From positions 1 through 27,214 of IMG/VR virus record IMGVR_UViG_3300025652_000424: a stretch of 27,214 nucleotides of DNA. One strand, 5' to 3'. The DNA is from a virus. Its lineage: Duplodnaviria; Caudoviricetes. Both the position numbers and the translations under genes were made by a program. Shown one piece after another: positions 1 to 27,214 of the stretch (position 1 is the stretch's first letter; every line of letters begins with the position of its first letter). The notes below the pieces were generated by a model. It had not been told where the DNA came from. It made no database searches and saw only the letters and a program-made list of their open reading frames with translations.

Positions 1-139
1 TAGCGAAGGCAACGAGCTAACTCCTGCTGTTTACGAGGAGGGTTATTTTGCCAACGTAAGATTACTCAGCGACGAGGACGGTGACTCACTGGAGCCGTTC
101 GCTGTTGAGCCTGAGCACCCGCAACGAGTCTGGGCCTGA
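1..139 (+). CDS. 3' end of a phage tail-associated protein (partial, runs off window start)
   Basis: Frame 2 reads SEGNELTPAVYEEGYFANVRLLSDEDGDSLEPFAVEPEHPQRVWA, TGA at 137-139. The 'G.F.NVR...P..P.RVWA' ending resembles small proteins found next to tail fibres. Confidence 0.6.
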   Translation, partial: SEGNELTPAVYEEGYFANVRLLSDEDGDSLEPFAVEPEHPQRVWA

Positions 140-142
140 GCT

Positions 143-253
143 ATGCCAAAAGTAGGAAAGAAAAAATACGCTTACACCAAAGCGGGTAAGGCATCAGCAG
201 CTAAAGCTAAAGCCAGAATGAAGAAGAAAAAATCCAAAGGAAGCAAGCGATGA
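143..253 (+). CDS. Small highly basic protein, 36 aa (MPKVGKKKYAYTKAGKASAAKAKARMKKKKSKGSKR); not in the ORF track
   Basis: ATG at 143 lies just after the upstream stop; TGA 251-253 overlaps the next ATG (ATGA), so it fills the gap exactly. It has no acidic residues. Confidence 0.75.
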   Translation: MPKVGKKKYAYTKAGKASAAKAKARMKKKKSKGSKR

Positions 254-462
254 CCAGCACGGATCTCGCTGAATACGGCAGGGTATTTGCGGCTGCCTTC
301 TTAGGCATCGCTGTAACCAACGAGACCTCCATTCTTAGGTTGCTTATAGCGTTTGCTACGCTCACTTATATGGTGGGTAAAGCAGCTCTTGTCTGGCATC
401 ACTACGTCAACGCCAGAAAAGGAAAGTGCAATGATAACAAAGACGGCGAAACAGATATTTAA
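250..462 (+). CDS. Small two-TM membrane protein, holin-like
   Basis: 70 aa with two hydrophobic segments (VFAAAFLGIAV; ILRLLIAFATLTYMVGKAALVW) and a charged C-terminus; ATGA-coupled to the upstream ORF. Confidence 0.5.
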   Translation: MTSTDLAEYGRVFAAAFLGIAVTNETSILRLLIAFATLTYMVGKAALVWHHYVNARKGKCNDNKDGETDI

Positions 463-958
463 AGAGGCCGCTGTCATTGCTGGTGCCGCTGCATGTCTCT
501 TTACTGGATGTGTAGGAATGCCTGAAATGCAGAGGCAGACAAATGCTACGACAGAAGTTAGTGAAAAGTGGTCGAGAGACCAGAATGAGAGGATCACTGC
601 TCTGTTCTCTGCGGCGCAGGGACACGATGGTCAGACTCGCGTTGACTGGACTGTTGACAATAATGAGCGCGGCAATGGCGACCAGTTTTCTTTATCTGCT
701 CTCGAGAACAGCCTTCCCGGGGGCGTTAGTCTGGTTTACTACGCAGTAGGAATACTACTGTTGTTTTGGGTTGCCAAAAGAATTGTTAACTCTAGCAATG
801 CTGTTAAGCTGACCCTATCGGCTGCTGACAATGCGATTGCTAAACAGATCAAGAAACTGGAAGGCAAATTGAACAGCAGAATCTCTGAGTCAGAAAGACT
901 GGATGTTGTGAGTATGCTCAGAGATCTGGAACACGAACGAGGCAAACTGCGAGGTTGA
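431..958 (+). CDS. Lipoprotein with an additional internal TM helix and a C-terminal coiled coil (spanin-like)
   Basis: Likely start is ATG 431 (MITKTAKQIF...). Lipobox-like LFTG|C with Cys at 509-511, TM VSLVYYAVGILLLFWVA at about 725-775, and a helical charged C-terminus. Confidence 0.55.
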   Translation: MITKTAKQIFKEAAVIAGAAACLFTGCVGMPEMQRQTNATTEVSEKWSRDQNERITALFSAAQGHDGQTRVDWTVDNNERGNGDQFSLSALENSLPGGVSLVYYAVGILLLFWVAKRIVNSSNAVKLTLSAADNAIAKQIKKLEGKLNSRISESERLDVVSMLRDLEHERGKLRG

Positions 959-961
959 TAT

Positions 962-1993
962 TTGAGAACAAAACGAGGTGTGGTGCGAGGAGTGGTGGAT
1001 GGCTACAGCAGCTATTCATTGCATTTAATAAGAGTCATTGAGGGACTCACTAAATTAGGCCGTGACATACACTGTTGGCCAGTGCGAAGCGAGGCAGGTA
1101 AGGCTCCTATACCGAGAGTGGTGATGGAGTCTGTTGTGCATAAGGAGCAGCAGGATGACTGGGAGATGATTGTTCATTGCCCATCGTTTAGTCCTACAGG
1201 AAAAAAGCAGCTTGTGTATAACACAATGTGGGAGAGCACGAGGCTTCACAAGGAGGCAGTGCTTAACTTGAATCAGGCAGATCTGATTGTTGTGCCGAGT
1301 GACTTTAATTTGTGCTTGTTTAATGCACAGGGAATCAGGAAGACGATGGTCAAGGTTCCTATGGGGATAGACACAGATGTCTTCCACTACAGGCCACAGA
1401 AACAGGGCTCTGAGTTTGTTTTTGGTGTAGCGGGAAGGACAGCGGCAGGAGGCTGCAGGAAAGGCTTTGAGGACGTTCTAAGGGCGTGGAAGAAAGCATT
1501 CCCTAAGAGGGTAAAAGATGTCAGGTTAAGCATTAAGTGTTTTCCCGATGACCCTGTAATGGATGTCGATGATGACAGAATAAGTTTTACTCGTCAGTTC
1601 TGGACAAGGAAAGATCTGGCTAACTGGTATGCAGGGCTTGATTGCTTTGTGAGTGCGTCGAAAGGCGAGGGATGGGGTCTCATGCAGCATGAGGCTATGG
1701 CCACAGGAAGGCCAGTCATTGCAGTTCCCTTCGGGGGAATTACAGAGTACTTTGATGAGTCAGTAGGTTACCCTGTTGACTTTGACTTGAGAGAGTCTGA
1801 GGCGCATTACTCTAATGGCGGTCTCTGGGCAGTCCCTAAACAGGACAGCCTTATAGACCGAATGAGGGAGGTCCGCAACGAGAGAGGTGTAGCAAAAGCG
1901 TTGAGAGCTTCAGAGCGAGGAATGAAGCTTAACTGGGAGAACAGCAATAAAAAGCTAGACTCAGTCTTAAGTAAAATTGGATTTTATACATGA
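962..1993 (+). CDS. GT-B fold glycosyltransferase (GT4 / Glycos_transf_1-like)
   Basis: Motifs GIDTDVF, RKGFEDVLRAW and DCFVSASKGEGWGLMQHEAMATGRPVI (E-x7-E nucleotide-sugar-binding signature); TTG start. Confidence 0.9.
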   Translation: MRTKRGVVRGVVDGYSSYSLHLIRVIEGLTKLGRDIHCWPVRSEAGKAPIPRVVMESVVHKEQQDDWEMIVHCPSFSPTGKKQLVYNTMWESTRLHKEAVLNLNQADLIVVPSDFNLCLFNAQGIRKTMVKVPMGIDTDVFHYRPQKQGSEFVFGVAGRTAAGGCRKGFEDVLRAWKKAFPKRVKDVRLSIKCFPDDPVMDVDDDRISFTRQFWTRKDLANWYAGLDCFVSASKGEGWGLMQHEAMATGRPVIAVPFGGITEYFDESVGYPVDFDLRESEAHYSNGGLWAVPKQDSLIDRMREVRNERGVAKALRASERGMKLNWENSNKKLDSVLSKIGFYT

Positions 1994-4230
1994 GAGAAGA
2001 CAGAAACTACACCGCCAACGATGACCCGCCAATTACGGCAGGGGACAACGGATTTGTAGGTGTAGACATGAGGCAGCAGCCTCATATGCTTCCCGCTGGA
2101 TTAGTTTCAGAAGCTGTCAATGCTCGCTTCCGCTACGGAGTAGCAGAGCCCCGTAAGGGAGTCATGCCGCTTACGTGGTTTAACCGTTACGGTTTTGAGT
2201 GGCCTATTGAATGGGGAGAGGGCGATATAAACTGGTCAAGACAGATCAGCACAACTCTAGGTCAAGTCTACGGAGTAGGAGTCTGGAATGACCCTAACGG
2301 AAATGACTGGATCTTGATCGCGGCCTCGCTTGAGGGAACCACAATCTCTCTCTATCGAGCACGATACGGGAACAATATTGAGCCTATCCCCTGCAGCGTT
2401 GGGTTAACTGTCCCCACATCAGACTTCACCAGCGATAACACAGTATCGAAATACTGGTTTACTCAGGCATTTGATAAAGTCATTCTCTCAAGGGGGCCAG
2501 ATGAAAAGCATCTTGTATTGTCCTCGTTCGAGGAAGGGTTTGTGGAGGCTCCTGACGCAGATGATGGCACTGACTCAATACCTAATTCAGATACTACTTT
2601 ATTCTTCAAGAATAGACTTCTAGTCCCGCATAGACCCGGCGCAGGATACAAGGCCGATCACGTAGCTGTTTCGGACATTCTTTCTTACACTAACTACGAT
2701 CCTGTCTACTCTTCATTCAAGATCAATCAAGGAGACAGTGACAATATTCGGAGGATCTTTAAGTTCAATGACACAACAGTTGTTATTTTCAAAGATACCA
2801 GCATCTACACCGTCTCAAATCTCGTAGGAGACAACTGGGGAACAAGTGCTGTCCTAGATCAAGTCACAACAGAATACGGACTTGTAGGGACAAGGTCTGT
2901 AGCAAGCGCAGGGAATGACCTGTGGTTCCTTTCCCAGCGTGGCGTGGTTAGTTTAATACTGACAGAGCAAAACAAGCTGCAAGGCGTATCAGAGCCGCAG
3001 AGCACAGCTATACAGCCAATCATTGACAGGATTGATTTCAGGGTTGCCAAAGAGACAGCCTCTGCAGCTTACTGGCGCAACAGATACTACCTAAGTGTCC
3101 CCATTGACGGCGGCCAGCAGAACAATGCCGTGCTTGTCTATGATTTCATTAATCAAGCGTGGTCAGGCTACGACACGGGAGACGCAATAAAGATTAAATA
3201 TTTATTTGTGGCAGACTTTCAGGGATCGGAGCATCTCTACTACGTGGACTATGACGGCATCGTTGGCCTCTATGAATACGCGGAGCAGGAAGGCAGGCCG
3301 ATTGTTCAAGGCACTTACACATGTGACCTTGTAGTCAAGGGTCATGTTCAAGACGGAACTAAAGTCACAGTCAATAACGGCACAACAATTCGTGCTACTC
3401 GCAAGCGTGAAGTAGTTGATGACGCTGACGCAGAAATAACTGATGACGGAGGACTGGAGATTATCGAGCCACTCACGGTTAACACAAACGATCCTGAGGA
3501 CGGTTGGCTGTGGGGAGTTGGTGATGAGCAACAGGCAGATCATTGCGAGGTCGCGGGAGCAAACCTGTTCACAGGATTCACGCAGGACGGATGGTATTCA
3601 GAAAATACAACAGACACAGACAATGGCTGTGGAGTTCATTTCGAGAGCACTTCACCAATTCTCGTGAGCATCAAGGATCCCTTTGGCAATGTGGATCCGT
3701 ATCTGCAGGCTATATGCTCTGACACAATTAAGATCGAAGACAGGCCGATAGCTTTCATGATTAAAACCAGAGGCTATGGATTTGAGGCAGGCAACAGGAG
3801 GCGCTTCCAGCAGGCGCAAGTATTCATCTCAACGTGGGATCCAGAATACAAGGTCACAGGGATTGTGGACGGTGTAAAAGAAGAGTCTGTCATAGTCAAC
3901 AATGCCAGCTACACCAGAACCAAATACATGACCTTTGCAATGAGTGATTGGGACATCCAGAATCTGGATGACTCTCACGAAGCTCCCGGCAAGGAGGACT
4001 ACTCAGTCATTCTAGATACAGAGAGCGCAGACCCGGGGACAGTGCTGGGAACAGCAGGCACTCAGCTTGACCTTTACCAATACTGGACTCACAAAATGCG
4101 AGTTGACAGGAGAGGCGCTTACTTTCAAGTCAAGATTGAAGGAATCAACGGGAGAGTCAGGCTTCACAGCGTGACATCAGGAGCAACGCCGGGACAGAGG
4201 CGAGAAGGAACACACGCAGGACTTTGGTAA
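1990..4230 (+). CDS. Podovirus tail nozzle / tail tubular protein B-like protein (P22 gp10/T7 gp12 position), beta-propeller-like
   Basis: 746 aa, beta-rich, with blade-like motifs (VVIFKDTSIY, GLVGTRSVASAGNDLWFLSQRGV, YWRNRYYLSVP, VLVYDF...WS) and a C-terminal RGAYFQVKIE; lies upstream of the fibres and ejection proteins. Confidence 0.7.
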   Translation: MREDRNYTANDDPPITAGDNGFVGVDMRQQPHMLPAGLVSEAVNARFRYGVAEPRKGVMPLTWFNRYGFEWPIEWGEGDINWSRQISTTLGQVYGVGVWNDPNGNDWILIAASLEGTTISLYRARYGNNIEPIPCSVGLTVPTSDFTSDNTVSKYWFTQAFDKVILSRGPDEKHLVLSSFEEGFVEAPDADDGTDSIPNSDTTLFFKNRLLVPHRPGAGYKADHVAVSDILSYTNYDPVYSSFKINQGDSDNIRRIFKFNDTTVVIFKDTSIYTVSNLVGDNWGTSAVLDQVTTEYGLVGTRSVASAGNDLWFLSQRGVVSLILTEQNKLQGVSEPQSTAIQPIIDRIDFRVAKETASAAYWRNRYYLSVPIDGGQQNNAVLVYDFINQAWSGYDTGDAIKIKYLFVADFQGSEHLYYVDYDGIVGLYEYAEQEGRPIVQGTYTCDLVVKGHVQDGTKVTVNNGTTIRATRKREVVDDADAEITDDGGLEIIEPLTVNTNDPEDGWLWGVGDEQQADHCEVAGANLFTGFTQDGWYSENTTDTDNGCGVHFESTSPILVSIKDPFGNVDPYLQAICSDTIKIEDRPIAFMIKTRGYGFEAGNRRRFQQAQVFISTWDPEYKVTGIVDGVKEESVIVNNASYTRTKYMTFAMSDWDIQNLDDSHEAPGKEDYSVILDTESADPGTVLGTAGTQLDLYQYWTHKMRVDRRGAYFQVKIEGINGRVRLHSVTSGATPGQRREGTHAGLW

Positions 4231-4236
4231 AAGATT

Positions 4237-5253
4237 ATGCCAGATAGCACATCAAACTTTGTAGTGGACGCAGTCAATGGGCCGATACCTTCGGACTCAG
4301 TTACTCGCGCAGAATTCATCACTGCTCTTGAGCAGCTTAACTATGCGAATGGTAACATTCGTTCAATCGATAACCTGAGCGGGACTGCAGGACTTGTATC
4401 AATTGACGGCAGCGGGGCCGCCAACGTCAGGAGTATTACAGGAGCTACAGGGCTCACAGTCGCAAACGGAGACGGAAGCGGAAACCCTGAGGTATCCCTG
4501 AACGCTCCACACACTTTCAGGCAGACCTACAATGACACCAGCAGCAATACTGTCAGCGACACTAAGCTCTACAACATCATAAGCAGTGCTTCAGGTTCTC
4601 CGTTTGCTTTACCACAGCCAGCTTCAGGATACGTTACTGTTAAGAATATAGTAAACGCATCTGCGGCTGTAGTAGTAATAACTAGTAGTGACTGGGGTCC
4701 AGCAGGGATCAGCACTGTAAGCATTAGCCCCGGCGAAACTCTGACAGTAATAAGCAATGTCGCCCAGAAATGGTATCCGCAGAATGTGCTGTCTGAGACA
4801 AATCCTGTTGGCGCGATTTACGCCTCATCTTCTTCAGCTCTACCTTTGACAGCAATTTTTCAAGCTCTCACTGTAACCACAGCACTTCACGGAAATTCGG
4901 TTGACTTCGACATGCCTGCCAGCAAGCAATTAAGGTATACAGGATTGCAACCTGTAAACGCTCAATTTCATGCTTCAATAACATGCCAGTCATCTTCGAC
5001 TAACGAAAATGTCGCTTTCTGCTTCAGCAAGCACGATGCTTCAGCGGCCAGCTCTAGTGACATAGTTCAGTCACAGCAAGAAATACGTTTCACTCATTCA
5101 GGTAACCCTGTGTCAGTTTCATTGGTTTTGAATGTCGAAATGCATCAAAACGATTATGTTTACATTTCCGCGAAAGGAGATGGGACAGCGTATGATTTAA
5201 CGCCAGACGATTTTTACATGTCAGCATCTGGCCACAAAATAATAACAGCTTAA
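4237..5253 (+). CDS. Tail fibre/appendage protein with a C-terminal C1q/TNF-like jelly-roll head
   Basis: S/T/G/N-rich shaft (VRSITGATGLTVANGDGSGNP); C-terminal pattern LRYTG...FHASIT...VSVSLVLNVEMHQNDYVYIS is typical of C1q/BclA-like trimeric heads. Confidence 0.55.
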   Translation: MPDSTSNFVVDAVNGPIPSDSVTRAEFITALEQLNYANGNIRSIDNLSGTAGLVSIDGSGAANVRSITGATGLTVANGDGSGNPEVSLNAPHTFRQTYNDTSSNTVSDTKLYNIISSASGSPFALPQPASGYVTVKNIVNASAAVVVITSSDWGPAGISTVSISPGETLTVISNVAQKWYPQNVLSETNPVGAIYASSSSALPLTAIFQALTVTTALHGNSVDFDMPASKQLRYTGLQPVNAQFHASITCQSSSTNENVAFCFSKHDASAASSSDIVQSQQEIRFTHSGNPVSVSLVLNVEMHQNDYVYISAKGDGTAYDLTPDDFYMSASGHKIITA

Positions 5254-5257
5254 TATT

Positions 5258-6535
5258 ATGCCACTATCAGTTAACGTAGGCGTGGGATACAATTTCTCAG
5301 CCGGAGAAAAAGTCACCTACACTAAGCTCAACGCGCTTGGGGCTCCCGCAATAAACTTCACAGGATCGATTGATTCCAATCAGATCACAGACGGGGCTGT
5401 GCTTACGTCAAAGCTGGAGCAGGGCATCGACATCAACAGCAAGATCAGTGATCACAATCTCAACCTGACTAAGTTAGAGGCTGGGACTCAAGGGCAGATT
5501 CTGTATTACGACACTAACGGCGACCTTGTTAAATTGCCCCCGGGATCTGACGGTCAATTCCTCAGAACTAAAGGAGCATCCGCTGCCCCAGAGTGGTCAG
5601 CTCAAGGAGGATTATCGACGCTTAGTTACGAGGATATTACTACAGACGGAAATGACAAATACCTAACCACAGATTCCACTGGGAGTGTGGTATGGATAAA
5701 CAAACCAGTCACAACATCAGTTTCTTCTTACACCTCCTCAAATATTGACGCAATAAGATCCGCTGGTTTCCAAACGATCTCTGTAGGATTTGTTCCAGAG
5801 CACATCCGAGTTACGATGTTTTGCCAGACAACTGACGCATCCACTGGCTACCAGCAAAACGATGAGTTTGAGATAGGTCATAACTTTTGGAGTCAGACAG
5901 GCGAAAACCGCAATGGCGTTAATGTCATATTCGATTTCTCAAGCAACAGTGTTAGGCTTCAGCTAGAGTCTGCATTTGCGAGCCCTGAAAATTTCCGCAT
6001 AATGCATAAGACTAGCGGAGCTTCCGTAGATTGCGATGAAAGCATTCTTCAGCACTTCGTGTTTAAAGTTCGCGCGTGGGAGTCCGGTTTTTCTAGCTCG
6101 GGAAATAGCGGAGGAGCACTAACGAGTGAGCCCGGGTACTATTTCTCAGCGACATCTCCGCAAGCTTCAAGTTACTATATTTTTGGGACAACCGCATCAG
6201 AAAGATCTGTCGCATTCGACCATCAACTAGGAAGTGTTCCCAAACTTGTGCGAGCAGTATTTGTGGCGACAGAAGAGATCAGCGAGTTAGGCCTTTCGGC
6301 TCAGGATGAAGTTGATGTATCACAATTTTTGATTTCATTTGGGGGGGGTTCTCAGTGGCATCCACTGCAAATAAAATCGACACCCTCGCAGGTCTCTCTT
6401 GTTAACTCGCTAGGCGTCCCGGGAAGACTTCTTCCTGAATTCTCTTATTTAACAAATAGCAGCAATGGTCAGCTTACGATTTTAACAGATGCTATGGCCA
6501 GCAAAATGAAACTGAAAATTTACGCTTGGAAGTAA
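5258..6535 (+). CDS. Tail fibre / receptor-binding protein
   Basis: N-terminal virion-attachment-like segment, shaft motifs (ITDGAVLTSKL, GQILYYD...LPPGSDGQFL...PEW) and two related C-terminal beta domains (VGFVPEHIRVTMFC...DEF; HQLGSVPKLVRAVFVA...DEV). Confidence 0.65.
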   Translation: MPLSVNVGVGYNFSAGEKVTYTKLNALGAPAINFTGSIDSNQITDGAVLTSKLEQGIDINSKISDHNLNLTKLEAGTQGQILYYDTNGDLVKLPPGSDGQFLRTKGASAAPEWSAQGGLSTLSYEDITTDGNDKYLTTDSTGSVVWINKPVTTSVSSYTSSNIDAIRSAGFQTISVGFVPEHIRVTMFCQTTDASTGYQQNDEFEIGHNFWSQTGENRNGVNVIFDFSSNSVRLQLESAFASPENFRIMHKTSGASVDCDESILQHFVFKVRAWESGFSSSGNSGGALTSEPGYYFSATSPQASSYYIFGTTASERSVAFDHQLGSVPKLVRAVFVATEEISELGLSAQDEVDVSQFLISFGGGSQWHPLQIKSTPSQVSLVNSLGVPGRLLPEFSYLTNSSNGQLTILTDAMASKMKLKIYAWK

Positions 6536-6537
6536 GT

Positions 6538-6975
6538 ATGCACTTCGACCACTCCATAAAAGAAGACTTCATGCGTCTGACTCATAACAATGAGCAGGCG
6601 TGGTTGTTCGTGGAGACATTCGCTACAAGGTCTCATGACATTGATGACTTCATTGATGGCGATAAGAAGATAAATGACGAGGATGTGATCAAGGCTGAGA
6701 TGGACTGGATGGTCACACTCACAAGCAATCAATTCTACATATCCAACAGCAGCTTTCTTCTCCCCCTAATTATCATGAGCTGCAATGCGTGGCTTGATGC
6801 GAACAAGTGGGAGCTGTCAAACGTAGAAGTAAAGAGAGCACACTCCGATGTGCTCAAGAGTCAATATCACGAGGTTATATTTGCAACCGTTTACCTGTGC
6901 GGCGGCTGGAATGCGATGAGAGAATTCACAAAACTACACAGGCAATACCAGACAGACAATTATGGGACTATATAG
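6538..6975 (+). CDS. Small all-alpha protein with a DDxxD motif (class I isoprenoid synthase/prenyltransferase-like)
   Basis: ATG at 6538 immediately follows the upstream TAA. HDIDDFIDGD (DDxxD at 6643-6657) sits at the end of a predicted helix; the sequence looks helical throughout. Confidence 0.55.
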   Translation: MHFDHSIKEDFMRLTHNNEQAWLFVETFATRSHDIDDFIDGDKKINDEDVIKAEMDWMVTLTSNQFYISNSSFLLPLIIMSCNAWLDANKWELSNVEVKRAHSDVLKSQYHEVIFATVYLCGGWNAMREFTKLHRQYQTDNYGTI

Positions 6976-8014
6976 CGCAGACGCTCCTCCCCCACGGGAT
7001 TACGCGAAAGAAACAAGAGACACTTTGCAGGCGCAGGTAGACCTCGCACCAGAGCTCTACGCTGCAGAGGCTAGTCAAGAATACGGCAGGCCAGCAGAGG
7101 CAAGGCTGAACCTTGAGATCCTTCGGGATGTCATGAGAGGTAGTCAAGGGACTCCCGGTCTTCTTGAGCTCTATGAGCAGGACATAATGCCCGGGCTCGC
7201 CAGAGCCGATGTAGCTGGTCTTGATGTCTCAAGGGAAGGCGATATAGCAGCAGTCGAAAGGCTAGGCCCTAGAGCCACTGAGGCCTTCAGGCAAGCCAAC
7301 CCAGAGCAGGCCGCATTAATGGCAGAGCTTAACAGGCAGGCTCAATCTGATCTGTCCGCAGGAGCAGGGCTACCACCATCACTGTCTCGTGAGCTTGATC
7401 AGTTCATTCGTGGAGCCCAGTCTGACCGTGGTATGGGCTACGGAATGGCAGACCTAGGTCAGGAAGCTCTTATTAAAGGAATGAACGCAGAGCAACTTCA
7501 GCGCAACCGTCGATCATTCGCTTCTCAGGTGGTAGGTCTTAATGCTGCTACTTCAGCAGATCCGTTTATGGCTATTCTCGGTAAGCCCGGTGTAGGTATG
7601 GGAGCAGCTCAAGGGTTTGCAGCGCAAGGTCAAGGTATGGTCCCACAGCAATCGTTTAACCCTGAATCAGCATACGCGGGAAGTCTTGCCGCTGGTAACT
7701 ACAATGCAGAGCTCAATGCGAACATTGCATCTGCCAATGCGCGCGCTGCCGTTGCCAGTGGAGCTATGAAGTCTATGGGGTCAATAACATCAGCTATGAT
7801 AACCAAATGCTGGGTGGCTCGAGAAGTCTATGGAGCGAATAACCCAATGTGGCTACTGTTCAGGAACTGGCTTGAAACGCAATCACCAGTCTGGTTCCAC
7901 GATCTCTACGTCAAATACGGCCAACGATTCGCTGGCTGGCTATCTAAGAATGAATGGTTGAAGCCTTCCATCAAGAAGTGGATGGACTCACGCATTAAGA
8001 AACTGATCGCATAA
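6962..8014 (+). CDS. Internal virion / DNA ejection (pilot-type) protein with a C-terminal CFI-box-like domain
   Basis: MG start, PPPRDY, A/Q/G-rich helical body and a hydrophobic Ala/Gly segment, then CWVAREVYG...FRNWL...LYVKYGQRFA...LKP.IKKWM at 7808-8014; ejection-module position. Confidence 0.65.
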   Translation: MGLYSADAPPPRDYAKETRDTLQAQVDLAPELYAAEASQEYGRPAEARLNLEILRDVMRGSQGTPGLLELYEQDIMPGLARADVAGLDVSREGDIAAVERLGPRATEAFRQANPEQAALMAELNRQAQSDLSAGAGLPPSLSRELDQFIRGAQSDRGMGYGMADLGQEALIKGMNAEQLQRNRRSFASQVVGLNAATSADPFMAILGKPGVGMGAAQGFAAQGQGMVPQQSFNPESAYAGSLAAGNYNAELNANIASANARAAVASGAMKSMGSITSAMITKCWVAREVYGANNPMWLLFRNWLETQSPVWFHDLYVKYGQRFAGWLSKNEWLKPSIKKWMDSRIKKLIA

Positions 8015-8018
8015 CACT

Positions 8019-9452
8019 ATGGCATTTTCACAACAATCATATACAGGACAGGGAATCGTTCAGCCTACCGAGAGATCTCGTGTAGGTGAGTTTCTCGGTG
8101 AAGGACTTGCAGGTCTGGGATCAGGTATTGGTCAAGGGATAGAGAAGTTCGCTCAAAGAAAAGAAGAGATGAAGAAGCGTGAGCAGTTCAAGAAAGGAAC
8201 TATCACAGCTCTGACTGCTCTCGGTGCAGATGCAGATCTTCTTAAGGGAATGGAGGCTACAGAACTTGCGGCCTACGCTCAGATGTATCCTCAAATTTCT
8301 GAAGGTAAGTTTTACTCAGAGTTTGTAGAAGCAAGTCAGCCTCAAGATGTTCCCGTTGACTTTGCTCCTCAAATTGCCGAGAAGGAAGCACAGCTACAAA
8401 GAGCTCAAGAGGAGTCTATTTTTAGGCCTGAGTTCAAGTTTACAGCCGATAAGTTTACTGACTCTGTCAGTGACTCAGAAGCTGGCAGATCTTTGGCAGA
8501 GTCTGAAGCTAGGGCTCTTGAAAGATTCAGTCTCCCGTCATCAGCCGTCAATGCGTTCGCTCCTTACGGAGCAGGGGCGATGCCTAGGCAGACTCAAGCG
8601 CCACTCCCTGAGACCGCAAGATCACCAGAAATCGTAGCTCGAGAAGAGATGCAGGCTATGAGAAGGTATGCTGCCCCTGTGCAAACATATCAGCCAGCTC
8701 CGAGTCGAGCTCAAGGCCCCTTAGGCCCTGAAGCTATGCCCGGTCCTTCTGAGACTGTAGTGAAAGCAGCTAAGGATCTTGAACTGCTAAAAGTAGCAGA
8801 GCAGAAAGGTGAGACAAGATCGGAGACAGCTACTGAGGTCAGAGACAGGTTAATCAAGGATATACCAAATCTTGTCAAAGAGAATCCGTTGATGGCAAAG
8901 CAGGCTTACGAACTGTTGTATGATCAGGACAACAAGCTGACGTTTGAGAACAAGCTATCTCTTCTCAAGTATCAAGACTCAGTGAAGTCTAGGTTTATCC
9001 CCGGGCTAGGAACTGCTCCGTCTGTAGAGACAGCAAAAGAAATGAGGACTCTGCAGTTAGCAGATGATCAGATTCAAACAGGTATTGGAAGGCTCCTTGA
9101 GATTCTTGACACTCCCGGCAAAAGGCTTGACTTCAATCTCAAAAAAGAGGCTAACACTATCGTGGGTCTTCTCACTGGAGCTCTACGTGTTCCTATTGTT
9201 GGCCCCGGCGCATTCTCTGAGTCCGAAAAGGAAATGATCGAGAAGATTATAGCAAACCCAACAAAGCTATTCAGCATTGATAGTAATACAAGAACATCAC
9301 TAAACACTCTATCAACAAGAATGAGGGCTGACAGGGACTCTTACGCCAAATTAATTGGACTGGATCCCTATCAAGAAGGAACTGCTTCCGGTCAGCAAGC
9401 ATCAGACGTAAGCCGTATGTCTTTTAACACTTCCACTGGTTTAATTGAATGA
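8019..9452 (+). CDS. Internal virion / ejection protein
   Basis: N-terminal Gly-rich amphipathic segment (GEGLAGLGSGIGQGIE) followed by a charged coiled coil, a Pro/Ala-rich middle and a helical C-terminus; lies between the pilot-like and giant internal proteins. Confidence 0.6.
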   Translation: MAFSQQSYTGQGIVQPTERSRVGEFLGEGLAGLGSGIGQGIEKFAQRKEEMKKREQFKKGTITALTALGADADLLKGMEATELAAYAQMYPQISEGKFYSEFVEASQPQDVPVDFAPQIAEKEAQLQRAQEESIFRPEFKFTADKFTDSVSDSEAGRSLAESEARALERFSLPSSAVNAFAPYGAGAMPRQTQAPLPETARSPEIVAREEMQAMRRYAAPVQTYQPAPSRAQGPLGPEAMPGPSETVVKAAKDLELLKVAEQKGETRSETATEVRDRLIKDIPNLVKENPLMAKQAYELLYDQDNKLTFENKLSLLKYQDSVKSRFIPGLGTAPSVETAKEMRTLQLADDQIQTGIGRLLEILDTPGKRLDFNLKKEANTIVGLLTGALRVPIVGPGAFSESEKEMIEKIIANPTKLFSIDSNTRTSLNTLSTRMRADRDSYAKLIGLDPYQEGTASGQQASDVSRMSFNTSTGLIE

Positions 9453-12400
9453 AAGAAATATTCGTAGAGGACTATAACACTGTTGTCGAGTTCCCTGACG
9501 AAACTTCCAATGCAACCATTGAGTCATCGCTCAGGAAAAAGTTTCCAGAAACAGACGAGAAACTGGTAGCTCGATTCGAGAATCCAGACACGCCATCGTC
9601 CTCTCTTACCCGGGAGGACTTTGTCCGTTATAGGGCTGCAAAGCCTGAGATGCAGTGGTCAGAGTTTCCCGGCCTTGTAGCTCAAGCCGCTGGCGTAACT
9701 GTTCAGAGGATCGCGGAGAATCTCCCGGCGGCCATAGGCACATACATGAACATATTTGATCCCGGCACTTCTGCTCGCACCTTTATGGAGGGAGCTGCCC
9801 GGGGAGCCTATGACACAGAGATTCTCGGCAGGATGGCTAATGACTATCTGGGGTCGAAGCTGGATTCATTCGGGGGAACAAGTGAGAACGAGACCACTGA
9901 TCAGTTCAACAACTTTCTCAAACTCAAAGAACTTCAGAATGTCAGAGGTGGTATCGAGCGAGGTGAGGAGTCTGCGTGGAATGAATACGCAGAGTTTGCT
10001 GGTATGGATGCAGCAAAGATTGACCTCGAGAAAGTAGATACCAAGGCAGCAGAGCTCACGGGTGAATTTATTGACCCCAGTCTTTTAATCCCTGCAGGCA
10101 AGGTGGGGTCAATAGCCGCTAAAGGTATTACTAAGGGGCTATCTGCCCCAACAATTGCAGTGGGTAAAGGGCTGTCAAGGGCGGCAGACCTGAGCAGAGA
10201 CGCTATCGAGCGAGGCAAGAACATTGTCAAAGGAGCTTCAGAAACAATTGATGAAGCAACGGGAGGCCTAGCTAACGTGGCAGTTCCCGGCGGCATAGGT
10301 GCAGCGGTAGCTAGTGGCATTGTTGGAGCAGGCACAGCTAAGACTTTTGGCACAGTGCTGGCAGCTCCTACTATTCTTGATGTCTCAGGAGGACTTCTGC
10401 GCGGTTTCGGAGAGGCAATGTCCAGCAGCCCTACAAGGACAGGTGGTCTAGGAAGACTAGCTTTACATCAGCCTGATACAGTCGCGGGTAAACTTGCGGG
10501 CAGACTCAAGTGGCTGGATAAACCTGTTGAGTATGCAGGCAGAGCTACCGCTGGTGCTGCAGTAGGTGCAGGGATTGGCGGCGCTATAGGATTAGCCTCA
10601 GGAGGCCTCGAGGGACTCGCGCAGGGTATTGGGTCTGGCGGCGTTCTCGGTGCCTTTGGTGGTGGTGTAGGGAGGGCTGCAGAGGGCCTAACAGGGTCAG
10701 CACTCCGTAGAGCTCAAGACAATGACTTTAATCAGTGGATCGAGACCAAAACCCCAGAGGACAGGGTGAGACTTGAGAAACTTTCCAGAGAAGACAAGAT
10801 TGCAAGAATGGATGCAGAGCAGATCTTGTTGCAGTCATCCGTGGAAGTCAGGCATGTGGATCCTGACTTTGTTGTGGATGAAGCAAAAGGCACCAAGATG
10901 GGCGAGGCAAGCGGCATGATGCGTATCGAGGCAGGCAAGCCAGTTGTGTTCCTTAACACAAACGCAGGCACACGCACAATGCTTCATGAGACCCTACACG
11001 CTCTAGGCAGGCTCGACGGATTTGACACGCTCGTCTCGAACGTGAAGAACACTTTCCAGAGAATGTATTCTGCTGAAGAAATGAACAACTTCATTCAGCA
11101 GTATGAGAAGCGTCTGGATTCAGAGATTGGCGTTGATCCTCAAAGAGCTCAGAAACTGAAGGACGCAGGATCCACTGACGCAAAGGTAGACTACATTCTT
11201 GAGGAGCTGGCCGCAGAATACTTCGCAAACTACATCACAGGAAAGAACAGCAACTACATCTTTTCAGGCAACAGCTTTTCAGAGTCACTGAAAGGCGCTT
11301 TCTCTCGGTTCACCAAAGGCAAACTTGACCGAGTCTATGACGCATTCCAGAGCCCTATCTTCGATCAACAGATCAAGCAGTCTCGACAGCTCGACAGAGC
11401 TATGAAGGATTTGGTCAAGGCTCGCAAGAAAGCAGGCAGAGACGTTGAGACATCGCTGAATGAGCCCGTCAAGGTTTACTCAGACGCTGATCTTGCAGAT
11501 GACGCTACCTTCGCAGAGCTCGAGGCAATGGGAGTCGCAAAGACTGACGCCAAAGGCAAGCGCTTCATCATGAAAGATGCCGAGCAGAAGCGTGTGGCCA
11601 AAGAAAGGGCTACAACTATCGGCGGTATCCTAGACAACGTCAGTGAACCTAAAGATATTCCCGTAGAAAAAGACAGCTCAAAAGAGAAAGACAGCGGGAG
11701 AGGCGGGGCCAAAGGCCGGGGAGCAGGCAAAAGAAAAGGTAAGCGAAGAGGGAGAGGCAAGAGCAGAAGCAAAGAGAAAGACAGATCTCAGGGAATCGAG
11801 CCTGAAGGCGGCCTCGTTAAGCAGCCAGACGGAAGCTACAAGGGGACTAGGTTTAGTGCGGGACAGCTCAAGGCATTGCTCGATTCTCCGCTGATCAATG
11901 ACACTATCAAGGAAGCCTTAAGGCAGCTTGATAAAATTTCTCGGTCAGACCAATACGTCAACATTACTTACGGGGCTTCATCAATGAAGACCAAGTTGGG
12001 CAAGACTAAAGCAAGGAACTTGCCCATCAGCAATCGCAATGGCCTGATATATGACATTGTCATCAGTCCCAAGACAGGAACTATTGCTGGTAGGATTCTT
12101 GACATGAGCACTACTGAGACCAGAGCCAGTAGACTCTACAGGGAGAGCGCAGAGATGCAGAAGGTCTTCGGGTCCGAGGCTAACATGTTTGCAGACCTGC
12201 ACACATACATCAACGCCCTGACTGCTGGTGAGAAACGCACAGCAGAAATCCTAGGCAGCCAACGCAAGAGCGACTTCCTTAACAAGATTCTAGCTATCAG
12301 GAACGTCAAGGGTAACCCTGAGATACCGCAGGTAGAGCTTACACCCAGACAGAGAAGACTGCAGGAAGGCAAGCAGGATCACCCGTGGAGATCGTTCCGT

Positions 12401-15400
12401 CTTGACCGCATTGTTGCTATGCAGCAGAAGGAAGGAAGGCCAGTCATGTCATTCTCTGAGGCTGCCTACCAGAGAGGGCAGACACACTTCATGCCTGATG
12501 TAGACCCGAATGGATACAGGATGGCTCACAGGGCTCCTGACGGCACGTATGACGAGGGCTCCATCGACAAGATGGACACTGTTTACCCCAAAGATATATA
12601 CAGCGCAAACGGTGCTAGGTATTACGGGCAAGATGACTTTGAGAGTAGGAAGACAATACAACTTTTCAGAAGTCTACGTGGAAAACCTGAAGCCGAGCTT
12701 ACGATTTACAGGGCAGTTCCCAAAGGAGTCTCTGAGGTGATAAACCCGGGAGATTGGGTGACACCGTCAAAGCAGTATGCAGAGCTTCATGCAAATTATT
12801 TTGACGAAACAGGCGCAGTCATTCTTGAGAAGAAAGTTAAGGCTAAGGAAGTCTACTCCGAGGGCAATAGTATCTTTGAGTTTGGGTGGAATCCTAAGGC
12901 CCCGGGAGACGCACGGTTCTCACCCGGCACTGGCCGTAGCAAGACTGATCAGGATTACCTGAAGGCTGCTAAGGCGAAGGTAAAGGATTACGACAAGCTT
13001 CAAGATATAGTAAATCAAAACGCTGAAAATGCAGGCTACACTATTGGCCCTGTATACCACGGCACCAAGCGTGAATTCAATGAATTCAAATCAGAGCGAG
13101 ACCCTAACAAGTTAATATATCTTTCTTTCGATAAGCAGTTCTCAAAAGAGTATGCGCGAGGATTTGGTGGTCACAGAAAACCGGATCCCTCTGTAATGAA
13201 AAAGATTGATGAAGCTGATGATGCTTCAACAAGGCTTTTCAAATCAGAACTTGATGCATTGACTGAAAAATACGGAGCTGATTACGCTATCCCTAGCTCC
13301 AGTATGCAATCTGCTATTAACAAATCAAAAAACCTTGAAAGATCGATGCTCGACGGAATGACAGCAACTCAAGCTAGATCTGAAATGGGCATAAGAGTCA
13401 TTAACTCATTCCTTAAAGCAGATAAAGTTTTCGACCCTAAAGACGGGTGGAGTGAGTTTTCAGACACAATCTCGAATCACTTCGGAGTCTCTAACATTAA
13501 CGAGCTAGACCCTCGGGCTCTAAAGATGCTGAATGAAGGGGACTATATAGCGTGGGAGCCTTCCAGAATTATTGATGAAGTGTTCAAGAAGTATGACGCT
13601 ATCAGGCTTGCAGAAGAACCCGGCGGCCCGTCAAACACCATAGCAGTCAGGGATCCTGAGCGCATTAAGTCTGCTGACCCTATAACCTATGAAGATGATG
13701 GCAGCATCATTCCTCCGTCTGAAAGATTCAAGGACACCACTGCAGACATCCGCTTCTCACCTGAGCCTGACAGCCCCGCAGAGGTCAGGAAACAAATGCA
13801 GGAGCCCGTTGAGTCTGGCACTCCTATGAATGGAGTGTTCACACTTACACCCGATGTCATAGCCAGATTCAGTCCCGCAGTAAATGATCCCGGCGTCAAC
13901 CTTGAGCAGCTAAACGGTAAGAAAGTTTTCTTCATGTTTGCTGACCGTATGCTGGTTGGTGACTACGTCACTCGGTCAGGTAGAGTATTTAAACTGAGAG
14001 GAGGGCCTGATCACCCAGACCTTGCAGACAATCAAGGTAAGATTGCGTGGGCTGTTGAGGGAGGGGCTATAGGATCTAGGCTCGATAAAGCTATCAGGAT
14101 GACTGACGGTATCGGAATTGTTGTTCTTCAAGATGAGCTGGCAGTTGCATCGAACAAAGACTACTCGGAGGTCATGATGGAAGAGCTGAAGTTTGATATG
14201 GAGAACAACCCGGCAGTCAAAAGAGACCTGAAAGAGCTGCTTGAAGACATGTCTGCCGCAATCCGTCAAACAATCAAGAAAAACAGACTCAGCAAAGACT
14301 CTAGAGACAAAGCAACAGCAGAAAAAGCTGGCAAAAACTTTACTCCATCGAAGCCTAAGAAATGGGAGAAGATTGAAATTAAAAGCCTCAAAGACCTTGA
14401 GAGCGTTTTCCCAGAAATGCCTTTCGAGGTCAGGAAGACTATGTGGCAGAAGTTCGCTTCCAAAAAATACAAAAATAAATACGGAGGCATTTTCTGGAAG
14501 GATGTTGCCGAAGGCATGTCCGCTTACAGGGAGAAAGACGGATACAGGACTGGCGACATCGTAAAGGCAATTCAGTTCGATCAATCGGGGCCATCGTCGC
14601 TAGTTGATCCTCGTGACTTAGGTTTGCCTGTTCACCCTTCTTACAGGCTGGGAGTTCTTGGTAAATCAATTTCAAACATTAAGGGAAGGCTGAGTGTTTT
14701 CGATTTACTACGCAAGCAGTTTGAGAATCGGGTTGACCCGGTCACTGGCGCACCAAAGTTAGACCAGAGAGTTTCCAAAGAGGGTGATATAGGAAAGTCT
14801 TCATTCAGGACGCTAAGTATGAGGAGCCTAACTGACCCAGAATTCCAACCAACAATCACTCCCAAAATTCTTGACCCACGCACACACAAGAATCCGGTGA
14901 AACAAAAGTATGGGTCATCATTGGGTAAAGCTAGGGTTGAGGCAATGAAGAAAGCCCGAAAGGACGCCAACAAGTTCTCTCCTGCGATGGACCCTCTGCC
15001 TGCAAGCGCAGAGACCCAAAGGTCTGATGTTACTTCTCGAAGCTACGAGAAATTCAGTGGCATGATCGACGATGAAGTCACTGTGCTCGACGCAGGCGCT
15101 GGAGAGGGCGCAGGATCGAGGATCATGAGAAAAGGTAACAGGACAGTAGACACGCTGGAACCGTTCCCTTACGGATCCTCAGGGGATAACAGAGCTAACT
15201 GGAAAGATGACCAGTCTCCTACTTATCTGGCTATGGATGAAGTTCCATCAGACAGCTATGATGTCATATCATCTTTCTCTGTTGTTAACGTATTGAAGCC
15301 AGAGCAAAGGACTGATCTCATACAGGGGATTGGTAGAGCCCTGAAACCCGGCGGCAAGGCTCACATCAAGTCAAGGACACCGGGAGATGTCAGGGCAGCT

Positions 15401-16294
15401 AAGTCTAAGAAATCTGCGGGAGAGAAGAACGCTTACCTAGTAAAGCAGAAGTCCGGTGACTATGCGTATCAGGTAGGCTTTACTCAGGGAGGATTGAAGT
15501 CAGAAATCCAGAACACACTCGGAGACGGATTCACCGTCGAGAGTGGGAAGGGGCTTGCGGGATCCTACGTGGTTGTGACGAAGTCAGGAGCAGGAAGCGA
15601 AGGCGCTAAGTTTTCCCCGGCGATGATGGATGCAGAGTATGCTAAGGCTATTCAATCGGGAGATACTGAAACCGCCAGAAGACTGGTGGATGATGCAGCA
15701 AGGGAAGCTGGATATGACACCGAGCAAATCGCGTATCACGGCACGGACAAAAATTTTGATAAGTTCGATGTTTCAGACAGTGTAGGAATATGGACTGGCA
15801 CGGAAAGTGTCGCAAGCTTGTTTGCAAGACTGAAATCATTTAGGTCAAAGAGAAGCCCTAGAGTCATTAAGGCTTACGTTAAGTCGAACAATCCAGCAAG
15901 TAACATTGGTTTGGGTTTGAAGGTTAGAGGTGAAGAAGCAGTGAAACAACGAGAGATGCTGAAAGCAAAAGGATTCGATAGTATCATCAAGGATGGTAAA
16001 TACCTAATTTTATTTGACCCTAACCAAATCAAGTCTGCTGATTTGAAGACTTATGATGATAAAGGGAACCTCATACCACTCTCTCAAAGATTTAACAGTC
16101 AGTCTGATGACATTCGATTCTCCCCGGCAAGATCTCTCAACAACAGAGGAGGAGCAGTTTATAACACTCCAGAAGGCCACAGGGCTGTGCAGACATCCAG
16201 CCGCGCAGGAGTGAGGGTCTACGGCCCAACAGGACGCCGTATAGGCCCTGTGTTTGGATCCGTTGAAGCAGCCGAGCGGTATCTAAGCAAGTAA
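9449..16294 (+). CDS. Large polyvalent internal virion protein (2281 aa): Gly-rich membrane-like region, zincin metallopeptidase, three ART-like domains, an unknown domain and a class I SAM methyltransferase
   Basis: N-terminal VEFPD motif; Gly-zipper hydrophobic region at about 10270-10690; HETLH (10985-10999) plus EELAAE (11201); IYRAVP..NPGDWVT..YA domain; two YHGT...IKSAD domains; VLDAGAGEG...YDVISSFSVVNVL methyltransferase motifs. Confidence 0.85.
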   Translation: MKEIFVEDYNTVVEFPDETSNATIESSLRKKFPETDEKLVARFENPDTPSSSLTREDFVRYRAAKPEMQWSEFPGLVAQAAGVTVQRIAENLPAAIGTYMNIFDPGTSARTFMEGAARGAYDTEILGRMANDYLGSKLDSFGGTSENETTDQFNNFLKLKELQNVRGGIERGEESAWNEYAEFAGMDAAKIDLEKVDTKAAELTGEFIDPSLLIPAGKVGSIAAKGITKGLSAPTIAVGKGLSRAADLSRDAIERGKNIVKGASETIDEATGGLANVAVPGGIGAAVASGIVGAGTAKTFGTVLAAPTILDVSGGLLRGFGEAMSSSPTRTGGLGRLALHQPDTVAGKLAGRLKWLDKPVEYAGRATAGAAVGAGIGGAIGLASGGLEGLAQGIGSGGVLGAFGGGVGRAAEGLTGSALRRAQDNDFNQWIETKTPEDRVRLEKLSREDKIARMDAEQILLQSSVEVRHVDPDFVVDEAKGTKMGEASGMMRIEAGKPVVFLNTNAGTRTMLHETLHALGRLDGFDTLVSNVKNTFQRMYSAEEMNNFIQQYEKRLDSEIGVDPQRAQKLKDAGSTDAKVDYILEELAAEYFANYITGKNSNYIFSGNSFSESLKGAFSRFTKGKLDRVYDAFQSPIFDQQIKQSRQLDRAMKDLVKARKKAGRDVETSLNEPVKVYSDADLADDATFAELEAMGVAKTDAKGKRFIMKDAEQKRVAKERATTIGGILDNVSEPKDIPVEKDSSKEKDSGRGGAKGRGAGKRKGKRRGRGKSRSKEKDRSQGIEPEGGLVKQPDGSYKGTRFSAGQLKALLDSPLINDTIKEALRQLDKISRSDQYVNITYGASSMKTKLGKTKARNLPISNRNGLIYDIVISPKTGTIAGRILDMSTTETRASRLYRESAEMQKVFGSEANMFADLHTYINALTAGEKRTAEILGSQRKSDFLNKILAIRNVKGNPEIPQVELTPRQRRLQEGKQDHPWRSFRLDRIVAMQQKEGRPVMSFSEAAYQRGQTHFMPDVDPNGYRMAHRAPDGTYDEGSIDKMDTVYPKDIYSANGARYYGQDDFESRKTIQLFRSLRGKPEAELTIYRAVPKGVSEVINPGDWVTPSKQYAELHANYFDETGAVILEKKVKAKEVYSEGNSIFEFGWNPKAPGDARFSPGTGRSKTDQDYLKAAKAKVKDYDKLQDIVNQNAENAGYTIGPVYHGTKREFNEFKSERDPNKLIYLSFDKQFSKEYARGFGGHRKPDPSVMKKIDEADDASTRLFKSELDALTEKYGADYAIPSSSMQSAINKSKNLERSMLDGMTATQARSEMGIRVINSFLKADKVFDPKDGWSEFSDTISNHFGVSNINELDPRALKMLNEGDYIAWEPSRIIDEVFKKYDAIRLAEEPGGPSNTIAVRDPERIKSADPITYEDDGSIIPPSERFKDTTADIRFSPEPDSPAEVRKQMQEPVESGTPMNGVFTLTPDVIARFSPAVNDPGVNLEQLNGKKVFFMFADRMLVGDYVTRSGRVFKLRGGPDHPDLADNQGKIAWAVEGGAIGSRLDKAIRMTDGIGIVVLQDELAVASNKDYSEVMMEELKFDMENNPAVKRDLKELLEDMSAAIRQTIKKNRLSKDSRDKATAEKAGKNFTPSKPKKWEKIEIKSLKDLESVFPEMPFEVRKTMWQKFASKKYKNKYGGIFWKDVAEGMSAYREKDGYRTGDIVKAIQFDQSGPSSLVDPRDLGLPVHPSYRLGVLGKSISNIKGRLSVFDLLRKQFENRVDPVTGAPKLDQRVSKEGDIGKSSFRTLSMRSLTDPEFQPTITPKILDPRTHKNPVKQKYGSSLGKARVEAMKKARKDANKFSPAMDPLPASAETQRSDVTSRSYEKFSGMIDDEVTVLDAGAGEGAGSRIMRKGNRTVDTLEPFPYGSSGDNRANWKDDQSPTYLAMDEVPSDSYDVISSFSVVNVLKPEQRTDLIQGIGRALKPGGKAHIKSRTPGDVRAAKSKKSAGEKNAYLVKQKSGDYAYQVGFTQGGLKSEIQNTLGDGFTVESGKGLAGSYVVVTKSGAGSEGAKFSPAMMDAEYAKAIQSGDTETARRLVDDAAREAGYDTEQIAYHGTDKNFDKFDVSDSVGIWTGTESVASLFARLKSFRSKRSPRVIKAYVKSNNPASNIGLGLKVRGEEAVKQREMLKAKGFDSIIKDGKYLILFDPNQIKSADLKTYDDKGNLIPLSQRFNSQSDDIRFSPARSLNNRGGAVYNTPEGHRAVQTSSRAGVRVYGPTGRRIGPVFGSVEAAERYLSK
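11681..11784 (+). repeat. 14-bp perfect direct repeat AAAGAGAAAGACAG (11681-11694, 11771-11784) flanking an R/G/K-rich coding segment
   Basis: Read directly; the copies are 90 nt (30 codons) apart and both encode KEKD. Confidence 0.85.
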
Positions 16295-16297
16295 CAC

Positions 16298-16329
16298 AAA
16301 AAACCCGCAGGGCCAATACACCCTGCGGG
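16298..16329 (-). terminator. Intrinsic terminator for the minus-strand cassette (possibly bidirectional between convergent genes)
   Basis: Perfect 9-bp stem CCCGCAGGG (16304-16312) / CCCTGCGGG (16321-16329) with an 8-nt loop; A6 at 16298-16303 gives a U-tract on the minus strand. Confidence 0.85.
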
Positions 16330-16411
16330 AAGACATAATCCACTAACGAAGTTGCACCGCGACAAATAACCAAAAACGCGACACAGTTCTTCTTTTACTT
16401 CGTCAATACCT

Positions 16412-16900
16412 TCATGTCAAAATGTTTTTTGCGGGTATTCCTACGTGAGTTCCTGCGTCTACGTCTTTACATACGACAGCGCCTGCACCAATTACACTGC
16501 GACTGCGGATAGTTACACCGGGAAGAACAATTGCTCCTGCTCCTATAGATACACCGTCCTCGATTGTCACTCCTTCGCACAGCCAATCATCTGCCGTCTT
16601 TATTGATCCGTCTTCATTAATCGCTGATGGATACCTATCGTTTGCAAGAATTACTCCCGGCCCTATAAACACACCGGACCCTATGACTGAGCCTTTGTAT
16701 ATGTTGGATCCGTTTTGGATTTTACAGTTACGCCCTACAGTCACTGACTCGTCTATAAACACTCCCTTCCCGATAGTGGTTCCACTGCCCACACGCGCAA
16801 GTTTACGTATGTGAGCAAAGTGCCATACGATGACGCCCTCTTCTATCAGGCAGCCGTCTTCTACAATTGCGGTTTCATGAATAGTCACAGCAGGTCTCAT
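16412..16900 (-). CDS. Hexapeptide-repeat (left-handed beta-helix) N/O-acyltransferase, WbpD/WxcM-like
   Basis: Likely start at 16900 (MRPAVTIHETAIVE). Motifs VWHFAHI, VGRNCKIQN, VFIGPGVILANDRYP, IGAGAIVLPGVTI and VIGAGAVVCKDV...GIPA. Confidence 0.9.
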   Translation of the reverse strand: MRPAVTIHETAIVEDGCLIEEGVIVWHFAHIRKLARVGSGTTIGKGVFIDESVTVGRNCKIQNGSNIYKGSVIGSGVFIGPGVILANDRYPSAINEDGSIKTADDWLCEGVTIEDGVSIGAGAIVLPGVTIRSRSVIGAGAVVCKDVDAGTHVGIPAKNILT

Positions 16901-17792
16901 TACACTTCGGTTCCTTTCCGTCCCAGTCAAATTCAAAAACAAATTTATAGACAAAATGAGGGACACCGTAATCGCTAAACTCCCCCCAGTTTTTCCATAG
17001 TCTTATGCACTCTTCTGGTGCTTGTTTAAGGGCTGTCCATAGAGAAATATCTTTCATAGAAACGTCAAGTTTGCTTTTTAAAATCTTCCATTCTTCAGCT
17101 TCCTTTCCTGTGAAATCATGTTCTACAGGGAAACTTAACCCGTGAATAAACGCGCTTTTGCTTCTGCTTTTAATACCTTTGTAGTGATTCCACGGGAGGG
17201 GCTGGTAAACCGATTGACCTTCATTTCTAAAAGCATAGTGAGTAGCTCTGTAATCTATTGAGAATTCCTTAGTCTTTCTGATTAGCTTAGGTTGAACAAA
17301 GTTTTCCTGAGGATACAGTAAGTGCCTCCAGTTATTTTTCACCGTGTGAAAAGCAGAGTCACCCACAAGGTCACCTTGTTCGTTAAACCAATGCCCTCTG
17401 CAGGGTAACATGTAACTTGAGATGCCTAGTGAATTAGCGTCATTGATAATCCTCTCAAGATTATCGAGCAATGGTTTTGAGGGACATTCATCGCTATCGC
17501 ATTGCATGACCCATTCTTCGCTAGGAATAGTATCAAGTCCTACATCATTGCAGATAGGGAGCACACAATCTAACTCCCTCTTCATGTAGTTTACAGAGTG
17601 TTCACGGGCGACATCCTCCGTAGAGTCAGTGCTTCCTGTGTCTATTAGTATAATACTGTCAAAATAGTTTTTGCACCTTTCAAATAAAGTGTCTAAAAGT
17701 TCTGAACGATTGTCTGCTCCTGTGGTGATTAACAGATGTTTTTTACTGCAGTCCCCAGAAGGCTGAATATCTGGTTTAAATATGGAACCCAT
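16875..17792 (-). CDS. GT-A fold glycosyltransferase (GT2-like)
   Basis: IILIDTGSTDSTEDVA and WVMQCDSDE (DxD) motifs, similar to WaaE-like LPS glycosyltransferases. Confidence 0.85.
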   Translation of the reverse strand: MGSIFKPDIQPSGDCSKKHLLITTGADNRSELLDTLFERCKNYFDSIILIDTGSTDSTEDVAREHSVNYMKRELDCVLPICNDVGLDTIPSEEWVMQCDSDECPSKPLLDNLERIINDANSLGISSYMLPCRGHWFNEQGDLVGDSAFHTVKNNWRHLLYPQENFVQPKLIRKTKEFSIDYRATHYAFRNEGQSVYQPLPWNHYKGIKSRSKSAFIHGLSFPVEHDFTGKEAEEWKILKSKLDVSMKDISLWTALKQAPEECIRLWKNWGEFSDYGVPHFVYKFVFEFDWDGKEPKCNETCCDYS

Positions 17793-18642
17793 AAGCTTCT
17801 TTTAAATGGTTAAGCGAGTTTTTAAAAAAATCATTGTCAGGTGGTGTATAAGAAACTGAAGACTGATGGAAAGGCATGTCAGCAAACCCCCGACTAGAAA
17901 AAAATTCCTTTGTCCCGTGAGCACCTATTTCTCCAATATATTTAGCACAATTGGCAACCGTGCTGATAGGTATCTGTTTGTTTTTCAGCATGACATTATA
18001 AAGCAAAGAATCGTTAACGGATCCTTCAGTCTTCTTCCCCCCCAAACTTCTGACATGCTCGAGAACTTTCTCTATATCGGATTCTTTATGTTTGTGGAAA
18101 ACTTTTGACCACTCAGCCATATTATCCCTCCACATTGCCCATCGAGATTTCCAGATCCCTACGCCCCACAAGTGGCCGCAAGTTGTCAGGCAGTCTAAGT
18201 AAGGGTCATGCTCTTCTTTATTTCTTTCAGAAAATGCAGAGACCATACCTACCCTGAAGTCATCCTTAAATTTGTAGAGCATTTTGTTAACAGTATCGAT
18301 GTAGTATTTACTTAAGACAAGGTCATCTTCGATGACTATAATCTCATCGTAATGCAGGAAGTCGAAGACCGTTGAAAGCATAGCAGCCCACTGAAGCCCG
18401 CACCCGGCATTGACTGAATTCTGGTATATCCTAGCGTTTGGAAATACCTCTAAAGCTATAGCTCTGCTCCTTTCGACTAACTTAGCATTCCCTGCAGAAG
18501 ACTCCCCCTTCTCAGTGTTAACGGCCCCATCTAAAAAGATTATAACGTCTTCATCTGTCACTTGAGGCTTCACGCTTAGACATGTTTGTATGAAGTAATC
18601 TGGTCTGTTATAGGCCATTAAGACTATCGCTTTCTTGAGCAT
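17776..18642 (-). CDS. GT-A fold glycosyltransferase (GT2/GnT-I-like)
   Basis: IVLMAYNRPDY, IIFLDG, NAGCG, IIVIEDDL and LWGVGIWKSRW motifs. Confidence 0.85.
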   Translation of the reverse strand: MLKKAIVLMAYNRPDYFIQTCLSVKPQVTDEDVIIFLDGAVNTEKGESSAGNAKLVERSRAIALEVFPNARIYQNSVNAGCGLQWAAMLSTVFDFLHYDEIIVIEDDLVLSKYYIDTVNKMLYKFKDDFRVGMVSAFSERNKEEHDPYLDCLTTCGHLWGVGIWKSRWAMWRDNMAEWSKVFHKHKESDIEKVLEHVRSLGGKKTEGSVNDSLLYNVMLKNKQIPISTVANCAKYIGEIGAHGTKEFFSSRGFADMPFHQSSVSYTPPDNDFFKNSLNHLKEAYGFHI

Positions 18643-18648
18643 TTATTC

Positions 18649-18677
18649 ACGTTAGGTATCACGATTCATCTGGTCAA
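18649..18677 (-). promoter_or_regulatory. Putative sigma70-type promoter for the glycosyltransferase cassette (likely leaderless mRNA)
   Basis: Minus strand reads TTGACC (18677-18672), 17 nt, TAACGT (18654-18649), 6 nt, ATG (18642). Confidence 0.55.
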
Positions 18678-18689
18678 TGTAAAAAATAC

Positions 18690-18717
18690 TTGTCAAGCCA
18701 AAGACGTTTGTTACGTT
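18690..18717 (+). promoter_or_regulatory. Putative rightward early promoter
   Basis: TTGTCA (18690-18695), 16 nt, TACGTT (18712-18717) preceded by TGn (extended -10); A-tract upstream at 18681-18686. Confidence 0.45.
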
Positions 18718-18724
18718 GTTCACC

Positions 18725-19246
18725 GTGAAGCACGGAGTTGAAAGAATTAAAGAGGTGACAGGCCACGGTAATTTGCTTGAGAGCACTCTCACCCGCAAGC
18801 TGTGTCACTACGTGCTACGGCAGGTCACTGGCAAAAGCTTCACTGATGTTGGACAGGCCACCGGCAACGGTTATCACATAGCACGAGGAGACTGGCTGGC
18901 GATTGCGAGCTACCGCAATCAGAAGATCTGGGACTGGATACAGGCTGTTGAAGAATACGCCATTGGTTTCACTTCAAGGCCCTGCACTGTCACAGAGCTG
19001 CCTGCAAGAACCTGTCCACCAGACCTACCTTATGTCATGACGGACTGGCTGCCAGACAATGACGAGTTATTCAACTCTGAGTTTGGCAGGGTTACCAACC
19101 GAGAGTGGGTAATCTTCGAGGCAGATAGAATGCAAGAAGCAACAGGGCTCCCGCACAGGGCCTGCATGTCAATGGGGAATGTTGCTATAGCACAGAACAA
19201 CAAGGCAGACACTCAATCACAGGGTGCATATTCAATCGATCAATGA
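18725..19246 (+). CDS. Hypothetical protein with an N-terminal DnaA domain IV-like helix-turn-helix
   Basis: TRKLCHYVLRQVTGKSFTDVGQATG resembles the DnaA C-terminal consensus (R.IAMYL.R..T..S...IG..FG). Start is uncertain (TTG 18716 or GTG 18725). Confidence 0.5.
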   Translation: MKHGVERIKEVTGHGNLLESTLTRKLCHYVLRQVTGKSFTDVGQATGNGYHIARGDWLAIASYRNQKIWDWIQAVEEYAIGFTSRPCTVTELPARTCPPDLPYVMTDWLPDNDELFNSEFGRVTNREWVIFEADRMQEATGLPHRACMSMGNVAIAQNNKADTQSQGAYSIDQ

Positions 19247-19611
19247 ACAGTAAAGATAAAGGCAAGCGAGGAGAAAGAATGTGGGTCAAGGTCCTGCAGT
19301 TCTTCGGCTACACAGCGAAGCGCACAGGCTTCCACCAGAGTCAGCAGGGCCACGATGCACCGGATGTAACTTGCCACGATTTGCCTGTTCACTGGGAAGT
19401 AAAGAACACCGAGAAAGCACTACTCAGGGATTGGTTAGCCCAGTCAGAGGGAGACGCAAAGGACTACGAGATTCCTTGCGTAGTCTGGAAGAAAAACCAC
19501 GGTAAGTGGATAGCAATTTTACAGGCCGAACACTTGTTAACAATTTTTCAGTGCTGCGATATAAAGGCACTGGAGGAACAGATACAACAAACAAACAATA
19601 AAAGTATATGA
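19243..19611 (+). CDS. Holliday junction resolvase-like PD-(D/E)xK endonuclease (Hjc-type)
   Basis: MNSKDKGKRGER, PDV, HWEVKN and WLAQS...PCVVWKKN motifs. Confidence 0.8.
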   Translation: MNSKDKGKRGERMWVKVLQFFGYTAKRTGFHQSQQGHDAPDVTCHDLPVHWEVKNTEKALLRDWLAQSEGDAKDYEIPCVVWKKNHGKWIAILQAEHLLTIFQCCDIKALEEQIQQTNNKSI

Positions 19612-20204
19612 AGCTAGAATACAATACTGGAAGAAGAGAACGAAAAATGGTCCCCGAAGGTAGTCAGGTTGCGAGGCTCTACGGAATAGTAGACTTAGGA
19701 ACACAGGACACTTTCTATGGCCCGAAAAAGCAGGTTGCTCTTATGTATGAGCTACCTGATGAGACACACGTATTCCGAGAGGAAGACGGACCACAGCCTA
19801 TGGGCAGATGCAAAATAGAGACAGCTTCTCTTAACGAGAAATCAAATCTACTAAAGCAGCTCAAGGCGCTCAACGGAAAAGCATTCACAGACAAGGAACT
19901 GGCCGCTGGTATTACTTTAGAAGACCAGCTAGGCAAGCCCTGCCTTGTGAGCGTTGTCCATCGCAAAGGTAAAGACGGTCAGATGTATGACAACATAGAT
20001 TCGGTCACAGCTTTGCCCAAAGGCATGACAGCTAAGGAGCTTACCAACGAGCCTTATTGTTACGAAATCGGCGACACCAATGGTGGATGGGACCGAGTCC
20101 CTGAGTGGATGAAGAATAAGATTAAGGAGAGCCCTGAATACATACATATCTTTGGAGAGCAAGATGAAGCTATCGAATCAGAAGCAACTACTTCCCCCTT
20201 CTAA
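19608..20204 (+). CDS. Probable single-stranded DNA-binding protein (phage replication protein)
   Basis: ARLYGIVDLGTQ, SLNEKSNL, LGKPCLVSV and PEWMKNKIKES; the acidic C-terminal tail ends in PF, as in SSB interaction tails. Confidence 0.65.
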   Translation: MKLEYNTGRRERKMVPEGSQVARLYGIVDLGTQDTFYGPKKQVALMYELPDETHVFREEDGPQPMGRCKIETASLNEKSNLLKQLKALNGKAFTDKELAAGITLEDQLGKPCLVSVVHRKGKDGQMYDNIDSVTALPKGMTAKELTNEPYCYEIGDTNGGWDRVPEWMKNKIKESPEYIHIFGEQDEAIESEATTSPF

Positions 20205-21003
20205 GTTTGAGACGGGTTGTTACTACAATCTAGCGGAGTCAGTCTACCGGGCTGACCCCGCCCTCTCTACTTCTGATCTGAAGCTCATTGAAAATCCGTA
20301 TGAGTTCCATCAGAAAATCAAGGGAAACGCACCTGCTATTGACTCGCCAGCAATGCGGTTTGGCAGGCTAGTCCACAGCCTGATTCTTGAGCCTGACGAG
20401 TTCGACAACATCTACTCTGTGTGTCCTAAGGACCGTGAGAATCGGAGGCTGGTCAAGAACAGGGACTGGTGGGAAGAGCAAGAGCAGGCAGGCAAGGAGA
20501 TTGTCAAGCAAGTCGAGGTCGATGACGCGAAGGCTATGTCGAGACAGTTCTGGCGGCTCCCTATAGTCAGAGATCTAAAGGAGTATAAGACAGAGCTGTC
20601 TGTGTTTGCAAAAAACTATCGAGGCATCTGCGATGTCAAGTGCCGCATAGACATGAAGTCAGGTCCTATAGTCATTGACTTGAAGACCACGGCTCCCGGT
20701 GGAGCTCATCCTCGCAAGTTTGTCTACAAGGCGAGAGATCTGAAGTATCTGTGGCAGCAGGTCAATTACACTGACATGTGCAAGGCTGCAGGCGTAGAGA
20801 TCGAGAAGTGGTATTGGGCTGTGGTAGAGACTAAGTGGCCTTACAAGAGCAGCCTGATCGAGTTCACTCCGCGTGACCTTGACACTGTCAGGAAGGAGCT
20901 TGATGAGGCCTATGACACGCTTAAGAACGGTATCAAGCACAATTCGTGGCCTGACTACACACCTGACGAGCCCGTGACTGTCAGCATGTATGGAGTCATG
21001 TAA
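20164..21003 (+). CDS. RecE/exonuclease VIII-like PD-(D/E)xK exonuclease (DUF3799-like)
   Basis: LSTSDLK, AMRFGRLVHSLILEP, ELSVF, KCRID, DLKTT, YxxQxxY and AVVETKWPY motifs; likely start ATG 20164. Confidence 0.85.
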   Translation: MKLSNQKQLLPPSKFETGCYYNLAESVYRADPALSTSDLKLIENPYEFHQKIKGNAPAIDSPAMRFGRLVHSLILEPDEFDNIYSVCPKDRENRRLVKNRDWWEEQEQAGKEIVKQVEVDDAKAMSRQFWRLPIVRDLKEYKTELSVFAKNYRGICDVKCRIDMKSGPIVIDLKTTAPGGAHPRKFVYKARDLKYLWQQVNYTDMCKAAGVEIEKWYWAVVETKWPYKSSLIEFTPRDLDTVRKELDEAYDTLKNGIKHNSWPDYTPDEPVTVSMYGVM

Positions 21004-21296
21004 TGCCAAAGCTGCCGAGAGATAAATACCACACTCTCCCGCAGCTAATGCAGGAGGCAATTGAACAATTCACTGCCAAAAAAGTTCATTGGCCAGAAGA
21101 CTTTCAATTGCCTCCTCTCATCTCTTGGGGAGAGCCCTATGTGGATGATCGCCCTGACTATTTAAAATATGTGAATGGAATGCTCGACAACGGGAGGATC
21201 ACCAAATTAAATGCTCGATCATTCATTCAAGGGCTCAGGACCTGTGGCCCTGAAGGCGAGAAATTAACCAATACAATTAAGAAAATAACCAAATGA
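21003..21296 (+). CDS. Hypothetical protein
   Basis: 97-aa ORF coupled by TAATG upstream and ATGA downstream. Confidence 0.65.
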   Translation: MPKLPRDKYHTLPQLMQEAIEQFTAKKVHWPEDFQLPPLISWGEPYVDDRPDYLKYVNGMLDNGRITKLNARSFIQGLRTCGPEGEKLTNTIKKITK

Positions 21297-21778
21297 GACA
21301 GAAACCTTTTATACCGGAATGGCTATTCCAACAGAACTTTAATCCACACCAACTATCTGTATACTCATACGTCCTTATGAGAGGCTCTTGTTTTGAAGAC
21401 AAGCGCAATATCTCGAAGGCACTTCATATGAGTAAGAATACATTTTTCAAGACCCAGAAGCAGCTCCTTGAAGGAGGCTGGATCGAGGCAGAAACCGAAG
21501 GCAAGAAGACCTGCCTGAAGGCAACGTGTCTCAAAACAGGGACACGTATGAGTCCCAAATCAGGGACACGTAATGAAAATACGTGTATCAAATCAGGGAC
21601 ACGTTCAGGAAAAAACAGGCCCGAAACGATCAAAAAACAGACTACGTGTCCCAAATCAGGGACAGTAACTAACAGTACTACTATAGAAGAAAAAATTTCT
21701 GATTCAGGAAGACACGCAGCCTTCGTTGCTTCTTACCTCGTTGGGCAGAGTCTGAGAGGAGGCCGCAATGAAGACTGA
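21293..21778 (+). CDS. Phage replication initiator (winged HTH, lambda O/P22 gp18-like position) containing the origin iterons
   Basis: N-terminal wHTH (LSVYSYVL...KRNISKALHMSKNTFFKTQKQLLEGGWIE); internal xxKSGT peptide repeats encoded by DNA iterons; directly upstream of DnaB. Confidence 0.75.
   Translation: MRQKPFIPEWLFQQNFNPHQLSVYSYVLMRGSCFEDKRNISKALHMSKNTFFKTQKQLLEGGWIEAETEGKKTCLKATCLKTGTRMSPKSGTRNENTCIKSGTRSGKNRPETIKKQTTCPKSGTVTNSTTIEEKISDSGRHAAFVASYLVGQSLRGGRNED
21524..21667. repeat. Four 24-bp dyad-symmetric iterons; putative replication origin
   Basis: Copies at 21524-21547, 21548-21571, 21581-21604 and 21644-21667; consensus ACGTGTCCC-AAATCA-GGGACACGT; A-rich tract downstream at about 21682-21700. 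Confidence 0.85.
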
Positions 21779-23054
21779 TTGGAAGATACCTCACAGCTTG
21801 CAGTATGAGAATGCAGTCCTTGGTGCAGCTCTCGAGGGAGGCTTTGAGGAGGCAGTTGAGCTGGGAGTCCAGAGTGATCACTTTCACGGGGCTCTTCATA
21901 AGAAAGTTTGGGACGCCGCTGTAAAGCTCTCCGAGCAGAACAACGAGGTCAACTACCTGACAGTCCGAGACCAGTCAGAGGGAGCAGGTATGCTGCTCAA
22001 TAATCTGTGCTCTGAGGGTTACCCCAGCTCGATGCTGTCTTACTACTATCCGAAGCTTGAGGAGGTCAGAGTCAAGAGGTCTGTGTTCGAGCGATACTGG
22101 AATGCTCTCGAGAACTTCAAGGAGGACATACCGTCAAAGGAACTTCTCAACCGCCTAGAGAGCGACTTCTACGAGGTCACAAAGAGCTCCGCTGGAGTCA
22201 GGGACCAGAAGACAGGCTGGAGAAGCCTCGTAGAGGTGCTTGAGGAGGCCTCTAAGGGTGGTTTACCCAGCAACGGGTGTAAGACTGGCATAGGAGCCAT
22301 AGACGCAATCCTGAGGGGATTTAAACCCGGTTCTATGAACACCATCGCAGCGAGGCCCGGTTGTGGTAAGTCAGCCCTAGCTGTGCAGCTCATGCTCGAG
22401 GCCGCCCAGAGGGATGAGCACGTAGTGTATTTCACCTATGAGATGCCGTTCGCTCAGATCGGGGAGAGACTGCTGGGCAACCTCACAGGTGAGGACATAG
22501 GCTGGTATAAGGAGTCAGGGAAGGGAGACATCAGGAAGATTGCCACAGGGGCTTCCACTCTCACCAGACTGCCCATCACAATCGAGGATCAGCCCTCTAT
22601 CAACGTAAACAGGATCCGCTCTATGGCTAGGCGGCTGACTAAGCAGAAGAATGTCAAGCTGTTCATCGTTGATTACCTGCAGATCGTCCCCCCAGCCTAC
22701 CGCAATCAGAACAAGGTGGTTGAGGTGAGCGAGATCAGCAGGACACTGAAGATGGCAGCTATGGAGACAGGCGTCCCTTTCGTGACACTGTCACAGATGA
22801 ACAGGAGTATTGACATGTCAGACAGGGAGCCCTCCCTCTCAGACATACGCGAGTCAGGAGCAATCGAACAGGACTCAGACTCTGTCAGCTTCCTGCACCA
22901 GCCAGACAGGGATGATCAGACAAGGGTCAACTTCATAGTCAGGAAGAACAGGCACGGCAAGACAGGAAAGGCAGAGCTTGAGTGGACCCGCTGGAACGGT
23001 AGATTCAGGGGCATAGATAAATCACATGAAGAGGGGAATAAATCACCGATATGA
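21768..23054 (+). CDS. dnaB: Replicative DNA helicase, DnaB family
   Basis: PHS..YENAVLG, Walker A AARPGCGKS, YEMP, IVDYLQ, EISRTLK, LSQMNR, LSDIRESGAIEQDSD and KNRHG. Confidence 0.96.
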   Translation: MKTDWKIPHSLQYENAVLGAALEGGFEEAVELGVQSDHFHGALHKKVWDAAVKLSEQNNEVNYLTVRDQSEGAGMLLNNLCSEGYPSSMLSYYYPKLEEVRVKRSVFERYWNALENFKEDIPSKELLNRLESDFYEVTKSSAGVRDQKTGWRSLVEVLEEASKGGLPSNGCKTGIGAIDAILRGFKPGSMNTIAARPGCGKSALAVQLMLEAAQRDEHVVYFTYEMPFAQIGERLLGNLTGEDIGWYKESGKGDIRKIATGASTLTRLPITIEDQPSINVNRIRSMARRLTKQKNVKLFIVDYLQIVPPAYRNQNKVVEVSEISRTLKMAAMETGVPFVTLSQMNRSIDMSDREPSLSDIRESGAIEQDSDSVSFLHQPDRDDQTRVNFIVRKNRHGKTGKAELEWTRWNGRFRGIDKSHEEGNKSPI

Positions 23055-23218
23055 TAATCAATATAATGTATAGTTCAGCCTGCTCCGAGGCTACAGCATC
23101 ACTGGAGATGCAGATCAAGGACAACGCTGACTTAGGAGCTCTGGTCAAGGCCCTCTCTGCAATAGCAGACGATGACGCGCACTTCGAGGACGGGAAGGAA
23201 GACAATGAATCAAACTAA
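23051..23218 (+). CDS. Small acidic hypothetical protein, 55 aa (MIINIMYSSACSEATASLEMQIKDNADLGALVKALSAIADDDAHFEDGKEDNESN); not in the ORF track
   Basis: ATGA overlap with the dnaB stop; TAA at 23216-23218 overlaps the start of the kinase gene; fills the gap. Confidence 0.6.
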   Translation: MIINIMYSSACSEATASLEMQIKDNADLGALVKALSAIADDDAHFEDGKEDNESN

Positions 23219-23732
23219 GCTAGTCATAGGCTTCAGTGGTAAGAAGAGGTCAGGCAAGACAGAGGCCTCAAAGGCTATTCTAAGAGCGTTTCCCTCGAGG
23301 GCTGTAAGAATCAGCCTAGCAGACCCCATAAAGGATGCTGTAGCCCTCATAGCGCAGCCTGTGACCTCTCACAACAAGTCGATACTGCGGCCAGTCCTGC
23401 AGACATACGGAGAGGCTATGAAGCAGCTCTACGGGTTTGACCATTGGGTCAAGAAAGCCACGGCCAGATGGGGTATGCTTCAGAAGAATCATGATATAAT
23501 GATATGTGATGACATCCGCTTCCCGTTCGAGGTCGAATGGATCCACAGTCTAGGCGGCAGAGTCATCATGATACGCAGGGCCTCCGAGTCATCAGACGAT
23601 ACTCACGTATCTGAGACCAGCATCGATGACATCAAGCCCGACTATATCATAGACAATGACTGCTCCAGTATGGAGCTCTCAGAGAGCGTCATGTCTGCAT
23701 TCAAGGATTATGAGGCCAGTATACGAGTCTGA
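23205..23732 (+). CDS. Deoxynucleoside monophosphate kinase (phage dNMP kinase)
   Basis: IGFSGKKRSGKT P-loop, SLADPIKD, RPVLQTYGE, DDIRFPFE and HVSE; likely start ATG 23205. Confidence 0.9.
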   Translation: MNQTKLVIGFSGKKRSGKTEASKAILRAFPSRAVRISLADPIKDAVALIAQPVTSHNKSILRPVLQTYGEAMKQLYGFDHWVKKATARWGMLQKNHDIMICDDIRFPFEVEWIHSLGGRVIMIRRASESSDDTHVSETSIDDIKPDYIIDNDCSSMELSESVMSAFKDYEASIRV

Positions 23733-24147
23733 CGCAGACAGGGACAGGCAGACGCTTGTCAAGGTGAAGGTAGAGAGGATCCTCAAGCAGGTCCTCATGC
23801 CTCTACCACCCAGACACCACTTCGACTATGCCGCAACTACCGCAGGCGCAGTCACAGAGCTCATAGAGGTCAAGTGCAGGAACATACCACACCAGCAGCA
23901 TGACACCTTCATGCTCTGCACCTCCAAATTCACTGCAGCAGGCTGGTATACCCTGATTAACCCAGACATCAAGGTAAGCCTCTGGGTGCAGTGGACAGAC
24001 GCCCTAGGCTCTCTGGACATGACTGTCCCCTACCCTGACTGGAGAATGGGAGGAAGGACAGACAGAGGAGATGATCAGGATATAGGCCTAGTCACCCACA
24101 TACCCATCTCAGCATTTACGCTGTATGATTGCGTAAACCCAGAATAG
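23710..24147 (+). CDS. PD-(D/E)xK-family nuclease-like protein
   Basis: MRPVYE start at 23710; FDY...IEVKCRN, VQWTD and GGRTDRGDDQD motifs. Confidence 0.65.
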   Translation: MRPVYESDADRDRQTLVKVKVERILKQVLMPLPPRHHFDYAATTAGAVTELIEVKCRNIPHQQHDTFMLCTSKFTAAGWYTLINPDIKVSLWVQWTDALGSLDMTVPYPDWRMGGRTDRGDDQDIGLVTHIPISAFTLYDCVNPE

Positions 24148-24156
24148 ACATATACT
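24129..24156 (+). promoter_or_regulatory. Putative promoter upstream of the packaging genes
   Basis: TTGCGT (24129-24134), 16 nt, TATACT (24151-24156), about 33 nt upstream of ATG 24190. Confidence 0.4.
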
Positions 24157-24189
24157 CGGATGGGCGGCTGGCAGATTACAGAGTAAATT

Positions 24190-24672
24190 ATGGGAGTTAA
24201 GACTAAGTGGAACCCTGACCTAGAGGCAGCAGGTATAGCTCGCTACACGGGTAAAGGACTCAAGCGCGTAGACCCTGAGAGATACGAGAGTATCTTGAAG
24301 GCTGCAAAGAATGGTTTCGGCGTAGATACACTGATGGAAGTCTTCGGTGTGTCACGCGAACTTGGCCTGAAGATGATCGAGCAGGCTGACAGAGATCCCC
24401 AAGCTCAAGAGGCTTTCCTCGAGAAGCTTGTGAAGACAAGGGACCTAGCTCTGGAGAGACTCAGTAGTGCGCTGGAGAGTGGTGAGATGAAGGCTACGCA
24501 GTTGCCCGTCACTACTGGCATATTAATCGACAAAGTCGAACAGCTCCTCGGTAAACCCTCCACAACTATTAGACATGAGTCCGTAAATCTGTCAGGACCA
24601 GCACTGGAAGAGCTGATCAAACAGTGCAAGCCTAAGGAAATCATTGAAGCAGAGGTAGTTGAGAGTAAGTAG
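24190..24672 (+). CDS. Terminase small subunit-like protein
   Basis: N-terminal HTH (VDTLMEVFGVSRE), helical middle, GILIDK..LLGKPST motif and IIEAEV tail; upstream of TerL. Confidence 0.6.
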   Translation: MGVKTKWNPDLEAAGIARYTGKGLKRVDPERYESILKAAKNGFGVDTLMEVFGVSRELGLKMIEQADRDPQAQEAFLEKLVKTRDLALERLSSALESGEMKATQLPVTTGILIDKVEQLLGKPSTTIRHESVNLSGPALEELIKQCKPKEIIEAEVVESK

Positions 24673-24792
24673 GTATATTCTTTCTATTAAACATATCGTA
24701 TATTGTGCGAAGAAACAGCACAAGATGGGGGGAGGGGGTCAACGGTTTTGGTTTTTAGTAGCAATCGTTGCGGATCTCTCCTCACAAATTAA

Positions 24793-25077
24793 ATGAGCAA
24801 AACAGATACTCCACACAGACGCACCAGAGGCAAGAAGGCCCGCAGAAGGACTATGCTGGACACGGAGGACCTCCGCTGGAAGGCTGGCAAGGAGCCACGA
24901 GAAGCCACTGTCACAGGCCGCCCTATGAACCCTAGGCTACTGAGCACTGATCTCGGTCTTGTCAGGGTGACTGACAGCAGGCCGTTCCAGAAAGGGTTGA
25001 AGATACCTGTCTGGATAGAGCCAGACTCTGGTCACATGTTCTGCAAAGGCCGCCCTAAGCAACTGGATAGATACTAG
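24793..25077 (+). CDS. Hypothetical basic protein between TerS and TerL
   Basis: 94-aa ORF with an Arg/Lys-rich N-terminus; its stop is 1 nt before the TerL ATG. Confidence 0.6.
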   Translation: MSKTDTPHRRTRGKKARRRTMLDTEDLRWKAGKEPREATVTGRPMNPRLLSTDLGLVRVTDSRPFQKGLKIPVWIEPDSGHMFCKGRPKQLDRY

Positions 25078-25078
25078 C

Positions 25079-26743
25079 ATGAACTGGACGCCACATCCTG
25101 TATACCCTATTCCAAATAGGGAAGAAGCTCAGGCAATGGCTGCCGAGGGAGCTCTCGAGGACTTTTACCTGAAGAGGGAGGAGCTGATCAATCTCGAGAA
25201 GAACGATCCCTTCAATTACGGCTCTGACTGGCACAATACCAAAGGGCTGTTCACCCACTGGAAAGACGCTGACAAGGCTCTGGAAGACCCGAAGATAGAC
25301 ATAGTCTATATTTTTGGGGGAAACAGGGGAGGTAAGAGCAGGTATATGGCCTCGAGAGTAGTCAGGACTCTGGCCAACAAGGCTAGGTCTGCGGTCTGGT
25401 GCTGTCACTCTACGCATGACTCTTCCGTGCAGGTTCAGCAGCCTTACGTGCATGAGTATTTACCTGTGCCGTGGAAGGAGCAGAGGAAAGGGCAGAGGGC
25501 CGTGGTGAACATAGGCTTCTCCCAGAAGAACGGTTTCAGTAATAAGACTTTCGTGGCCCCGAACGGGAGCCAGTGCTGGTTTAAGAATTACTCTCAGGAA
25601 CTTTCAGCGATGGAGGGAACTGAGCTTGATTTGATTTGGTGCGACGAGTTAGTCCCGCTGGCGTGGATCCAGACTCTCAAATACCGCCTCATCTCGCGTA
25701 AAGGCAAGCTAGTCGTAACTTTTACACCAATCGAGGGATTCACAAGCACGGTCAAGGATGCAATGGACGGTGCTATTATCGAAGAGACTCGGGACGCAAA
25801 GCTTATAGGCAAAGATGACAACCCTATTGACGGAGTGCCTCGAGGTCATATGCCATACACCGCGAGGACTAGAAGTGGGACTGGAAAGCTGTTCTGGTTT
25901 TTCAGTGAGTGGAATCCCTACAGCCCGTTTGAGAGAATGGAGCAGACGCTGCAGGGTAGGACTAGGGAAGAGAGAGAGATTAGGGCCTACGGGTATGTCA
26001 GTAATCCTGTTGTTGGCAAGTTTCCGAGGTTTACAGACAGGAATATTTGCAGGAAAGACCAGATACCTAAGGACGGCACTAATTATATGGTGGTGGATCC
26101 TACACCCGGCGACCGTAACTGGTATATGCTCTGGGCTAAGGTGGACGATCTAGGCAGGATCTTTGTCTACAGAGACTGGCCCGATATGGCCAACTACGGA
26201 GAATGGGCGGTAGCAAGCGAGAAGCTTGACGGCAAGAAAGGCCCCGCACAGACTGCTGACTGTGGCAGGAATATCATCCAGTATAAGCAGCTCATAAGAG
26301 AGCTGGAAGCCACTGACGGTGGTATACATGAGCGATACATAGATCCTAGAGCGGGAAGAACAGCTATTGTAAGCCAACGAGAGCATAACCAGAACCTGAT
26401 TGACCTTCTTGCAAATCCCGACAGGGGAGCTGGGGGAGAGATCACAAAGGAAGGGCTCTTGTTCGTGCCTTCAGCGATGGCACACATTGATGAGAGCTGT
26501 GCATTGGTAAACAATTTGTTTGCCTATGACATGAGCCGGGAAGTCAGCATTCTGAACGAACCTAAGCTGTATGTATCAGAGGAGTGCCAGAATTTAATTT
26601 ACAGCCTAAAAACGTGGACAGGTAACGATGGCGATAAAGGAGCGAGCAAGGATCCAGTAGATGCTTTGAGGTATCTTATTCTGATGGATCCGATTTATGT
26701 TTCGAGGCAGACAAATTATTCAACTGAAAGTTTAAGCTATTAA
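25079..26743 (+). CDS. terL: Terminase large subunit
   Basis: Walker A GGNRGGKS, Walker B LIWCDE, coupling motif VTFTP, and RNase H-like nuclease residues VVDP, YIDP and DPVDALRY. Confidence 0.93.
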   Translation: MNWTPHPVYPIPNREEAQAMAAEGALEDFYLKREELINLEKNDPFNYGSDWHNTKGLFTHWKDADKALEDPKIDIVYIFGGNRGGKSRYMASRVVRTLANKARSAVWCCHSTHDSSVQVQQPYVHEYLPVPWKEQRKGQRAVVNIGFSQKNGFSNKTFVAPNGSQCWFKNYSQELSAMEGTELDLIWCDELVPLAWIQTLKYRLISRKGKLVVTFTPIEGFTSTVKDAMDGAIIEETRDAKLIGKDDNPIDGVPRGHMPYTARTRSGTGKLFWFFSEWNPYSPFERMEQTLQGRTREEREIRAYGYVSNPVVGKFPRFTDRNICRKDQIPKDGTNYMVVDPTPGDRNWYMLWAKVDDLGRIFVYRDWPDMANYGEWAVASEKLDGKKGPAQTADCGRNIIQYKQLIRELEATDGGIHERYIDPRAGRTAIVSQREHNQNLIDLLANPDRGAGGEITKEGLLFVPSAMAHIDESCALVNNLFAYDMSREVSILNEPKLYVSEECQNLIYSLKTWTGNDGDKGASKDPVDALRYLILMDPIYVSRQTNYSTESLSY

Positions 26744-27214
26744 TGAACACCATCGATGACCAATTACAGGCCAATACTGACCCTAATATAAATCAGCTCT
26801 GCACAGAATACCGCAGGGCTTACTCAGATGAACGCATGACCTACAGGGTTAGGGAGTCTGATGAGACCCGGTTCGCTACGTGGAACGGCCAGAGCCGAGA
26901 CGGGAAAAAACACGCAAAAGATCTGGGCAGGCAACCATTCCCGTGGGAGGGAGCAAGTGACACCAGAATACGGCTGGCAGACGAGGTCTGCAGCTTTATG
27001 GTAAACCTGTCAACCTCTGCCATTGGCAGGGCCGCACTTAATGTAGCGGGAGTAGAGGCATCAGACCATAAGGCGGCATCTGCCGTGGCCCTCTACCTGA
27101 GATGGCAGCTATCAACTTTAATGCAGCCGGGTTGGGAAGAGGAGCTTGAGCTGCATGCAGAATACGCGGCGCAGTATGGTTGGAGCGTTCTTCACGTAAT
27201 CTGGGATCGTTGCT
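26743..27214 (+). CDS. Portal protein, N-terminal part (runs off window end); not in the ORF track
   Basis: TAATG-coupled to terL; open to the end of the window: MNTIDDQLQ...QPFPWEGASDTRIRLADE...YGWSVLHVIW. The PWxGAS and G..V..V.W motifs fit podovirus-type portals. Confidence 0.8.
   Translation, partial: MNTIDDQLQANTDPNINQLCTEYRRAYSDERMTYRVRESDETRFATWNGQSRDGKKHAKDLGRQPFPWEGASDTRIRLADEVCSFMVNLSTSAIGRAALNVAGVEASDHKAASAVALYLRWQLSTLMQPGWEEELELHAEYAAQYGWSVLHVIWDRC

Follow-up and report, generated by a model that had tools for sequence, protein, structure and literature searches.

Locus and Gene Neighborhood

The analyzed stretch, referred to below as the window, comprises the 27,214 bases of the linear virus record IMGVR_UViG_3300025652_000424, which is 67% complete according to CheckV. 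Profile searches identified a terminase, replication genes, and structural genes of tail type. The tail genes are followed by three genes encoding proteins of 350, 477, and 2281 amino acids (aa), of which the last, the giant gene, is described here (Table 1). It lies amid the virion genes of a terminase-portal phage, as shown by the terminase and structural matches in the window and by the scaffold and capsid genes of the relative G004. In that relative, scaffold and major capsid genes lie behind a likely portal gene, and there is also an integrase; these features suggest a short-tailed, probably temperate phage. An opposite-strand block carrying the integrase and an endolysin was observed between the likely portal and scaffold genes of G004 (L044:6474-11042).

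Short-tailed phages keep their ejection proteins behind the tail genes. Judging from gene position, the 2281-aa protein is likely an ejection protein delivered to the host by injection, and the two genes upstream of it likely encode further ejection proteins. Packaging of the giant protein in the virion and its injection are suggested by two pointers, the gene position and the hydrophobic head. Glycosyltransferase and acyltransferase genes were also found nearby, one of them among the tail genes and the others in an opposite-strand block past the giant gene; they possibly serve virion or host-surface modification.

Public runs containing the giant gene were labeled as freshwater, marine, sediment, and sponge metagenomes, and less than 0.2 of its sequence words were present in the public RNA runs. 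No cultured phage matching the constant part of the protein was found among 50,697 phage records. The single GTDB match was a 19-kb contig in a Rhodospirillaceae MAG; since this contig has the same size and match as the viral locus L017, it provides weak evidence for the host.

Table 1. Features of the giant gene and its surroundings in the window.
Feature	Position	Strand	Remarks
GT4 glycosyltransferase gene	962..1993	+	among tail genes
Two genes upstream of giant gene	6962..8014 and 8019..9452	+	tag-free; ejection role by position
Giant gene	9449..16294	+	ORF, 2281 aa; last of three genes after tail genes
Constant head	9449..10765	+	aa 1-439; Gly/Ala-rich hydrophobic stretches from aa 270 to ~390
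Zincin-fold domain (predicted)	10766..11458	+	aa 440-670; HETLH at 10985-10999, E585/E586 at 11201-11206
Lys/Arg/Gly-rich insertion	11642..11797	+	aa 732-783; disorder predicted; many relatives lack it; no tags at its borders
WYL-fold (Sm/SH3 barrel) domain (predicted)	11816..12484	+	aa 790-1012; helical insert; RFSA at 11849-11860; conserved FRLDR
Tag 1, HFMP	12485..12496	+	aa 1013; closes constant frame; position shared with cargo-free relatives
Cassette M6	12497..12913	+	143 aa tag to tag; phrog_2579-like
Tag 2, RFSP	12914..12925	+	aa 1156
Cassette ART-PolyVal 1	12926..13750	+	279 aa tag to tag; core varies between conserved flanks
Tag 3, RFSP	13751..13762	+	aa 1435
Acidic cassette M5	13763..13864	+	38 aa in all 24 copies
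Tag 4, RFSP	13865..13876	+	aa 1473; Ser codon AGT
Cassette M4	13877..14971	+	369 aa tag to tag; no family match (Pfam, NCBIfam)
Tag 5, KFSP	14972..14983	+	aa 1842
Cassette class I SAM methyltransferase	14984..15607	+	212 aa tag to tag; PF13489, E 6e-10
Tag 6, KFSP	15608..15619	+	aa 2054
Cassette ART-PolyVal 2	15620..16114	+	169 aa tag to tag; Pfam E 1.3e-10
Tag 7, RFSP	16115..16126	+	aa 2223
Constant basic tail	16127..16294	+	55 aa; in 41 of 43 proteins
Hexapeptide acyltransferase and two GT-A-like genes	16412..18642	-	opposite-strand block past giant gene

The Constant Frame

Comparison of related sequences showed that the protein combines swappable cassettes with a constant frame, which is made up of the hydrophobic head, the predicted zincin- and WYL-fold domains, and the basic tail. 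When the proteins were split at the motif described below, the head was constant in 41 of 43 proteins, as was the tail, and the middle was variable. The tail, previously given as 56 aa, measures 55 aa past the last Pro. The head had no match in Pfam or NCBIfam and would likely insert into the membrane.

An HETLH...EELAAE zincin upstream of the motif copies had been noticed earlier, and further analysis supported this assignment. HETLH occupies aa 513–517 and EELAAE aa 585–590; the site residues H513, E514, H517, and E585/E586, that is, the HExxH helix and a downstream Glu ligand, are conserved. Among the 45 frame homologues covering the site (47 aligned), both zinc histidines and the Glu of the HE motif were kept in 43. 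In the AlphaFold model (pLDDT about 70), a three-stranded sheet precedes the active-site helix. The structural matches among 48,161 chains were mostly zincins but of middling quality, with the best at Z 7.2 (rmsd 3.6, 137 aligned) and others including ArdC (5.6), PprI (5.6), and PPEP-2 (5.5). The best Foldseek E-value was 1.5e-3, and the MPTase-PolyVal profile of Pfam covered the HExxH region at E 0.15 (12.6 bits versus a cut-off of 27.5); the PDB sequence search returned uninformative matches only. The model predicts a zincin fold for aa 440–670, and peptidase activity is predicted for them.

In the AlphaFold model, which spans aa 440–1160 (mean pLDDT 61.6), a disordered linker separates the zincin-like domain from a second domain, which closes with a helix directly before HFMP. 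A fold search with this second region placed PafBC, BrxR, DriD, and CapW in the top nine of the 48,161 chains (Z 7.4–9.3), and the best match aligned 94 residues at Z 9.3 and rmsd 2.8. No WYL profile of Pfam or NCBIfam matched, and the ESM Atlas gave no usable match for the region; in the model, a large helical insert splits the barrel. On the strength of the structural comparison, aa 790–1012 are predicted to form a WYL fold, which the earlier note had overlooked. WYL domains bind single-stranded nucleic acids and act allosterically. In the P0018–P0023 group, an unrelated charged insertion adjoins the place that is occupied in the window by the 52-aa insertion between the zincin and WYL domains.

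Five relatives of 1001–1025 aa are cargo-free and consist of head, zincin, WYL, and tail, with 22–34% identity in the frame. Four of the five carry a tag between the WYL domain and the tail, and the fifth reads NFSE at this position; an aromatic-x-Pro sequence stands at the WYL end in 39 of the 44 frame homologues reaching that point. Retention of the tag by cargo-free relatives indicates that it does not depend on cargo. The tag may have come first, with cassettes entering at it later, an order that we infer rather than derive from a tree. The tail domain occurs twice in P0083, P0183, P0186, and P0189, as an internal and a C-terminal copy, and in three of these proteins the internal copy lies directly behind the WYL-end tag.

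The Seven Tags

Seven copies of a four-residue motif had been reported in the C-terminal part of the protein. Translation of the ORF located every one of them where it had been described, six as [RK]FSP and one as HFMP. The six [RK]FSP copies compare with 0.048 expected from composition and with a maximum of three in 20,000 shuffles, and no tripeptide of the protein is more enriched than FSP. All 42 homologues contained two to six xFSP copies, although some of these counts include a helix-cap copy near aa 800. No [RK]FSP was found in other ORFs of eight genome sets, including the two neighboring genes.

The claim that the first ~1000 aa are free of the motif requires a qualification: RFSA is present at aa 801 and reads NFSP or RFSP in distant relatives. 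As a joint it was rejected, because it caps a helix inside the WYL fold and varies to SLSD and RMSL. A MYSP that relatives carry near aa 539 is situated within an insert of the zincin and was left out of the tag counts. The near-matches NFTP (aa 1630) and EFQP (aa 1798) are located inside a module. Within M4, a tag-like xFTP (NFTP, KFTP, EFTP, or DFTP) recurs in several relatives at the place corresponding to 14336–14347. Decayed tags (RFST, RFIP, and RFTP) were seen at times.

Two other views of the motif were discarded. As a part of the ART fold it would not be expected to close unrelated modules and to change with the protein that hosts the module, as it does; the view of it as a fixed piece of the tail is contradicted by variable spacing between tag and tail. 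The FSP form belongs to a broader family of aromatic-[SMQ]-x tags, of which it is a single variant; the first reading of the sequence did not recognize this. Two tallies are not used as evidence here: the F or Y following 110 of 111 ART ends, which is biased by the choice of seed, and the residue table of the tags, which is fixed by the search pattern.

The tags are conserved as peptides. At 82 junctions in 19 DNA sequences, Ser was present at 74 and was encoded by TCN in 53 cases and by AGY in 21; all codons were used for Arg, Phe, and Pro. A repeat search of the DNA revealed no family that covers the tags, and the one pair overlapping two of them, at 72%, is at chance level. Both results agree with the proposal, made on the basis of differing codons, that selection acts on the peptide, and on both grounds a DNA-repeat or att-like reading of the tags was rejected.

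Cassettes and Their Contents

The cargo comprises two ART-PolyVal modules, one candidate methyltransferase, and three modules without family assignment. The anti-host role that had been proposed for the cargo is conjectural. The two ARTs and the methyltransferase had been recognized from the sequence, and Pfam identified the same two ART-PolyVal domains and one class I methyltransferase; the ART-PolyVal hallmark scored 66.3 bits against a Pfam cut-off of 31.2. Together with the zincin and WYL folds, these domains place unrelated activities in one polypeptide, as in polyvalent proteins. The first module (aa 1017–1155), previously described as ART-like, was not confirmed as such: its sole family match was phrog_2579, “ParB C-terminal domain” (E 5e-31). 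No ART match to M6 was obtained in Pfam, NCBIfam, or PDB sequences, and the fold search barely covered it.

M5 precedes M4 in all 24 copies; M5 could be a functional peptide rather than a spacer. Scores of M4 against the ESM Atlas were 0.81 or less. The AlphaFold model of aa 1110–2281 had a mean pLDDT of 44.9, which is too low for assigning tags 2–7 either to linkers or to folded parts, and a Foldseek search with this low-confidence model returned nothing at E <= 0.001. The relatives with other cargo (P0010, P0014, P0024, P0030, P0042, L017, and L037) carried PF25735 (L5 gp82-like), a weak ASCH-like module, DUF7178, and a module of 500–600 aa without family.

Exchange of Cassettes From Tag to Tag

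The tags had been proposed to mark domain borders and to act as junctions for module swapping. Both proposals held: many homology breaks and clean deletions fall at tags, and cassettes were gained, lost, or swapped from tag to tag in 42 homologues and 18 related loci. Splitting at the motif resolved 43 proteins into mosaics of 29 module families, a count that depends on the motif itself. Two analyses were independent of it. In global alignments with 16 relatives, carried out blind to the motif, deletions ran exactly from tag to tag in nine; of the remaining seven, one had the same layout and six contained replacement modules that fragmented the alignment. In addition, of 411 homology breakpoints located without the motif as input, 189 lay no more than 6 aa from a tag, whereas the random counts averaged 28 and reached 43 at most; the 43 proteins and 18 locus ORFs of this set are kin, and the breakpoints therefore cannot be counted as independent.

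The other 222 breakpoints lay away from tags, many of them inside ART modules. The ART modules of the window exhibit a second level of exchange, with variable cores between conserved N- and C-terminal flanks, and their internal breakpoints lie near the YHG strand and the IKSAD end.

At the nucleotide level, pairs alike on one flank and unlike on the other switched within the tag's 12 bases. Seven joints were found in contigs from eight public runs, and they derive from related phages, as likeness was set at 90: three had both ends at tags (12481 to 12917, 14986 to 16118, and 15610 to 16118), one had a single end at a tag, and three had none. In run X7, the form found in the window and a form without the second ART were both present. 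As far as can be read from these comparisons, cassettes are swapped when crossovers occur within the tag. Recombination between two tags preserves the reading frame, and every new joint again carries a tag; this would account for the clustering of viable swaps at these sites.

The Tag Variant Follows the Frame

When the second ART module served as query, 214 giant proteins were retrieved; the best 120 of the 214 were taken, and 117 of these were new. In 110 giant proteins, including that of the window, the tag found at the protein's own ART end recurred elsewhere in the same protein 225 times versus 82 expected, whereas foreign tags occurred at 0.72 versus 0.65 expected per protein, near the background. 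Variants included FSL, FSR, FMP, FQP, FSM, and FDT, among others. Own tags were enriched downstream of HExxH (127 versus 40 expected) and close to expectation upstream of it (17 versus 14).

Among 61 non-redundant zincin proteins, tags matched in 26 of 54 pairs with similar zincins, in three of 38 pairs with similar ARTs and unlike zincins, and in 135 of 1741 other pairs; the pairs are not independent, and kin share labels. Since zincin similarity marks the whole frame, this comparison does not single out the protease as the reader of the tag. The data do show that a module moving between frames takes the tag of its new frame, a behavior that implies a reader specific to the frame. Agreement between the WYL-end tag and the cargo tags is frequent in distant lineages (FQP with FQP, xMP with FMP), whereas in the clade of the window the WYL-end HFMP and the cargo FSP differ in the middle residue.

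Nineteen of the 110 proteins lacked both HExxH and HExxxH and nevertheless carried their own tag 31 times versus 10.5 expected. Some of them look truncated, and others read HExxE or EExxH. In a sister lineage (L035, L037–L039, and P0109) the site reads HEVGE; most tags are kept, one joint is RYSV, and one is tagless. HExxE or EExxH was also observed in the lineages of P0146, P0122, P0112, P0133, P0055, P0059, P0127, and P0147. Because the motif's Glu is retained and a second Glu takes the place of the missing His, metal binding may survive, and these sequences possibly represent an altered metal site rather than a dead enzyme. P0065, a protein of 2769 aa, has nine FDT tags and no recognizable zincin; its protease may be encoded by a separate gene, or the protein may be truncated.

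Proposed Self-Processing and Alternative Explanations

Many zincins cut before a large hydrophobic residue. This preference would fit the conserved Phe of the tag. The best explanation of the data, to which we assign a probability of about 0.6 on indirect evidence, is that the zincin of the frame cuts at the tags. This evidence consists chiefly of the recurrence of own tags, their sharing among similar zincins, their position downstream of HExxH, and the conservation of both zinc histidines. The protein would be packaged and injected, with its head held in the membrane; the predicted zinc protease would cut each x-F-[S/M]-P tag, and the cassettes would be freed from the membrane-held head. P1 DdrB, which has an MPTase domain and is described as processed in the available text of PMC5512222, is a precedent for cutting, and CapP, an HExxH peptidase, cuts a defined Phe-Arg bond according to the text available to us (10.1101/2022.04.27.489752). 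Two published cases count against self-cutting: N4 virion RNA polymerase has HExxH and is, in the accessible parts of the reports, unprocessed (PMC13434306, PMC13492108), and an ArdC E229A mutant works in conjugation to P. putida, so that its catalytic Glu is dispensable (PMC7213743). Several observations on the tags themselves also weigh against it: the own tags of proteins without HExxH or HExxxH, the tags of the HEVGE lineage, the mismatch between HFMP and FSP in the window, the occasional tag decay, and the 222 breakpoints away from tags. A complex prediction of the zincin (aa 440–671 with Zn) and a two-tag peptide (aa 1425–1481) scored 0.01 and counts neither way.

The WYL fold beside the protease, compared with ssDNA-activated CapP, suggests a nucleic-acid trigger. 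In a more elaborate and tentative form of self-processing, the WYL domain, once ejected, would sense single-stranded nucleic acid and activate the zincin, which would release the enzymes by means of a private code; the same code would be the crossover point, and each lineage would possess a matched protease and tag.

Alternatively, the tags might be docking handles that stay uncut, with a part of the frame (the zincin cleft, the WYL domain, or the tail) or the ejection channel gripping the joints for packing or threading. The persistence of tags in proteins with HExxE or EExxH sites would be consistent with this, as would the link between tag variant and frame, since any reader encoded in the frame could account for it; moreover, in the available text on N4, the polymerase needs its MPTase region for encapsidation and yet is uncut. 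We nevertheless consider docking doubtful, given that 43 of 45 frame homologues retain the HE-motif Glu together with both histidines, with the lost His replaced by Glu in the cases seen, and that tags occur neither upstream of the zincin nor in the two neighboring genes.

Cutting of the tags by another protease, either a phage enzyme acting in trans or a host protease, appears quite unlikely. Tagged proteins without a recognizable zincin, such as P0065, do exist, and trans cutting of head proteins directed by a motif is described for T4, phiKZ, and SPN3US in the accessible text of PMC5694885. However, no prohead protease was recognized in the portal-scaffold-capsid cluster of G004 when its 12 ORFs were compared with PHROGs, several of them being matchless; other virion proteins are tag-free, and prohead proteases cut after Glu, as stated in the same source. 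The tag variant also follows the phage frame, which makes a host enzyme less probable. Finally, an improbable explanation is that the tags are only recombination joints or linker caps, that is, short homology that keeps swaps in frame and has no reader: the crossovers inside 12 bases and the use of F-S-P as a helix cap at aa 801 would agree with it, but the mix of TCN and AGY makes the DNA less alike where the peptide stays the same, no repeat family was found in the DNA, the tag is retained in relatives without cargo, and incoming ART modules adopt the variant of the host protein.

Comparison With Known Systems and Significance

Polyvalent proteins were defined by Iyer 2017 (PMC5512222), where autoproteolytic release by the MPTase was also proposed; the class and the idea of autoprocessing were thus known already, and no site code was found in print, as far as the accessible text of the sources extends. 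The giant protein resembles the phage-type polyvalent proteins of that work in combining unrelated domains in one late-gene protein, in ART-PolyVal, in the HExxH+E site, and in mosaic orthologues. By contrast, the available text is silent on cleavage sites and junction motifs and refers to WYL for CRISPR systems only, whereas here protein-specific tags stand at the joints and a predicted WYL fold belongs to the frame. The literature searched, mostly without subscription journals and supplements, contained neither junction tags in polyvalent proteins nor a zincin-WYL ejection protein.

N4 gp50 is likewise a giant ejection protein with an HExxH subdomain; in the accessible text, it is packaged and purified unprocessed and carries a polymerase, and no cassette exchange or tags are described (PMC13434306, PMC13492108). 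P1 DdrB is a virion protein that has a metallopeptidase domain and is processed, but no sites are given in the text available (PMC5512222). The same holds for phi24B gp47, a polyvalent protein with a metallopeptidase domain detected in virions, whose peptidase is proposed there to cut peptidoglycan (10.64898/2026.04.10.717836). CapP (10.1101/2022.04.27.489752) and PprI/IrrE (10.64898/2026.05.16.725639; PMC10904395), to the extent that the sources were accessible, are nucleic-acid-activated zinc peptidases that cut a defined bond and offer a model for the zincin-WYL pair; in contrast to the giant protein, they are cellular regulators, cleave a repressor in trans, and contain a GAF domain rather than WYL. 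In the prohead processing of T4, phiKZ, and SPN3US, a short motif also directs the cutting of head and ejection proteins, but, in the parts of PMC5694885 available, a separate protease cuts after Glu and removes propeptides from many proteins. The tag described here contains no Glu and is restricted to a single protein, where it stands between the modules.

The tags give exact domain borders for the cargo modules (29 module families in 43 proteins). The seven candidate bonds, the putative catalytic residue E514, the cargo-free versions, and the HExxE variants make the processing question of Iyer directly testable, and the tags would supply matched protease–tag pairs of differing specificity. 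If the nucleic-acid-triggered form of self-processing, which we regard as tentative, were true, any module acquiring the tag would become deliverable, and each lineage would have its own matched protease and tag.
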